DNA from: an uncultured Bacilli bacterium | GTDB lineage: Bacteria > Bacillota_I > Bacilli_A > RF39 > UBA660 | Reading direction: 5' to 3' | Length of the DNA: 64,000 bases | Assembly (NCBI GenBank): GCA_934149105.1 | Contig: CAKPDP010000001.1 | Coordinates: forward strand, 70,438-134,437 | In this document: one piece after another, positions 1-64,000 of the stretch | How the letters are laid out: the number at the start of each line of letters is the position of its first letter | How positions within the stretch are numbered: position 1 is the first letter of the stretch | Notes under the pieces: generated by a model | Told to the model about the DNA's origin: nothing | Database searches by the model: none | Seen by the model: only the letters and a program-made list of their open reading frames with translations | Program-made: the position numbers and the translations under genes

Positions 1-1
1 T

Positions 2-3000
2 AAAAGTGGTAGACCAGTGTTTGCTTCTAAATTAATTCCTTCTAGAGGTACTTGGTTGGAATTTGAAATGGATTCTAAAGAAGTAATATATGTTAGAATT
101 GATAGAACAAGAAAGGTTCCTTTAACGACATTACTTAGAGCTTTTGGATTATCTTCTGATGAAGAAATTTTAGAAGTATTTAATAATGATGTGTATTTAA
201 AAAATACTATTGCTAAGGATTCTACAAAGAATACTGATGAGGCTTTAATTGAGATTTATGAGAAATTAAGACCAGGTGAGCCTACAACTTTAGATAGTTC
301 TAAGAATCAATTAATTACAAGATTTTTTGATAGTTTTAGATATGATTTGGCTAAGGTTGGTCGTTATAAGTTTAATAGAAAGTTAAATATAACGGATAGA
401 TTATTAAATCTAAAATTAGCTCAAGATGTAGTAATGGATGGAGAAACTATTTTTACTGATGGTACTTTGATTGATAAGGAAGTTCTTGCTAAATTACAAG
501 AATTATTTGATGAAGGATTTGGTAGAGAAGAAGTAACTATTAATCAAGAATTAGATTCTCATAATGTTGTACAGTGTATATGGGTTTATTCTCCTAATGA
601 TAGTAAGAAAAAAGTTAAAGTTATTGGTAACGATCAAACAATTGATGTTAAGACTTTAACAATATCTGATTTTTATGCTTCTGTATCTTATTATCTAAAT
701 TTATTAGATGGAATTGGTCATGATGATGAAATAGATCATTTAGGTAACAGAAGAATTAGACAAGTTGGAGAATTATTACAAAATCAATTTAAAATTGGTA
801 TGAGTAGAATGGAGAGAGTTATTCGTGAGAGAATGACTACACAAGATATTGAAACTGTTACTCCTAAAACTCTAATTAATATTAGACCAGTTACGGCTGC
901 GATGAAAGAATTCTTTGGTAGCAGTCAATTATCACAGTTTATGGATCAGGTAAATCCAATAGCAGAACTTACTCATAAGAGAAGATTGTCAGCTTTAGGA
1001 CCTGGTGGATTGTCTCGTGATAGAGCTGGTATGGAAGTACGTGATGTTAATCCTTCACATTATGGTAGAATTTGTCCTATTGAATCTCCTGAAGGTCAAA
1101 ATATCGGACTTATTACATCACTTGCTAGTTATGCTAAGGTTGATGAATATGGATTTATTCAAACTCCTTATAGAAAAGTTGTTAATAAGAAACTTACTGA
1201 TGAAGTTGTATATTTAACTGCTGATCAGGAACAAGATTTATATATTAGTCAAGCTACTGTTAATGTTAATGATGATATGGAAATTACAGATGCAACAGTT
1301 GCAGGTAGACTTAATGGTGAAAATGTAATCATACCTGCTGAGAAAGTAGATTATATTGACGTATCACCTCAACAAGTTGTATCAGTTACGACTAGTTTGA
1401 TTCCTTTCTTGGAACATGATGATGCTACTCGTGCTTTGATGGGAGCAAACATGCAACGTCAGGCTTTGCCTCTTCTTAAAACAGAAGCTCCTTATGTAGG
1501 AACTGGTGTTGAATATGTTGCTGCTAAAGATAGTGGAGCAGTTGTAGTATCAAAGGCTAGTGGTGTTGTAGAATATGTTGATGCTAAAAAGATTATTGTT
1601 AAGAATGCTAAGGGTAAAGATATTTATGATTTAGCTACTTTTGAAAGATCTAACCAAGGTGAGACTGCTAATCATGTACCTATCGTTAGAAAAGGCGATA
1701 AGATTAAAATGGGTCAAGTTATTGCTGATGGTCCAAGTACTAATAAAGGGGAACTTGCTTTAGGTAAGAATATGGTAATAGCATTTATGACATTTAATGG
1801 TTATAACTTTGAGGATGCTGTTATTATGAATGAAAGATTAGTTAAGGAAGATGTTTATACTTCTTTACATATCGAAGATTATGAAACACAATGTCGTGAT
1901 ACAAAGTTAGGACCAGAAGAGATTACTAGAGATATTCCTAATATAAGTGAAGATGCTCGTAAGAATCTTGATGAAAATGGTATTGTTAGAATTGGTACAG
2001 AAGTTAAAGAAGGAGATATCTTAGTTGGTAAAGTTACTCCTAAAGGTATGGCTGATTTAACTAGTGAAGAAAAATTATTACATGCTATTTTTGGTGAAAA
2101 GACAAGAGAAGTTAGAAATAGTTCTTTATGTGTTCCACATGGTGGTGGCGGTATTGTTCATGATGTTAAGGTATATACAAAAGAAGATAATGATGAACTT
2201 CCTAGTGGTGTTAGTAAAGTAGTTAGAGTTTATATAATTCAAAAGAGAAAGATTCAAGTTGGAGATAAGATGAGTGGTCGTCATGGTAATAAGGGTGTTA
2301 TTTCATTGATTTTACCTCAAGAAGATATGCCATATTTACCAGATGGTACACCAGTAGATATTATGTTAAATCCACAGGGTGTTCCTTCACGTATGAATAT
2401 TGGACAGATATTGGAATTACATATGGGTATGGCTTGTAAGAAATTGGGAGTTCATATTGCTACACCGGTATTAGATGGTGCTAGTATTGAAGATGTAAAA
2501 GATATGATGAAGGAAGCTGGTATGGACGAAGATGGTAAGACTGTATTGTATGATGGTCGTACTGGTGAGCCATTTGATAATCGTATTAGTGTTGGTGTCA
2601 TGTATTTCGTTAAGTTACATCACATGGTTGATGATAAGTTACATGCTAGAAGTACTGGTCCTTATTCATTAGTTACTCAACAACCTCTTGGTGGTAAAGC
2701 ACAATTTGGTGGTCAGAGATTTGGAGAAATGGAAGTTTGGGCACTAGAAGCTTATGGAGCGTCGCATGTATTACAAGAAATTCTTACTTATAAATCAGAT
2801 GATGTTGTGGGACGTGTTAAAGTATATGAAGCTTTAGTTAAAGGTCAACCATTACCTGATTCAGGTATTCCAGAATCATTTAGAGTATTAATAAAAGAAT
2901 TCCAAGCTTTAGGTCTAGATATTTCCGTTATTAATAATAATGATGAAGAGCTTGAATTTAAGCAATTAGAGATTGAAGATGATGAAGATGATACTCCAAT

Positions 3001-3190
3001 TGCTGAAGAAATAGAGATAAAACCTAAGAATTCTAAAGAATTAGAAGATTTAGGTGATGATTTAGAAGACGATTATAGTGAAGAATCTTCAGATGATGAA
3101 TTTGGTGATGATGAGTTTGAAGATGAAGATTTTGATGAAAGTTTTGATGAAAATGCAATAGAAGATGAAGATATGGGAGGTGAGTTCTAA
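2..3190 (+). CDS. rpoB: DNA-directed RNA polymerase beta subunit, 5'-truncated by window edge
   Basis: The frame is open from base 2 ([24 protein letters not shown]). RpoB motifs are present: [49 protein letters not shown]. Stop TAA (3188-3190) overlaps the rpoC ATG (TAATG). Confidence 0.97.
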
Positions 3191-6100
3191 TGTTAGAAGC
3201 AAATAATTTTAAAGCTTTAAAAATTGGAATTGCTTCTCCAGAAAAAATTCGTTCTTGGTCATATGGAGAAGTTCAAAAACCAGAAACTATCAATTATAGA
3301 ACATTAAAACCTGAAAGAGATGGATTATTTTGTGAGAAGATATTTGGACCTACTAGGGATTATGAGTGTTCTTGTGGAAAATATAAAAGATTAAGATATA
3401 AGAATATTATTTGTGATAGATGTGGTGTTGAAGTTACTAAATCTAAAGTAAGACGTGAGAGAATGGGACATATAGAGCTTGCTACTCCTGTTTCTCATAT
3501 CTGGTATGTTAAGGGTATTCCTTCATATATTGGTCTTACTTTGGATATGAGTCCTAGAGATTTGGAAGAAGTTATATACTTTGTTTCTTATGTTGTTTTA
3601 GAACCAGGTCCTACAGGACTTGCTAAGAAGCAAACTTTATCTGATAAAGAATATCGTGTTTATTATGAAAAATATGGTAATACATTTAGAGTAGGTATGG
3701 GTGCTGAGGCTATTAAGGAATTATTATCAGAAGTAGATATTAATAAAGAGCTTGAAGATTTACAAAAAGAGCTTGTTAACGCTACTGGTCAAAGACGTGT
3801 TAGACTTGTTAAAAGATTAGATGTTATTAATGCTTTTGCTACTTCCGGTAATAAGCCTGAATGGATGATTTTGGAAGCTCTTCCAGTTATTCCACCTGAG
3901 CTTAGACCAATGATTCAATTAGATGGTGGCAGATTTGCTACATCTGATTTGAATGATTTATATAGAAGAGTTATTAATAGAAATAATCGTTTAAAGAAAT
4001 TACTAGAATTAGGTGCTCCTTCAATCATTGTTCAAAATGAAAAGAGAATGTTACAGGAAGCTGTAGATTCATTATTTGATAATGGTAGAAGAGGTAGAAG
4101 TGTAACTGGTGCTGGTAATAGAGCTTTAAAATCTTTAGCTAGTATGTTAAAGGGTAAACAGGGTCGCTTTAGACAGAACTTGTTAGGTAAGAGAGTTGAC
4201 TATTCTGGTCGTTCAGTTATTGTTGTTGGTCCAGATTTAAAGATGTATCAATGTGGTATACCTAAAGATATGGCTTTAGAGTTATTTAAGCCTCATGTTA
4301 TTAATGGCCTTGTATCAAGAGAACTTGCTAATAATATTAAATCTGCTAAAAAGATGATTGAAAATAAAGATCCTAAAGTATGGGATGTTGTAGAAGATGT
4401 TATTAAAGAACATCCAGTTATGTTAAACCGTGCTCCTACATTACATAGATTAGGTATTCAAGCATTTGAACCTAAATTAGTTAGTGGAAAAGCAATTAGA
4501 TTACATCCTCTTGTTACAACAGGATTTAATGCTGACTTTGATGGTGACCAGATGGCTGTTCACGTTCCTCTAAGTGAGGAAGCTAAAGCAGAAGCTAGAA
4601 TTCTGATGTTGGGGGCTAATAACATTTTGAGTCCAAAAGATGGATCACCTATTGTTACTCCTTCCCAGGATATGATTCTTGGTAATTATTATATTACTAT
4701 GGAAAAAAATGGTTTAGAGGGAGAAGGTAGAGTATTTAAAGATAGTAATGAAGCTTTGATGGCTTATCAAAGAAGAGAAATTACTCTACATACAAGAATT
4801 GCTGTTCCAGTAGATTCATTTAAACATAAAGTATTCTTAGATAGTTGTAAACATAAATATTTAATTACAACAGCAGGTAAACTTACATTTAATGAAATTT
4901 TACCAGATTCATTCCCTTATGTTAATGAACCAACTGATGAGAATATAGAAGGTGTTACACCTGGTATTTACTTTGTTAATTATGGGGAAGATATTAAGGA
5001 AGCTATTAAGAAGATTCCTAGACCTAAAGCCTTTAATAAGGGAACATTAGAGAAATTAATTGCTCAAATGTTTAAGAGATATAAGACAACAGAGACTTCT
5101 ATCTTCTTGGATAAATTAAAGGATCAAGGATTTAAATATTCTACTTATTCAGGTATTACTATTGCTTATTCTGATGTTGTTGCTAGTAAGAATAAAGATG
5201 AAGTAATTGCACGTGGTAATGCTGAAGTTAAGAAAATTAATAAGCAATTCCAAAGAGGTTTAATTACAGATAAAGAAAGATTCGAATTAGTAATTAATGT
5301 TTGGGATCAAGCTAAAGCAGAAATTCAAAAAGAATTGGAAGTTTATGCTAAGACTTATGAAGATAACCCTATCTTTATAATGATGAATTCTAAGGCTCGT
5401 GGATCTATTTCTAACTTTGTTCAGTTAGCGGGTATGCGTGGTCTTATGGCTAAACCTAATGGTCAACCAGTTGAAATTCCTATTACTTCTTCATTCTTGG
5501 ATGGATTATCAGTATCAGAATTCTTCTTGTCAACACATGGTGCTCGTAAGGGTAGTGCGGATACAGCTTTGAAGACAGCAGACTCTGGTTATATGACTAG
5601 ACGTTTAGTTGATGTAGCACAAGATATGATTGTTCGTGAAGAAGATTGTGGTACTATTCAAGGTGTTGTAGTTAGTGCCTTTATGGATGAAAAAGATGGA
5701 ATTATTGAACCATTATATGATAGAATTTTAGGTAGATTTACTAATAAGAAAGTAATTAATCCTGAAACAAAAGAAGTTATCTGTGATAAAGATACTTATA
5801 TAACAGAAAGTATTGCTGACAAGATTATTAAGGCTGGAGTTAAAGAAGTTGAAATAAGAACAGTTCTTACTTGTAAGTCTAAACATGGTGTTTGTCAGAG
5901 ATGTTATGGTCGTAACTTAGCAACAGGTAATTTAGTAGAAATTGGTGAGGCTGTTGGTATTATGGGTGCTCAATCAATTGGTGAACCTGGTACACAGTTA
6001 ACCATGAGAACCTTCCATACTGGTGGTGTTGCGGGTACTGATATTACTCAAGGTCTTCCTCGTGTTGAAGAATTATTCGAAGCTCGTACTCCTAAAGGTA

Positions 6101-6816
6101 AGTCATTAATTTCAGAGATTAATGGTGTAGTTAGTAAGATTGAAAATAATAATGGAAGATTTAAGATTTATGTTAAGAATGATAATGAAGAAAGAGAACA
6201 TGTTACTATATACGGAGCTAAACTTCGTGTAGAAAAAGGCGATAAAGTTAGTGCGGGTGATAGATTAACAGAAGGTAATATTTCACCAAAAGAATTACTT
6301 GCAGTAACAGATCCTGGTACTGTTCAACAATATATTCTTAAAGAAGTTCAAAAAGTATATAGATCTCAGGGTGTTGATATTAGTGATAAACACGTTGAAA
6401 TTATTGCTAAGAGAATGATTTCTCAAATTAGAGTAATAGATGCAGGAGATACAGAATTAGTACCTAGTACAGTTGTTAATATTAGTGACTTTACAGAAGG
6501 TAATAGAGATGTTATTATTCAAGGTAAGAAACCTGCTATTGGACAACCAATATTACTTGGTATTACGAAAGCATCATTACAAACAGATTCATTCTTATCA
6601 TCAGCGTCATTCCAGGAGACTACTAGAATATTAACAGAAGCTTCTGTTAAGGGTAGTATCGATCATTTACATGGTCTTAAAGAAAACGTTATTATTGGTA
6701 AGTTAATACCAGCAGGAACTGGGGCTAAAGAATATATGGATATTGATTATTCTTTAGAAAAAGAATTCTTTGATGAAGAACCTTCTGAGGTTTTAGAAGA
6801 AGAATTTATAGATTAA
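3190..6816 (+). CDS. rpoC: DNA-directed RNA polymerase beta' subunit
   Basis: N-terminal Zn finger [23 protein letters not shown], catalytic [12 protein letters not shown] motif, 1208 aa, directly coupled to rpoB. Confidence 0.97.
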
Positions 6817-6827
6817 TATAAAATATT

Positions 6828-6870
6828 AAAAACAAAAAAATTCAATATTGAAATTTTTTGTTTTTTTATT
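6828..6870 (+). terminator. putative rho-independent terminator after rpoC
   Basis: AT-rich inverted repeat aacaaaaaaatt / aaattttttgtt around loop caatattg, followed by a T-run. The stem is weak (almost all A-T). Confidence 0.45.
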
Positions 6871-6957
6871 TTGTGGAGGTTTTTTAATAAATTTTGAGTT
6901 AATTTTTAAAAGTTATGTTATAATTATATAAAATAGATACTAGTGGAGGTGTTAGAT

Positions 6958-8661
6958 ATGGATAATAAAAAGAGTAATATTGATAATAAATTATTTATAG
7001 ATGACACTAGTACTGGTAGTGATAATGCTGGAACGAAACTTAGTAGATATGAAGAACTAAAAGATGATTTAAGGATACAAAATCAAAAAAAGGAAGTAAA
7101 TGATAAGGAAGATATAGCTGATAAACAGTTTGATAATAAGTCTTTAAGTAATAAACAGATCATATATAAAACCAAAAGATTTGGGGCAACATTTGTTGCA
7201 GATGAAAAAAAGACAGTTAAAAAAGAAGAAACGTTAGATATTAAGAATAAAGAAGTAGATAAAAAGACTCAAGAAGAGACTTTAACTAAGAAGATTGATT
7301 CTAAAAAAGAGATAGAAGATAGTATTGAAAAAGTTGAAAAAGCTAAAAAAGTTGAAAAGATAACTTTAAATAATTTTCAAGTAGAAGAAAAAAAGAAGGA
7401 TATTGATTCTAAAGCTGAAGTTAAAATTGATAAAGAAATAAAAAAAGAGAAAGTTAATAACGTTTTAGAACAAGAAAATAAAACAACTTTAAAGAATAAA
7501 GCTTCAAAGAGTCAGTCAAGATGTATCGGAATTATAAAAAGAAAAGATATATCTAATTTAACGGATAAAGAAAAAACTAAGAGATTAGAAGAATTACAGA
7601 AGAAAATATTATTAGAATTAGATACTAAATTAAAAAGAGAAATTGCCGAATTAGATGAAGTTAGACAAGAAAATAATAAGATTGTAGAGCTTTTGAATAA
7701 TGAGATGATTACTTCAGAAGAAGTAGAAGAGGAAGTTAAAAGATTAGAAGAATTATTAAAGAAAGTTACAAAACTTATTGAACAAGTGAAGATTTTAAAT
7801 GATAATTATAAGTTTGAGGATATTCTTAATATTACGGATTTTCAGGATCAGAATATAGTTAATGATATAATTGAATTTAGGGATATATTAGATACTTCTG
7901 ATCATGCAGAGAAACTTACGGAGAAATATAAGATGTTAGATAATTTTATAGTACTTTATAGAGAAGTTTATATTAAGAATAATGTTATTAAGAAGAATAA
8001 AGAAAAAGCTTCTTCTAAATTAAAAGATACAAAAGATAAAGAAAAGAAGTATCTTAAATTTGGAGAAGATGCGGATAATATTAAGAAAATTAATGATGAT
8101 TGTAAAATTATTATTGATAAACAGAATGAATATTTGGCAGTGTTACAGAGAAGGATTAATAATATAGATGCTAGTAGAGTTATGGAATATAGAGTTATGG
8201 GAACGGATAATATTTTGCGTTCAATGCTTATGTATATGGGAATTATGATGGCTATGCCTTTTAAAAATAAAAAAAATAAGAATATAATGAGTTCTGTTAT
8301 AGTGGGGAATATGTTAAGAAATCTTAATAGACCTAGAGGAGAGTTTAGAGAAAAGACTAAATATGACGCTATTGATTTGAGTGATGAGATATATAATCAT
8401 TTAGGAGAAGTGGAAATAGTTGCAACAATTATTGATTCTACTTTAGATGATATCATTAGAATGAAAGAAGAGTTTTCGAGAAATTATAAAGGAAAAGTTC
8501 CGGGATATGAGGAAGTAGAGAGTAAACTTCAGGAGATAGAACTTAACATTTTAAATAATAAGAAACAAATTGAAAAAGAGTTTAATAGTTTAAGTGAAAG
8601 CATTATGGTTAATGATAGAAAATTAGTTAAGGTAAAAGAGCTAAATCATAATTTAGCATAG
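6958..8661 (+). CDS. hypothetical K/E-rich coiled-coil protein with one hydrophobic segment
   Basis: Long ORF. GGAGGTG lies 6 nt before the ATG at 6958 (track start 6943 is an upstream GTG). Lys/Glu-rich heptad-like sequence, hydrophobic stretch ILRSMLMYMGIMMAMPF. No family recognised. Confidence 0.6.
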   Translation: MDNKKSNIDNKLFIDDTSTGSDNAGTKLSRYEELKDDLRIQNQKKEVNDKEDIADKQFDNKSLSNKQIIYKTKRFGATFVADEKKTVKKEETLDIKNKEVDKKTQEETLTKKIDSKKEIEDSIEKVEKAKKVEKITLNNFQVEEKKKDIDSKAEVKIDKEIKKEKVNNVLEQENKTTLKNKASKSQSRCIGIIKRKDISNLTDKEKTKRLEELQKKILLELDTKLKREIAELDEVRQENNKIVELLNNEMITSEEVEEEVKRLEELLKKVTKLIEQVKILNDNYKFEDILNITDFQDQNIVNDIIEFRDILDTSDHAEKLTEKYKMLDNFIVLYREVYIKNNVIKKNKEKASSKLKDTKDKEKKYLKFGEDADNIKKINDDCKIIIDKQNEYLAVLQRRINNIDASRVMEYRVMGTDNILRSMLMYMGIMMAMPFKNKKNKNIMSSVIVGNMLRNLNRPRGEFREKTKYDAIDLSDEIYNHLGEVEIVATIIDSTLDDIIRMKEEFSRNYKGKVPGYEEVESKLQEIELNILNNKKQIEKEFNSLSESIMVNDRKLVKVKELNHNLA

Positions 8662-8670
8662 GAGGAATGT

Positions 8671-9267
8671 ATGAGACAGACATTTGTAGTTGTAAATGAA
8701 AATTTAGTGTTTAAAAATGCTACGATATTATTTAGTTTTGCAGTTCCAAAGGATAAAAATCAGTATTTATTGTATTATGTTAGTGATATGAATGATGGTA
8801 GTAATAAGTTATTGATTTCAGAACTTCGAGAAAGTGATAATGGTAAAGTATTTTTATTTGCAGTTGCAGATGAGAGAATAGCAAAGATTAAAAGTTATAT
8901 AAAGGCATTATTAGAGGGAGAAAGTAGTAAAAAAGAGATTAGGATTAGTAATAAAGAAATTTTATTTGAAGAGAATATATGTCAGAGTATTATAGAGACT
9001 GCAAATGATATTGAGTGTAGTAATGTTTTAGATATTGAAAGGGCTGTTAATAATATTCCAGATAAGTATTGGGAAACTTTTGAATATGTTAATGATTTGA
9101 ATAAAGTTATGTATGATTATTTAGTGAGAGAGAATGATTATAAGAATAGGCAAATAGAGCAAGAAAATAGGAGAGGGAATATTAGTGTGTTCTTGTTAAC
9201 TCTATTTGCAGTGTCTTTTTTGACGATGTTGGTATTTATGGGATATGGATTATTCTTTGGAAGGTGA
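8671..9267 (+). CDS. hypothetical tail-anchored membrane protein
   Basis: AGGAGG 5 nt upstream of the ATG. C-terminal TM segment ISVFLLTLFAVSFLTMLVFMGYGLFF. Its 3' end overlaps convergent queH by 18 nt. Confidence 0.6.
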   Translation: MRQTFVVVNENLVFKNATILFSFAVPKDKNQYLLYYVSDMNDGSNKLLISELRESDNGKVFLFAVADERIAKIKSYIKALLEGESSKKEIRISNKEILFEENICQSIIETANDIECSNVLDIERAVNNIPDKYWETFEYVNDLNKVMYDYLVRENDYKNRQIEQENRRGNISVFLLTLFAVSFLTMLVFMGYGLFFGR

Positions 9268-9873
9268 TTTGGGCTTAGAATATTGGCATCCGCAGTAGTT
9301 TTGACGATAAAGATTGTATTCATGAGAGAGAATGATGGATTTTTTGTATCCATCTTTTTTCTTAAAGTCAGAGGGAAGCCAGTTTATATGGTATTTTGCT
9401 TCTAAGCTATAACCAATTTCATTAATTAGATTACTATTTTTATAGGGGCTAACAGTTAAAGTGGTTCCAAAATAATCAAAGTTATTTTCTTTGGCAAGTT
9501 GGGCAGTTTTTTCAAGGCGGAGATTGAAGCAAATAGTGCAGCGACTACCACGTTCAGGTTCTTGTTCTTTACCTTTGATTTTTTCTTCATAAATAACATT
9601 ATCATAATCACAGTCAAGAATAGTTAATTGATGTTTATGCGGAAGAGAATTTATCAATCTTATTTGTTCATTTTTTCTTTTTAAATATTCTTCGTGAGGG
9701 CTTATGTTAGGATTGTAGTAAAGAATAGTTATATTAAAATAGTTGGTTAGGTAGCTTATGACGTAACTACTACAAGGAGCACAACAACTATGAAGAAGTA
9801 GGTTAGGGATCTTTCTTGTTTGGGAGATTTTTTCTAGTAATTCTTCTAAAATTTTACTATAATTTTTATTCAT
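9250..9873 (-). CDS. queH: epoxyqueuosine reductase QueH (DUF208)
   Basis: LLLHSCCAPCSSYV motif and C-terminal YRQNYCGC, typical size (207 aa). Confidence 0.85.
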   Translation of the reverse strand: MNKNYSKILEELLEKISQTRKIPNLLLHSCCAPCSSYVISYLTNYFNITILYYNPNISPHEEYLKRKNEQIRLINSLPHKHQLTILDCDYDNVIYEEKIKGKEQEPERGSRCTICFNLRLEKTAQLAKENNFDYFGTTLTVSPYKNSNLINEIGYSLEAKYHINWLPSDFKKKDGYKKSIILSHEYNLYRQNYCGCQYSKPKSPSKE

Positions 9874-9977
9874 AAATAATCACGTTCCTTAGATAAAATA
9901 TATTGTATATTATATCATGTTTTCTGGGAAATTTATATTTACAAAATAATATTTAGTTGTTAAAATTATATTAGGAG

Positions 9978-10499
9978 ATGATGAGGGTGAATGGATCTAA
10001 GAGAGAAATTCCAGTTAAGAATTATATATTTTTAGGTATTATAATGATAGTATCTATGTTTGGTGTATATTATTTATATTTATGGTTTCAGACTTATGAG
10101 GAGAGTAGGTTAAATGCTCCTATTATGGATAGTTATTTACAAGTTATCAATTATAATGAACTTAGTTCTTATGTGTTAGAGAATGAGACAACGGTAGTTT
10201 ATGTATCAGTAGTGGGAAATGAAGAGATTAGAGAGTTTGAGAATAAGTTTAAGAATACAGTTGATCAATACTCTTTAAAGAAAGATATTGTGTATATGGA
10301 TATTACTTCAAATTTAGAAGATAGTGAAATATCTAAGAACTTAAGTGATAAATATGATATAGATGGAGATAATGTTCCTTATATATTAGTATTTGATTCA
10401 GGGAAACTTATAGATACTTATAGTATTGCTAAACATAATTATAGTATTAAGAAGATTAAGAAGTATTTGAGTTCGATGGGGGTTATAGATAATGATTAA
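9978..10499 (+). CDS. hypothetical N-terminally membrane-anchored protein
   Basis: Single N-terminal TM (YIFLGIIMIVSMFGVYYLYLWF). The start is uncertain (ATG 9978/9981 or GTG 9987 relative to AGGAG). No catalytic motif recognised. Confidence 0.55.
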   Translation: MMRVNGSKREIPVKNYIFLGIIMIVSMFGVYYLYLWFQTYEESRLNAPIMDSYLQVINYNELSSYVLENETTVVYVSVVGNEEIREFENKFKNTVDQYSLKKDIVYMDITSNLEDSEISKNLSDKYDIDGDNVPYILVFDSGKLIDTYSIAKHNYSIKKIKKYLSSMGVIDND

Positions 10500-10998
10500 T
10501 ATTGTTTTATATGAACCAGAAATTCCTCAAAATACAGGGAATATTATGAGAACTTGTGTGGCCGTGGGGGCTAGATTGCATCTTATTGAGCCTTTAGGTT
10601 TTGTTCTTAATGATAAGACGATAAAGAGATGTGGAGTTAATTATATTGATAAGTTAGAGTATTATAGATATACGAATTGGGAAGAGTTTTTAGAGAAGAA
10701 TAGAGATGGAGAATTTTATTTCTTTACAAGATACGGAAAAAGACCGCATACGGATTTTAAATATGATATTAATAAAGATATTTATTTGGTTTTTGGTAAG
10801 GAGAGTACGGGGATACCTAAAGATATATTAAAGAATTATTTAGATAGATGTATGAGAATACCTACTACAGATAATGTTAGGGCACTTAATTTGTCTAATT
10901 GTGTAGCAATAGGGGTATTTGAGGTAGAAAGACAACTTAATTATAAGGGGTTATTGAAGGAGGAGCCTTTTAAGGGGAGTGATTATTTAGAGAGATAA
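10492..10998 (+). CDS. trmL: tRNA (cytidine/uridine-34 2'-O)-methyltransferase, SpoU/TrmL family
   Basis: N-terminus IVLYEPEIPQNTGNIMRTCVAVGARLHLIEPLGF closely matches TrmL. 168 aa. Confidence 0.85.
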   Translation: MINIVLYEPEIPQNTGNIMRTCVAVGARLHLIEPLGFVLNDKTIKRCGVNYIDKLEYYRYTNWEEFLEKNRDGEFYFFTRYGKRPHTDFKYDINKDIYLVFGKESTGIPKDILKNYLDRCMRIPTTDNVRALNLSNCVAIGVFEVERQLNYKGLLKEEPFKGSDYLER

Positions 10999-11090
10999 GA
11001 TATTAGGAAATAGTATCTTATTTTCTTATGGAGAGTTCGTTTACTTATTTGGTTATTAATGATATAATTATTGGGATAGGAGTGGTTATT

Positions 11091-11279
11091 ATGATTAATA
11101 ATAATTATGATCTGGGAAGTATTGTTATTATGAAGAAAGGTCATCCTTGTGGTACTAATAAGTGGGAAATTGTTAGAATAGGGACGGATATTAAGATAAA
11201 GTGTTTGAATTGTGGTAGAGTAGTTATGTTACCAAGAATAGAATTTGATAGAAAGATAAAAAAGGTGGTAGAAAAGTGA
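11091..11279 (+). CDS. DUF951 family small protein
   Basis: GSIVIMKKGHPCGTNKWEIVRIGTDIKIKCLNCGRVVMLPR matches the DUF951 Zn-ribbon pattern. The internal ATG at 11091 is preferred over the track start 11028. The TGA stop overlaps the next gene's GTG. Confidence 0.7.
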   Translation: MINNNYDLGSIVIMKKGHPCGTNKWEIVRIGTDIKIKCLNCGRVVMLPRIEFDRKIKKVVEK

Positions 11280-12817
11280 AAAAGTTAAAGAATATTAGAT
11301 TACATCCAGCATTTATGTTTTTGATTCTTACTTTAACTATTATGATTATTAGTAGTGTTGGGAGTTTATTTGATCTAAAGACTAGTTATTATACGGTAGA
11401 TTCTGTTACGGGGGATTTAGAGACACAGGTTGTTACTATTAGTAATTTATTTAATAGAACAGGATTACAATATTTAGTTAGTAATTTACTTTCTAATTTT
11501 ATGAGTTTTTCACCTTTGGGGACTTTGATTATTGGACTTATAGGAGTGGGAGTTGCTCATAAGTCGGGATTTTTAAATACTTTTTATAAGATGATTACTA
11601 AGAATAGATCGAGAAAGTTATTTACGTATTTAGTAGTTTTAACAGGGGTTATTGCTGGGATGTTTTCGGAGGCTGGTTATGTTATTTTGCTTCCTTTAGC
11701 GGCTATATTATTTTTGAATTTGGGCCGACATCCGTCGGCAGGCGTTTGTGCTGCCTTTGCGGGGATTACTTTTGGATATGGAGCTAATGTTGTAGTTAAT
11801 GGATTAGATGGTTCATTAGTTAATTATACAAATATAGCGGCTTCTATTTTGGATACTACTTATAAGGCTAATGTTTCGGGTAATTTATTTTTAATGATTG
11901 TGGCTACCTTCTTAATAGCGTATTTAGGAATGGTTATTACAGAGAAATTTATAATACCTAAATTAGGGAAATATAATTTTAGTGAAGAAGAGAATTTTAT
12001 TGTATTACAAGAACCTACTAATAGAGAGAAAAAAGGCGTTATTTTATCTTTAGTAGTAGTGTTTATGGTATCTTTGGTATTTATATATTGTATTGTACCA
12101 GGGCTTCCTTTTTCGGGATTATTCCTATATTTAAAAGATAGTGGTTATGTTAATCAACTTTTTGGTAGTAATAGTTATTTTAATTTGGGATCAGTATTTA
12201 TCTTTAGTTTATTACTTATTATTGCAGGATTAGTATATGGATTTAGAACAAAGTCATTTAAGAATAATTGGGATGTAGTCGATGGAATGAATTATTATTT
12301 GAAAGATATGTCATCAATTTTGATATTAATTTTCTTTGCAGCGCAATTTTGTTTAATATTTAAACAAACTAATATTGGGGTATTTATAGTAGCTTCATTA
12401 TCAGAATTACTTAATAATATGCAACTTAGTGGAGTGGTTTTAATAATAGGAACGTTCTTTGTGACCGCTATTGCGACTATATTTGTGCCTACGGCATCTA
12501 CTAAATGGGCTATTCTAGCACCAATAGTAGTACCTATGTTTATGCAAAATTCTTTTACGGCAGAGTATGCTCAAGCAGTATTTAGAGCAGGTAATAGTGC
12601 TGGTTTAGGTATTACACCATTATTTAGTTATTTTGTTATATTAATTGGATTTTTACAAATATATAATAAGAAGAAGAATACTACAGTTACGATTACCGAT
12701 ACTATGAGTCTTATGACACCATATACAATAGCATTTACAGTATTATGGTTAATTGTAGTATTAGCATTTTATATTTTAGGGGTTCCTTTAGGAATAGGGA
12801 CTAAAGTTATGTTATAG
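11276..12817 (+). CDS. AbgT family (p-aminobenzoyl-glutamate type) transporter
   Basis: Multi-TM protein with AbgT-like blocks FSPLGTLIIGLIGVGVA, LGRHPSAGVCAAFAGITFGYGAN and WAILAPIVVPMFM. Confidence 0.85.
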   Translation: MKKLKNIRLHPAFMFLILTLTIMIISSVGSLFDLKTSYYTVDSVTGDLETQVVTISNLFNRTGLQYLVSNLLSNFMSFSPLGTLIIGLIGVGVAHKSGFLNTFYKMITKNRSRKLFTYLVVLTGVIAGMFSEAGYVILLPLAAILFLNLGRHPSAGVCAAFAGITFGYGANVVVNGLDGSLVNYTNIAASILDTTYKANVSGNLFLMIVATFLIAYLGMVITEKFIIPKLGKYNFSEEENFIVLQEPTNREKKGVILSLVVVFMVSLVFIYCIVPGLPFSGLFLYLKDSGYVNQLFGSNSYFNLGSVFIFSLLLIIAGLVYGFRTKSFKNNWDVVDGMNYYLKDMSSILILIFFAAQFCLIFKQTNIGVFIVASLSELLNNMQLSGVVLIIGTFFVTAIATIFVPTASTKWAILAPIVVPMFMQNSFTAEYAQAVFRAGNSAGLGITPLFSYFVILIGFLQIYNKKKNTTVTITDTMSLMTPYTIAFTVLWLIVVLAFYILGVPLGIGTKVML

Positions 12818-12828
12818 GAGGAATGTTT

Positions 12829-13926
12829 ATGAGTTTGACAGCAGGAATAGTGGGGTTACCTAATGTGGGAAAGAGTACTTTATTTAATGCTATTACAAAG
12901 ATGAATATATTAGCTGCTAATTATCCTTTTGCGACAATAGATCCTAATGTAGGAATTGTGACAGTACCTGATGAGAGGGTTAATAGGCTTGCTAATATGT
13001 ATAATCCTAAGAGGATTATACCAACTACTTTTGAATTTACGGATATAGCAGGATTAGTTAAGGGAGCTAGTAAGGGAGAAGGACTTGGGAATAAGTTTTT
13101 ATCACATATTAGAGAAGTAGATGCTATAGTAGAAGTAGTAAGATGTTTTGATGATAGTAATATTATTCATGTTGATGGTAAAGTAGATCCGGTTAGAGAT
13201 ATTGAAATTATTAATGTAGAACTTATTATGTCAGATTTAGAAATTATAGAGAATAGAATTAATAAGATTGGGAAGAAAGCTATGACTTCTAAGAATAAAG
13301 ATGATGTAAAGGAAATAAATGTTTTACTAAGAATAAAGGAAGCTTTAGAGAAAGAGATTCCGGTTAGAAAATTAGATTTTGATAAAGATGAGAAGAATAT
13401 ATTAAGATCTTTTAATTTGATTACGGCTAAACCAATAATATATGTTACTAACGTATGTGAAGGTGATCTAGGTATGGAGAATGACTATGTTAAGGAAGTT
13501 AGAGAATATGCGGCTTCTGATGGTAGTGAAGTTATTGTTGTATGTGCAAAGATCGAGAGTGAGTTAACAGAGTTAGAAGATGAAGAAAAGAAATTATTTT
13601 TAGAAGAATTAGGTATTAAAGAGAGTGGTTTGGATCAAGTTATAAATAAGACGTATTCTTTATTGGGATTAGCGACATATTTTACGGTAGGTATAGATGA
13701 AGTTAGAGCTTGGACATTTAAGAAAGGTATGAAGGCTCCAGAATGTGCTGGTATTATTCATAGCGATTTTGAGAGAGGTTTTATTAGAGCGGAAGTTATG
13801 TCTTATGATGATTTAATGGAAGCAGGTAGTGAGCAGAAAGTTAGAGAGAATGGAAAGATGCGTCTAGAGGGAAAAGATTATATAATGCAAGATGGAGATA
13901 TATGTCATTTTAGATTTAATGTTTAA
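12829..13926 (+). CDS. ychF: redox-regulated ATPase YchF
   Basis: GIVGLPNVGKSTLFNA P-loop and C-terminal TGS-like FIRAEV...DGDICHFRFNV. The second ATG has proper spacing from GGAGGA. Confidence 0.95.
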   Translation: MSLTAGIVGLPNVGKSTLFNAITKMNILAANYPFATIDPNVGIVTVPDERVNRLANMYNPKRIIPTTFEFTDIAGLVKGASKGEGLGNKFLSHIREVDAIVEVVRCFDDSNIIHVDGKVDPVRDIEIINVELIMSDLEIIENRINKIGKKAMTSKNKDDVKEINVLLRIKEALEKEIPVRKLDFDKDEKNILRSFNLITAKPIIYVTNVCEGDLGMENDYVKEVREYAASDGSEVIVVCAKIESELTELEDEEKKLFLEELGIKESGLDQVINKTYSLLGLATYFTVGIDEVRAWTFKKGMKAPECAGIIHSDFERGFIRAEVMSYDDLMEAGSEQKVRENGKMRLEGKDYIMQDGDICHFRFNV

Positions 13927-13941
13927 AGAAAGGAACTAAAT

Positions 13942-15744
13942 ATGGATAGAAATAGTGTTAGTGAGAAGTATAAATGGAATTTAGATGTGATATATAAAGA
14001 TAGTAAAGAATTTGATAATACTTGTGAATTAGTTAAGAAAGAGATAGAAGAGTTTGCAGGATATAAAGATAAATTTATGAATAATGGGGAATTATTCTAT
14101 GAGTGTATGTCTTTATCCTATAAGATCGAGAGAACTTTAGAGAAGTTGTATTGTTATACATCTTTAAGTTTTGATCTAGATACTAGGAATAATAGTATTC
14201 AAGAATTAAAGGGGAAAGTAAGTAATTTATATGATTACTATAATAAGAATTCTTATTATTTTATTCCAACAGTATTAAAGTATAATTATGATGATATAGT
14301 TAAGTTTTATGAGGAAGTAGAAGATTTAAAGAAATATGATATTGCCATTAAGAGGATATTCAGGTATAAGGATCATACTTTATCTTCAGAGAATGAGAAA
14401 TTGTTATCGATGATGGGAAAGGCTCTAGGGAATAATTATAGTACTTATGAATTGTTTAAAGATGCTGAGATGTCTTTTGGGAAGATAAAAGACGAAGATG
14501 GTAACCTGGTAGAGTTAAATAATAATAATTATTCTATTTATATAGAGAGTAAAGATAGAAGAGTTAGAAGAGAGGCTTTTTTAGAGTTATATAGAGTGTA
14601 TAAACAATATACTAATACTTATACATCACTATTGTTTAGTAATATTAAAGAAGAGACGGTTATGGCTAAGGTAAAGAAATTTAGTTCAGCTAGGGAGATG
14701 TCTGCTTATAGTGATGAGGTTACGACTAGGGTTTGTGATAATTTGATAGAAGAGGTTCATAATGGGCTTAAATCTATTTATAAGTATTATGATCTTAAGA
14801 AGGATATTTTGGGGGTAGATGAGTTACATTTATATGATATATATACACCTATTATTCAAGACAATGAAGAGATATATCCTTATGATCAGGCAGTAGAGAT
14901 AGTTCTTAAGGCTTTGAGTGTTTTTGGAGAAGAATATGTTAAGACATTAAGAGAGGGAATAAATAATAGATGGATAGATGTTTATCCTAGTAAGGCTAAG
15001 AGGACAGGAGGATATAGTGGTGGTAGTTATGATACTTATCCGTATATACTTCTTAATTATCAGGATCGATATAGTGATATGTCGACTTTAGCACATGAAG
15101 CAGGACATTCTATGCATAGTTTTTATACTAGGAGTTCTAATCCTTATGAATATGGTGATTATACTATTTTTGTAGCGGAAGTAGCTTCGACTGTTAATGA
15201 ACTTATTCTGGCTAATTATATGCTTAAGAATAGTAATAGTGATAAGGAGAAGCTTAGTATATTGGGAAGACTTATGGAGCTATATAAAGCTACTGTATAT
15301 AGGCAAACGATGTTTGCAGAGTTTGAAAGAGATATTTATGATATGGTAGAGAAAGATGTAACACTTACTAGTGAGATGTTGTGTAAGAAATATTATGAAC
15401 TTAATAAATTATATTTTGGGGATAATGTTTGTGTAGATGAAGAAATTAAATATGAATGGGAAAGAATACCACATTTCTATTATAATTTTTATGTTTATAA
15501 ATATGCTACAGGATTATCGGCAGCGACAAAGATTGTTACAGATATATTGAGTGGTAAAGATAAGGCAGTAGAGAATTATATTAGTTTTCTTAAATGTGGA
15601 AGGACTAAGTCGCCTTTAGAGTCTTTGAAGGTAGCTGGTGTAGATCTAGAAGATAAAGAAACTATTAAATCAGCGACAAGATATTTTGATAATGTTATAG
15701 AAGAATTTAAGAATATATATGAAAAATTGGAAACTAAGAAATAG
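13942..15744 (+). CDS. pepF: oligoendopeptidase F (M3B)
   Basis: HEAGHSMH zinc motif, 600 aa, N-terminal KYKWNLDVIY typical of PepF. Confidence 0.9.
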   Translation: MDRNSVSEKYKWNLDVIYKDSKEFDNTCELVKKEIEEFAGYKDKFMNNGELFYECMSLSYKIERTLEKLYCYTSLSFDLDTRNNSIQELKGKVSNLYDYYNKNSYYFIPTVLKYNYDDIVKFYEEVEDLKKYDIAIKRIFRYKDHTLSSENEKLLSMMGKALGNNYSTYELFKDAEMSFGKIKDEDGNLVELNNNNYSIYIESKDRRVRREAFLELYRVYKQYTNTYTSLLFSNIKEETVMAKVKKFSSAREMSAYSDEVTTRVCDNLIEEVHNGLKSIYKYYDLKKDILGVDELHLYDIYTPIIQDNEEIYPYDQAVEIVLKALSVFGEEYVKTLREGINNRWIDVYPSKAKRTGGYSGGSYDTYPYILLNYQDRYSDMSTLAHEAGHSMHSFYTRSSNPYEYGDYTIFVAEVASTVNELILANYMLKNSNSDKEKLSILGRLMELYKATVYRQTMFAEFERDIYDMVEKDVTLTSEMLCKKYYELNKLYFGDNVCVDEEIKYEWERIPHFYYNFYVYKYATGLSAATKIVTDILSGKDKAVENYISFLKCGRTKSPLESLKVAGVDLEDKETIKSATRYFDNVIEEFKNIYEKLETKK

Positions 15745-15856
15745 TTTCTTTTTTTGATGTTGACAAAATAGCATGTATATATAATATTTAGTTGAGAGTA
15801 AATTGACTTTTAAAGGGTTATAAATTATACTTAGGTTAAGATAAGGAGTTAAGGTT

Positions 15857-17317
15857 ATGTTTAAGAAGATATTAAGGGGAGTATTATTATTTATAGGGAT
15901 GATGCTTGTTAATAGGCCTATGGCAATGGCTAGTGATATTTGTACTGTTAGTAGTAATAGTGTTACTGTTAAAGGGCAAGATATTGTTCCTATTACAGTA
16001 TTAGTTAGTAATAGTGATAATAAGAACTTTAATAAGGGCCAAATAGAGATTAATTATGATAGTAATATTTGGGAATATGTAGATGTTAAAGATATCTATG
16101 AAGGATTTGAATATAATGTTAATAATAGTGAGGGGAAGTTTATATTATCTTTAACTAGTGATACTAATACTATTAATAGTGATGCAACAATGGTTACAAT
16201 AAATTTTAAAGTTAAAGAAGGAGTTGCAAATCAAAGGACTAATATTGCTCTTAGTGATCAATCTTTTATGGCTTCTAATGATGGTAATTATAATTGTGGT
16301 TCTAAGACACTTACTTATAATATTTATGATGATGTTAAAGATGCTACTTTGGCTTATTTAACTGTTAATGGGGATTTGAAACCAGAGTATAATGCGGGAA
16401 TAAAAGATTATACTTTGGCAGTGGATAATGATGTAAAAAGTTTATATGTTAGTGCTAAGTGTAAAGTAGCAGGCTGTAATATTTCTGGAGTAGGAGATCA
16501 TGCATTAAAGGTTGGTAAGAATGAAATAGAAGTTACAGTTTTATCTTCTGATGGTAGTAGTAAGAATATTTATAAGATTGTTGTTACAAGAAAAAAAGGG
16601 AATACTACTAGTAATAATAATGAAAATAAGAATTATGTTAAAGATAGTAATGCTAATTTAAAGAGTCTTACTATTAGTAAGGGAGAATTAGATCCGGGAT
16701 TTTCTAAAGATATTACTACATATACGGTTAATGTAGATAAAGATTGTGAAAGTATCAGGATTAGTGCTATATGTTCGGGTATAGAGTGTACAGTTAGTAA
16801 TACGGGAGTTAAATACTTAAAATACGGAGAGAATAAATATGAAATTAAGGTAACAGCAGAAGATGGGACAGTAAAGATTTATACTATTACTGTTAATAAG
16901 GCTTATGATTTAAGATTATCTAGTATTGTTATTAATAAATATTCTTTGAATCCTAGTTTTGATAAAGATATTTATGATTATGAAATAGATGTAGATAGTG
17001 ATGTAAATAGTTTAGATATTAGAACAGAGTCGGATAATACGGATAGTATTATTACAATTATGGGAAACAAGAATTTTAAGGTTGGCAAAAATATTGTTAC
17101 TATTAAAGTTGAAAATAAGGATAGTAAGGAGACTAATGTTTATACTATTATTGTTAATAAAAAGAGTAATGATGATAAGATTAAAGATGTAGATAAAGAA
17201 GAAGTTAAAATTAGAGATAATAGTTATGTTTTAACTTTGGGAATTGTTATAGGAAGTTTAATCTTAATAGGAGTAATAATATTTGTTTGGTATTTATTAA
17301 GAAAGAGAAAAAAATAG
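15857..17317 (+). CDS. surface protein: signal peptide, cohesin-like domain, three cadherin-like beta-sandwich repeats, C-terminal TM anchor
   Basis: N-terminal hydrophobic signal. Repeats of the type LKSLTISKGELDPGFSKDITTYTVNV...YKIVVTRK. C-terminal LGIVIGSLILIGVIIFVWYLLRKRKK. Confidence 0.6.
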   Translation: MFKKILRGVLLFIGMMLVNRPMAMASDICTVSSNSVTVKGQDIVPITVLVSNSDNKNFNKGQIEINYDSNIWEYVDVKDIYEGFEYNVNNSEGKFILSLTSDTNTINSDATMVTINFKVKEGVANQRTNIALSDQSFMASNDGNYNCGSKTLTYNIYDDVKDATLAYLTVNGDLKPEYNAGIKDYTLAVDNDVKSLYVSAKCKVAGCNISGVGDHALKVGKNEIEVTVLSSDGSSKNIYKIVVTRKKGNTTSNNNENKNYVKDSNANLKSLTISKGELDPGFSKDITTYTVNVDKDCESIRISAICSGIECTVSNTGVKYLKYGENKYEIKVTAEDGTVKIYTITVNKAYDLRLSSIVINKYSLNPSFDKDIYDYEIDVDSDVNSLDIRTESDNTDSIITIMGNKNFKVGKNIVTIKVENKDSKETNVYTIIVNKKSNDDKIKDVDKEEVKIRDNSYVLTLGIVIGSLILIGVIIFVWYLLRKRKK

Positions 17318-17346
17318 TTTACTTTGATTTAAAAGTTTGCTATAAT
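17318..17346 (+). promoter_or_regulatory. sigmaA-type promoter of the rpsF operon
   Basis: TTTACT (17318-17323), 17-nt spacer, TGcTATAAT extended -10 (TATAAT at 17341-17346). Confidence 0.5.
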
Positions 17347-17350
17347 ATGT

Positions 17351-17400
17351 GTCAGAGCGAAAGCTCCTTGCTCAAGTATTTGAGCCGTTAGTCCAAAGGG
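17351..17400 (+). promoter_or_regulatory. structured 5' leader of rpsF (possible S6:S18-binding leader)
   Basis: Hairpins gagc-gaaa-gctc and gctcaa-gtat-ttgagc. CTCCTT upstream can pair with the AAAGGGAGG Shine-Dalgarno region. Confidence 0.3.
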
Positions 17401-17410
17401 AGGTGTATTT

Positions 17411-17701
17411 ATGAATAAGTATGAAATAATGTTTATAGTAAGACCAGATGTTGATGAAGAAACTAGAAATAATACAGTTAAGGCCTTAGAAAAAGTATTA
17501 ACTGATAATAAAGCTACTATTACTTTATCAAAGGAATTAGGTCAAAAAGAATTTGCTTATGAAATTAAGAAATTTAAGTCTGGATTCTACTATTTATACA
17601 ATATTGAAACTAATGATTCTAAGGCAACTAATGAATTTAAGAGAGTTGCTAGAATTAACGAAAATGTTGTTAGAGACTTAGTTTTAAATATGGACAAGTA
17701 G
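17411..17701 (+). CDS. rpsF: 30S ribosomal protein S6
   Basis: MNKYEIMFIVRPD start, 96 aa, operon with ssb and rpsR. Confidence 0.95.
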   Translation: MNKYEIMFIVRPDVDEETRNNTVKALEKVLTDNKATITLSKELGQKEFAYEIKKFKSGFYYLYNIETNDSKATNEFKRVARINENVVRDLVLNMDK

Positions 17702-17712
17702 GAGATTAAATT

Positions 17713-18219
17713 ATGAATAAAGCAATTTTAATTGGAAGATTAACTAGAGATCCAGAATTGAGATATACTTCTAGTGGTAGAGCTGTTTGTCAATTCTCTA
17801 TTGCAATTAATAGAACTTATACTAATCAACAAGGACAAAGAGAAACGGATTTTATTAATTGCGTAGTTTGGGATAAACAAGCAGAAAATCTTGCTAAATA
17901 TGTTACTAAAGGAAGATTAGTAGCAGTTGATGGAAGAATTCAAACAAGAAATTATGATAATAATGAAGGTAAAAAAGTTTATGTAACAGAAGTTTTAGCG
18001 AATAGTATTCAATTTTTAGAATCTAAAAATTCTGCTCAAGGGAATGATATAGGAGGACAAAATCCTTTCGATAGCATGCCTGAACCTACTTATCCTACTA
18101 ATAGTGTTAATAATACTAGTATGAATACAAATACTGATAATGGGGTATCAGTTGAAAAAGATCCATTTGAAAGTTTTGGAGAATCAATTGAGATAAGTGA
18201 TAACGATTTACCTTTCTAG
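17713..18219 (+). CDS. ssb: single-stranded DNA-binding protein
   Basis: OB-fold N-terminus MNKAILIGRLTRDPELRYT and acidic tip DNDLPF. Confidence 0.95.
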   Translation: MNKAILIGRLTRDPELRYTSSGRAVCQFSIAINRTYTNQQGQRETDFINCVVWDKQAENLAKYVTKGRLVAVDGRIQTRNYDNNEGKKVYVTEVLANSIQFLESKNSAQGNDIGGQNPFDSMPEPTYPTNSVNNTSMNTNTDNGVSVEKDPFESFGESIEISDNDLPF

Positions 18220-18235
18220 TAGAGGAGGAAATATA

Positions 18236-18451
18236 ATGCCAGAATTTCGTAAAAAAAGAAAGAAAATTTGTCATATGTGTGCTGGTAAACCAGTAAAATA
18301 TAGTGATGTTAATATAATTAGTAAATATATTGGTGAAAGTGGAAAAATATTACCAAGAAGATTTACTGGTACTTGTGCTAAGCATCAAAGAGAAGTTGCT
18401 AAGCAAGTTAAATTAGCTAGATTTATGGGATTTATACCATTTTGTAAATAA
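18236..18451 (+). CDS. rpsR: 30S ribosomal protein S18
   Basis: The ATG at 18236 sits behind GGAGGA (track start 18197 lies inside ssb). KILPRRFTGTCAKHQREVAKQVKLAR motif. Confidence 0.95.
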   Translation: MPEFRKKRKKICHMCAGKPVKYSDVNIISKYIGESGKILPRRFTGTCAKHQREVAKQVKLARFMGFIPFCK

Positions 18452-18480
18452 GAATTGACAGTAGTTCAATTCTTATTTTA
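18450..18480 (+). terminator. rho-independent terminator after rpsR
   Basis: Perfect 8-bp stem agaattga / tcaattct, 6-7 nt loop, T-rich tail. Confidence 0.65.
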
Positions 18481-18535
18481 CTTTACTTATTTTTATATAG
18501 ATAGTATAATTATTATGTGAAAGTGGGGAATTTAG

Positions 18536-18976
18536 ATGAAGGTTATATTTATTAAAGATTTGAAAAAGCAAGGGAAAGTTAATGAAATAAAAGAAGTTAG
18601 TGATGGATATGCACTTAATTTTTTGATAAAGAATGGATATGCAGTTAAATATACTAAAACTAGTTCAGATAGATTAAATAAAGATTTGGAAGATATACAA
18701 ATTAAGGAAGAAAAAGAGATAGAGATTGCTAAGGAATTGAAAGAAAAAATTGCTAAGGAACATTTAAAATTTGGTGTTAAGTGTAATAATGGTAAGGTTT
18801 TTGGTAGTATTTCTTCAAAACAGATAGCAGATGAATTGGAAAAAAGAGGAATAAGTATTCAGAAGAAAAAGATAAAGATTGATGAACAAATAAGTACTTT
18901 GGGACATCATTTAGTGAATGTTGAATTACATAAAAAAGTTATAGGGGGGATAGATGTAGAATTAGTAGAAAAGTAG
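18536..18976 (+). CDS. rplI: 50S ribosomal protein L9
   Basis: [30 protein letters not shown] typical L9 N-terminus. Confidence 0.93.
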
Positions 18977-18985
18977 GGGATAAGT

Positions 18986-20329
18986 ATGAACAATGGATTA
19001 CCTCATAATTTAGAAGCTGAAAAGGGGTTAATAGGTAGTGTTTTTTGGTCTTATAATGCATTACAACAGGCTTGTGAAGAAGTTGAGAGAGAAAATTTTT
19101 ATTTAGAGAGTAATGCTTTGATATTTGGAACGATAAAGGATTTATATGAGAACAAGAAGCCTGTAGATGTAGATACAGTTGTTTCAGAACTTATAAATAA
19201 GAATGTTCTTAATCAAATTGGTGGGGTTGAATATTTAAATGATGTTATCAATAGTGTAGCAACAGGAGCACATATTGCTTATTATATAGATATTGTTTTA
19301 GAAAAGTATACTTTGAGAAAGATGATTGAGACTGCTACTAATATTATTACGATGGCTAATGATCCAAAAGTAGAGTTATCTGATGTGGTAGAGAGTGCAG
19401 AAAAAAATATTCTTAATGTAACTAAGACAAGAAAAACAGGAGATTTTCGAGGAATAAAAGACGTTATAATAAAGGCTCAGGAAAACTTAGAGACTTTGGC
19501 TAAGAATAGGGGAAAAGTTACGGGTCTTACGACTGGGTTTGCTGATTTAGATAACATAACAGAAGGATTTCATCCGACACAACTTGTTATAGTAGCAGCT
19601 CGCCCAGCGGTTGGTAAAACAGCTTTTGCTTTGAATATTGCTTGTGCGGCTGCTAAGAATACAAAGAAAAATATAGCTATTTTTTCTTTGGAAATGCCGG
19701 CAGAACAATTGGTAATGAGAATGATTAGTTCTTTAGGACAAGTAGATAATAAGAAATTACAGACTGGTAAGTTAGAGAATGATGACTGGAGAAGAGTTAA
19801 TGAAGCTATGAGTCAGCTTGCTGATACTAATTTATATTTTCATGATGCAGGAGGAATAACGGCTCCAGAGATTAGGGCTAAGTGTAGAAAATTATCGACA
19901 CAAGGTGAAGGATTAGGATTAGTTATAATTGACTATTTACAGTTAATTGATTCTAGTAGTAAATATGCTGGTAGTAGGCAACAGGAAGTATCGGAAATAT
20001 CTAGAAGTTTAAAGACTTTGGCTTTGGAATTAGAAGTTCCGGTTATTGCATTGTCACAGTTATCTAGAAGTGTGGAAAAAAGAGAGGATAAGAAGCCAGT
20101 TCTTAGTGATTTGCGTGAATCGGGTTCTATTGAACAGGATGCTGATATAGTAGCAGCTTTACATGCTCCAGATGTGGAAGCACCAATGGATGATTCAATT
20201 CCAACACCTTTACAAGTTATTTTACTAAAACATCGTAATGGTCCTACAGGGACAGTGGATTTATTATTCAAAAAGAAAACTTCGACTTTCTTATCGATAA
20301 AAAGGGATGGTGGTTCGTTTGCAAAATAA
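18986..20329 (+). CDS. dnaB: replicative DNA helicase
   Basis: PHNLEAEKGLIGS N-terminus, Walker A AARPAVGKTAFALN, SLEMPAEQL, DYLQLI motifs. Confidence 0.95.
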   Translation: MNNGLPHNLEAEKGLIGSVFWSYNALQQACEEVERENFYLESNALIFGTIKDLYENKKPVDVDTVVSELINKNVLNQIGGVEYLNDVINSVATGAHIAYYIDIVLEKYTLRKMIETATNIITMANDPKVELSDVVESAEKNILNVTKTRKTGDFRGIKDVIIKAQENLETLAKNRGKVTGLTTGFADLDNITEGFHPTQLVIVAARPAVGKTAFALNIACAAAKNTKKNIAIFSLEMPAEQLVMRMISSLGQVDNKKLQTGKLENDDWRRVNEAMSQLADTNLYFHDAGGITAPEIRAKCRKLSTQGEGLGLVIIDYLQLIDSSSKYAGSRQQEVSEISRSLKTLALELEVPVIALSQLSRSVEKREDKKPVLSDLRESGSIEQDADIVAALHAPDVEAPMDDSIPTPLQVILLKHRNGPTGTVDLLFKKKTSTFLSIKRDGGSFAK

Positions 20330-21836
20330 GATTTCAATAGCGGCTGCTTGTATTATAGTTTTTGTTAGTGCTTTAGTAACTTTATTGGGAATTAATAAGA
20401 AAAATTATAATCAAGCTATAGTTGCGTATAAAGTCTATTTAGATGGAAATGTTATAGGAACGGTTGCTAGTGATGAAGAATTTGATGATTTTATTAATTC
20501 TAAAGAAGAAGCTATTAAAGAAAAATATGGAGTTGATAAGGTCTATTTACCAGATGGTGTTAATGTAAAGAAAGTTTATACTTATAATGATAACTTTGAT
20601 AGTAATACGACTGTTTATGATAAATTAACGAAGAAGGATAAATTTACAATAAAAGGTATTACGGTTACTATTGATAATAGTTCTGAAGAAGATTATCAAA
20701 AGAAGACTATTTATGTTCTTAATAAAGGAATATTTGATGAGGCTATTGAGAAGATGATCAAGGCTTTTGTGGGGGAAGAACAATATGATAATTATGTTAA
20801 TGGGACTCAGGCAACAATAACGGAGACGGGTTCTATTATAGAGAGTATTGGTATTCAAGAAGAAGTTACTTATAAGAGTGGGTATATATCTACTGATAAT
20901 AAAATATTTACAGATAGTGATGAGTTATCTATGTATCTTATGTATGGGACAGTAGATAAACAGAGTAGTTACATTGTTAAAGAAGGAGATACAATTAGTG
21001 ATGTAGCAGAAGCTAATAAGCTTAATGTTCAAGAATTTTTGATTGCTAATCCTCAATTTAATAGTGAGAATAATTTGTTATATGCTGGTCAAGAAGTAGT
21101 AGTAGGATTAGTGGAACCTATACTTAGTATTGAAGAAGTAGTACATAGTGTTAGTGATGAAGAACATGCTTATGCAGTAGAGGTTCAATATGATGAGACA
21201 CAACTTACTACTTATGAAGAGACTATTCAAGAGGGAACTAATGGTTTAGATCGAGTTACGAAAAAGTTGCAATATATTAATGGACAATTAGTGGATTCTA
21301 AGAATGTTAGTACTACTTCTTTGACACCGTCAGTTAGTAAGATTGTGAAAAAAGGTAGTAGGGTGGCACCAAATATTGGAGACTTAAGTTATTGGGCATG
21401 GCCTACTAATAAACCTTATACTATTTCAACGTATTATGAGTATCGTTGGGGATCTTTCCATCCGGCTTTGGATATTACTGGTACAGGATTTGGTTCACCT
21501 ATATATGCAGCAAATAATGGAGTAGTAGTGGAAGTTGGTACAGGTTGTACCCCTGGTAAAACGACTTGTAATAGAACTAATGGTAATTATATTGTTATTA
21601 ATCATAATATTGGGGGATATTATACTAAATATATTCATTTGAATTCAGTTAATGTTAAGGTTGGAGATACGGTGGAAAGAGGCTCTAAAATAGGAACTAT
21701 GGGTAATACGGGTAATGTTGTACCAGTACCATCCGCTCTTAATCCTTATGGAGGTACACATTTACATTTTATGGTTTATATTGGAATGCCTAATCATGGT
21801 GGTCATACTATTAATCCATTAACTTTATATAGATAA
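20307..21836 (+). CDS. membrane-anchored M23 peptidase with LysM and G5 domains
   Basis: LysM (YIVKEGDTISDVAEANKLNVQEFL), G5-like (TNGLDRVTKKLQYINGQLV), M23 motifs (HPALDITG, THLHFMV). The start codon is uncertain and overlaps the dnaB end. Confidence 0.85.
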   Translation: MVVRLQNKISIAAACIIVFVSALVTLLGINKKNYNQAIVAYKVYLDGNVIGTVASDEEFDDFINSKEEAIKEKYGVDKVYLPDGVNVKKVYTYNDNFDSNTTVYDKLTKKDKFTIKGITVTIDNSSEEDYQKKTIYVLNKGIFDEAIEKMIKAFVGEEQYDNYVNGTQATITETGSIIESIGIQEEVTYKSGYISTDNKIFTDSDELSMYLMYGTVDKQSSYIVKEGDTISDVAEANKLNVQEFLIANPQFNSENNLLYAGQEVVVGLVEPILSIEEVVHSVSDEEHAYAVEVQYDETQLTTYEETIQEGTNGLDRVTKKLQYINGQLVDSKNVSTTSLTPSVSKIVKKGSRVAPNIGDLSYWAWPTNKPYTISTYYEYRWGSFHPALDITGTGFGSPIYAANNGVVVEVGTGCTPGKTTCNRTNGNYIVINHNIGGYYTKYIHLNSVNVKVGDTVERGSKIGTMGNTGNVVPVPSALNPYGGTHLHFMVYIGMPNHGGHTINPLTLYR

Positions 21837-22597
21837 TGAAAGTAAAAGTTTTGTCTAGTGGTAGTAAGGGAAATACTACTTATGTTGAAAGTAATGAAAC
21901 AAGAATACTTATAGATATAGGTAATACTTGTAAATATGTTACTAATAAATTAGAAGAAATAGGAGTAGATCCTATGAGTATTTCGGGAATATTAATTTCC
22001 CATACTCATAAGGATCATATAGGTGGATTAAAAGTATTTTTAAAAAAGTATAATGTGTGTGTATATTTAACAAGAGGAATGTTAGAGGAGTTAGATTATG
22101 TTACTAATTATATATTGGTAGATAATAACGAAAATTTTAAGATTAATAATTTAGATATTGTAACAGTAAAGACTTCTCATGATGCGATTGATTCTAGAGG
22201 ATTTATAATTAGTGATGGTAATAGTTCTATGGTTCAAATTACCGATACAGGATATATAAATAGTAGTTATTATGAGATACTTAAGGATAAGAATTTATAT
22301 ATTATGGAGAGTAACCATGATATAGAGATGCTTACTAATGGTCCTTATCCTTACAGTCTAAGGCATAGGGTTCTTAGCGATAAGGGGCATTTATCTAATT
22401 ATGATGCGGCTAGATATATTAGTGAATTTGCTGGTAAAGATACAGAATATGTTTTATTAGCGCATTTATCTGATCATAATAATACACCAGAACTGGCATA
22501 TTCGGAACTAGTAAAGAGATTAGAGCATGATAATAAATCTATCGATAATATAATAGTTACTAAGCAGTGTGAAGATACTGAGATGATAGAAATATAA
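21836..22597 (+). CDS. MBL-fold metallo-hydrolase (YycJ/WalJ-like)
   Basis: HTHKDHIGG motif and MKVKVLSSGSKGNTTYVE N-terminus. ATG overlaps the upstream stop (TAATG). Confidence 0.8.
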   Translation: MKVKVLSSGSKGNTTYVESNETRILIDIGNTCKYVTNKLEEIGVDPMSISGILISHTHKDHIGGLKVFLKKYNVCVYLTRGMLEELDYVTNYILVDNNENFKINNLDIVTVKTSHDAIDSRGFIISDGNSSMVQITDTGYINSSYYEILKDKNLYIMESNHDIEMLTNGPYPYSLRHRVLSDKGHLSNYDAARYISEFAGKDTEYVLLAHLSDHNNTPELAYSELVKRLEHDNKSIDNIIVTKQCEDTEMIEI

Positions 22598-22632
22598 AAG
22601 ACAAGTATATTAATATATTTGTCTTTTATATA
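22598..22632 (+). terminator. putative terminator
   Basis: Stem aaagacaa / ttgtcttt flanking an AT loop, followed by T-rich sequence. Confidence 0.45.
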
Positions 22633-22647
22633 AGAATAGGAGTAAAT

Positions 22648-23082
22648 ATGATAAGGATTATTTGTGTGGGAAAGATTAAAGAAAAGTATTTAAAAGACGC
22701 TATTGAGGATTATAAGAAAAGGATAAGTAAATATCAAAAGATAGAGATAGTAGAAGTTTTAGATAGTGATATTAATAGTGAAAAAGATTTGATCTTAAAG
22801 AATATTGGTAAGAGGGACTATGTTATTACAATGGAGATTGAAGGTAATAATATTAATTCTTTGGAATTAGCTCAAAAGATAGATAAAACATTTATTACTA
22901 ATAATATTATTACCTTTATAATAGGGGGTAGTGAAGGGTTACATGAAGATGTAAAAAAAATAGCTAATTATAAGCTATCATTTTCAAAGATGACTTTTCC
23001 TCATGGATTATTTAGAGTAATATTATTAGAACAAATATATAGAACTTTTAAAATATTAAATCATGAAACTTATCATAAATAA
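22648..23082 (+). CDS. rlmH: 23S rRNA (pseudouridine1915-N3)-methyltransferase
   Basis: MIRIICVGKIKEKYLKDAIEDYKKRI and C-terminal SFSKMTFPHGLFRVILLEQIYR typical of RlmH. Confidence 0.9.
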   Translation: MIRIICVGKIKEKYLKDAIEDYKKRISKYQKIEIVEVLDSDINSEKDLILKNIGKRDYVITMEIEGNNINSLELAQKIDKTFITNNIITFIIGGSEGLHEDVKKIANYKLSFSKMTFPHGLFRVILLEQIYRTFKILNHETYHK

Positions 23083-23802
23083 TTAAATTTCTAATTGGGA
23101 AAATACTTCACCGATAGATTTATTTAAGACTAGATTAGCAATATTATCTAGGGGAGTTGTATCTTTATTGATGATTACTAAGTATTTTCCATGAAAGTAA
23201 TTAATAAAAGAAGAAGCTGGATAGACAGTTAGAGAAGTTCCAGCGATTATAAGAAGATTAGCATTACTTATATACTTGATAGTATCAGTAATGCATTTTT
23301 CATCTAGGGGTTCTTCATAGAGAACGACATCTGGTTTAATAAGTCCAGAACAGGTACAACGAGGAATAGTATTACTGTTAAAAATAGTTTCAGGAGGATA
23401 AAATTTATGACATTTTTGACAATGGTTCCTATAAATACTTCCATGTAATTCAATAACATTTTTAGAACCGGCTTTTTGATGAAGACCATCAATATTTTGA
23501 GTAATTATGGCTTTTAATTTGTGACTTTGTTCTAATTTAGTTAGATAATAATGGCAAATATTAGGTTTAATATTTAAACAGTTTAGTTTATGACGATAAA
23601 ATTCATGGAATTCTTGAGTATTTTTTTGAAAGAAATGATGACTAAGAATTTCTTCGGGGGGATATTTATATTTCTCATTATAAAGGCCGTCTTTACTTCG
23701 AAAATCTTTAATACCACTTTCAGTGGATACTCCAGCCCCACCGAAGAAAACAATATTAGAAGAATTTTTAATCCAAGTATTTAGTAGTTTTATATCATTC
23801 AT
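23083..23802 (-). CDS. cobB: NAD-dependent protein deacetylase (Sir2/CobB family)
   Basis: GAGVSTESGIKDFRS and QNIDGLH motifs, Zn ribbon CQKC...CTC. Its stop abuts the rlmH stop with zero spacing. Confidence 0.85.
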   Translation of the reverse strand: MNDIKLLNTWIKNSSNIVFFGGAGVSTESGIKDFRSKDGLYNEKYKYPPEEILSHHFFQKNTQEFHEFYRHKLNCLNIKPNICHYYLTKLEQSHKLKAIITQNIDGLHQKAGSKNVIELHGSIYRNHCQKCHKFYPPETIFNSNTIPRCTCSGLIKPDVVLYEEPLDEKCITDTIKYISNANLLIIAGTSLTVYPASSFINYFHGKYLVIINKDTTPLDNIANLVLNKSIGEVFSQLEI

Positions 23803-23859
23803 ACGCTCACCAGAATAATTATATAGAATAATAGGGGTGATGTCAAATTTTGTAATATT

Positions 23860-23886
23860 TTAGCAATTAGTATTGACAATTGCTAA
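23860..23886. promoter_or_regulatory. CIRCE-like inverted repeat operator overlapping the hsp20 promoter
   Basis: TTAGCAATT-N9-AATTGCTAA, a perfect 9-bp inverted repeat with the same outer bases and spacing as CIRCE (TTAGCACTC-N9-GAGTGCTAA). A GAGTGCTA half-site follows at 23889-23896. Confidence 0.55.
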
Positions 23887-23900
23887 GAGAGTGCTATAAT
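23873..23900 (+). promoter_or_regulatory. sigmaA-type promoter of hsp20
   Basis: TTGACA (23873-23878), 16-nt spacer, TATAAT (23895-23900). Confidence 0.6.
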
Positions 23901-23925
23901 TATAATTGAAAGGAAGGTAATGATA

Positions 23926-24330
23926 ATGAGTTTTCTACCTAAAAGATATTATATTGATGATTTTTTTGATGATTTTGTTCCTACTGCAAGTAAGTATATG
24001 CAAGGTGGTCAAATGAAGTGTGATATTTATGAAAAGGATGGTAATTATACTATCGAGATGGATATTCCTGGTTATGATAAGGAAGATATTTCTATTGAAG
24101 TAGATAATGGTGTTCTTACTGTTAGTGCTTCTAAATCAAAAGAAGATGAAGACGAAGGTAAAAATTATATTCGTCGTGAAAGATATGCTGGTACATTTTC
24201 TAGATCATTTACTTTGGGAAGTGATGTAGATATGGATAATATTGATGCAGAATTTGTTAAAGGTATGTTAAAGATTACAGTACCTAAAGCAGAAGAAAAA
24301 TCATCTAAGAAAACAATTGATATTAAATAG
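23926..24330 (+). CDS. Hsp20/alpha-crystallin small heat-shock protein
   Basis: Alpha-crystallin core DIYEKDGNYTIEMDIPGYDKEDISIEVDNGVLTVSA...GMLKITVPK. The ATG at 23926 is 8 nt from AAGGAAGG. Confidence 0.9.
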   Translation: MSFLPKRYYIDDFFDDFVPTASKYMQGGQMKCDIYEKDGNYTIEMDIPGYDKEDISIEVDNGVLTVSASKSKEDEDEGKNYIRRERYAGTFSRSFTLGSDVDMDNIDAEFVKGMLKITVPKAEEKSSKKTIDIK

Positions 24331-24343
24331 TAATTAGTAAATT

Positions 24344-24378
24344 AAGAACGATTTAGTTAATAGCTAAATCGTTCTTTT
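24344..24378 (+). terminator. rho-independent terminator after hsp20
   Basis: Perfect 13-bp stem aagaacgatttag / ctaaatcgttctt, 7-nt loop, then TTTT. Confidence 0.8.
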
Positions 24379-24443
24379 GATCCTTGCGAGATATATTAAT
24401 TTAGGGTATAATACTTTCATAGAATTATTGGAGTTGATCAAGA

Positions 24444-25427
24444 ATGGGGTTTAGAATAGGTAATGTAGAGATAAAGAATAGAATTGTTTTGGCACCTATG
24501 GCAGGGATATGTAATAATGCTTTTAGAAAGATAATTAAGGATATGGGTTGTGGTCTTATTTATGCAGAGATGGTTAGTGATAAGGCATTAGTTTATGATA
24601 GTAAGAAAACTAAGGATATGCTATATATGGAAGAAATAGAAAGACCTATAGTGCAACAGATATTTGGAAGTGATGTGGAGACTTTTGTAACGGCTAGTAA
24701 ATTAGTGTATGAAACAATGAAACCAGATATTATTGATATTAATATGGGGTGTCCAGTTCCTAAAGTGGCAGTGAAAGCTCAAGCAGGATCGGCTCTTTTG
24801 AAAAATCCAGAGAAGATTAAAGAAATAGTTAAGGCGGTTGTTGAAAGTGTTTCAGTACCAGTTACTGTAAAGATTAGAAGTGGTTGGGATAGTGAACATA
24901 TAAATGCTGTAGAAGTGGCTAAAATTTGTGAGGAAGCAGGGGCTAGTGCGATTACGGTTCATGGGAGAACGCGTAGTCAAGGTTATAGTGGAAAAGTATC
25001 TTATGATATAATAAAAAAAGTTAAGGAAAGTGTTAGTATTCCAGTAATAGGTAATGGCGATATAGTAGATATAGATAGTGCTAAGAGAATGTTTGATACT
25101 GGTTGTGATGCAATCATGATCGGGAGGGGGTGTTTGGGTAATCCTTGGTTGATTAGAAAGCTTGTTAAATATTTTGATGAGGGAGTTATTTTAGATGATC
25201 CTACTTATGAAGAGAGAATAGAGATGTGCTTTAAACATATGGATTATTTACAAAAGATCAAGTGTGAAAAGGTATGTGTATTGGAGATGCGTAGTCATAT
25301 TGCTTGGTATTTAAAAGGAATGCCTAAAGCTAGTAAATATAAACAAGAGATTATGAAAGTCCAAACGGTAGAAGAAGTTAAGAAGTTGTTAAATATCTAT
25401 TTGAAAGAATTAAAAAATGGTATATAA
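24444..25427 (+). CDS. dusB: tRNA-dihydrouridine synthase
   Basis: LAPMAGICNNAFR, DINMGCP and HGRTR motifs. Confidence 0.9.
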   Translation: MGFRIGNVEIKNRIVLAPMAGICNNAFRKIIKDMGCGLIYAEMVSDKALVYDSKKTKDMLYMEEIERPIVQQIFGSDVETFVTASKLVYETMKPDIIDINMGCPVPKVAVKAQAGSALLKNPEKIKEIVKAVVESVSVPVTVKIRSGWDSEHINAVEVAKICEEAGASAITVHGRTRSQGYSGKVSYDIIKKVKESVSIPVIGNGDIVDIDSAKRMFDTGCDAIMIGRGCLGNPWLIRKLVKYFDEGVILDDPTYEERIEMCFKHMDYLQKIKCEKVCVLEMRSHIAWYLKGMPKASKYKQEIMKVQTVEEVKKLLNIYLKELKNGI

Positions 25428-25432
25428 TAAGA

Positions 25433-26026
25433 GTGGTGATGGAAATGAATGCAAGCTTTATGAAGAGATTACTGGCTTATTTAATTGATACAGTAATAGT
25501 AGCTTTTCTTTTCGCTATTGTTGTGTCGGGGATAAAAAATGATAAAATAAGTAACTTACAAAAACAGTTAAGTGAAGTACAGAATAAATATCTTAGTCAA
25601 GAGATAACCAGTTCAGATTATTTAGGACAGATGGCTGAGATAAATTATGATTTACAGAAGTCATCAGTTTTGTCAAATACTATTTATGTAATAATATTGA
25701 TAGGATATTTTGGAGTCTTTCAGTTTTGGAATAATGGTCAAACATTAGGAAAGAAAATTATGAAAATAAAGGTAGTGGAAAATGATAAGAGGCCTAGTTT
25801 TATGGCAATATTTGTAAGATCATTTATTATTAATCAAATATTTGTTAATATATTATCAATATTATTGGTATTTACAATTAAAGATTATGCTTATTATATA
25901 GCAACAATTATTATATCGTTAGTAAATATGTTGATTATACTTGTATCAGCTTTGATGATATTATATAGAAAAGATAAAGTGGGATTTCATGATATGGTGT
26001 CTCATACAAGAGTAGTGGAGGTTTAA
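25433..26026 (+). CDS. RDD family membrane protein
   Basis: KRLLAYLIDTVIV, GQTLGKKIMKIKV and HDMVSHTRVV blocks typical of the RDD domain. Confidence 0.7.
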   Translation: MVMEMNASFMKRLLAYLIDTVIVAFLFAIVVSGIKNDKISNLQKQLSEVQNKYLSQEITSSDYLGQMAEINYDLQKSSVLSNTIYVIILIGYFGVFQFWNNGQTLGKKIMKIKVVENDKRPSFMAIFVRSFIINQIFVNILSILLVFTIKDYAYYIATIIISLVNMLIILVSALMILYRKDKVGFHDMVSHTRVVEV

Positions 26027-26027
26027 G

Positions 26028-27914
26028 ATGGAAAGAACAGAACAAGAATTAGTTAGAATAAACAAATTAGAAGAAATTAGTAAGGTATGTAATCCTTATC
26101 CGGAAAGATATGAAGTAACTCATGAACTTAAAGATGCTAGAATGTTAGAAGATGGAACAACTGGTGTTAGTATTGCAGGTAGAATAGTGTTTATGAGAAA
26201 GATGGGAAAGCTTAGCTTTGTTAAAATTAGAGATATAGAAGCAGATATGCAACTAGAAATTAAGATCGATATGGTTGGAGAAGAGAGATATAAGTTCTTT
26301 AAAGCTAATATTGATACTGGGGATTTTATTGGAGCTACTGGAGAGATTTTTACTACGCAGACAGGTGAAAAAACGCTTAGGGTTAGTAGTTTTGAATTTT
26401 TAGGTAAGGCTTTAAAGCCATTACCAGAGAAGTTTCATGGATTATCTGATATAGAGATGATTTATAGAAATAGATATGTAGATTTAATTATGAATAAGGA
26501 TTCGAGAGAGAGATTTTTACTTAGGAGTAAGCTTATTTGGGAGATTAGATCATTCTTGAATAATAATGGATATGTAGAGATTGAGACACCTATTCTTAAT
26601 AATAAGGCTAGTGGAGCACTAGCAAAACCTTTTATTACTCATCATAATGCATTAGATATAGATTTATATTTACGTATAGCTCCGGAAACTTATTTAAAGA
26701 GGGCAATCGTAGGAGGATTTACAAAGGTTTATGAGTTTGCTAGATGTTTTAGAAATGAGGGTATGGACGCTACGCATTTACAAGATTTTACAATGCTAGA
26801 GGGCTATGGTGCATACTTAAATTATAAAGATAATATGAAGTTTTTACAGAAGATGATTCAGACTGTAGTTATGAATTTATTTGGTAAATTAGAACTTACT
26901 ATAGATGATAAGACAGTAGATATTAGTGGGGATTGGCCTAGTATATCGATGAGAGATTTAATTTTAAAATATGTACCAATAGATATTAAAGAATATAATA
27001 CTAAAGAGAGTTTATTAGGAAAGATCAAAGAATTAAATTTAGAGATTGATAGTGAGACACCACTTGAAGATTTAGGATTTGGTAATTTGGTTGATCAGTT
27101 ATATAAGAAAGTAGCTAGATGTCATGTTGTTAGTCCTATTTTCTTGACAGAGCATCCTATTGAATTATCACCTTTAGCTAGAGCTAATGATGAGGATAAG
27201 AAGATTACAGATAGATTTCAATTGGTAATTAATGGGGCAGAGATTATTAATGCTTATTCAGAACTTGTTGATCCTAGAGAACAGGAACGTAGATTGGTAG
27301 AACAAGCTAGGTTAAAAGATAAAGGTGATGAAGAAGCTATGATGATGGATGATGATTATATAAGTGCTATGGAATATGGTATGCCTCCTATTAGTGGTTG
27401 GGGTATTGGTATTGATAGATTAGTTCAAATTTTAACTAATTCGGCTAATATTAAGGATTGTATTTTATTCCCTTTAATGAAGCCTTTAGATGATAATGGT
27501 GTTAAGGTTAGTAATAGTGTAGTTAAACAAGAAAAGATTGATTTTTCAAAAGTAACGATCGAGCCTTTATTTAAAGAATTTGTTGATTTTGAAACTTTTA
27601 GTAAATCAGATTTTAGAGCGGTAAAGGTTAAGGCTTGTGAAGCAGTTCCAAAATCAAAGAAGTTATTACAATTTACTCTTGATGATGGAACAGGAATGGA
27701 TAGAACAATTTTGAGTGGTATTCATGCTTATTATGAACCTGAAGAATTAGTTGGAAAGACTTGTATTGCTATTGTTAATTTACCTCCTAGAGCAATGATG
27801 GGAATTGATTCTTGTGGAATGCTTATTAGTGCTGTTCATCAAGAAGAAGGAGTAGAAAAATTACATCTTTTAATGGTAGATGATCATATTCCAGCAGGAG
27901 CTAAATTATATTAA
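26028..27914 (+). CDS. lysS: lysine--tRNA ligase (class II) fused to a C-terminal Trbp111/EMAPII-like tRNA-binding domain
   Basis: The LysRS core carries class II motifs (FRNEG, GWGIGIDRL). About 130 extra C-terminal residues (DFRAVKVKACEAVPKSKKLLQFTLDDGTG...IVNLPPRAMMGIDSCGMLISA) resemble the MetRS C-terminal OB-fold. Confidence 0.9.
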   Translation: MERTEQELVRINKLEEISKVCNPYPERYEVTHELKDARMLEDGTTGVSIAGRIVFMRKMGKLSFVKIRDIEADMQLEIKIDMVGEERYKFFKANIDTGDFIGATGEIFTTQTGEKTLRVSSFEFLGKALKPLPEKFHGLSDIEMIYRNRYVDLIMNKDSRERFLLRSKLIWEIRSFLNNNGYVEIETPILNNKASGALAKPFITHHNALDIDLYLRIAPETYLKRAIVGGFTKVYEFARCFRNEGMDATHLQDFTMLEGYGAYLNYKDNMKFLQKMIQTVVMNLFGKLELTIDDKTVDISGDWPSISMRDLILKYVPIDIKEYNTKESLLGKIKELNLEIDSETPLEDLGFGNLVDQLYKKVARCHVVSPIFLTEHPIELSPLARANDEDKKITDRFQLVINGAEIINAYSELVDPREQERRLVEQARLKDKGDEEAMMMDDDYISAMEYGMPPISGWGIGIDRLVQILTNSANIKDCILFPLMKPLDDNGVKVSNSVVKQEKIDFSKVTIEPLFKEFVDFETFSKSDFRAVKVKACEAVPKSKKLLQFTLDDGTGMDRTILSGIHAYYEPEELVGKTCIAIVNLPPRAMMGIDSCGMLISAVHQEEGVEKLHLLMVDDHIPAGAKLY

Positions 27915-27962
27915 GAAACGTATAATTATGTTAATTTATAGATTAATTGTGGTAAATTATAG

Positions 27963-28003
27963 AAAAGTGTTACTTTTTAGGTAAAAAGTGATACTTTTTT
28001 TTT
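27963..28003 (+). terminator. rho-independent terminator after lysS
   Basis: Stem aaaagtgttacttttt / aaaaagtgatactttt (two G-U wobbles), loop aggt, long T-run. Confidence 0.7.
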
Positions 28004-28033
28004 GTTAGTGTTATAATTAAATAGAGGAGGAAA

Positions 28034-29656
28034 ATGATGAAAAAACATAGTTTGTTGAAGACTTTAGCGATTGTATTATTAATTGTTGTTCTTTGTACAT
28101 ATTTTATTTCATCTAGAGGTAATGTGGTTAGTTTCTTAGCATTTACTAAGGGAACAGCTAGTTATCTTGGTTTAGGTGATGTTTTAATTTATTTTGTACA
28201 GTCTTTTTACCATTTCTTTGATACAATTGTGTTTGTGTTGGTAGTAGGTGCATTTTATGGAATATTAAATTTAGTACCAGCATATAAATCTTTTGTTAAT
28301 GGTATTGCTAAGAAATTTAAAGATAATAATTTTAGATTTGTGGCAGTAATTACAATTATTTTTGCTTTAATTGCTAGTCTTACTGGTATTAATTTGCCAT
28401 TATTTATATTTGTTCCATTTGTAGTAGCAATATTACTTGCTATGGGTAATGATAAGTTAGTTTCTTTATCGGCTACAGTGGGAGGAATATTAGTAGGTTT
28501 TATTGGAGGAATATTTACTACTTTAAGAGATCCTTCTAATAGTTATTCAGTTAGTTACACTACTTTTGATAAGTTAGTAGGATTAGATAGTAATTTTACA
28601 ACAATAATACCTAGAATTGTTATTTTGATATTAGGAGTAGGGCTTTTGATATGGTATATTAAAAAGCATATGACTAATGTTAAGGACAAAAAAGTTAAAT
28701 ATGATATGGGAGAAAAATTAGAACTAGTTTCTAAAGAAGCCGATAAAGCTTATAGTAAAGTAAGTTTTTGGCCAGTTATTGTACTTGGAGGATTAGTTTT
28801 AAAATATTTGACTGTTATATTTAGTACTTTGATTAGTATGCCTAATTGGTATAATTTAGTTTGCAATATTGTAATATTAGTAGCAGTAATTGTCTTAATA
28901 GTTATTTTTAGAAATTCTAAAAAGGCAATATCTAGTAATGTTATGTTAGCTATTATTTTAGGTTGTACTTTATTGTTCTTGATTTTAGGCCTTACACCTT
29001 GGTCAACTTTATTTGGAATGACTTTCTTTGATAAAGTTCATACTAATTTGATAGCTAGTTTAAAATGGGGAGAATTTTCAGCTTTTGAAAATGTTATATC
29101 TTCTAATTTTGCGGCTTTTGGTAGTTGGTCTTCATGGGGCTCATTCTTACTTCCTATGGTTATGTTATTAATTATGGGTATTATTATTAAGTTTACTTAT
29201 AAGGTTAAATTTGATGATATTATCGATGGAAGTATAGAAGGGGCTAAGAGAGCATTACCTTCAGTATTGATAGTAGCAGTAGCTTATACAGTACTTGTAT
29301 GTTCTTACAATAATGGTTTCATGGAAACAGTTGTTGAAGCAGCAGGTTCTAATGTATTCTTACAGCTAATAGTATCAATGTTTGGTAGTTTATTTGGAGT
29401 TGATTTGTATTATACATTAGCTTCAACATTCTCACCAATATTAGAAGCGGTTACAGATTATGGTAAAGTTTTAGCAGTAGCATTCCCTAGTGTATATGGT
29501 CTTGTTCAATTAATTGGACCAACAAGTTTATTATTAATAATAGGTCTTACATATTTTGATGTTCCATATAGAACTTGGGTTAAATACATATGGAGATTTG
29601 TTCTTATGTTATTTGTAATAGTGGCTTTGACTTTATTTGTTGTAGCACTTATATAA
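28034..29656 (+). CDS. polytopic membrane protein, possibly YfcC/DcuC-like transporter
   Basis: At least 10 hydrophobic segments. The N-terminal third has a block pattern reminiscent of the YfcC family (FDTIVFVLVVGAFYGILN...GNDKLVSLSATVGGILVGFIGG). Assignment is from memory only. Confidence 0.4.
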   Translation: MMKKHSLLKTLAIVLLIVVLCTYFISSRGNVVSFLAFTKGTASYLGLGDVLIYFVQSFYHFFDTIVFVLVVGAFYGILNLVPAYKSFVNGIAKKFKDNNFRFVAVITIIFALIASLTGINLPLFIFVPFVVAILLAMGNDKLVSLSATVGGILVGFIGGIFTTLRDPSNSYSVSYTTFDKLVGLDSNFTTIIPRIVILILGVGLLIWYIKKHMTNVKDKKVKYDMGEKLELVSKEADKAYSKVSFWPVIVLGGLVLKYLTVIFSTLISMPNWYNLVCNIVILVAVIVLIVIFRNSKKAISSNVMLAIILGCTLLFLILGLTPWSTLFGMTFFDKVHTNLIASLKWGEFSAFENVISSNFAAFGSWSSWGSFLLPMVMLLIMGIIIKFTYKVKFDDIIDGSIEGAKRALPSVLIVAVAYTVLVCSYNNGFMETVVEAAGSNVFLQLIVSMFGSLFGVDLYYTLASTFSPILEAVTDYGKVLAVAFPSVYGLVQLIGPTSLLLIIGLTYFDVPYRTWVKYIWRFVLMLFVIVALTLFVVALI

Positions 29657-29670
29657 GATAAATAGAAAAT

Positions 29671-29700
29671 AAAAAAGGTTACGAGTGTAGCCTTTTTTTT
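29671..29700 (+). terminator. rho-independent terminator
   Basis: aaaaaaggttac-gagt-gtagcctttttttt hairpin with T-run. Confidence 0.7.
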
Positions 29701-29763
29701 GACATATTATTATAAATAATTAATTTATTATTATATTAAGAAAATAAGAAAGGTGATAATAAT

Positions 29764-32058
29764 ATGTTTGGTAATTTTACTGATGAAGCACAAAAAATAT
29801 TGATACAAGCTAAAATAGAAATGTGTAGTTTAAAACATCCTTATGTTGGAAGTGAACATTTAATATTGTCTTTATTAAATAATGATAAAGATATAGCAGA
29901 TAAATTAAAGAAATATAATTTAAATTATGAAGAATTTAAGAAAGAGATAATAAAAGTAATAGGAGTAGGGAGTAAGAAGAGTGAATTATATTTATATACA
30001 CCTCTGTTAAAGAAAATAATTCAGAATGCTATTTTAGATAGTAAAGATAATAATAATGGGGTAGTTACTACTAATCATTTGTTTTTAGCATTACTAGAAG
30101 AAGGAGAAGGAATTGCTATTAGAATTATGCTAGGAATGGGAATTGATTTAGAGGCTTTGTATGATGATTTTTCTTTTAAGTTAGTTAATAAGAGAAAGAA
30201 TAATGATAAGAAATTATTATTATATAAATTAGGGATAGATTTGACAGAGATGGCTGGTAAGAAAGAAATAGATCCGGTAGTGGGAAGAGAGAAAGAGATT
30301 AATAGATTATTAGAGATATTAGGAAGAAGGACTAAGAATAATCCTTTATTAATAGGTAAAGCTGGGGTAGGGAAGACGGCTATTGTAGAGGAGCTAGCTA
30401 GGTTGATAGTAGAAGAAAAGGTACCTGATAATTTACGATCTAAGAAGATTATTTCTTTAGATATGGCTTCGGTAGTAGCGGGAACTAAGTATCGAGGAGA
30501 ATTTGAAGAAAAGATGCAGAGAATATTAGAAGAACTAGAGAATAATAAAGATCTAATTTTATTTATTGATGAGGTGCATACTTTAGTAGGAGCAGGTGGT
30601 GCGGAAGGAGCGATAGATGCTTCTAATATATTTAAACCGGTTTTAGCGAGAGGGCAAATTAGATGTATAGGAGCAACTACGGAGATGGAATATAAAAAGT
30701 TTATTGAAGTTGATAAGGCTTTGGATAGAAGATTTCAAAAGATATATGTTGACGAACCTGATAGAAAGACTACTAAGAATATATTAATGTCTCTTAAAAG
30801 TATATATGAGAGTTATCATAAGGTAGAGATCAGTGAAGAGATAATTGATAAGATTATTAGTTTATCGGATAAATATATTTATAATGCTAATAGGCCTGAT
30901 AAGGCAATTGATGTTTTAGATGAGGTATGTTCAATGGTTAGTATGAAGAAGGATGATAATGAAGAAAAATTGGGAGTATTAAGAAAAGAACTAGAAGATA
31001 TTCAAAATGAGAAGAATAGTTATATTATTGATAATGATATAGATAAGGCTTTGGAACTTAGGAAAAAAGAGGGAAAGCTTATATCTAAATTAAATACTAT
31101 GGAGTTAGAATATAGAAAAGTGTTAAAAAAAGTTACTGTTTATGATGTGGCTTATGTTATTAATGTAAAGACAAAGATTCCGGTATATGAGATTATGCAG
31201 GATAATGAGAAGATTATAAAGAAGATCGAGAGTGGTCTTAAGAGAGAGATAATTGGTCAGGATAAGGCTATAGAGAAGATAATAGATATTACGAAAAGAA
31301 TTAAATTGGGATATAAGGATAGTAAGGTTTATTCTATGTTATTTATTGGGCCTACGGGAGTAGGCAAGACGAAGCTTGCAAAGTTATTTTCAGAACTTGT
31401 GTTTGGGAGAGATAGTTTAATTAGGCTAGATATGAGTGAATATGGAGATAGTATGGGAGTTAATAAGATTTTAGGATCGGCTCCGGGATATGTTGGGTAT
31501 TCTGATAATAAGAATGTGTTAGAGATGGTTAAGAATAATCCTAATAGTGTTATATTAATGGATGAGATAGATAAGGCTCATAGTAGTGTTATAAATATTA
31601 TGTATCAGATTCTTGATGAGGGGAGAATTAAAGATAGCAAAGGGGAAGTAGTTAGGTTTGATAATACGGTTATTATTATGACTTCTAATGTGGGTTATGA
31701 GACTAATATGGTTGGTTTTAATGAGGGAAGTAGTGTTAATAGGGATCTTAAAAATATGTTTAGTATGGCATTTATTAATAGAATAGATGATATTATTAAA
31801 TTTAATAGATTAGATAGTAATAGTATTATAAAGATAATTAAGAAAGATTTAAAGAAATTAGAAAATAAATATAAAGATATAAATTTAGATATTAGTAATA
31901 ATATAATAAAAGAAATAGAAGAGTTAGCGGATTATGAGAATTTTGGAGCAAGAAAGGTAGAAAAGATTATTGAAACAAAATTAGAAAATGTAATTATAGA
32001 TTTAATTATAAGGGGAAATAAAGAAATAAAAGTAAATAGTTTAAAAGTTAGTAATTAG
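29764..32058 (+). CDS. clpC: ClpC-like AAA+ ATPase (two nucleotide-binding domains, Clp_N repeats)
   Basis: Clp_N repeat (GSEHLILSLL), Walker A GKAGVGKTAIVE and GPTGVGKTKLAK, 764 aa. Confidence 0.85.
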   Translation: MFGNFTDEAQKILIQAKIEMCSLKHPYVGSEHLILSLLNNDKDIADKLKKYNLNYEEFKKEIIKVIGVGSKKSELYLYTPLLKKIIQNAILDSKDNNNGVVTTNHLFLALLEEGEGIAIRIMLGMGIDLEALYDDFSFKLVNKRKNNDKKLLLYKLGIDLTEMAGKKEIDPVVGREKEINRLLEILGRRTKNNPLLIGKAGVGKTAIVEELARLIVEEKVPDNLRSKKIISLDMASVVAGTKYRGEFEEKMQRILEELENNKDLILFIDEVHTLVGAGGAEGAIDASNIFKPVLARGQIRCIGATTEMEYKKFIEVDKALDRRFQKIYVDEPDRKTTKNILMSLKSIYESYHKVEISEEIIDKIISLSDKYIYNANRPDKAIDVLDEVCSMVSMKKDDNEEKLGVLRKELEDIQNEKNSYIIDNDIDKALELRKKEGKLISKLNTMELEYRKVLKKVTVYDVAYVINVKTKIPVYEIMQDNEKIIKKIESGLKREIIGQDKAIEKIIDITKRIKLGYKDSKVYSMLFIGPTGVGKTKLAKLFSELVFGRDSLIRLDMSEYGDSMGVNKILGSAPGYVGYSDNKNVLEMVKNNPNSVILMDEIDKAHSSVINIMYQILDEGRIKDSKGEVVRFDNTVIIMTSNVGYETNMVGFNEGSSVNRDLKNMFSMAFINRIDDIIKFNRLDSNSIIKIIKKDLKKLENKYKDINLDISNNIIKEIEELADYENFGARKVEKIIETKLENVIIDLIIRGNKEIKVNSLKVSN

Positions 32059-32118
32059 ACTATTGACACATACATTTGTTTATATTATAATTAGTAATGT
32101 GAATAGATGGAGGTAAAG

Positions 32119-33180
32119 ATGGAGTATATAATTTTAGGCGGGATTGTGGTTATTGTTATTTTACTTATTATTTTAATTTTAAAAGGGAATAATAGTAATG
32201 AAACAATTGAAAGATTGGGTAAGTTAGAGACAACAACAGTTAAGGAACTTTCAGAATTTAAATTAGATATAGTTAAGGGATTGTCAGATGATTTTGAAAA
32301 GACTAATAATATGTTAGAGAATAGACTTAGAATGATGAATGATCGAGTTAATGAACGTTTAGATGATAATTTTAATAGAACAAATAAGACTTTTACGTCG
32401 GTGTTAGAGAGATTATCGAAGATTGATGAAGCTCAAAAGAAAATAGATACTTTATCAACAGATATTGTTTCTTTACAGAGTATTTTGACAGATAAAAAGA
32501 GTAGAGGAATATTTGGAGAAGTTAATTTAAAACATATATTAGTTAGTATTTTTGGGGAGAAAAATGATAAGATTTATAGATTACAATATGGCTTTGATAA
32601 TGGAACAATAGCAGATGCGGTAATTTTTGCTCCAGAACCTTTAGGATTAGTGGCAATTGATTCTAAGTTTCCGTTAGAGCATTATCAAATCATGGTTGAT
32701 AAAAATAGAAGTCAGATGGAAAGAAATTTAGCAGAGAAGCAATTTAAGATCGATGTTAAAAAACATATAGATGCAATCAGTAGTAAATATATTATTCCTG
32801 GTGTTACTAGTGAACAGGCAATTATGTTTTTGCCGGCAGAGGCTTTATTTGCAGAGATTAATGCCTATCACTCTGATATTGTAGAGTACGCTAATAAGAA
32901 GAGAGTATGGATAACTTCGCCAACTACTTTGATGTCTACTTTTACTGTTATTCAAGTATTACTTAAAAATATGGAAAGAGATAAGTATACATCTGTTATT
33001 CATGAAGAGTTGAATAAATTGGGAATTGAATTTTCACGATATAAAGAAAGATGGGATAAGCTTTCAAGGAGTATTGAAACTGTCAACAAAGATGTGGAAA
33101 ATATAAATATAACGACTGATAAGATTTCCAAGAGATTTCAATCTATAAGTAGTGTTGAGATAAGTGATAAAATAAAATAA
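32119..33180 (+). CDS. rmuC: DNA recombination protein RmuC
   Basis: N-terminal TM, coiled coil, then RmuC nuclease-like core (DAVIFAPEP..VAIDSKFPLE, MFLPAEALF). The ATG at 32119 follows GGAGGT. Confidence 0.85.
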   Translation: MEYIILGGIVVIVILLIILILKGNNSNETIERLGKLETTTVKELSEFKLDIVKGLSDDFEKTNNMLENRLRMMNDRVNERLDDNFNRTNKTFTSVLERLSKIDEAQKKIDTLSTDIVSLQSILTDKKSRGIFGEVNLKHILVSIFGEKNDKIYRLQYGFDNGTIADAVIFAPEPLGLVAIDSKFPLEHYQIMVDKNRSQMERNLAEKQFKIDVKKHIDAISSKYIIPGVTSEQAIMFLPAEALFAEINAYHSDIVEYANKKRVWITSPTTLMSTFTVIQVLLKNMERDKYTSVIHEELNKLGIEFSRYKERWDKLSRSIETVNKDVENINITTDKISKRFQSISSVEISDKIK

Positions 33181-33236
33181 GAAAAAAATCCTGTTTTACT
33201 CTAAATAGATTAGAATATAATTTATTAGGGGTAAAA

Positions 33237-33446
33237 ATGATAAGGATTTTTTTGCTTGGAATAGGATTTTTTCTTATGGTGTATGGATTGTCGGTAATTA
33301 TAATATATTTAAATTTGCTTACTATTGGGTATAATTTTAGGGAATATGTTAATTTTATTATTAGAAGTTTTCCTGGATATTTTTTTATAATAGGACTTAT
33401 AATTGTTAGTTTGACTTTGAGGAAAAGAAAGAGGGATAATTTATGA
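33237..33446 (+). CDS. small two-TM membrane protein
   Basis: 69 aa, two hydrophobic helices, basic tail. Its stop overlaps the next start. Confidence 0.5.
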   Translation: MIRIFLLGIGFFLMVYGLSVIIIYLNLLTIGYNFREYVNFIIRSFPGYFFIIGLIIVSLTLRKRKRDNL

Positions 33447-34069
33447 GCTATGCTTATGATATAGTTTTGAATTTTAATAGAGTGTATTATGAGTTTTTTG
33501 AATGGAAAGAAGAAGATGAGATTGTTAATTTTAAGAAAATTGGATTATTTAAGGTAGATGATGATCGTTATTTAGATTTGAAATTTAGTGATGGAGAGGT
33601 TTCTCAGGGATTTCTAAAAGATGTGGAAGATAATTGTTATTTTAATGGGAATAATTTAGAGGATTTAGCTTGCTTGGTTAGTAATGGTAAAGAGGTAATG
33701 GGATTACTATTTACTAGGGATGGAATGTTAATAGGTAGAAGTAGTTTAATATTTGATGAAGAGGAAGAAGTGCTTGATGATATGATTAATATGAGAGAAT
33801 ATGTCATAGATTATAAGATTATAAAGAAAGGGGATAATAATATTTTAGCGAGGGTTATAGAAGATAGAAAAAGATATGTTATTGATTTTTTAAATGAAAA
33901 TAAGAGTATAGATATATATAAATATATTTATTATGATCTTTATGAAGAAGAGAAAGATGATATTAAGGCTATTAAAGATAGTTTTATTGATATTATAAAG
34001 AATAGTTGGGATAAGGAAGGAGATAAATTGTATCAGTGTATTAAGAATATTTTGGGGGTTAAGCAATAA
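33443..34069 (+). CDS. hypothetical acidic cytoplasmic protein
   Basis: 208-aa ORF translationally coupled to the preceding small membrane protein. No family recognised. Confidence 0.55.
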   Translation: MSYAYDIVLNFNRVYYEFFEWKEEDEIVNFKKIGLFKVDDDRYLDLKFSDGEVSQGFLKDVEDNCYFNGNNLEDLACLVSNGKEVMGLLFTRDGMLIGRSSLIFDEEEEVLDDMINMREYVIDYKIIKKGDNNILARVIEDRKRYVIDFLNENKSIDIYKYIYYDLYEEEKDDIKAIKDSFIDIIKNSWDKEGDKLYQCIKNILGVKQ

Positions 34070-34115
34070 AAAAAGTCTTAATGATTAGTCTTGCGATTAA
34101 TCAATTAAGAACTTT

Positions 34116-35351
34116 TTATTTATATTTTTTAGTATAAGATTTGTATTTTCCTTCAATAACAGTATCAGAGAAAGTTAAACCTTTTTCTTCTCTTAGTGAG
34201 ATTAGAGCTTTAGCAGTTATATTGCTATCTTCACTCTTTTTGTTTTCAACTAATTTACTAATAATAGCATCTTTACTATCTTTTAAAGATGGTTTTTCTT
34301 TTTGATCTAAACGATAGATAACATGATAACCATAAGAAGTTTTAATTGGTTCTGTTGAATAACTGTTTTCTTTAAGATCTTTTAAAGCACTTAAGAAAGT
34401 TGATTCTAAGTTAGCGTTCCATTCTTGGTAACTTAAATCTTCAAAAGTAGTACTATCTTTGTATTCTTCTTTTACCTGATCCCAAGTAGAACCATTTTTT
34501 AATTTGTCGATTATTTCTTGGGCTTTAGCCTTAGCATCATCATCAGAAACCTTATCACTAGTTTTTACTAGAATATGTTGACAGTTTATAGCACCATAAA
34601 CATTATCATTATAGTAGTTTTCAATGTCTTGATCGCTTAGATTGTTTTTGATATAGTCTTCTACATATCTAGTACGACGATTATCTAATTTTAGATAGTC
34701 TATTAGATCATCATAACTACCAAATCCCATAGCTTGAATAGCTGCATCTTGTTCATAATTATAAGATTGCTTGTATAAACTTATGTATTGTTCAGCTTTA
34801 TCTTCAGCTTCTTTAACCATGGTTTCATCTTCTGGATATAGTTTTTCTAAGACGATTTTATCGACATCATTTAAAATTTGACTAATATCATAGTAATCTT
34901 TCATTTCTTCATATAATTCATTAGCAGTAATTATTTTACCATCAATAGTTGCTACAGGTTGATTTCCATCTTCTAGAGTGGCTATTCTATCTGGCCAAAT
35001 GGCAACTGCTATAACAGTAGTTATGCCAACACCAACGATAAAGGCAATTAGAAGACTAAAAGTTTTATCCTCAGTTAGAGCTTTAAAGAAATTGTTATGT
35101 TTTTTCTCTTTCTTTAACATTTTAGCTAGTTTTTCATTAGCTACTCTCTTGTCACTTTTTTCTTTCTTTTCTTTTTCCTTTATTACAACGTCTTCTGTTA
35201 CTTTTTCTTCTTTAACAACTTTAGAATTGTTTTTAGAAGAGTTTACTTTAGATTTAGTAGAAGTTGTAGTTTTCTTTTGGGCAGTATTAGATGCCTTATC
35301 AACTTTAGCAGTTTTTTTAGAATTATCTGTTTCTTGTCCTTTTTTTGCCAT
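34116..35351 (-). CDS. prsA: membrane-anchored parvulin-type peptidylprolyl isomerase (PrsA-like foldase)
   Basis: Parvulin core HILVKT...SYGYHVIY and one TM helix. The ATG at 35351 sits behind GGAGAA (the track start is 14 codons upstream). Confidence 0.75.
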   Translation of the reverse strand: MAKKGQETDNSKKTAKVDKASNTAQKKTTTSTKSKVNSSKNNSKVVKEEKVTEDVVIKEKEKKEKSDKRVANEKLAKMLKKEKKHNNFFKALTEDKTFSLLIAFIVGVGITTVIAVAIWPDRIATLEDGNQPVATIDGKIITANELYEEMKDYYDISQILNDVDKIVLEKLYPEDETMVKEAEDKAEQYISLYKQSYNYEQDAAIQAMGFGSYDDLIDYLKLDNRRTRYVEDYIKNNLSDQDIENYYNDNVYGAINCQHILVKTSDKVSDDDAKAKAQEIIDKLKNGSTWDQVKEEYKDSTTFEDLSYQEWNANLESTFLSALKDLKENSYSTEPIKTSYGYHVIYRLDQKEKPSLKDSKDAIISKLVENKKSEDSNITAKALISLREEKGLTFSDTVIEGKYKSYTKKYK

Positions 35352-35458
35352 TGTTATTCTCCTTTCTAAAAAAGTACAATAATATGATAGCAAAAATATA
35401 GATAAAATTCAATATTTATTTGTAATTATGGGTAATTTTGGGAAGCTTTTTAGCACTC

Positions 35459-35486
35459 ACACTTTTGGATATTTTTTCATACAATA
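35459..35486 (+). promoter_or_regulatory. mother-cell sigma (sigmaK/sigmaE)-like promoter upstream of the tiny peptide pair
   Basis: AC (35459-35460), 17-nt spacer, CATACAATA (35478-35486). This fits the B. subtilis sigmaK consensus AC-N16/17-CATAnnnTA and the sigmaE -10 CATACAnT. Confidence 0.3.
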
Positions 35487-35519
35487 ATGTGAAAAGATAA
35501 AAAAGGAGGATTAGATAAT

Positions 35520-35600
35520 ATGGGAAATTGTGGTTCTAGTGCTGCTATCGTTTTAGTGTTGTTCATTTTGTTAATTATTATACTTGGAGCTTGGATTTAA
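35520..35600 (+). CDS. tiny TM peptide, YjcZ-like (26 aa), not in ORF track
   Basis: AGGAGG lies 11 nt upstream. Translation MGNCGSSAAIVLVLFILLIIILGAWI has the IVLVLFILLII core of the tiny_TM_bacill/YjcZ sporulation peptide family. Confidence 0.6.
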   Translation: MGNCGSSAAIVLVLFILLIIILGAWI

Positions 35601-35612
35601 AGGAGGTGTTTT

Positions 35613-35735
35613 ATGACAACTAATAATTCTTGTAATAATACATGCAGTTGTGGAACAACTGGTGGTAGGGGCTTTTTGATTATAGTTGTTTTATATATAT
35701 TATTAGCAATTATATTGGGCTCTTATTTCTTTTAA
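35613..35735 (+). CDS. tiny TM peptide, YjcZ-like (40 aa), not in ORF track
   Basis: AGGAGGTG lies 4 nt upstream. Translation MTTNNSCNNTCSCGTTGGRGFLIIVVLYILLAIILGSYFF is a tandem paralog of the preceding peptide. Confidence 0.6.
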   Translation: MTTNNSCNNTCSCGTTGGRGFLIIVVLYILLAIILGSYFF

Positions 35736-35806
35736 TAATAATAAAAAGACTATTTAATAGCCTTTTTAGAAATTTAATTAACATTAAGAGATACTTTTTG
35801 TGTCTC

Positions 35807-36505
35807 TTATTTTACTGTTGTTCCAATAGATCCTTCAAGGGCTTTGAAGATATTACCTTTGTTATTGTTATTGAAAACAATAATAGGAATGTTGTTTTCT
35901 TGACACATTATCATGGAAGTTAAATCCATTACTTGGAGATTATTGGTAATTACTTCTTGGAACGATACTTCTTTATATAACTTAGCATCAGGATATTTAT
36001 GAGGATCTTTATCATAGACGCCATCGACGTTGGTGGCTTTAAGAATAAGATCGGCATTTATTTCGGCAGCCCTTAGTGAAGAAGCAGTATCAGTAGAGAA
36101 ATAAGGGTTGTTGGTGCCACCAGAGAAAATAACAATGTTACCATTATTTAGGTAATTAATGCTTTTATCTTTAGTGTATAGTTCTACTAGGCGATCCATT
36201 TCGATGGCACTTTGAATTTTAGTGGGAACATTTAATTGTTCGAAGGCATCTTTTAAGACAAGGGCATTCATTTCGGTAGCAAGCATTCCGATTTTATCGG
36301 AATTGCATTTATCAAGATAAGTGTTAGAACGTCCTCTCCAGATGTTGCCACCACCAACAACGATAGCTAATTCAATATTTAATTGTTCTTTGACATTTTT
36401 GAGTTCTTGACATATATTGAGAACAGCATCAAAATCAATACCAAAATCTTGTGAACCTTTTAGGTATTCGCCACTTAATTTTATTAAAATTCTTTTATAT
36501 TTCAT
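35807..36505 (-). CDS. pyrH: UMP kinase
   Basis: YKRILIKLSGEYL, VVGGGNIWRG and TNVDGVYDKDP motifs. Confidence 0.92.
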   Translation of the reverse strand: MKYKRILIKLSGEYLKGSQDFGIDFDAVLNICQELKNVKEQLNIELAIVVGGGNIWRGRSNTYLDKCNSDKIGMLATEMNALVLKDAFEQLNVPTKIQSAIEMDRLVELYTKDKSINYLNNGNIVIFSGGTNNPYFSTDTASSLRAAEINADLILKATNVDGVYDKDPHKYPDAKLYKEVSFQEVITNNLQVMDLTSMIMCQENNIPIIVFNNNNKGNIFKALEGSIGTTVK

Positions 36506-36878
36506 TTACTTCTCCTTGATCATTAATTAATAAATTATAGACTTCATCAATAGTTAGAGTAGGATCTTGAGGATATTCTGGTATTAGATGAAGGTGATAG
36601 TGTTTTACTTCTTGAGCTTGGCCATTATTTTGAACTAGGATAATACTATCAGGATGTAGTTTAGTATTTAATAATTTACTAATGTTTTTGGCTGTTTTCA
36701 TGATGTGAGTTAATACTTCTAGATCTATATCTTGAAGATCAAGATAATGTTTTTTAGGAATTATTAGAGTATGTCCAGGGTGTCTGGGAGAGACATCTAA
36801 TAAAACTTTTACTATATTATCTTCATAGATAGTTTTAGAAGGAATTTCTCCATTAATTATTTTACAAAATATATCCAT
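36495..36878 (-). CDS. HIT family hydrolase
   Basis: CIFCKIING-like N-terminus (IFCKIINGEIP) and histidine triad HYHLHLIP. Confidence 0.88.
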   Translation of the reverse strand: MDIFCKIINGEIPSKTIYEDNIVKVLLDVSPRHPGHTLIIPKKHYLDLQDIDLEVLTHIMKTAKNISKLLNTKLHPDSIILVQNNGQAQEVKHYHLHLIPEYPQDPTLTIDEVYNLLINDQGEVNEI

Positions 36879-37098
36879 TTATATCACTTCCTTAGTTTGA
36901 TTATAACAAATATATGGTCGATGTTCTAGGTATTTAGAATAATTTATAAAAAAATAAAGTACTGTAAATAATTATGTTTAAAACTTATATTTTGTAACTT
37001 TAGTGTTAGAAAGATTGTTCTTGTAACTATATTTTTGTTTTCTACTAACAAAATATTTTCGGAAATAGGGATTAATACTAGTTCATTTATTGTTGATA

Positions 37099-37126
37099 AA
37101 AAAACTCCGTAAAGGAGTTTTTTGTG
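37099..37126. terminator. orphan bidirectional hairpin terminator
   Basis: aaaaaaactcc-gtaa-aggagtttttt. Perfect stem with A-run and T-run on either side. No annotated gene ends here. Confidence 0.5.
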
Positions 37127-37246
37127 TGGATATCTGCGAAATATCTATTATATTATGTTAGAAAAATGGTAATTATATACAGATAGTGGAGGATATTTGT
37201 AAAAATATAAATTTATTGTATAATATAATTAATAAGGAAGTAGATT

Positions 37247-38536
37247 ATGAAGAAGTTAAAGAATGTATTGATAGGAATAGGGATAATAATAGTAGTTATA
37301 ACGGGTATTACTATTATTAGTTTTAAGATACTTATGCCTTCTAAGAAGATAGGGTATAGAAAAAGTAATCTGGAAAAACAAGAAGAGATTATAAATAATT
37401 TAGAGAAGGGAAATTATTCTTTTGAAGAACCGAAGGTTGTTGTAAATCCGTTTGGAATTTCTCCTCTTACAGCGATGGTTATGTTTTATTTAGATCAGGT
37501 TGATACGATTAAGGTTATGGTTATGGATAAAGATGGGGTTAATGGTTATCAATATGAGATAGAGGGAAAGAAAAATAATTATATTCCAATATATGGTTTA
37601 TATCCTAATTATGAGAATACGGTTGTTATTAGGTGTAAGGATAAGAAAATAGTGTTAAAGATTAAGACTTCTGATATAGATTCTTTTGAAATTATTGATA
37701 ATTATAAAGATAAAGATATTAGCTTTGTGTCAGAGGATAATTATAGTTATGCAATTGACAGAAATGGGGATATTAGATGGTATTTAGAGGGATATGCTGG
37801 TAATTTAAATTGGGATAGTAATGGGCATTTTTTAATGCATTCTGAAAGAAAGATAGATAAGAATTATTATACGGGGCTAGTAGAAGTAGATATGTTAGGG
37901 AAGATCTATTATGAATATACTATTGATGCTGGTGTTAAGGGTAGTTATGTTAAGATGGATGATAATAATGTATATGTTTCTAGTTTGGGATATATTGATT
38001 TACTTAATTTACAGAGTGGAGATATTAGAAGTAAATTAAAGATAGATATTAGTTGCAATAATATGGAATATGATGATAATGTTATTAAGTGTTTTAATGA
38101 TAATGGTACTTATGAAATTAATAAAGAGACTGGGGAATATAAAGAATTAAATAAAGATAATTTGAGTAGTAAGATATATTATAATGATATGAATAGAGTT
38201 AGTAAGCTTAGAATTAGTAAGGGGATTAGTTTGGGAGATATGAGTACTACGAAGACTATTAAGAAAATGGTGTGGTTATTTAATTATAAGAAATTAAGTG
38301 ATAAAGATATAGATATTTATGAGGAGAGAGATAGGATTGTGGTTGATGGTAAATTTTCTTCTGAAACTTTTGTAATAATGGAAGGGTTAGGAGAGAAGAA
38401 AATTTACAAGTTAGATCAGAATAAAGATGATAATTACTATAAATATATTAATAAGAAAGGACTTAAGGGAAGATATAGTATATATTTTAAAGAAGGAGAA
38501 AAGCTTTATAGAAGTAATTATTATGTAGTTATTTAA
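37247..38536 (+). CDS. membrane-anchored arylsulfotransferase (ASST)-like beta-propeller protein
   Basis: N-terminal TM. VVVNPFGISPLTAMVMF and IPIYGLYPNYENTVVIR resemble the ASST N-terminal Ig-like domain. Assignment is from memory. Confidence 0.5.
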   Translation: MKKLKNVLIGIGIIIVVITGITIISFKILMPSKKIGYRKSNLEKQEEIINNLEKGNYSFEEPKVVVNPFGISPLTAMVMFYLDQVDTIKVMVMDKDGVNGYQYEIEGKKNNYIPIYGLYPNYENTVVIRCKDKKIVLKIKTSDIDSFEIIDNYKDKDISFVSEDNYSYAIDRNGDIRWYLEGYAGNLNWDSNGHFLMHSERKIDKNYYTGLVEVDMLGKIYYEYTIDAGVKGSYVKMDDNNVYVSSLGYIDLLNLQSGDIRSKLKIDISCNNMEYDDNVIKCFNDNGTYEINKETGEYKELNKDNLSSKIYYNDMNRVSKLRISKGISLGDMSTTKTIKKMVWLFNYKKLSDKDIDIYEERDRIVVDGKFSSETFVIMEGLGEKKIYKLDQNKDDNYYKYINKKGLKGRYSIYFKEGEKLYRSNYYVVI

Positions 38537-38638
38537 AATTTGAATGGTGTATAGAGAAAGATATTGTAATAAGTAATAATTATAGTTAATTTCTTTCTTT
38601 TTTTTATAGAGTTTGATATAATTAGTGTGGTGATGAAT

Positions 38639-41140
38639 ATGTTAAAGATATTAAGAAAATTATTTGATAATGAATATAAAGATTTAAAGAAGTTTAATTT
38701 GATAGCGGATGCTGTATTAGAATTAGAAGATGATATGGCGAAGCTTAGTGATAAAGAATTAGCTTCTTATACAGATAAGTTTAAGAAAAGATTAGAAGAT
38801 GGGGAAACGTTAGAAGATATAATGGTAGAAGCTTTTGCGGTATGTAGAGAAGCGGCTTATAGATGTGTTGATATGAAACCATTTCCTTGCCAATTAGTTG
38901 GTGGTTTAGCAATACATTATGGTAATATAGCGGAAATGAAGACTGGTGAAGGTAAAACTTTGACTTGTGTGTTACCAGCTTATTTGAATGCTCTTACAGG
39001 TAAGGGAGTACATATTGTAACTGTAAATGAGTTCTTGTCGCGAAGAGATTCGGAATGGATGGGAAGTATATTTAAATTTTTAGGCTTGACTGTAGGTCTT
39101 AATACTAGAGGATTGTCGGCAGAAGAGAAGAGAGAAGCTTATAATTCTGATATTATGTATACGACAAATAGTGAATTAGGATTTGATTATTTGCGTGATA
39201 ATATGGTAGTTAGAAAAGAAAATAGAGTTCAAAGAAAACTTAATTATTGTATTGTTGATGAGGTGGATAGTATTTTAATAGATGAAGCTAGAACACCATT
39301 AATTATTTCAGGAGGAGTAGCCCAATCTGCTAATATATATGTTCAAGCTGATAGTTTTGCTAAGTCATTAGAGGAAAATGAAGACTATATAATGGATCTT
39401 AAGACTAAGAGTATTAATTTGAGTGATGCTGGTGCTGAAAAAGCTGAAAAGTATTTTAAGGTTAAAAATTTATATGATATAGATAATACGTCTTTGGTTC
39501 ATCATATTAATCAGGCTTTGAGAGCTAATTATTTTATGAATAAAGATGTGGATTATGTTGTTTCTGATGACGCTATTGTAATAGTTGATCAATTTACAGG
39601 ACGTCTTATGAAGGGAAGAGCTTTTTCAGAAGGATTACATCAAGCTATAGAAGCTAAAGAGGGAGTTAAGATTAATCAAGAGACAAAGACAGTAGCAACA
39701 ATTACATATCAAAATTTATTTAGAATGTATGATAAATTATCTGGTATGACTGGTACTGCTAAGACTGAGGAAGAAGAATTTAGAAATATATATAATATGT
39801 TTGTTATTCAGATACCTACTAATAAACCAGTAATAAGAATCGATGAAGTTGATTTGCTTTACTCTAATAAGCAAGGTAAGTATAGTGCTATTATAAAAGA
39901 GATAGAAGCAAGGCATAAAAAAGGTCAGCCAGTATTAGTTGGTACTATTGCTATTGAGACTAGTGAACTTATTAGTAAGTTGCTTAGTAAAAAAGGAATT
40001 AAGCATGAAGTATTGAATGCTAAAAATCATGAGAGAGAAGCAGAAATTATAGCTAGAGCAGGTGAAAAGGGGTCTGTTACTATTGCTACTAACATGGCTG
40101 GTCGTGGTACTGATATTAAATTAGGTGAAGGTGTAAAAGAACTTGGTGGTTTATGTGTAATAGGTACTGAAAGACATGAATCTAGACGTATAGATAATCA
40201 GCTTAGAGGTAGAGCAGGCCGTCAGGGTGATCCAGGATTTACCCAATTCTATGTATCTTTTGAAGATGAACTTATGGTAAGATTTGGTTCAGATAAATAT
40301 AAAGATATGTTACAAAGAATGGGCTTTACTGGGGAACAAGCTATTAGAAATAAGATGTTTGCTAAGGCATTTGAATCAGCTCAAAAGAGAGTTGAAGGAA
40401 ACAACTTTGATATAAGAAAACATTTATTACAATATGATGATGTTATGAATAATCAAAGAGAGATTATTTATGCTAAGAGAAATGAAATATTAGATAGTGA
40501 ATCTATACATGAACAAACTTTACAACTTCTTAGTGACTATATTACTAATATTATTAATAATCATTTAGGTGATTCTAATAGATTAGATGATAAAGATTAT
40601 GATGAAATATTAGAAGAGACTAATGAAAATATTTTGAAACATCATAGAATTACGATAACTGAGATAAAGGGTAAGTCTGCTTCAGAGGTAATTGATATTA
40701 TTTTTGATAAGGTTAAAGAAGATTATGAAGAGAAGTTAGCCGATATTCCTAGAGAAGTAGCTAGAGAATTTGAAAAAGCTATTACTCTTAGGGTTATTGA
40801 TAATTATTGGATGGATCATATTAGTACTATGAGTCATTTAAGAGAGGGAATAGGTCTTAGGGGGTATGCAAATACGGATCCTTTACAGGCATATACTATG
40901 GAAGGTTATGAGTTGTTTGATAATATGTTAGAAAGAATCAATAAGAATGTTAGTATATTGTTATTGAAGTCAGAAATAAGACAAAATATTGAAAGAAAAG
41001 AAGCTGTTAAGAAAACGGTTACTAATGATGTTAAGGAAAAAGGGGCAAAGAGAGTTCCTAAAAAATCAGAGAAGGTAGGCAGAAATGATTTGTGTCCATG
41101 TGGAAGTGGCAAAAAGTATAAAAACTGTTGTGGTAAATAG
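38639..41140 (+). CDS. secA: preprotein translocase ATPase SecA
   Basis: MLKILRKLFD start, EMKTGEGKTL Walker A, DEVDSILIDEARTPLIISG, C-terminal Zn motif CPCGSGKKYKNCCGK. Confidence 0.96.
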   Translation: MLKILRKLFDNEYKDLKKFNLIADAVLELEDDMAKLSDKELASYTDKFKKRLEDGETLEDIMVEAFAVCREAAYRCVDMKPFPCQLVGGLAIHYGNIAEMKTGEGKTLTCVLPAYLNALTGKGVHIVTVNEFLSRRDSEWMGSIFKFLGLTVGLNTRGLSAEEKREAYNSDIMYTTNSELGFDYLRDNMVVRKENRVQRKLNYCIVDEVDSILIDEARTPLIISGGVAQSANIYVQADSFAKSLEENEDYIMDLKTKSINLSDAGAEKAEKYFKVKNLYDIDNTSLVHHINQALRANYFMNKDVDYVVSDDAIVIVDQFTGRLMKGRAFSEGLHQAIEAKEGVKINQETKTVATITYQNLFRMYDKLSGMTGTAKTEEEEFRNIYNMFVIQIPTNKPVIRIDEVDLLYSNKQGKYSAIIKEIEARHKKGQPVLVGTIAIETSELISKLLSKKGIKHEVLNAKNHEREAEIIARAGEKGSVTIATNMAGRGTDIKLGEGVKELGGLCVIGTERHESRRIDNQLRGRAGRQGDPGFTQFYVSFEDELMVRFGSDKYKDMLQRMGFTGEQAIRNKMFAKAFESAQKRVEGNNFDIRKHLLQYDDVMNNQREIIYAKRNEILDSESIHEQTLQLLSDYITNIINNHLGDSNRLDDKDYDEILEETNENILKHHRITITEIKGKSASEVIDIIFDKVKEDYEEKLADIPREVAREFEKAITLRVIDNYWMDHISTMSHLREGIGLRGYANTDPLQAYTMEGYELFDNMLERINKNVSILLLKSEIRQNIERKEAVKKTVTNDVKEKGAKRVPKKSEKVGRNDLCPCGSGKKYKNCCGK

Positions 41141-41146
41141 CCTCAC

Positions 41147-41180
41147 AAACCCGCATAAATAAAGGGATGCGGGTTTTTCT
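41147..41180 (+). terminator. rho-independent terminator after secA
   Basis: Stem aaacccgcat / atgcgggttt with a 10-nt loop and TTTT tail. Confidence 0.8.
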
Positions 41181-41419
41181 ATGATTACAATATTTAGGTG
41201 ATTTTAGGCATGTTTTTTGTCTTAGATAAGTTTTAGATAAACTATAAAATCTTTATAATTCCTTATAAAATATGGGTAAAACGCATATTGAGATAATGAT
41301 TTCAAATTGGATACAAAACTTATCTAAAACTTATTTAAATTGTAATTTATTATTCAAAAGTTGTAATAATCAAAATTATACCAATAATTTATGTTATAAT
41401 TCTTATAAGAGGTGTAAGA

Positions 41420-42511
41420 ATGAAAAGGATTTTAATATTAGGAATTTGTATGTTAGTACTTTTACCACTTACAGTAAATGCAACAGGTGGTGGTTTAAGA
41501 AAAAGTTCTATAAAAACTTGTCCAAATGGTGTCACATATGGAATGCACAGTGATGGTCATGGCGGAACTCATTGGCATGTGGCAGTGACAAATGGAAATA
41601 ATTATTATGCTGAAGGAGAAGCAATTTATAGTGATCCATGTCCTGGCTATAACAAAAATGAGGGGACTGCTGGAGTAACGGATGGTAGCAACAACTCTTC
41701 ATCGAACAGTTCCGGAAATGGTGGGACAAGTAGCAATTATGGTAATAATTATTCAAACAATAATACACAAAATAACATCCAAAAAGAAGTAGTTATAGAA
41801 AAAAGCAAAGATAATTCTATAAAAGAAGTATCTATTGATGATGAACAAATAACTGTTTCTGATAATATGAATTTTAAAACAGAAAAAAAACATGTTGATA
41901 TTAAGATAGAAGCAAATGATTCAAAAGCGAAAGTTGAATTTGAAAATAAAGAATTATCACTGGGTGAAAATACAATTAATATAGTTGTTACTGCCGAAAA
42001 TGGAGACAAAAAGAATTATACTTTAACAATTAATAAAACTAAAGGCAAGGGAATAGCTACAATTAAAAAATTTGTATTAGGATCTGGTGAAGTTGAATTT
42101 GAAAACAATAAAGCTACCATAACTAAATTAAAGAATGAAACATCCCTAGACTATTCATACGAGTTAAGTGATGCAAAGGCAAAACTAAAAATATATTTAA
42201 ACGGAAAAGAGATTACAAAACTAGAATCATTGAAAGAAAATGACAAGATAAAATTAATAGTTTTAGATGAAAATGATAATGAAAATATATATGAAATAAT
42301 TATTACTGATTATCCTGCTATTGTTTCTATTATAATAGATATGTTAGCGACCATAATAACAGCAGGCATCTTTTTATCACCGATAGTTATTATATTGATT
42401 ATTAAGAATAAAAAGAAGAATAAACGAAGTAATAATGTACAACATGCACAATTAATTGATGATACAGTAAAAAAAGAAAATCAGAATAATAAAAACTATG
42501 AAACAAGATAG
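41420..42511 (+). CDS. secreted membrane-anchored protein with His-rich N-terminal module, N/S-rich linker and cadherin-like beta-sandwich domain(s)
   Basis: Signal peptide MKRILILGICMLVLLPLTVNA, GMHSDGHGGTHWHVA module, TINIVVTAENGDKKNYTLTINK repeat signature, C-terminal TM plus KNKKKNKR. Confidence 0.6.
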   Translation: MKRILILGICMLVLLPLTVNATGGGLRKSSIKTCPNGVTYGMHSDGHGGTHWHVAVTNGNNYYAEGEAIYSDPCPGYNKNEGTAGVTDGSNNSSSNSSGNGGTSSNYGNNYSNNNTQNNIQKEVVIEKSKDNSIKEVSIDDEQITVSDNMNFKTEKKHVDIKIEANDSKAKVEFENKELSLGENTINIVVTAENGDKKNYTLTINKTKGKGIATIKKFVLGSGEVEFENNKATITKLKNETSLDYSYELSDAKAKLKIYLNGKEITKLESLKENDKIKLIVLDENDNENIYEIIITDYPAIVSIIIDMLATIITAGIFLSPIVIILIIKNKKKNKRSNNVQHAQLIDDTVKKENQNNKNYETR

Positions 42512-42580
42512 GATAGTTACACTAATAAAAAAATCAATGAGTTTAATAGCAAATATGATTTAACAACTATAGACGGAATA

Positions 42581-43138
42581 ATGTCTATACCTGTAACTGA
42601 AGCTCAAAAATATTCTGATGGTGGTGAAAGTGCTGTATATATGCCAGAACAAATACTTAGTAGAAAAGCTACAGAGTATAAAAATAATAAAAGCTATGAT
42701 TTAGCAATAGCGTGTTTGAAAAAAGTGAACGAGTTGTATCCTCATTCTTTCTACACATATACAAGAGATGACTATGAAAGATTAGTTGATATGATGATTT
42801 TAGCAGGGAGGTTTGAAGATGCAAAAGTAGAACATAAAAATTTGAATAAATTACATGGTACACGAGTAGATGAATTGCATAATTTACAAAAGTTTGCCTC
42901 TGAAACAGGAACAGAAAGTGCTGAAGGCTATCAAAAACGAATAATTGACCCTTATATTGAAGAAGCACATGATAGAGAAGTCTATTATTGGTTATTGGAA
43001 AATATTCCACAAGTAGCACCAAAATCTTTTGGTGGATATAGAAGAATTAAAAATATGAATTCCACAAGTTTTAAACAAATAGTTGAGAAAATAGAAAAAA
43101 GAGGTTATAAAATAGAAGAAATAAGATTTTGGATGTAG
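42581..43138 (+). CDS. hypothetical cytoplasmic protein (helical repeat-like)
   Basis: 185-aa ORF with a weak RBS. No signal peptide and no family recognised. Confidence 0.45.
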   Translation: MSIPVTEAQKYSDGGESAVYMPEQILSRKATEYKNNKSYDLAIACLKKVNELYPHSFYTYTRDDYERLVDMMILAGRFEDAKVEHKNLNKLHGTRVDELHNLQKFASETGTESAEGYQKRIIDPYIEEAHDREVYYWLLENIPQVAPKSFGGYRRIKNMNSTSFKQIVEKIEKRGYKIEEIRFWM

Positions 43139-43478
43139 TTAAATTACAAAATGTTATTCTTGCCTAAAAATTGTAATTTATTAAAATTCGCTATTTTTTA
43201 GATAAGTTTTTAGATAAGTTCTGCTAGGTTTGCCGAGTGCTACGGAATGCTCCCAGGTGTAACTAAGTGCCGAATTAACGAGCCAATTGTTCCCAAAAGC
43301 TGCCAAAATCCCTAATACAAAAGGCCATATAGTTGGAGAGATCCGTATAGTACAAATCCATATGAAGACTCTTTAGGAATTTTTGATTTGAACAGAAGAA
43401 AAATACTAGAATGTTTAGCAAAAAATGGTGACTATTCTAAAAAGAGTGAAGTTATATATGTAAAAAGGAAGATGAAGA

Positions 43479-44143
43479 ATGAGAACTAAAATTGATATAA
43501 ATAATTGGAAACGAAAGTTAGCATATGAAACTTTTTCGAATTTTAGTGACCCATATACAGGTATAGTTACTAAAATAGATATAACTAACTTAGTTAATTT
43601 TTGCAAAGAAAATAAGGCTGTATGACGTATTTTGTATTAAAATCTATGAACGAAATTGATGCATTTAGTTATGGTTATGAAAAAGAAAATGCTAAAGAAT
43701 CTGTCTATAAATATGATTCTTTAGTAGCAACCGCTACTGTTGTAAATAGCGATAATGAATTGAATTTTACGAGATATGTTAAGTATGATGAAGATATTTC
43801 TAATTTTCTTATAGAATTTTCAAAGGCTACAGAAGATGCATCTAATAATATTCCATACTATAAAATATCAGGATTGGAAAATAGGAATAAAGTGAATATA
43901 ACATGTATTCCTTGGATTACTTTTTCAAATTTTAAAGATGCTGTTAATTTTAATGGGAAAAATAGTAAACCTAAAATTTGTTGAGAAAGATATTATTTAG
44001 AAGGAGATAGATATCTTATAGATATTTCGTTACTAGTAAATCATGCATTTCAAGATGGATATCATATGGGTTTATTTTTCAATAATTTACAACAAAATAT
44101 ATACAATCTAAAAGTAAATAAAAATTTAGTGAAAGTAAGGTAG
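43479..44143 (+). pseudogene. chloramphenicol O-acetyltransferase (type A CAT family) pseudogene
   Basis: MRTKIDINNWKRKLAYETF...KENKAV is broken by a frameshift near 43620. It continues as TYFVLKSMNEIDAF...CIPWITFSNF...PKIC, then an in-frame TGA (43982-43984), then ERYYLEGDRYLIDISLLVNHAFQDGYHMGLFF. Confidence 0.8.
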
Positions 44144-44148
44144 AATAT

Positions 44149-44790
44149 ATGTTAAAAAAATATTGTAAACTTAATGATAGTAATTTTTGTAATATAAATT
44201 ATATTGTTTATGCCCCAGAAGCAAAAGAAAGTGATTTGCCATTACTATTGTTTTTACATGGTATTGGAGAAAGAGGTAATAAAGTAGAAGATGTAGAGAA
44301 ATATGCTTTACCTAAATATATGAATAATTTTGATATACCTTATATTGTTGTTGCTCCACAGTGTACTGATAACAATTTTTGGGATTATCATTTAAGGGAT
44401 GTAGAAAAAATCTTGGAAGAAGTTTACAAAGAATATAAATACGATAAAAGCAGAGTATGTATTTTAGGAAGTAGCATGGGAGCATTTGCTGCTTGGAATT
44501 ACATTATGTCAAGGCCAGAACTATTTAAGGGTATAGTTTCAGTATCAGGTGGTATAATGCTACCTATTAATCAAACTCTATTACCATTAAAGGACAAATC
44601 AATTTTGATATATCATGGAAATGCTGATGATGTTATTGATGTTAATGAAAGTATACAAGCTTATGATAAACTTAAAAGCATAAATTCAAAAAATATAGAA
44701 TTAAAAATTATAGAAAATGATAATCATTTTTTAACTTCACATGCCTTTAAAGATAAGTACTTGTACGAATGGTTAGAGAAAAATATTTAA
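44149..44790 (+). CDS. alpha/beta hydrolase (carboxylesterase/peptidase S9-like)
   Basis: LLLFLHGIGERGN, nucleophile elbow GSSMGAF, HGNADDVI and a late His (NDNHF) give a Ser-Asp-His arrangement. Confidence 0.75.
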   Translation: MLKKYCKLNDSNFCNINYIVYAPEAKESDLPLLLFLHGIGERGNKVEDVEKYALPKYMNNFDIPYIVVAPQCTDNNFWDYHLRDVEKILEEVYKEYKYDKSRVCILGSSMGAFAAWNYIMSRPELFKGIVSVSGGIMLPINQTLLPLKDKSILIYHGNADDVIDVNESIQAYDKLKSINSKNIELKIIENDNHFLTSHAFKDKYLYEWLEKNI

Positions 44791-44802
44791 GTAGGTGAAT
44801 AA

Positions 44803-46767
44803 ATGAGAATAATTAGTATTGGAGATTTAGTTACAGATTTTTATTATAAAAATGGCAAATTGATAGGAGTAAATGGAGGTATGACTTCTCATAATATAAT
44901 CGCTAATATTGCCAAACTCGGTTTAGAAACATCCGTGTATGGTGTATGTGGTGATGATATGGCAGGTACTATAGCAATTAATAGTTTAAAGGAAGTCGGA
45001 ACAAATATTGATAATGTAAAAATAATTGAAAATGTAAACACACGTTGTTTTCACGTTTCATATCAAGAATTAAATGGTAAATTAGAGTTTACTTCAAAAA
45101 AGGGATGCCCTGTTTGTAATATAAAAAAATGGTATGAAGAAAGTAAAATAGAACCAAATGACATTTTGAAACAAATTAATAAAGATGATGTTTTGATTTT
45201 TGATAATTTAAACAATAAAAATCAAATTATAATAGATAATTGTAATAATAGAAAAATGTTAGATTTGGGACAATATTTTGAATTAGAAGATTATAATGAT
45301 AATGAAATAATTGAAAAAATTAAAAATAAATTTGATATTATAAATTTAAATGAAAGAGTTGAAAAATATTTGAAAAATAGATTCTCTAAAAACTCATTGG
45401 AAGATATATATAATTTATTACAACCTAAAATGATAATTGTAACTAGGGGAAAAAAAGGTTCAGATTTTGTTTTTGATAATAAAAAAGTCAAAAAAGAGTT
45501 AAGTAATCCTGAGGTAGAAGTTGATCCAACAGGAGCTGGTGATGCATTTTTTTCAATGTTTATTAGTGAATATATAAAAAACACCTATGTTATTGATTAT
45601 AAATTTATTGATTCAACTTTTGATAAAGCAACAAGGCTTACAAAAAAAGTCGTAAAAAAGTTTGGAGCAAGAGGGCATATACAAAATTTATATAAAATAA
45701 AAAAAGTGAAAGATGCTTGCACTTGCAGTAATTTTGATATTTTATTAAGAAAACAAATAAAAAGATGTAATATAAATATCAACAATTTAGAAACAAGAAT
45801 AATTAATGCTATTAATAGTAGTGCTTATGATAAGCTATCTAAAATAGATTTTAGAAGTTTAAATAATAGTATTTTTGTAGGAACTGGTGGTTCTTTTGCA
45901 GGTGCAAAATTTTCATCAAAACTTATTAATCATTTATATGGAATAAACACGATTGCTTTATATCCTAGAGACCTATATTATAGAAACAATAATAGTGTTG
46001 ATTCGGCATTCTTATTCACCTACTCGGGAACTACAAATGATTTGCTTGTTGGTGCAAGTTTAATCGACAACAAAAATAAATATATTATAACAAAAGGTGA
46101 GTTACAAAAAGTTGTAACAAAAACCGGAATATCTAAAAACAATGTTATTTCATATCGAACAGGGACCAATAAAGGAAAAGAAAGAGGTTTTCTATCATTT
46201 GAAGGTGCTTTAGCACCTGCTAGTTTATTTTTAAAATTATATTTTGAAAATAAATCAAGAAATGATGTTGAATGTTTTATTAGAGACGGTATAAGTTATT
46301 GGAAAAATTACTTTGATAAATATTTTAAAGAAAATAAAAAAGTGTTAAAAGAATTTTTAAAAGAAGGAAATAGTTTTAATATTTTTACAGGAGATTTTAC
46401 TGAGTCTGCTAGTAGTGATTTAGAAAGTAAAATAATTGAGTCTGGTATATATAATTGTTTAATTCATGAAAAGAAAAATTTTTCGCATGGAAGATTTATC
46501 AACTATGAACATTTTAGTCATAATAAAAATATTTATTTTAAACAAAAAAATGCAAGTTTATATGAGGAAAAGTTATTGGAATACTTAGAAAAAGATCAGA
46601 ATTTAATAATTGAAAGTAGATATGATGGAATATTATGTGAGTATGATTTATTAATTGCATCTCAATATCTGATATATTATATATCAAATTATCTAAATAT
46701 AGATATTTCAAAACCTACGTATAACGAAGATGCAATGAAAATTTATTTTTATAAAGGTGAACTATAG
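44803..46767 (+). CDS. fusion protein: N-terminal PfkB/ribokinase-family sugar kinase plus C-terminal double SIS (sugar isomerase/deglycase-type) domain
   Basis: PfkB signature DPTGAGDAFFS near residue 250. SIS-like FVGTGGSFAGAKFSS...FTYSGTTND and a second SIS-like FTGDFTESASSDLESKIIESG...FSHGRF. Confidence 0.6.
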   Translation: MRIISIGDLVTDFYYKNGKLIGVNGGMTSHNIIANIAKLGLETSVYGVCGDDMAGTIAINSLKEVGTNIDNVKIIENVNTRCFHVSYQELNGKLEFTSKKGCPVCNIKKWYEESKIEPNDILKQINKDDVLIFDNLNNKNQIIIDNCNNRKMLDLGQYFELEDYNDNEIIEKIKNKFDIINLNERVEKYLKNRFSKNSLEDIYNLLQPKMIIVTRGKKGSDFVFDNKKVKKELSNPEVEVDPTGAGDAFFSMFISEYIKNTYVIDYKFIDSTFDKATRLTKKVVKKFGARGHIQNLYKIKKVKDACTCSNFDILLRKQIKRCNININNLETRIINAINSSAYDKLSKIDFRSLNNSIFVGTGGSFAGAKFSSKLINHLYGINTIALYPRDLYYRNNNSVDSAFLFTYSGTTNDLLVGASLIDNKNKYIITKGELQKVVTKTGISKNNVISYRTGTNKGKERGFLSFEGALAPASLFLKLYFENKSRNDVECFIRDGISYWKNYFDKYFKENKKVLKEFLKEGNSFNIFTGDFTESASSDLESKIIESGIYNCLIHEKKNFSHGRFINYEHFSHNKNIYFKQKNASLYEEKLLEYLEKDQNLIIESRYDGILCEYDLLIASQYLIYYISNYLNIDISKPTYNEDAMKIYFYKGEL

Positions 46768-46931
46768 AATTTTTTTGATAGATTTAGAAATACTACGTTG
46801 TTAAATTTCTAAAATTATAGTATAATTTTAATGCAAGTATATTTTATAAATATACTAAATTTAGTAAATATTTTAGAGACGAATGATTATGATAACAATG
46901 TGTGCAATTTGTGTGCAAAAAATAAAAAATA

Positions 46932-47092
46932 CATAGTACTATATGTACTAAATATATCGCATAGTACTATATGTACTAAATATATCGCATAGTACTATAT
47001 GTACTAAATATATCGCATAGTACTATATGTACTAAATATATCGCATAGTACTATATATACTAAATATATCGCATAGTACTATATATACTAAA
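46932..47092. repeat. 28-bp direct tandem repeat, 5 full units plus a 21-nt partial unit
   Basis: The unit CATAGTACTATATGTACTAAATATATCG repeats head-to-tail at 46932, 46960, 46988, 47016, 47044 and 47072. The last two units carry a G-to-A variant (TATATATAC). Each unit contains AGTAC-TATAT-GTACT dyad symmetry. Confidence 0.95.
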
Positions 47093-47307
47093 GAAGGACG
47101 AACTTGTGGTTCGAGAAAAAAGATATAAGAATTGCTGTGGAAAGTAGGATAAAATAAGGGAAAGATTTAATTCTTTTTAAATATAAATCGGTTCGAGTTT
47201 TATAACTTGTCCACAAAATATTAAAAATGTGTAGTAAAATAAAGGTGTGAACAATGATTATATTTGTTGACACCTTTTAAAATCTAAATAAAAATGGAGG
47301 TATAACC

Positions 47308-47590
47308 ATGGAAGAAAATAACAATAATATTGTAATTTATCAAACTGATGATGGAACGACAAAAATAGATGTAAAACTTGAAGATTAAACAGTATGGTTA
47401 TCACAGCAACAGATGGCTGACTTATATGATACAACTAAACAAAATATAAGTTTGCATATTAAAAATATCTTTGATGAAGAAGAATTAGACATAAATTTAA
47501 TCAAAAAGAAGGAAATCGAAAAGTTGAAAGAAAAGTTAAATATTACAATTTAGATATGATTATATCTTGGATTTATGCCTGCTTTTTAGA
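47308..47590 (+). pseudogene. RhuM-family protein pseudogene (N-terminal fragment)
   Basis: MEENNNNIVIYQTDDGTTKIDVKLED-stop-TVWLSQQQMADLYDTTKQNISLHIKNIFDEEEL matches the RhuM N-terminus with an in-frame TAA. A frameshifted continuation reads NQKEGNRKVERKVKYYNLDMIIS and then truncates. Confidence 0.7.
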
Positions 47591-47871
47591 TATATTATTT
47601 GGAAAGATGTTGTTTTATTGTATTTGATGGTTATATAGGTAAGAATGTTGATAGAGATAAAAATTTATAGCATATAAATTGGCATTCTCTGATATGGATA
47701 AAGCATTAATTGATGAAGAGATTATGAATGTATTTAATAAAATAATAAATGATGTAACTAGTAATAAATTTAGAAATATGTTAAAGTGCAAATTTAATTT
47801 GTACTTTTTTTAGTTGTAATAATTATTCATTTTTTATTTCTTTTTCGTATTATATAATAGAAAGGGGTTAA

Positions 47872-48654
47872 ATGATGAATGATTGTGAAAAACAAAGAAT
47901 ATTAGATATGATTAATAAAAATAAGAATTGTTGCAGACCATGTTTTGGTCCAACAGGCCCAACAGGGCCAGCAGGTCCAGCAGGGGGGCCAACAGGTCCA
48001 CAAGGAATACAAGGTCCAACAGGTCCACAAGGAATACAGGGTCCAACTGGCCCGGCAGGTCCACAAGGAATACAAGGTCCAACAGGTCCAGCAGGTCCAG
48101 CAGGCTCACAAGGAATACAGGGTCCAACAGGACCAACAGGTCCACAAGGAATACAAGGACTTCAGGGGACTCAGGGTCTTCAAGGAGCACAAGGTCCAAC
48201 AGGACCAACAGGTCCGGCGGGAGCAACGGTTACACCAACTAATACTTATGGAAGAAAATATGATACTACAGAAGATACAATTACTTTAACGCAAAATGTT
48301 GCAACAGATGTGCCACTTGGAAGTAATGGACCAGCAAATGGAATAACTTTAGATACACAAAATAAATTAACGATACCTGAAAATGGTGTTTATCAAGTAG
48401 ACTATTATTTTTATGGTAGTCCAAATACTAATACAGATCTTACAGTAAGACTTAATCAAAATACAACACCTATTAGTGATACATCAATTACTAAAAGTTT
48501 AACAGCAAATGTAGATACAGAATTTTTTGGAAGTACTATAAATTCATTTAATGCAAATGATGAAATAGGTTTATCAATGGAATCGACAGAAGCAGTAACT
48601 ATATCTCCAGGTCCTGATACTAGTGCTTATATTGATATTATAAAAATAGCATAA
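47872..48654 (+). CDS. collagen-like triple-helix repeat protein with Cys-rich N-terminal leader and BclA/C1q-like C-terminal head (paralog 1)
   Basis: N-terminus [24 protein letters not shown]. There are 31 Gly-X-Y triplets (47947-48225; GPT/GPQ/GIQ) with one extra Gly. The globular C-terminus contains [13 protein letters not shown]. No signal peptide. Confidence 0.85.
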
Positions 48655-48655
48655 G

Positions 48656-48679
48656 AAAAGCCCTTATAAGGGTTTTTTC
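48656..48679 (+). terminator. rho-independent terminator after collagen-like gene 1
   Basis: aaaagccc-ttataa-gggtttttt hairpin plus T-run. Confidence 0.7.
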
Positions 48680-49026
48680 ATAGTGTGTTGTGTATGGTAT
48701 ATATTTAAAAAATTCAATATACATATACATATCAACAAAGTATTAGGAAAGTACAAGAAATTCATCATGAGGTGTGAGCTTCAGGAAAAGTTGAATAAAA
48801 TCGTGATTTGATAAGCAAAATTTTAATATAGGGTACTATACAATGATGTGAACTCTATTTTGGAGACATTGTAAAAAGAACTAACTTACAAATTAAACTA
48901 CTGTATACAGAATGGTACTTATGGTGAGTGAGAGGTAGTTGTATTTATTACTTTAGTAAAAAAGTTCTTTCTACTCGATTGCAAAAAATAATGTTTTTCA
49001 TAAAATATATTAGAGGAGTGAAAAGA

Positions 49027-49788
49027 ATGAATGATTGTGAAAAACAAAGAATATTAGATATGATTAATAGAAATAAGAAATGTTGTAAACCATGTTTTGG
49101 TCCAACAGGACCTACTGGTCCAACAGGTAAACAAGGAGAAATAGGCCCAACAGGTCCAATAGGATTATCAGAAACTATAGAAGTAGGAGAAACATTAACT
49201 GGGGAGCCAGGAAGTAAAGCAAGTGTTGTAGATAGGGGAGGGCCTAATCACATTTTAGATTTTACAATACCAAGTGGTTTTTCAGGATTAAGTAAAATAC
49301 AAAATGCATATATAATAAAATATAATGAAGGAACAGTTGCAACTGGTATAAAAATAGAACCAGATAAAAGAATTCCGTTAGATAGAATTGAACTAGATGT
49401 TGATAATTTAGTTAATTTAAATAGTGAAGATAATTTAATTAAATTTAATAAGCTTGGATATTATAAAATTACTATTATGATAAATGCGTCTATAAAAACA
49501 ACTCCCAATAATTTTAATCCTGATACAGATTTTGTATCATATGGATTTAGACAAACTAATACAGATAATATTTATGTTGGAGCTAGTAAATGGATTTATA
49601 ATAATGAATATTCTAATGTAATATCTCAAGGAATAGTCGCAGTAGATAATACGGATAATGATTATGAAATAGTTAATATTGGTTCAAAAGAAATATATTT
49701 ATTATCACCAGATTTAAATAATATAAAATCAAATTCGTATTTTACAAATACACTTGTAAATATAGTGATTGAATATTTAGGAAAATAG
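49027..49788 (+). CDS. collagen-like protein paralog 2 (short Gly-X-Y tract, different globular C-terminal domain)
   Basis: The ATG at 49027 sits behind GAGGAG (the track start 48928 is upstream read-through). Same leader, [24 protein letters not shown]. Seven triplets, then the module LSETIEVGETLTGEPGSKASVVDRGGPNHILDFTIPSG and an N-rich domain. Confidence 0.8.
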   Translation: MNDCEKQRILDMINRNKKCCKPCFGPTGPTGPTGKQGEIGPTGPIGLSETIEVGETLTGEPGSKASVVDRGGPNHILDFTIPSGFSGLSKIQNAYIIKYNEGTVATGIKIEPDKRIPLDRIELDVDNLVNLNSEDNLIKFNKLGYYKITIMINASIKTTPNNFNPDTDFVSYGFRQTNTDNIYVGASKWIYNNEYSNVISQGIVAVDNTDNDYEIVNIGSKEIYLLSPDLNNIKSNSYFTNTLVNIVIEYLGK

Positions 49789-49796
49789 GTAAATAT

Positions 49797-50894
49797 ATGA
49801 AAAAATATAAGGTTTGTGTATATGCGATATGTAAAAATGAAGAAAAATTTGTTAATAGATGGTTTGATTCTATGAAAGAAGCTGATGAGATATATGTACT
49901 TGATACAGGGTCTACTGATAATTCTATAAATTTATTAGTAGAAAAAGGAGTACATGTAAAACAAAAGAAAATAAATCCCTGGAGGTTTGATGTGGCCAGA
50001 AATATTTCTTTGGATATGGTTCCCAAAAATGCTGATATATGTGTTTGTACTGATTTAGATGAAATATTAAAAGAAGGATGGAGAGAAAAATTAGAAAGTG
50101 TTTGGAACAAAGATACAAATAGATGCAGATATACATATAATTGGAGTTTAGATGATAATGATAATCCTAAAGTATCATTTATATATGAAAAAATTCATAG
50201 TAGAAATAATTATAAATGGATTTATCCAGTTCATGAAGTGTTAGAGTATACGAAAAAAAATGAAAATGTTGTAATTAATGAAGATATTATTTTAAATCAT
50301 TATCCTGATTGTACTAAATCAAGAAATTCATATCTTCCACTTTTAGAGTTATCAGTAAAAGAAAATCCAGAAAATGATAGAAATATGCATTATTTAGGTA
50401 GAGAATATATGTATTATGGAAAATGGAATGAAGCAATAGATACGCTTATTAAACATTTAAATTTGAAAAGTGCAACATGGAAGGATGAAAGATGTGCATC
50501 CATGAGATTTATTGCTAGATGTTATGAGAATTTAAATAGATATGATGAAGCTAAAAGATGGTTTGAAAAAGCAATAGATGAAGCACCATATTTAAGAGAG
50601 CCATATGTTGAAATGGCACTTCTAGAGTATTCTTTAGGTAATTATGATGAAGTAATAAATAATTGTCAAAAAGCATTAACAATTAGTAGGCAAGAAAAAA
50701 CATATATAAATGAAGTATTTAGCTATGATCATACTATAAATGATTTATTATCAATTTCATATTATTATAAAGGTAAATTATTTTTGGCTTTGGAAAATGT
50801 TAATAAAGCAATTAGTTTATCACCTAATAATGAAAGGTTAATAGAAAATAAAAAAATAATAGAGGATAAAATAAAGAATACTAATTTAGATTAG
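49797..50894 (+). CDS. family 2 glycosyltransferase fused to C-terminal TPR repeats
   Basis: GT-A N-terminus VCVYAICKNEEKFVNRWFDSMKEADEIYVLDTGSTDNS with a DxD-like TDLDE. TPR-like helices in residues ~190-340. Lies 8 nt downstream of collagen-like gene 2. Confidence 0.75.
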   Translation: MKKYKVCVYAICKNEEKFVNRWFDSMKEADEIYVLDTGSTDNSINLLVEKGVHVKQKKINPWRFDVARNISLDMVPKNADICVCTDLDEILKEGWREKLESVWNKDTNRCRYTYNWSLDDNDNPKVSFIYEKIHSRNNYKWIYPVHEVLEYTKKNENVVINEDIILNHYPDCTKSRNSYLPLLELSVKENPENDRNMHYLGREYMYYGKWNEAIDTLIKHLNLKSATWKDERCASMRFIARCYENLNRYDEAKRWFEKAIDEAPYLREPYVEMALLEYSLGNYDEVINNCQKALTISRQEKTYINEVFSYDHTINDLLSISYYYKGKLFLALENVNKAISLSPNNERLIENKKIIEDKIKNTNLD

Positions 50895-50976
50895 ATTTGA
50901 ATTTAGTTCAAATTTAGATATGTTTTTTCGAATAATATCCTTAGAGTAAAAAAATTCTTTATAATAATTGTAAAAA

Positions 50977-51004
50977 GAAGCAAGTTTTATAAAAATTTTG
51001 CTTC
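50977..51004. terminator. hairpin between the convergent glycosyltransferase gene and the minus-strand operon
   Basis: Stem gaagcaa / ttgcttc with an AT-rich interior. A T-run follows on the minus strand (ttttta). Confidence 0.5.
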
Positions 51005-51008
51005 CTTA

Positions 51009-51554
51009 TTAATTATCTTCAAGTATTATTTGACCATCTATAACTGGTATATTTGGGAAACTTGCATCCATTAATGTGAAGTTTCTAACTGGTGCTGTTG
51101 GATTTGTTATTTGCACTGTTTCAGATGCTTCAGTCATAACTATTGATTTAACACTATCGTCAAATGTGTGACCTCCATCACTGGATATTTGCTTATAATA
51201 TATTGCAGTACTTCCAGATTCACTAAAAGGAACATTATTAAATACAGCATTTCCATCGTCGTTAGTTGTTATTTCATTTCCAACTATTGTTCCTGTACTA
51301 TCGGTTCTTATAAATTTTGCTCCAACAATTTGTATTCCAGTATTAGGATCACCTGTATCTGTAACATGAAGTGTTAAAGTTCCTTTGGCACTTATAGTAA
51401 AAGCATATGTGGTAGTTCCATCTATAATGGTTACATTTTTGGGTTCTAGTGTTGAGGCATCATATCCACCTGCAACAGCTTGGGCATTGTATGTCCCAGT
51501 AACAAGTTCAATACTGCCTTTGCCATTTGTTATTGGAATTGTATGTCTTGCCAT
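51009..51554 (-). CDS. small prealbumin/CnaB-like fold protein (181 aa), no signal peptide
   Basis: VGAKFIRTDSTGTIVGNEITTNDDGNAVFNNVPF resembles SpaA/CnaB-type repeat cores. The C-terminal motif FPNIPVIDGQIILE is shared with the upstream 119-aa protein. Overlaps that gene by 25 nt. Confidence 0.6.
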   Translation of the reverse strand: MARHTIPITNGKGSIELVTGTYNAQAVAGGYDASTLEPKNVTIIDGTTTYAFTISAKGTLTLHVTDTGDPNTGIQIVGAKFIRTDSTGTIVGNEITTNDDGNAVFNNVPFSESGSTAIYYKQISSDGGHTFDDSVKSIVMTEASETVQITNPTAPVRNFTLMDASFPNIPVIDGQIILEDN

Positions 51555-51889
51555 AATATCATTTGACCTCCTTCTATTTTTATGTTTGGATAATATTTAT
51601 CCTTTAGTAAAACTGTAACAAGATGTTCTTTTCTTTTATTATTATCAATATTTATGCAATAAACTTTATCTTTTCTTGCAATTAAAGGTATTTTTACAAT
51701 TGATAAATTAGAATATATTACTAATTTATATACCTCATTACTACATATTGGTATTTTTAATTTTCCAAAATTATCTGTTATTCCATCAAAAACAATCTCA
51801 TCACACTTATTTTTAAGTTTTATTTTTAAATTACTTAGACATATGCTGTCGTTACTACAAAGTTTAATATAAATATAATCACTTGTCAT
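51530..51889 (-). CDS. small Cys-containing protein (119 aa) related to the 181-aa protein
   Basis: GAGGTG RBS. GITDNFGKLKIP core, five Cys residues, C-terminal YPNIKIEGGQMILW motif. Confidence 0.6.
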   Translation of the reverse strand: MTSDYIYIKLCSNDSICLSNLKIKLKNKCDEIVFDGITDNFGKLKIPICSNEVYKLVIYSNLSIVKIPLIARKDKVYCINIDNNKRKEHLVTVLLKDKYYPNIKIEGGQMILWQDIQFQ

Positions 51890-51942
51890 AATTCACCTCA
51901 TTACAATATATTTTATGAATCAAGTCTTTTTTTGTAAAGGCA

Positions 51943-53808
51943 TTATGCCTCAACACTCCAAATTATTAGTGTAGAATAATCTTCATCTTCAAGCAAATCT
52001 TTGCTAGGTTTTAGCAGTAATCCTTTATCAAGCGAAAACGTAATATTACTAACAGTTACATTTCCACCATTGTCATTTGATTCATATATTAATTTTTTAT
52101 TTGTTTTTAAAAGTATTTCTTCATTATTGAATTTTTTGAAAAATAATGAATCTATTAATACTTTGCCAGTACTTTCTATCATGGGATTTGTATAAGTTAA
52201 ATATAGTTTCCAGTTAGTACTATTTATTCTACTATCAACTACAGTTACCACTGTTTCATTTTTTTTAGGTAATATAATTGGATTAGTTGAAGATGGTATC
52301 ATACTAAAAGGAATATTTTCTGTTACTTTTAAAAGAGTTAATTCGCCCATGAAAGGGGTTGTTACTTTTCTTTCGTTAAAGTAACTATTTAAACAAGATG
52401 TTATTTTAATTCTTGTATTATCTGAAATGTTGGAATCAATACTGGCTTCAAACAAACCATTTTCATTTGAAACTGTTGTTAAACTTTTATTATCATATTC
52501 TATTTTAATATTTGCATATGGTATAGTGTGACCTGAAATGGTAGATGTAGAATTTGTAATTGGATGAATATTTATCTTGAGCATTCCAATAGTTAATATT
52601 TTTTTATCTTGAAATGAAAAACTATTTATATCTGATATTAAACTTAATTCAGCATCTGTAAAATTATGGGATGTAATTGTAGTACTATCCATATTTAAGA
52701 CACCTGTTATTTTAGCTGGTGTATTTTCTTTATACCAATAGAATGCTGGTGTATCATCAATAGTGCAAGCAGAAGTATAATCAAGAGCATATATCCACAT
52801 ATTAATTCTACTAAAGCTAAATACAAAATCAACAGGATTGTTTGTATAAACTATATTTGCATTTTTGGTATAAATATTTACATATTTTGGATTATCTAGT
52901 ATAAATTTTTGATTAGTTCCTTTAAAATAAATATTATAGTTATCAGATGGTGTTGTCATATAAGTATTTATTATTGATACACTGGCACCTTCTAAAACTT
53001 TAAAATCTCCAAATATATTCCACATAGGAACTCTTTGATGACTTTTTTCTATAAATGTAAAATTAGCCATTTCTTCTATTAAAACATTTCTAGCTCCATG
53101 AGTTGTTGTTATTGCAAAACCGTTTCCTGTTGTTAAAAGAAATTCTGCTCCATGTCCTACTATTAGATCTAACCTATTAGTTCCATTCATAAATTCTTTG
53201 TTGGTCGTAATACTTATTCTGCTATTTGGCATAATTTTAACTAAAGATGGTATAACATCATTAAAAAAGAAAATTGTATTTGTGGTTGAACTACTTGTAA
53301 TTGTTGTGTTTCCACCGATTATAATTATATTGGAATTACAGGCTCTTTGAGCAGAAACATTATTAGTATCTTTCACTTCTAGAACGGAATCTATAATTTT
53401 AGTAGTTCCATAATAATTTTGTGAAAGTTCGATTCCACTAAAATTTATATTATTATATTCTACTACTACATTAGAATAGTTTGGATGAGACGGAACATAA
53501 ATAACTCCATAACCATGTGAAGAAACTATATTCATATTTTTTAATATAATTCTTTTATTAGTTGTACTTGCTTTTATAACTGTTTCTTCTAAACTTAAAT
53601 TATTTGTGTAAGTGTATTTTGTACTATTATATGTTCCATCAATAATAATTTTACTTTTATTACTATTTATAATAAAACCACTTGTTGCGGTAATATCGTT
53701 TCCTAAATAAACATATTCATAACCATTATCTTCGCTCAATACTTGTTTTAATTCATCGCTAGTTGTAACAACAACAGTACTATTATCTATTATTTGAATA
53801 ATTATCAC
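51943..53808 (-). CDS. beta-helix (pectate-lyase-like adhesive) protein with Ig-like middle region and C-terminal WxL-type domain, lacking a signal peptide
   Basis: The N-terminus starts directly with TTSDELKQVLSEDNGYEYVYLGNDITA...IIIDG (beta-helix adhesin-like). The C-terminus has GELTLLKVTENIPFS, VVDSRINSTNWKLYL and a terminal YSTLIIWSVEA (WxL pattern). The GTG start abuts the SD-like GAAGGAAG, so the start is uncertain. Confidence 0.65.
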   Translation of the reverse strand: MIIIQIIDNSTVVVTTSDELKQVLSEDNGYEYVYLGNDITATSGFIINSNKSKIIIDGTYNSTKYTYTNNLSLEETVIKASTTNKRIILKNMNIVSSHGYGVIYVPSHPNYSNVVVEYNNINFSGIELSQNYYGTTKIIDSVLEVKDTNNVSAQRACNSNIIIIGGNTTITSSSTTNTIFFFNDVIPSLVKIMPNSRISITTNKEFMNGTNRLDLIVGHGAEFLLTTGNGFAITTTHGARNVLIEEMANFTFIEKSHQRVPMWNIFGDFKVLEGASVSIINTYMTTPSDNYNIYFKGTNQKFILDNPKYVNIYTKNANIVYTNNPVDFVFSFSRINMWIYALDYTSACTIDDTPAFYWYKENTPAKITGVLNMDSTTITSHNFTDAELSLISDINSFSFQDKKILTIGMLKINIHPITNSTSTISGHTIPYANIKIEYDNKSLTTVSNENGLFEASIDSNISDNTRIKITSCLNSYFNERKVTTPFMGELTLLKVTENIPFSMIPSSTNPIILPKKNETVVTVVDSRINSTNWKLYLTYTNPMIESTGKVLIDSLFFKKFNNEEILLKTNKKLIYESNDNGGNVTVSNITFSLDKGLLLKPSKDLLEDEDYSTLIIWSVEA

Positions 53809-53871
53809 CTTCCTTCACAATAATTTATGTTGAAATTTAAAAGCTAATTAATTAAAAAGAATAGAGTTTTT

Positions 53872-55041
53872 TTAATGAATTTTAGTGACGCTCAACATTG
53901 CATTAGTACTGCCATTAAATTTCATGTTAACGGTTTTAGATGGTTTGACATTTAATGTTATAAGGTCATTTGTTTGTAATGATACAATGGTTGTTCCACT
54001 TATACTATTAATCATTTGAGCAATAAATTCACTTGTTGCACTTGTAGCTGGTTGTAATATATTATTTGCTCTAACTGACATTGTTATAGAACATTCTTCG
54101 TTTGTTGCTCCACATAGTAAATATGATATAAGGTATACTCCATTTTCTTTTATTTTAATAGAATTATCATCTGGATATTCTGTTAAAAATGCTGTTCCTT
54201 TTTCGGGTAGTGGAATTATAGTATCAGTTCCTTGCGGTAAATTAATTTGTGTATCATTCATTGAATATCTAATTCCATAAGAGGACACAAATTCTGTCCC
54301 TGGTGGGCCTGCTGGACCTTGTGGTCCTCTTTCTCCTATATCTCCTTTATCACCTTTTGGAATTGAAAATGCTAAATGATGTACCCAATTTTCAAAGGTA
54401 TCCATAACAGTTGCGGGTTCTCCAGGCTCTAAAGTTTCAGTTTCATCTATAGCAATATGTTCTGTTCTTCCTATTTCACCTGGTAATCCTCTTGGTCCCA
54501 TCTCTCCTTTATCACCTTTTTCGCCCTTTGGTATTTTAAAGTCTAAAACTACATCTACTGGTGTTCCAACATTTATAACTTCAGCTTCTTCAGTAGACTC
54601 TATTGTTTCTATATTTCCAATTTGAATAGTAGATGGTCCTTGGTCACCTCTTTCACCTTTAATTCCTTGGGGACCAACGTTTCCTTTATCACCTTTTGGT
54701 CCTGGAATTCCTTGAGGACCAATTTTCCCCTCTATTCCTTGCTTACCTCTTGGTATTTTAAAATTTAAAATAACATCTTTATTTGTTCCAACATTTTCTA
54801 CTTTAGCTTCTTCAAAAGATTCTACTGTTTCTGTAACTCCAATATCGATATTAGTTGGTCCTGGGATTCCTCTCTCTCCTTTTTCCCCTTGATCGCCTTT
54901 TTCACCTTTAATTCCTTGAGGTCCAGTATCTCCTTTATCACCTTTCGGTCCAGTTGGTCCTTGTACATAACAATATTTATATTTTTTTCTTTCTTCTTCA
55001 ATTCTTTTTTTTATTCGCTCATAATCATTGCAATTATTCAT
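53872..55041 (-). CDS. mosaic collagen-like protein (paralog 3): four Gly-X-Y tracts alternating with three ~40-aa beta modules, BclA/C1q-like C-terminal head
   Basis: AGGAGG RBS. Gly-X-Y tracts of about 12, 13, 6 and 7 triplets (charged GDK/GEK/GER type). Modules TNIDIGVTETVESFEEAKVENVGTNKDVILNFKIPRG, STIQIGNIETIESTEEAEVINVGTPVDVVLDFKIPKG and HIAIDETETLEPGEPATVMDTFENWVHHLAFSIPKG. The head contains IKENGVYLISYLL. Confidence 0.85.
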   Translation of the reverse strand: MNNCNDYERIKKRIEEERKKYKYCYVQGPTGPKGDKGDTGPQGIKGEKGDQGEKGERGIPGPTNIDIGVTETVESFEEAKVENVGTNKDVILNFKIPRGKQGIEGKIGPQGIPGPKGDKGNVGPQGIKGERGDQGPSTIQIGNIETIESTEEAEVINVGTPVDVVLDFKIPKGEKGDKGEMGPRGLPGEIGRTEHIAIDETETLEPGEPATVMDTFENWVHHLAFSIPKGDKGDIGERGPQGPAGPPGTEFVSSYGIRYSMNDTQINLPQGTDTIIPLPEKGTAFLTEYPDDNSIKIKENGVYLISYLLCGATNEECSITMSVRANNILQPATSATSEFIAQMINSISGTTIVSLQTNDLITLNVKPSKTVNMKFNGSTNAMLSVTKIH

Positions 55042-55097
55042 TATACATCCTCCTTTAATTTTTTAGAATTAATTCTCATATTTAAATTCTTCTATTT

Positions 55098-55124
55098 TAA
55101 TTTATGAAGATATTTTTAAAATGT
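55098..55124 (-). promoter_or_regulatory. sigmaK-like promoter upstream of the collagen-like gene 3 operon
   Basis: On the minus strand: AC, 16-nt spacer, CATAAATTA. This matches AC-N16/17-CATAnnnTA and lies ~55 nt upstream of the ATG. Confidence 0.3.
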
Positions 55125-55431
55125 ATAATGAATATATAACAAAATATATGGATACAAATAATTATCTATCTTGATATGAAATCCGTTTCTTAGATATAGA
55201 GAGAATATTTTCATAGTTTGTCGTGCGTGACATATATCTAATTGGTGTACGCATAGGTATCGATGAAGTGTTAAAAATGTACAATGTATAAGGAGATGTA
55301 AAACAAAATTGAGAGCTAAGGAATAAAAAATCACGGTAAGACTTAGGATAAAAATGAACATTTATAGATCTTTTTTTGAAGAAAACTGTGATAAAATAGA
55401 AGTGAATTTAAGAAGTGAGGAGATTTAGAAA

Positions 55432-55905
55432 ATGGAAAGAGAAAAATTCTTGAGTGCAATATATTTAATTATTAAGAATGAGAAGGGAGAAATATTATTT
55501 CAAAGAAGGCAAGGAACAAAGTTATGGCCACTATATTTAGGTTTACCAGCTGGTCATGTTGATATTTCTGAAGATGTCTATGAAACGGTAACTAGGGAAG
55601 CAAGGGAAGAATTAGGAATCGAGATTTCTGAAAGAGATTTGGGAGATACTTTTGTGGTAAATAGAAGAAATAAATCAATAGATCCTTATTTTGATGTATA
55701 TTTTGTAGTTGATAACTATAGAGGGGAGATAGAGATTAAGGAACCTAATAAGTGTCAAGAATTAGTGTGGGCAAGGATGGATAAATTACCAGAAGATGTA
55801 ATTCCATTTGAAAGAACGGCGATCGAGAATTATAGAAGAGGAATTAATTTTAGTGTTGTTTATGCAAATAATGAGAAGGAATTAACTAGGAAAAAGACTA
55901 AATAG
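55432..55905 (+). CDS. NUDIX hydrolase
   Basis: Nudix box GLPAGHVDISEDVYETVTREAREELGI. Confidence 0.85.
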   Translation: MEREKFLSAIYLIIKNEKGEILFQRRQGTKLWPLYLGLPAGHVDISEDVYETVTREAREELGIEISERDLGDTFVVNRRNKSIDPYFDVYFVVDNYRGEIEIKEPNKCQELVWARMDKLPEDVIPFERTAIENYRRGINFSVVYANNEKELTRKKTK

Positions 55906-55962
55906 TAAATTAAAATTATAATTCTTGAAGAGTTATAATTGGGATTTAGTCTTTCTTTTTTG
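55890..55962 (+). terminator. compound hairpin terminator after the NUDIX gene
   Basis: Outer stem aaagactaaat / atttagtcttt enclosing the inner dyad aattataa / ttataatt, followed by a T-run. Confidence 0.5.
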
Positions 55963-55998
55963 ATTAAGATAAGTTATAATTAGAATAAGGTGAGCGAA

Positions 55999-57094
55999 AT
56001 GGATAGTAAGGAATTAGGTTTATTGTATAAGGAAATTTTAGATAATGTTGAAGATATTAGGAGGTCGCTTTGACTTAGAAGATAAGGAAAAGAGATTAAG
56101 AATAGTTAATAATCTTATTAGTAGTAAGGATTTTTGGAATAATAAAGAGGACGCTAATAAGATTATTAAAGAGTATAATTATCTTAAGGATATAGTTAAT
56201 CCTGTTAATGATGTATATAATAAGATTAAAAGTAATATAGAGATTCTTGATAATATAGAAGGCGAAGATTATAAGGAATATGTTTCTTTAATTCTTGAGG
56301 AATATGGTGAATTAAAGAAACAGGTAGATGACTTAAAATTAAATACATATCTATCTGGTAAGTATGATAAGAATAATTGTATATTAGAGATCCATGCTGG
56401 AGCAGGGGGGACAGAGAGTTGTGATTGGGTTAATATGCTATATAGAATGTATTTAAGATATGGAAATAAAGTGGGATATAGGGTTAATCTTATGGATAGT
56501 CTTCCTGGAGATGAAGTTGGATATAGAAGAGTTACTTTGTTAATAGAGGGAATTAATGCTTATGGATATTTAAAGGGAGAAAAGGGAATTCATAGATTAG
56601 TTAGAATTAGTCCTTTTGATAGTAATAAGAGAAGACATACATCTTTTGCGGCAGTAGAGGTTATTCCTGATGTTAAGGATGATAATGATATAAAGATCTC
56701 TGATAGTGATTTAAGAATTGATATATATAGAAGTAGTGGCCCTGGAGGACAGGGAGTTAATACTACTGATAGTGCTGTTAGAATTACACATTTACCAACA
56801 GGAATTGTGGTTACTTGTCAGAATGAGAGAAGTCAAATTCAAAATAAAGAACATTGTTTAGAAATATTAAGAAGTAAATTATATGTTTTAGAACAAGAAA
56901 AGAAAGATAAAGAACTTAACTTAATTAAGGGGGAAGAGGTTAGTAATGGGTTTGGTTCTGCTAAGAGGAGTTATGTTATGTGTCCTTATACATTAGTTAA
57001 AGATAATGATACTAATTATGAAGAAGTTAATGTTAATAAAGTTTTAGACGGAGATATAGAAGAGTTTATTAAAGAAGAATTAAAAATGGGGTAG
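55999..57094 (+). CDS. prfB: peptide chain release factor 2, requires programmed +1 frameshift
   Basis: Frame 0 reads MDSKELGLLYKEILDNVEDIRRSL and ends at TGA 56071-56073. The +1 frame continues DLEDKEKRL... and carries the SPF and GGQ (SSGPGGQGVNTTDSAVR) motifs. Confidence 0.95.
56059..56074 (+). promoter_or_regulatory. prfB +1 frameshift site
   Basis: AGGAGG TCG CTT TGA C. An internal SD sits 3 nt before the slippery CTT followed by TGA-C, the same layout as in E. coli prfB. Confidence 0.9.
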
Positions 57095-57099
57095 ATAGT

Positions 57100-58002
57100 A
57101 TGTTTTTTGAGAAGATACGAAAGAAAAGGATCGAGAAGGCTATTGATAGAGTTAAACATAAAGACTTAGTCAAAAGATATTTTTTATTAGTTGTGGGAAG
57201 TTTAATTGTAGCTTTGGCTTTTAATGTCTTTTTTTTAAAATATAATATTGTTTGCTTTGGTATAGGAGGGTTATCTATTGTTTTAAAACAATTTGGTGTT
57301 AATCCTACTTTATTTATTCTGATAAGTAATATTATTTTGCTAATTATTAGTTATTTTACATTGGGAGTTGAAGATACAAAAAAATCAGTAGTGGGATCAT
57401 TACTATTTCCATTGTTTACTAATTTAACTGCGGGTGTTGTTGATATGGTTAATTTAGATAATATTGAATTATTGTTAGTAGCAATATTGGGTGCAGTTAT
57501 GTCAGGAATAGGATACGGAATGGTATTTAAGACGGGTTTTACTACGGGTGGAACAGATATTATGGATAAGATCTTGGCTAAATATACAAAGATGTCAATG
57601 GGAAAAGCCATGATCATAGTAGATGGATTAGTAGTACTTAGTGCAAAGTTAGTATTTAGTTGGGAAATAGTGTTATATGGTTTTATTGTTTTGTATATTA
57701 TTAGTTATTTGACAGATAAATTATTGTTAGGAATATCTGAGAGTAAAGCTTTTTATATTGTTACTAATAAAGAAAAAAAGATTAGAGATTATTTAATTAA
57801 TTATATTCATAGTGGAGTAACATTATTGAATGCTAGAGGAGGATATAGTTATAATAAGCAAGCTATGATATTAACGGTAGTTCCTACTAGAGATTATTTT
57901 TTGATTAAAGAGGGAATAAGAGAAATAGATCCGAAAGCCTTTTTCTTAGTATGTGATGCCTATGAGGTTAGTAATAGGGGGGAGAAACATGGAAATATTT
58001 AG
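57100..58002 (+). CDS. YitT family membrane protein (DUF2179 C-terminus)
   Basis: Five or six TM helices, GGTDIM motif, C-terminal GVTLLNARGGYS...VVPTRDYFLIKEGIREIDPKAFFLVCDAYEV. Confidence 0.8.
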   Translation: MFFEKIRKKRIEKAIDRVKHKDLVKRYFLLVVGSLIVALAFNVFFLKYNIVCFGIGGLSIVLKQFGVNPTLFILISNIILLIISYFTLGVEDTKKSVVGSLLFPLFTNLTAGVVDMVNLDNIELLLVAILGAVMSGIGYGMVFKTGFTTGGTDIMDKILAKYTKMSMGKAMIIVDGLVVLSAKLVFSWEIVLYGFIVLYIISYLTDKLLLGISESKAFYIVTNKEKKIRDYLINYIHSGVTLLNARGGYSYNKQAMILTVVPTRDYFLIKEGIREIDPKAFFLVCDAYEVSNRGEKHGNI

Positions 58003-58870
58003 TAAGTTTGATAGTAATTGGATTGGTAAGAAAGTGGATAGAACTAATTTACCAGAGAGATATTGTTTTTTGATGTTTGGAACCTATATTTATGCTTTAG
58101 CTTTTACTTTGTTTTTTGAACCATATGATGTTGTTGTAGGAGGTACAGCTGGTATATCACTTATTTTTAAAGAGTATTTTAATATTAATCCAAGTTTATT
58201 TGTTTTAGTTTTTTCTCTATTATTGTTAGTGATTAGTTACTTTTTGTTAGGAAAGAAAGCTACTACTAAGACGGTAGTGGGATTATTAGTATTGCCCTTA
58301 TTTATGCAGGCAACTAGTATCTTTTCTTCTTTTATTGATTTAGAAAATACTAGTATGTTAGCGTTAATGATTTATGGAGGGTTATTATTAGGATTTGCTA
58401 ATGGAATTATTGTAAGAACAGGGTTTTCTTTAGGAGGAGTTCAAACTTTATGTCAGATTATTAGTAAATATGCTAGGATTTCTTATGGAAAAGCTAATTT
58501 AATTGTTAATACTATTATTATATTAATTGGAAGTTTTACTTTTGGGATAACTAATGCTTTATATGCAATTATCTCTTTATATGTATCGTCTTTAATAATG
58601 GATAAGGTAATATTAGGAATATCAGATAGTAAGGCTTTTTATATAGTTACTAGTAAAGAAAAAGAAGTAAGAGACTTCATTATTAAAGAACTAGGACATA
58701 GTGCTACTTTATTAGAGGGAAAAGGGGGATATTCTTTAGATAATCTTAAGGTTATATTGTGTGTAATTCCTACTAGAGAATATGTATTTGTAAGAGATGT
58801 TATTGAAGAGATAGATAATAAAGCTTTTTATATTATTACAGATGCTTATGAGGTAAAAGGTGGTATTTAA
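57989..58870 (+). CDS. YitT family membrane protein, tandem paralog
   Basis: Same architecture. The ATG at 57989 follows GGGGGGAG (the track start 57953 lies inside the upstream gene). Confidence 0.8.
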   Translation: MEIFSKFDSNWIGKKVDRTNLPERYCFLMFGTYIYALAFTLFFEPYDVVVGGTAGISLIFKEYFNINPSLFVLVFSLLLLVISYFLLGKKATTKTVVGLLVLPLFMQATSIFSSFIDLENTSMLALMIYGGLLLGFANGIIVRTGFSLGGVQTLCQIISKYARISYGKANLIVNTIIILIGSFTFGITNALYAIISLYVSSLIMDKVILGISDSKAFYIVTSKEKEVRDFIIKELGHSATLLEGKGGYSLDNLKVILCVIPTREYVFVRDVIEEIDNKAFYIITDAYEVKGGI

Positions 58871-58924
58871 TTATTTAAAAAAAGAAGAGATAATGTTATA
58901 ATTAGATAAAGGTGGTGTAGTTAG

Positions 58925-59620
58925 ATGGAACTGATTAGGTTAGCGGATGTTCAGAAGACTTATAAGACAGGGACAGTAGCTTTATTTAATCTTAATTTAA
59001 GTATTAAAAAAGGGGAATTTGTCTTTGTTATAGGTTCTAGTGGTAGTGGTAAATCAACATTAATAAAGATGTTATATAGAGAAGAAAAACCGGATAAGGG
59101 ATCTATTATAATAGGGGGGATTAATGTTGCTAGATTAAAGAATAGAAAAGTTTATGTTTTAAGAAGAAAATTAGGAGTAGTATTTCAGGATTTTAAATTA
59201 TTACCTAAGTTAACAGTCTTTGAGAATGTAGCTTTTGCTATGGAAGTTTTATCTTGCGACAAAAAAGAAATTCAACATAGAGTTATGGAAGTGTTAGATT
59301 TAGTTGGATTAAAGAGTAAATTTAGACAGTATCCTGATCAACTTTCAGGTGGAGAACAACAAAGAGTTGTTATTGCTAGAGCTATTGTTAATAGGCCTAA
59401 ACTACTTATTTGTGATGAACCTACAGGTAATTTGGATCCAGTTACTAGTATGGGGATTATGGAAGTATTAAAGAATATTAATAGACGAGGAACAACTATT
59501 ATTATGGCTACACATGATCTAGAAATAGTTGATAGAATGAAAGAAAGAGTAGTAGTTATAAAAGAGGGAACTATAATTAGGGACTATGAGAGGGGGACTT
59601 TTTATCGTGAAAATCTTTAG
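58925..59620 (+). CDS. ftsE: cell division ATP-binding protein FtsE
   Basis: Walker A GSSGSGKST, signature LSGGEQQRV, Walker B LLICDEPT. Paired with ftsX. Confidence 0.93.
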   Translation: MELIRLADVQKTYKTGTVALFNLNLSIKKGEFVFVIGSSGSGKSTLIKMLYREEKPDKGSIIIGGINVARLKNRKVYVLRRKLGVVFQDFKLLPKLTVFENVAFAMEVLSCDKKEIQHRVMEVLDLVGLKSKFRQYPDQLSGGEQQRVVIARAIVNRPKLLICDEPTGNLDPVTSMGIMEVLKNINRRGTTIIMATHDLEIVDRMKERVVVIKEGTIIRDYERGTFYRENL

Positions 59621-60509
59621 AGTTATGACTAGATATGTTAGAGATGCTTTTAAGAGTGTAATTAGAAACTTTGCTTTGTCTTTAGCTTCTATCTCTTGTA
59701 TTACTATTACATTGATAGTAGTAGCTATTTCTTTGATATTATCTTATAATGTAGAGAACTTTGCTAAAACAATAGAGAAAGATGTATCAGTAATTATATT
59801 TTTGAATTATGATGCAACACAAGATGATGTTAATGCAGTAGAGAATATTATTAAAGGAACAGGTAATGTGGAAAGTCTTAATTATAAAAGTAAGAAACAG
59901 GCTGCTTCAGAATATTTAGAGGGTGATGCTACTTTTCAACCAATAATAGATAATTGGACTGATGATACTAATCCTTTAGCGGATAGTTTTATTTTAAAAG
60001 TTAAAGATATAAATGAGATTAAGAAAACAGTAGATACTATTAAGGCTTCAGATAAAGTTATGACAGTATATTATAGTGAAAATACAGTAGAACAATTAGT
60101 TACAGTATTTCAAACTATAGAGAGATTTTGTATTTGTGCTGTTATAGCTCTTATCATTGTAACGGCTTTTCTAATTGCTAATACTATTAAGTTAGCAATA
60201 TATTCTAGAAGGACAGAGATAGAGATTATGAGATTGGTAGGAGCTTCTAATATTTCTATTAAAGTACCATTTGTTATAGAAGGATTATTTTTAGGAGTAA
60301 TAGGAGCAATTATACCAATAATATTTGCTATATGGGGATATATTAGTTTATATAATTATTTTGGAGGTACACTTCTTAATTTTAATTTAGCAAAATTAGT
60401 AGAACCAACACCATTTATTTATATTTGTTCTTTAATTTTATTAGTTATAGGAATGTTAGTAGGAATGTTTGGTAGTTCAAGGGCGGTAAAAAAATATTTG
60501 AAGATTTAG
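59607..60509 (+). CDS. ftsX: cell division permease-like protein FtsX
   Basis: The N-terminus (V/M)KIFRVMTRYVRDAFKSVIRNFALSLASIS resembles FtsX. Four TM helices. The GTG at 59607 behind GAGGGGGA is preferred, and the ATG at 59625 is possible. Confidence 0.88.
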   Translation: MKIFRVMTRYVRDAFKSVIRNFALSLASISCITITLIVVAISLILSYNVENFAKTIEKDVSVIIFLNYDATQDDVNAVENIIKGTGNVESLNYKSKKQAASEYLEGDATFQPIIDNWTDDTNPLADSFILKVKDINEIKKTVDTIKASDKVMTVYYSENTVEQLVTVFQTIERFCICAVIALIIVTAFLIANTIKLAIYSRRTEIEIMRLVGASNISIKVPFVIEGLFLGVIGAIIPIIFAIWGYISLYNYFGGTLLNFNLAKLVEPTPFIYICSLILLVIGMLVGMFGSSRAVKKYLKI

Positions 60510-60571
60510 TTGCTCTTGAATTATTGGTGATTTATGTTATAATTTAGATGATATTGTAGTGGAGGTGGCTT

Positions 60572-61354
60572 ATGAATGATAATTCTTTATATTATCAAGT
60601 AAATGGTAATAATTATAGAATAAGATTATATTTATTAGTAGTAGTTGCTTCCTTAATAGTGGCTTTAATTTCGGGAACATTTGCGTATTTTCAAGCTAGT
60701 GCTGTTAATAATACGACGATTACTGGTAAGATAGCAGATGTTGGTGTAACTTTAAATGTTAGTAAGCTTACAACAAGTGGGACAGCACCTAGTAGTACGG
60801 TAATGATACCTTATAATTTGATTAGTAGTGCTGGAGTATTAGATGTTACAACGACAACAGGAATTCCGAAGGCTCTTAGCAGTGGATGTGTCGATAGTTC
60901 ACAATATAGTGTATGTGATGTATTTAAGATTGAAGTGAAAGCTAATAGTCCCGTTGTTTTAGATGGATATTTGAATATTAGAAAGAAGAATGCAGAAGCT
61001 AATATACCAAATGTTAAATGGGCATTACTTGGTCCTAAAGGAACAACTAATGCTAGTAATATTCAAAATATTACTTCTTCAGTGTATAATACTAGTACTT
61101 ATTTGAAGGCTGGTAATGTGAAGAGTGCTAGTAATACAACGACAGGTACAGATGTTATGTTTACTAATGTAGGTAGTAGTTCTTATAAGGGAATAACCTT
61201 TAATACAATGTCTTCTTATTACTATATTATGGTTTGGTTAGAGGATATTGAAGATAATCAGGAAGATAGTGGTAATTATCAAGGAGTAGTTACTTTTAAA
61301 GCATATAGTGATGCTGGAGATACGCAAGGTAAAGTTACGGCAAAATTTAGTTAA
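60572..61354 (+). CDS. secreted protein with SipW-dependent (TasA/camelysin-type) signal peptide
   Basis: TM segment followed by ALISGTFAYFQASA, which matches the GTxAYF motif of SipW-cognate signal peptides. The mature part is Thr/Ser/Asn-rich and beta-rich. Confidence 0.55.
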   Translation: MNDNSLYYQVNGNNYRIRLYLLVVVASLIVALISGTFAYFQASAVNNTTITGKIADVGVTLNVSKLTTSGTAPSSTVMIPYNLISSAGVLDVTTTTGIPKALSSGCVDSSQYSVCDVFKIEVKANSPVVLDGYLNIRKKNAEANIPNVKWALLGPKGTTNASNIQNITSSVYNTSTYLKAGNVKSASNTTTGTDVMFTNVGSSSYKGITFNTMSSYYYIMVWLEDIEDNQEDSGNYQGVVTFKAYSDAGDTQGKVTAKFS

Positions 61355-61435
61355 AGGGAAGGTGATAAAAAATTGTCTTCTTTTTGTTTTGGAATTTAGA
61401 GATAAATGTTGTATAATAGTGTTGGTGATGAACTT

Positions 61436-62197
61436 ATGAAATTACAAATTAAGAATTTAGATGTTAAAATTGGTTCGAAGGAAATACTTAAAAATTTTAA
61501 TTTAGATATAAATGATGGAGAAATTCATGCAATAATGGGACCTAATGGAGTTGGTAAAAGTACTCTATCAAGAGTTATTATGGGAGATAATAATTATAAA
61601 GTTACTAATGGAGATATAATGGTTAATGGAAAGAGTATTCTTGATCTTAGAGTAGATGAAAGAAGTAGATTAGGAATCTTTTTAGCAATGCAATATCCTA
61701 TGGAAATAGATGGCGTTAGTAATCAAGATTTTCTTAGGACGGCTATTAGTAGTAGAGAAGGAAAGAAAATAGGTTTATATCAATTTATAAAGAAATGTGA
61801 ACAAGCTACGGATGAACTTTCTATGAATAAAGAATTGATACATAGATCTTTAAATATAGGATTTTCAGGAGGAGAAAAGAAAAAGAATGAAGTATTACAA
61901 ATAAAATTATTAGAACCGTCTTTAATTATTATGGATGAGTTAGATAGTGGACTTGATATTGATAGTATGCGAGTTGTTAGTGAAAACATAATAAATTATA
62001 AAAAAGAACATCCCGATACTTCAATAATTATAATTACACATTATGCTTTAATATTAGATATATTAAAGCCAGATTATGTTCATGTTGTTAATAATGGTCA
62101 TATAGTTGCTAGTGGAGATTATTCTATTTCACAAAATATATTAGAAAATGGATTTAATAAATATATTAGTACTACCGAGGATAATGATAATGAATAA
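61436..62197 (+). CDS. sufC: Fe-S cluster assembly ATPase SufC
   Basis: LQIKNLDVKIGSKEILKNFNLDINDGEIHAIMGPNGVGKSTLS, FSGGEKKKNE, IMDELDSGLDID. Confidence 0.93.
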   Translation: MKLQIKNLDVKIGSKEILKNFNLDINDGEIHAIMGPNGVGKSTLSRVIMGDNNYKVTNGDIMVNGKSILDLRVDERSRLGIFLAMQYPMEIDGVSNQDFLRTAISSREGKKIGLYQFIKKCEQATDELSMNKELIHRSLNIGFSGGEKKKNEVLQIKLLEPSLIIMDELDSGLDIDSMRVVSENIINYKKEHPDTSIIIITHYALILDILKPDYVHVVNNGHIVASGDYSISQNILENGFNKYISTTEDNDNE

Positions 62198-62945
62198 AAT
62201 ATTAGTAACTAATAATGAAATTAGTGTTATAGATGGTAATGTAAGAATAGAGGGTAAGAAGATATATTTTAAAGAAAATGGCGATTATGAGATAGAATAT
62301 AATGATTGTAATGATGTCGAATTAGAATTTAGGATCGATTCTGGGACTATGATAAAGTTATTTGAGTATTCAGATAATGATGAGATTAGGGTAAAAAATA
62401 AATATTTTTTACAAGAACATAGTAATTTATTGGTGTTTAAGTTTTATAATAATAAGAAATGTAGGGAAGAGATAGTATTTAATTTAGATGGGGAATATGC
62501 TAAAGTAAATTATCATTTTTCTAATATATGTAGGGATACTGAGGAGTATAAGATTATTATTAATCATAATAAGTTACATACTTATAGTAATATAAGTAAT
62601 AGGAGTATTGCGATAGAGGGTCGAACTGATTTTACTATTGATAGTATTCTTCCTAAAAAGAGTATAGGGTGTGTTCTTAATCAGGATACAAAGATTATTA
62701 ATTTGGGAGAAAATCATTCGACAATTAGGCCTAATATGTATATTGATTTAAATGATGTAGAGGCTAGACATGGTAGTGTTATTGGGAGATTTAATGATGA
62801 AGAGATATTTTATCTTATGAGTAGAGGTATTGATTATAATAATAGTATTAAATTATTAGTTAGGGGATATATATTTTCTAATTTAGTTATGGATATGGAT
62901 AGTATGACAAAGATTACTAATATTATAAATAAGTATTGGGGGTGA
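62190..62945 (+). CDS. sufD: short SufD-like Fe-S assembly protein
   Basis: C-terminal DVEARHGSVIGRFNDEEIFYLMSRGIDYNNSIKLLVRGY matches the SufB/SufD beta-helix tail. The start (62184 or 62190) overlaps the sufC end. Confidence 0.8.
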   Translation: MNKILVTNNEISVIDGNVRIEGKKIYFKENGDYEIEYNDCNDVELEFRIDSGTMIKLFEYSDNDEIRVKNKYFLQEHSNLLVFKFYNNKKCREEIVFNLDGEYAKVNYHFSNICRDTEEYKIIINHNKLHTYSNISNRSIAIEGRTDFTIDSILPKKSIGCVLNQDTKIINLGENHSTIRPNMYIDLNDVEARHGSVIGRFNDEEIFYLMSRGIDYNNSIKLLVRGYIFSNLVMDMDSMTKITNIINKYWG

Positions 62946-62950
62946 ATAAT

Positions 62951-64000
62951 ATGTATAGAGAAGATTTTCCTATTTTAAAGACGGGGCTTATATATTTTGA
63001 TAATGGAGCGACGACTTTAAAACCACAAGTAGTTATAGATGAGGTAGTTAAATATTATAGTGAATATACTGCTAATGCACATAGGGGAGACTATAAGAAT
63101 AGTGCTAAAGTAGATAGTATTTATGAAGATACAAGGGAAGTTGTTAAGAATTTTATAGGTGCAGAGGACGCTAGTGAGATTGTGTTTACTAGTGGCTCTA
63201 CAGAAGGGCTTAATTGGATTAGTAAAGGATACTTTGGAAAATATTTAGAAGCGGGAGATGAAGTTTTAATTACGGAGAGTGAGCATGCTTCTAATATTTT
63301 GCCATGGTTTGTGTTAGCTAAGGAGAAGGGAATAGTAGTTAAGTATATTGAACTTGATTCTAATAATGAAGTCACGGTTCAAAATGTTGAGAAGGCTATT
63401 ACGGAGAAGACAAAGGTTATTTCTTTAGCGGGAACGACTAATGTTATTGGGGATAATAGACCAATTAAGGATATATGTAAGATAGCTCACGAAAAAAGTA
63501 TTTTGGTAGTTGTAGATGGGGCACAAATGGTTGCACACACTAAAGTGAATGTTAAAGATCTAGATGTGGATTTCTTAGTTTTCTCAGGGCATAAGATATA
63601 TGGACCAACGGGAATAGGAGTTATGTATGGTAAGTTTGAACTATTAGAAAGAATGGATCCCATTAATTATGGGGGCGGTATGAATGCGACATTTTTAAAT
63701 GATGGTTATATGGAACTTAGGGAAACGCCTATTAAGTTTGAAGCAGGGACACAGAATATTGCCGGAGTAATTGGCCTTAGGGCAGCAATTAAGTATTTAG
63801 AGAGTAAAGATGTTACTAAGATATGGAAGTATGAACATGATCTTAGGCAATATTTGGTATCAAGATTAGAAAATCTTGATAATATAGAAGTATATAATAA
63901 GAATAATAAAGGAACAATAGTGGCTTTTAATTTAAAGAAAGTATTTAGTCAGGATACGGCTATTTATTTAGATAAATATAATATATGTGTAAGAGCTGGT
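62951..64000 (+). CDS. sufS: cysteine desulfurase SufS, 3'-truncated by window edge (absent from ORF track)
   Basis: Open frame of 350 codons to the window end. MYREDFPILKTGLIYFDNGATTLKPQ, HRGDY, HASNILPW, PLP-lysine motif FSGHKIYGPTGIGV, FEAGTQNIAG. Confidence 0.92.
   Translation, partial: MYREDFPILKTGLIYFDNGATTLKPQVVIDEVVKYYSEYTANAHRGDYKNSAKVDSIYEDTREVVKNFIGAEDASEIVFTSGSTEGLNWISKGYFGKYLEAGDEVLITESEHASNILPWFVLAKEKGIVVKYIELDSNNEVTVQNVEKAITEKTKVISLAGTTNVIGDNRPIKDICKIAHEKSILVVVDGAQMVAHTKVNVKDLDVDFLVFSGHKIYGPTGIGVMYGKFELLERMDPINYGGGMNATFLNDGYMELRETPIKFEAGTQNIAGVIGLRAAIKYLESKDVTKIWKYEHDLRQYLVSRLENLDNIEVYNKNNKGTIVAFNLKKVFSQDTAIYLDKYNICVRAG

Follow-up and report, generated by a model that had tools for sequence, protein, structure and literature searches.

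Gene layout and missing export signals

Within the 64,000-nucleotide stretch of DNA that was analysed (the window), ORF calling placed seven ORFs in the interval 47872-55124, all of which matched the earlier description of the locus. On the plus strand, the collagen-like gene g1 (47872-48654, 260 aa) is followed by the collagen-like gene g2 (49027-49788, 253 aa) and, 9 nt past it, by a gene for a GT2 + TPR glycosyltransferase, here GT (49797-50894, 365 aa). The g2–GT unit stands as the first-pass annotation drew it, with the ATG of g2 at 49027 and a GAGGAG RBS; the longest ORF would start at 48928. On the minus strand lie the mosaic collagen-like gene g3 (53872-55041, 389 aa), p621 (51943-53808, 621 aa), the orphan p119 (51530-51889, 119 aa) and p181 (51009-51554, 181 aa), and the stop of p119 overlaps the start of p181 by 25 nt. 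A terminator-like hairpin with a U-run was found 3' of g1 (48655..48679, plus strand, -11.2 kcal/mol, z = -2.4), so g1 is monocistronic. A second one 3' of p181 (50972..51006, minus strand) marks the end of the minus-strand operon, and GT is also trailed by a hairpin-plus-U terminator. The ORFs and the three terminators agree with the proposed convergent layout and fit one monocistronic gene (g1) plus two convergent operons (g2 with GT, and the minus-strand genes). Adjoining g1 are a pseudogene similar to rhuM and a tandem repeat.

Signal peptides, lipoboxes, LPXTG motifs and TM segments are absent from all six structural proteins, longest possible ORFs included, and the highest 19-residue Kyte-Doolittle mean among them is 1.41. 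Because each ORF was opened at the earliest start codon past the preceding stop, a hidden N-terminal extension is impossible, and the earlier claim that the six proteins have no export signals is robust to the choice of start codon. In the AF2 model of p621, residues 5-14 are well-modelled fold strands and not a signal peptide.

Collagen-like proteins, the glycosyltransferase and the operon partners

The collagen stalk and BclA_C head first annotated in g1 and g3 are both borne out by Pfam matches above the cut-off. In g1, Collagen was matched at 1.4e-13 and BclA_C at 46.9 bits (cut-off 38), and the protein consists of a Cys-rich N-terminal peptide, GPT/GPQ-rich collagen repeats and the BclA_C head. 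In g3, Collagen was matched at 3.2e-18 over four stretches and BclA_C at 38.8 bits (cut-off 38). Its 27-aa N-terminal peptide, MNNCNDYERIKKRIEEERKKYKYCYVQ, is conserved across loci, and three fibre-type beta modules of ~45 aa each lie between the four collagen segments that precede the head. The head of g1 is homologous to that of g3 (hhalign 100%), and g3 matches BclA (1wck) weakly by direct sequence comparison. The g2 protein combines the N-terminal peptide of g1, a short GPT collagen run, which was its only Pfam result, a single fibre-type beta module and a head of 150 aa. This head belongs to no Pfam family and matched the BclA_C heads with hhalign at 69% (E 4e-5) over 47 columns only. The N-terminal domains were also considered as a Bacillus exosporium leader, which was rejected as TIGR03720 was not detected.

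The GT protein matched Glycos_transf_2 and several TPR families of Pfam, which upholds its GT2-TPR architecture, and its gene follows a GPT-repeat gene (g2). The closest known arrangement is that of C. difficile, where bclA3 adjoins sgtA, whose 358-aa product has a GT-A domain and TPR and adds O-GlcNAc to Thr of GPT repeats. By architecture and size SgtA can be likened to GT (365 aa), since both are GT-A + TPR proteins encoded beside a collagen gene. BclA1, BclA2 and BclA3, collagen-like glycoproteins of the C. difficile exosporium, are likewise signal-less; their repeats are rich in GPT and they end in a BclA_C/TNF-like head. On the other hand, the N-terminal peptides here are short, contain Cys and are unrelated to the N-terminal domains of C. 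difficile BclA; in g3, three beta modules alternate with four collagen segments; and the host is an uncultured RF39 bacterium. The operon also encodes a beta-solenoid/WxL protein together with two small putative Ig-fold proteins, none of which C. difficile has. The BclA nap of B. anthracis and B. cereus, attached via ExsFA/BxpB, has in common with this locus the collagen stalk and BclA_C head, but here there is no exosporium leader, ExsF, ExsY and CotY genes are absent nearby, and the partners are different.

The AF2 model of p621 (pLDDT 93.5) consists of a beta-solenoid (residues ~1-400), an Ig-like domain (~410-480) and a WxL-like C-terminal sandwich (~490-621), with a WKL motif at 533 and WSV at 617. 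The protein has no Pectate_lyase or WxL match of its own in Pfam, and its beta-helix/WxL labels rest on homology and structure alone. Both lines endorse the labels: p621 is 28% identical (E 2e-57) to the protein P0199, end to end from P0199 residue 39, that is, past the P0199 signal peptide, and P0199 contains Pectate_lyase_5, Big_6 and WxL domains (the last at 30.7 bits). Judged by this homology, p621 is a 'large WxL' adhesin without a signal peptide. Its top fold matches were the binding region of the L. reuteri SRRP (SRRP-BR; 5nxk/5ny0, Foldseek E 4e-4 to 8e-4, probability 1.0), which is a right-handed beta-solenoid with a pectate-lyase-like adhesin fold. The identity is ~12-14%, and SRRPs use SecA2/Y2 export and an LPXTG anchor, neither of which applies to p621. 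The characterised relatives of p621 are, to our knowledge, all vegetative cell-wall proteins.

The prealbumin fold attributed to p181 was recovered in its AF2 model (pLDDT 82) as two prealbumin/CnaB-like beta-sandwich domains, with CnaB2 (8bdw, TMt 0.73), TIE (6fwv) and the pilins BcpA, EbpB and SpaD as top folds. Its Pfam matches to SpaA and CarboxypepD_reg are weak, and they recur in 27/29 and 18/29 of its orthologs, respectively. It has no sorting signal and no Cys. The p119 protein has five Cys, and no family and no PDB relative was found for it.

Conservation of two modules and their promoter motif

The closest relatives are RF39 MAGs. CAG-878 and CAG-611 were assigned to RF39 (PMC8035907), a lineage predicted from genomes to form spores (PMC10868615) and passed to chicks together with spore-formers (PMC7028958). 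The sporulation genes spoVIF, a yutH-like gene and sspI occur in related loci, which strengthens the earlier view of the organism as a spore-former.

The set of collagen gene, p621, p119 and p181 was present in ~70 of 79 species-level loci as the only recurring gene set, with variable flanks. A collagen gene of the g3 type was found in 69 loci, and p119 in 71, always immediately before p181. Across the RF39 order p621 keeps 46-91% identity, and within the operon p181 shows the highest conservation (mean column identity 75%). There is just one of the 79 related loci where GT adjoins the four-gene operon, and the two modules may therefore serve different structures. The g1-g2-GT trio occurs in a sister lineage between pheST and polA, where it abuts sspI. 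Thus, the genes of the 7-kb cluster described at first are all there, but they do not form a single unit: they are two separable modules, each conserved independently, that lie next to each other here.

It is highly improbable that these genes are a phage receptor-binding module, domesticated or remnant, made up of a collagen-like tail fibre, a tailspike of the beta-helix type and two small assembly/adaptor proteins, which would be released by lysis or serve a tailocin encoded elsewhere. The collagen regions and heads match many PHROG tail-fibre families (phrog_5073, 2e-35), the GT family occurs in phages (phrog_13126, 6e-107), and phage structural proteins are likewise signal-less. Moreover, the fold comparisons gave weak matches to the CBA120 tailspike for p621 (rank 6) and, for p181, to baseplate proteins of phages, and the pseudogene and repeat next to g1 would suit such an origin. 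However, collagen repeats account for most of the PHROG signal in g1 and g3, and in p621 only the Ig domain was assigned to a PHROG family. Genes for capsid, portal, terminase, tape measure, integrase or lysis were absent within 10 kb in the 79 loci, where the four families alone recur, and the operon is inherited across the whole order. Relatives of p621 and p181 were absent from 2.9 million IMG/VR contigs, and INPHARED gave for p621 only two unannotated Listeria records with partial matches at 20%. Homologs embedded in prophages, which the first-pass annotation had named as evidence against its reading, were therefore not found.

The same annotation had pointed to a sigma-K-like match upstream of g3. 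The site, ACATTTTAAAAATATCTTCATAAATTA (55098..55124, minus strand), lies ~55 nt upstream of the g3 start with AC at -35 and CATAnnnTA at -10; within the window AC-N16/17-CATAnnnTA occurs at chance level (5 matches against 4.84 expected), but the motif is strongly conserved across species. The full motif was present within 150 nt upstream of 46/96 collagen genes (48%) and 35/71 p119 genes (49%), compared with 14/994 other ORFs (1.4%); the Fisher p-values of about 1e-41 and 1e-34, respectively, overstate the case because the loci are related. The C before ATAAAnTA is found in 78% of collagen sites and 88% of p119 sites (29/33), against 10% elsewhere. It is the AC at -35 that separates sigma-K from sigma-E, the -10 element being common to both (PMC3789822). 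An internal site, ACAAAAAAAGACTTGATTCATAAAATA (51909..51935, minus strand), has the form AC-N16-CATAnnnTA upstream of p119 and is also legible as a fair sigma-A promoter, TTTACA-N17-TAAAAT. The box CATAAATTA (53821..53829, minus strand), with no AC at -35, stands 8-10 nt before the p621 RBS, too close for an ordinary promoter; CATAAAnTA is found upstream of 45% of p621 orthologs and 2% of other ORFs. On the plus strand, the box CATAAAATA (48999..49007) lies ~20 nt upstream of the g2 start and is common to g2 and the operon. It is kept in the sister-lineage copy of the trio and has the full AC-N17 form in locus L090. No sigma-K-like box was found for g1, and neither the window nor the loci contain sigma-factor genes.

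The AC-N16/17-CATAnnnTA motif also lies upstream of spoVIF (PF14069, 1e-22) in the RF39 genome CAG:878 and upstream of a YjcZ-like pair in the window, and the CATAAAnTA box upstream of the yutH-like gene and a DUF421/YetF gene. The YjcZ-like pair, two tiny membrane peptides (35520-35600 and 35613-35735, within 35459..35735, plus strand) behind ACACTTTTGGATATTTTTTCATACAATA, is present as first reported, but the family scores fall just below the cut-offs: one ORF reached a marginal 21.1 bits for TIGR01732 (cut-off 21.35), and YjcZ_2 scored 19.6 bits (cut-off 21).

It is quite unlikely that only g1-g2-GT corresponds to a BclA/SgtA-like nap, with the g3-p621-p119-p181 operon giving a separate product of the mother cell that stays off the surface (for example a coat-internal scaffold, or a cytoplasmic or parasporal assembly) and the adjacency accidental. 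The separation of the modules in other genomes, the operon without GT in 78/79 related loci and the absence from g1 of the box common to the operon genes would all accord with it. Against this, the BclA_C head is common to g3 and g1, g2 shares its CATAAAATA box with the operon, and the solenoid of p621 is similar to an established adhesin domain (SRRP-BR), which would make little sense in a buried protein.

A candidate spore-surface system

We hypothesize that the two modules encode a spore-surface fibre/adhesin system of the BclA kind, made in the mother cell and forming a hair-like nap, appendages or both; on the sequence evidence, this is the probable reading. The two signal-less gene sets of this small-genome, uncultured gut bacterium would most likely give its predicted spore a sticky outer coat. 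Transcription would take place in the mother cell late in sporulation, from sigma-K/sigma-E-type promoters; bclA1-3 of C. difficile are sigma-K genes, and their promoters have sigma-K-type elements as here. As there are no export signals, the products would stay in the mother-cell cytoplasm and assemble on the forespore surface, in the same way as BclA of B. anthracis and B. cereus is assembled without secretion. The g1, g2 and g3 proteins may trimerise via their BclA_C-type heads and collagen stalks and be tethered to a basal layer by their short Cys-containing N-terminal peptides, and the GT2-TPR enzyme may O-glycosylate Thr in the g1 and g2 GPT repeats, the role that SgtA has with BclA3. 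The p621 protein, presumably a former cell-wall adhesin that has lost its signal peptide, would display its pectate-lyase-like beta-solenoid, which could bind host or dietary glycans. It would be held via its WxL-like C-terminal domain, possibly by p119 and p181, which would then act like the DUF916-DUF3324 WxL-interacting protein on vegetative walls. Mother-cell lysis would finally free the decorated spore.

Another reading is a vegetative WxL/Csc-type adhesion complex, which would reach the surface by a non-Sec route (such as an exporter, membrane vesicles or sister-cell lysis) and be wall-bound by the WxL-like domain. We consider this unlikely, even though the homology of p621 to secreted large WxL adhesins spans its full length and RF39 is predicted to retain a peptidoglycan wall. 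In WxL clusters such proteins occur together with Ig-fold partners (PMC10599100), as p621 is encoded with p119 and the Ig/CnaB-like p181, and a sigma-A-like reading of the p119 promoter is possible. However, all six proteins are signal-less across ~79 species while the secreted relatives retain signal peptides, the second WxL motif is degenerate (WSV), and the cluster has no small WxL protein, DUF916/DUF3324 homology, TM anchor or exporter gene, unlike the WxL/Csc clusters of Lactobacillales. Furthermore, sigma-K accounts better than sigma-A for the -35 AC and for the conserved C in CATA, the motif also stands before spoVIF and the YjcZ-like pair, and p621 is coupled to a collagen gene whose BclA_C head is a spore-surface hallmark. 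In the library of papers that was searched, none connected WxL with the exosporium.

For the spore-surface reading, the F-ENA/S-ENA appendages of Bacillus, Paenibacillus and Clostridia offer a further comparison. These appendages are spore-surface fibres of small signal-less beta-sandwich subunits that function alongside collagen-like proteins with C1q/BclA heads (F-Anchor, F-BclA). The subunits that define them, DUF4183 (F-ENA) or Ena1-type, are absent here, p119 and p181 having no such Pfam matches, and no N-terminal hook motif was identified.

Gene layout and the two conserved modules

The interval 47872–55124 contains seven ORFs in two convergent groups, which bears out the two convergent units described in the first-pass annotation. 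The plus-strand group consists of the collagen-like genes g1 (47872–48654, 260 aa) and g2 (49027–49788, 253 aa) and of a glycosyltransferase gene (GT; 49797–50894, 365 aa) that starts 9 nt after g2; a hairpin-plus-U terminator lies 3′ of g1. The minus-strand group consists of the collagen-like gene g3 (53872–55041, 389 aa) and the genes for three proteins named here by their length in amino acids, p621 (51943–53808), p119 (51530–51889) and p181 (51009–51554), with a terminator-like hairpin 3′ of p181. The stop of p119 and the start of p181 overlap by 25 nt (51530–51554), p181 being in the -1 frame, and an overlap of 16–25 nt is kept in about 70 loci; this conservation suggests translational coupling of the two genes. 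The cluster is placed between secA and prfB-ftsEX, and the window is otherwise ordinary chromosome, in which tRNA and Rfam scans gave no matches and no phage features were found. Upstream of g1, between it and a PfkB-like gene, a 28-bp tandem repeat occurs in 5.8 copies of 99% identity (46932–47092). Its unit, CATAGTACTATATGTACTAAATATATCG, includes the palindrome TAGTAC-TATAT-GTACTA, and the repeats might represent iterons or an array of operators. Adjoining g1 is also a RhuM-like gene remnant (about 47309–47560) with an in-frame TAA stop, of which intact 160-aa relatives exist in other loci; it hints at former mobile-element activity beside g1.

The closest genomic relatives of p621, obtained by a genome scan with an alignment of 10 sequences, are 79 species-representative loci with 46–91% identity. 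Nearly all are MAGs from the gut that bear the labels uncultured Bacilli, Tenericutes or Mollicutes, including Acholeplasma sp. CAG:878, Mycoplasma sp. CAG:611 and Clostridium sp. CAG:417 and CAG:302, and the GC content of the p621-bearing relatives is 23–32% in all. In the GTDB-based classification, genus CAG-878 and family CAG-611 belong to order RF39 (PMC8035907). Three contigs labelled Paludibacteraceae, Oscillospiraceae and Sphaerochaetaceae (L063, L066 and L067, respectively) hold the same operon at 26–28% GC and are probably mis-binned RF39-like contigs.

By clustering the 1371 ORFs from these 79 loci, the conserved unit was defined as four families, the only ones that recur: collagen/BclA_C (69 loci), p621 (79), p181 (73) and p119 (71). 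The gene order collagen-p621-p119-p181 is near-constant, and the flanking genes vary between loci. The adjacency of g2 and the GT gene is also conserved beyond the window. A GT gene lies near the four-gene operon in only 1 of the 79 loci, and in a sister lineage a GT at least 90% identical belongs to the same trio, g1-g2-GT, which there is placed between pheST and polA. Thus, the genes of the proposed 7-kb cluster are all present, but they do not form one unit; they are two independently conserved modules that abut here.

A phage origin, in which the collagen proteins would be tail fibres, was weighed against the same set of loci. PHROG matches were obtained for the collagen-repeat proteins and the GT and for nothing else, those of g1 and g3 being to collagen-repeat tail-fibre families. 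Among the 1371 ORFs no phage family recurs, IMG/VR scans with p621 and p181 alignments found no relatives, and tblastn of p621 against INPHARED gave no more than two Listeria records without annotation, which match 20% of its length. Phages do carry members of the GT family, which is not informative about this locus. The homologs are therefore not embedded in prophages, and a prophage origin was rejected.

Surface-type proteins without export signals

The collagen stalk with a BclA-like head, recognized at first pass, was recovered above the Pfam cut-off in two of the three collagen-like proteins. The g1 product matches Collagen (PF01391, 1.4e-13) and BclA_C (PF18573, 46.9 bits, cut-off 38), and the g3 product matches Collagen in four stretches (PF01391, 3.2e-18) and BclA_C at 38.8 bits, close to the same cut-off of 38. 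The g2 product has only a short GPT run of about 8 triplets (PF01391, E 0.19), and the relation of its head to the BclA_C heads (hhalign, 69%) is suggestive only. The collagen region and the BclA_C head are shared with the BclA/SgtA exosporium systems, whereas the Bacillus exosporium leader, a feature of BclA, is absent: no NCBIfam match to TIGR03720 was found in the collagen proteins at E ≤ 1, and their N-termini are short Cys-containing peptides unlike that leader. The GT2-TPR call for the glycosyltransferase also stood, Pfam giving Glycos_transf_2 (GT2) and TPR, and the gene is encoded behind GPT-repeat genes. SgtA is a 358-aa GT-A+TPR protein that adds O-GlcNAc to Thr of GPT repeats (PMC7157674). 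The GT of the window resembles it in size (365 vs 358 aa), in a GT-A/GT2 domain with C-terminal TPR, and in adjoining a GPT-repeat collagen gene.

In Pfam, p621 has only a weak Big_6 match and no match of its own to WxL (PF13731), and PDB searches from its sequence or profile gave nothing usable. Its AlphaFold2 model, built on 50 homologs (pLDDT 93.5, pTM 0.89), is a long beta-solenoid followed by an Ig-like domain and a C-terminal sandwich, and in the PDB its fold comes closest to binding regions of pectate-lyase-like type from the serine-rich-repeat adhesins of Lactobacillus reuteri (5nxk, 5ny0). Relatives of p621 numbered 404 among the 1.8 billion representative proteins searched. Many of about 620 aa begin at the solenoid, as p621 does, and others have 670–860 aa. 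In six of these longer relatives that were inspected, a signal peptide and a low-complexity linker make up the additional N-terminal part; all six carry Pectate_lyase_5, and some additionally Big_6 and WxL. BLASTP aligned p621 end-to-end with one p621 relative, P0199 (28% identity, E 2e-57), beginning at P0199 residue 39, just beyond the signal peptide, and spanning its WxL domain (PF13731, 30.7 bits). Of the two Trp-x-Leu motifs, p621 keeps WKL at 533 and has a degenerate second one, WSV at 617. The earlier label "beta-helix/WxL" is therefore supported by structure and homology, and not by a direct Pfam match. By homology p621 is a probable member of the large-WxL family; unlike the large WxL protein of WxL clusters, which bears a Sec signal peptide, it has none. 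Within 53790–53830, the annotated GTG start of p621 abuts the RBS, and the orthologs open with MK/MQ-IID; translation may in fact begin two or three codons further in, at a non-canonical ATT or ATA.

For p181, weak SpaA and CarboxypepD_reg matches were found in Pfam, and they recur in 27 and 18 of 29 orthologs, respectively. Because the database homologs from which its model was built are 73–90% identical, the alignment was shallow, and one of five models was good (pLDDT 82) and the other four poor. The fold of this good model resembles CnaB2 domains, the TIE protein of B. anthracis and the Gram-positive pilins BcpA, EbpB and SpaD, in agreement with the prealbumin-fold (CnaB-like) call made at first pass. 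No Lys is invariant across the 29 orthologs, so no isopeptide bond is claimed. The orphan protein p119 has mostly conserved cysteines and no Pfam match, and profile comparison found no relation of it to the p181 domains, to the Ig and WxL domains of p621 or to DUF11-like proteins. PDB searches with p181 and p119, by single sequence or profile, gave nothing usable.

The predicted CnaB/prealbumin pilin fold of p181 is shared with sortase-assembled Gram-positive pili. A sortase pilus was rejected on the lack of a signal peptide, LPXTG and invariant Lys, and no sortase family recurs in the loci. Neither p119 and p181 nor their 28–29 orthologs gave a Pfam match at E ≤ 1 to a small WxL protein or to a DUF916-DUF3324-TM WxLIP, and p119 and p181 lack TM segments. 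Membership in the F-ENA/Ena group, judged against the definition in PMC12357932, was rejected because p119 and p181, and likewise the orthologs of both, gave no match to DUF4183 or of Ena type.

The six structural proteins (the g1–g3 products, p621, p119 and p181) all lack an N-terminus that resembles a signal peptide, and no lipobox, LPXTG or TM segment was found in them. Each ORF was listed at its greatest length, from the earliest start codon that follows a stop; a longer N-terminus is therefore not possible, and the lack of export signals noticed at first pass holds for all six. In the same window, two proteins with cadherin-like beta-sandwich repeats are encoded at 41420–42511 and 15857–17317. 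The latter bears both a signal peptide and, at its C-terminus, a TM anchor; ordinary Sec-dependent surface proteins therefore exist in this genome, in contrast to the signal-less cluster.

A candidate sporulation-type promoter motif

A sigma-K-like promoter match upstream of g3 had been taken as a sign of a spore-former. In the window itself, AC-N16-CATAnnnTA (AC at -35, CATAnnnTA at -10) occurs 5 times vs 4.84 expected, which is chance level; two of the five matches lie directly 5′ of g3 and p119. Across the related loci, on the other hand, the motif is enriched. Within 150 nt upstream, the full motif (N16 or N17) was counted at 46 of 96 collagen genes and 35 of 71 p119 genes, vs 14 of 994 other ORFs, that is, at 48–49% of the g3 and p119 orthologs vs 1.4%; the proportions for CATAnnnTA alone were 81, 62 and 9%, respectively. 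The Fisher p-values of about 1e-41 (collagen) and 1e-34 (p119) overstate independence because the loci are related. The motif is retained in diverged loci whose surrounding intergenic sequence has changed. Furthermore, when sites were anchored on ATAAAnTA and the preceding base was left free, this base was C in 78% of the distinct sites of collagen genes and 88% of those of p119, vs 10% for other ORFs. The C of CATA matters in the sigma-E/sigma-K -10 element and not in the sigma-A hexamer. An alternative reading of the p119 site is TTTACA-N17-TAAAAT. No sigma-K-like box was found upstream of g1, and a conserved CATAAATTA box lies just 8–10 nt 5′ of the p621 RBS without AC at -35. In C. difficile, bclA1-3 are sigma-K-controlled (PMC3789822).

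The full motif also precedes spoVIF, DUF11-like genes beside p621 paralogs, and the YjcZ-like pair of the window (motif at 35459–35486). This pair (35459–35735) consists of tandem tiny membrane ORFs of 26 and 40 aa behind AC-N17-CATACAATA; the YjcZ-like peptides reported earlier correspond to this pair, whose family scores are just under the cut-offs. The spoVIF gene (PF14069, 1.3e-22) is in the CAG:878 locus, and other sporulation genes near the modules are a yutH-like coat kinase gene (TIGR02905, 1.8e-13, below cut-off), a gene for a DUF421/YetF protein, and sspI, for the small acid-soluble spore protein SspI (PF14098). In loci L087–L094, which hold the sister-lineage copy of the g1-g2-GT trio, sspI (7085–7285) directly follows the GT gene, is convergent with it and overlaps its end. 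By the PROSITE sigma-70 pattern, no sigma-factor genes were found in the window or the loci. Sequence variants of RF39 belonged to the small number of taxa that were passed to chicks along with spore-formers (PMC7028958).

A candidate spore-surface system and its sister arrangement

The observation made at first pass is confirmed, and its spore-surface reading is supported as the best explanation, with the correction that there are two modules. On evidence that is all in silico, for an uncultured organism, we consider a spore-surface system reasonably probable. The best fit is that the proteins assemble in the cytoplasm of the mother cell, onto the outside of the spore, because this accounts together for surface-type domains, the absence of export signals, BclA_C collagens, an SgtA-like GT, the conserved promoter motif of mother-cell type and the sporulation that is predicted for the lineage. 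The collagen proteins would make up a nap or fibrils and be tethered by their N-terminal peptides, which are conserved and contain Cys; p621 would be the displayed adhesin, and p119 and p181 would serve its WxL-like domain as subunits for docking or as a scaffold. The role that we propose for these two has its parallel in the WxL-interacting protein, likewise of Ig fold, that belongs to WxL clusters of vegetative cells (PMC10599100); the protein contacts, glycosylation and localisation in this scheme are inferred. More tentatively, and with slightly less than even confidence, we hypothesize that in RF39 and some low-GC relatives a vegetative wall-adhesin system was turned into a spore-surface one by deletion of the signal peptide, pairing a large mother-cell-made WxL/pectate-lyase-like adhesin, docked by p119 and p181 as its dedicated Ig-fold proteins, with a mosaic BclA-type collagen fibre.

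If true, this would be an exosporium or appendage of a class not described before, in which beta-solenoid adhesins of WxL type and CnaB-like proteins join the known exosporium parts, and it would show a simple route from cell wall to spore surface by signal-peptide loss and promoter change. The literature search found no paper mentioning both WxL and exosporium. RF39 bacteria are common in human and animal guts and have a reduced genome; to our knowledge, they have never been cultured, and their sporulation is known from gene-presence predictions only. A conserved operon with a sporulation-type promoter and signal-less surface-type proteins would be a concrete, testable sign of decorated RF39 spores, and would give a first molecular entry point to spores that have never been observed in this widespread, genome-reduced gut lineage. 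The operon would name the probable outermost antigens and adhesins, which could serve for the capture, enrichment or imaging of RF39 spores in stool samples and in work on transmission, and which would be candidate determinants of passage from host to host.

A sister "type B" version pairs a signal-less solenoid protein with signal-less DUF11-like proteins. In the P0180 group, distant signal-less p621 homologs with 27–47% mutual identity on contigs of 46–51% GC, the genes are tandem pairs adjoining a divergent signal-less DUF11-like protein; one is beside a SipL-like gene (L086), and one or two have the same promoter motif. Since low-GC loci show a similar arrangement, the pairing of a signal-less solenoid with a small Ig-fold protein may be a broader theme in sporulating Firmicutes. 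The "type B" arrangement was seen in the low-GC loci L076 (10001–12444), L078 (6862–11866) and L081 (9239–12315) and in L083–L086. In it, a p621 paralog or distant homolog is flanked by signal-less DUF11-like proteins of 127–138 aa that replace p119/p181, with sigma-K-like motifs at several genes. The L076 copy lies 14 kb from a canonical operon (L026) on the same contig.
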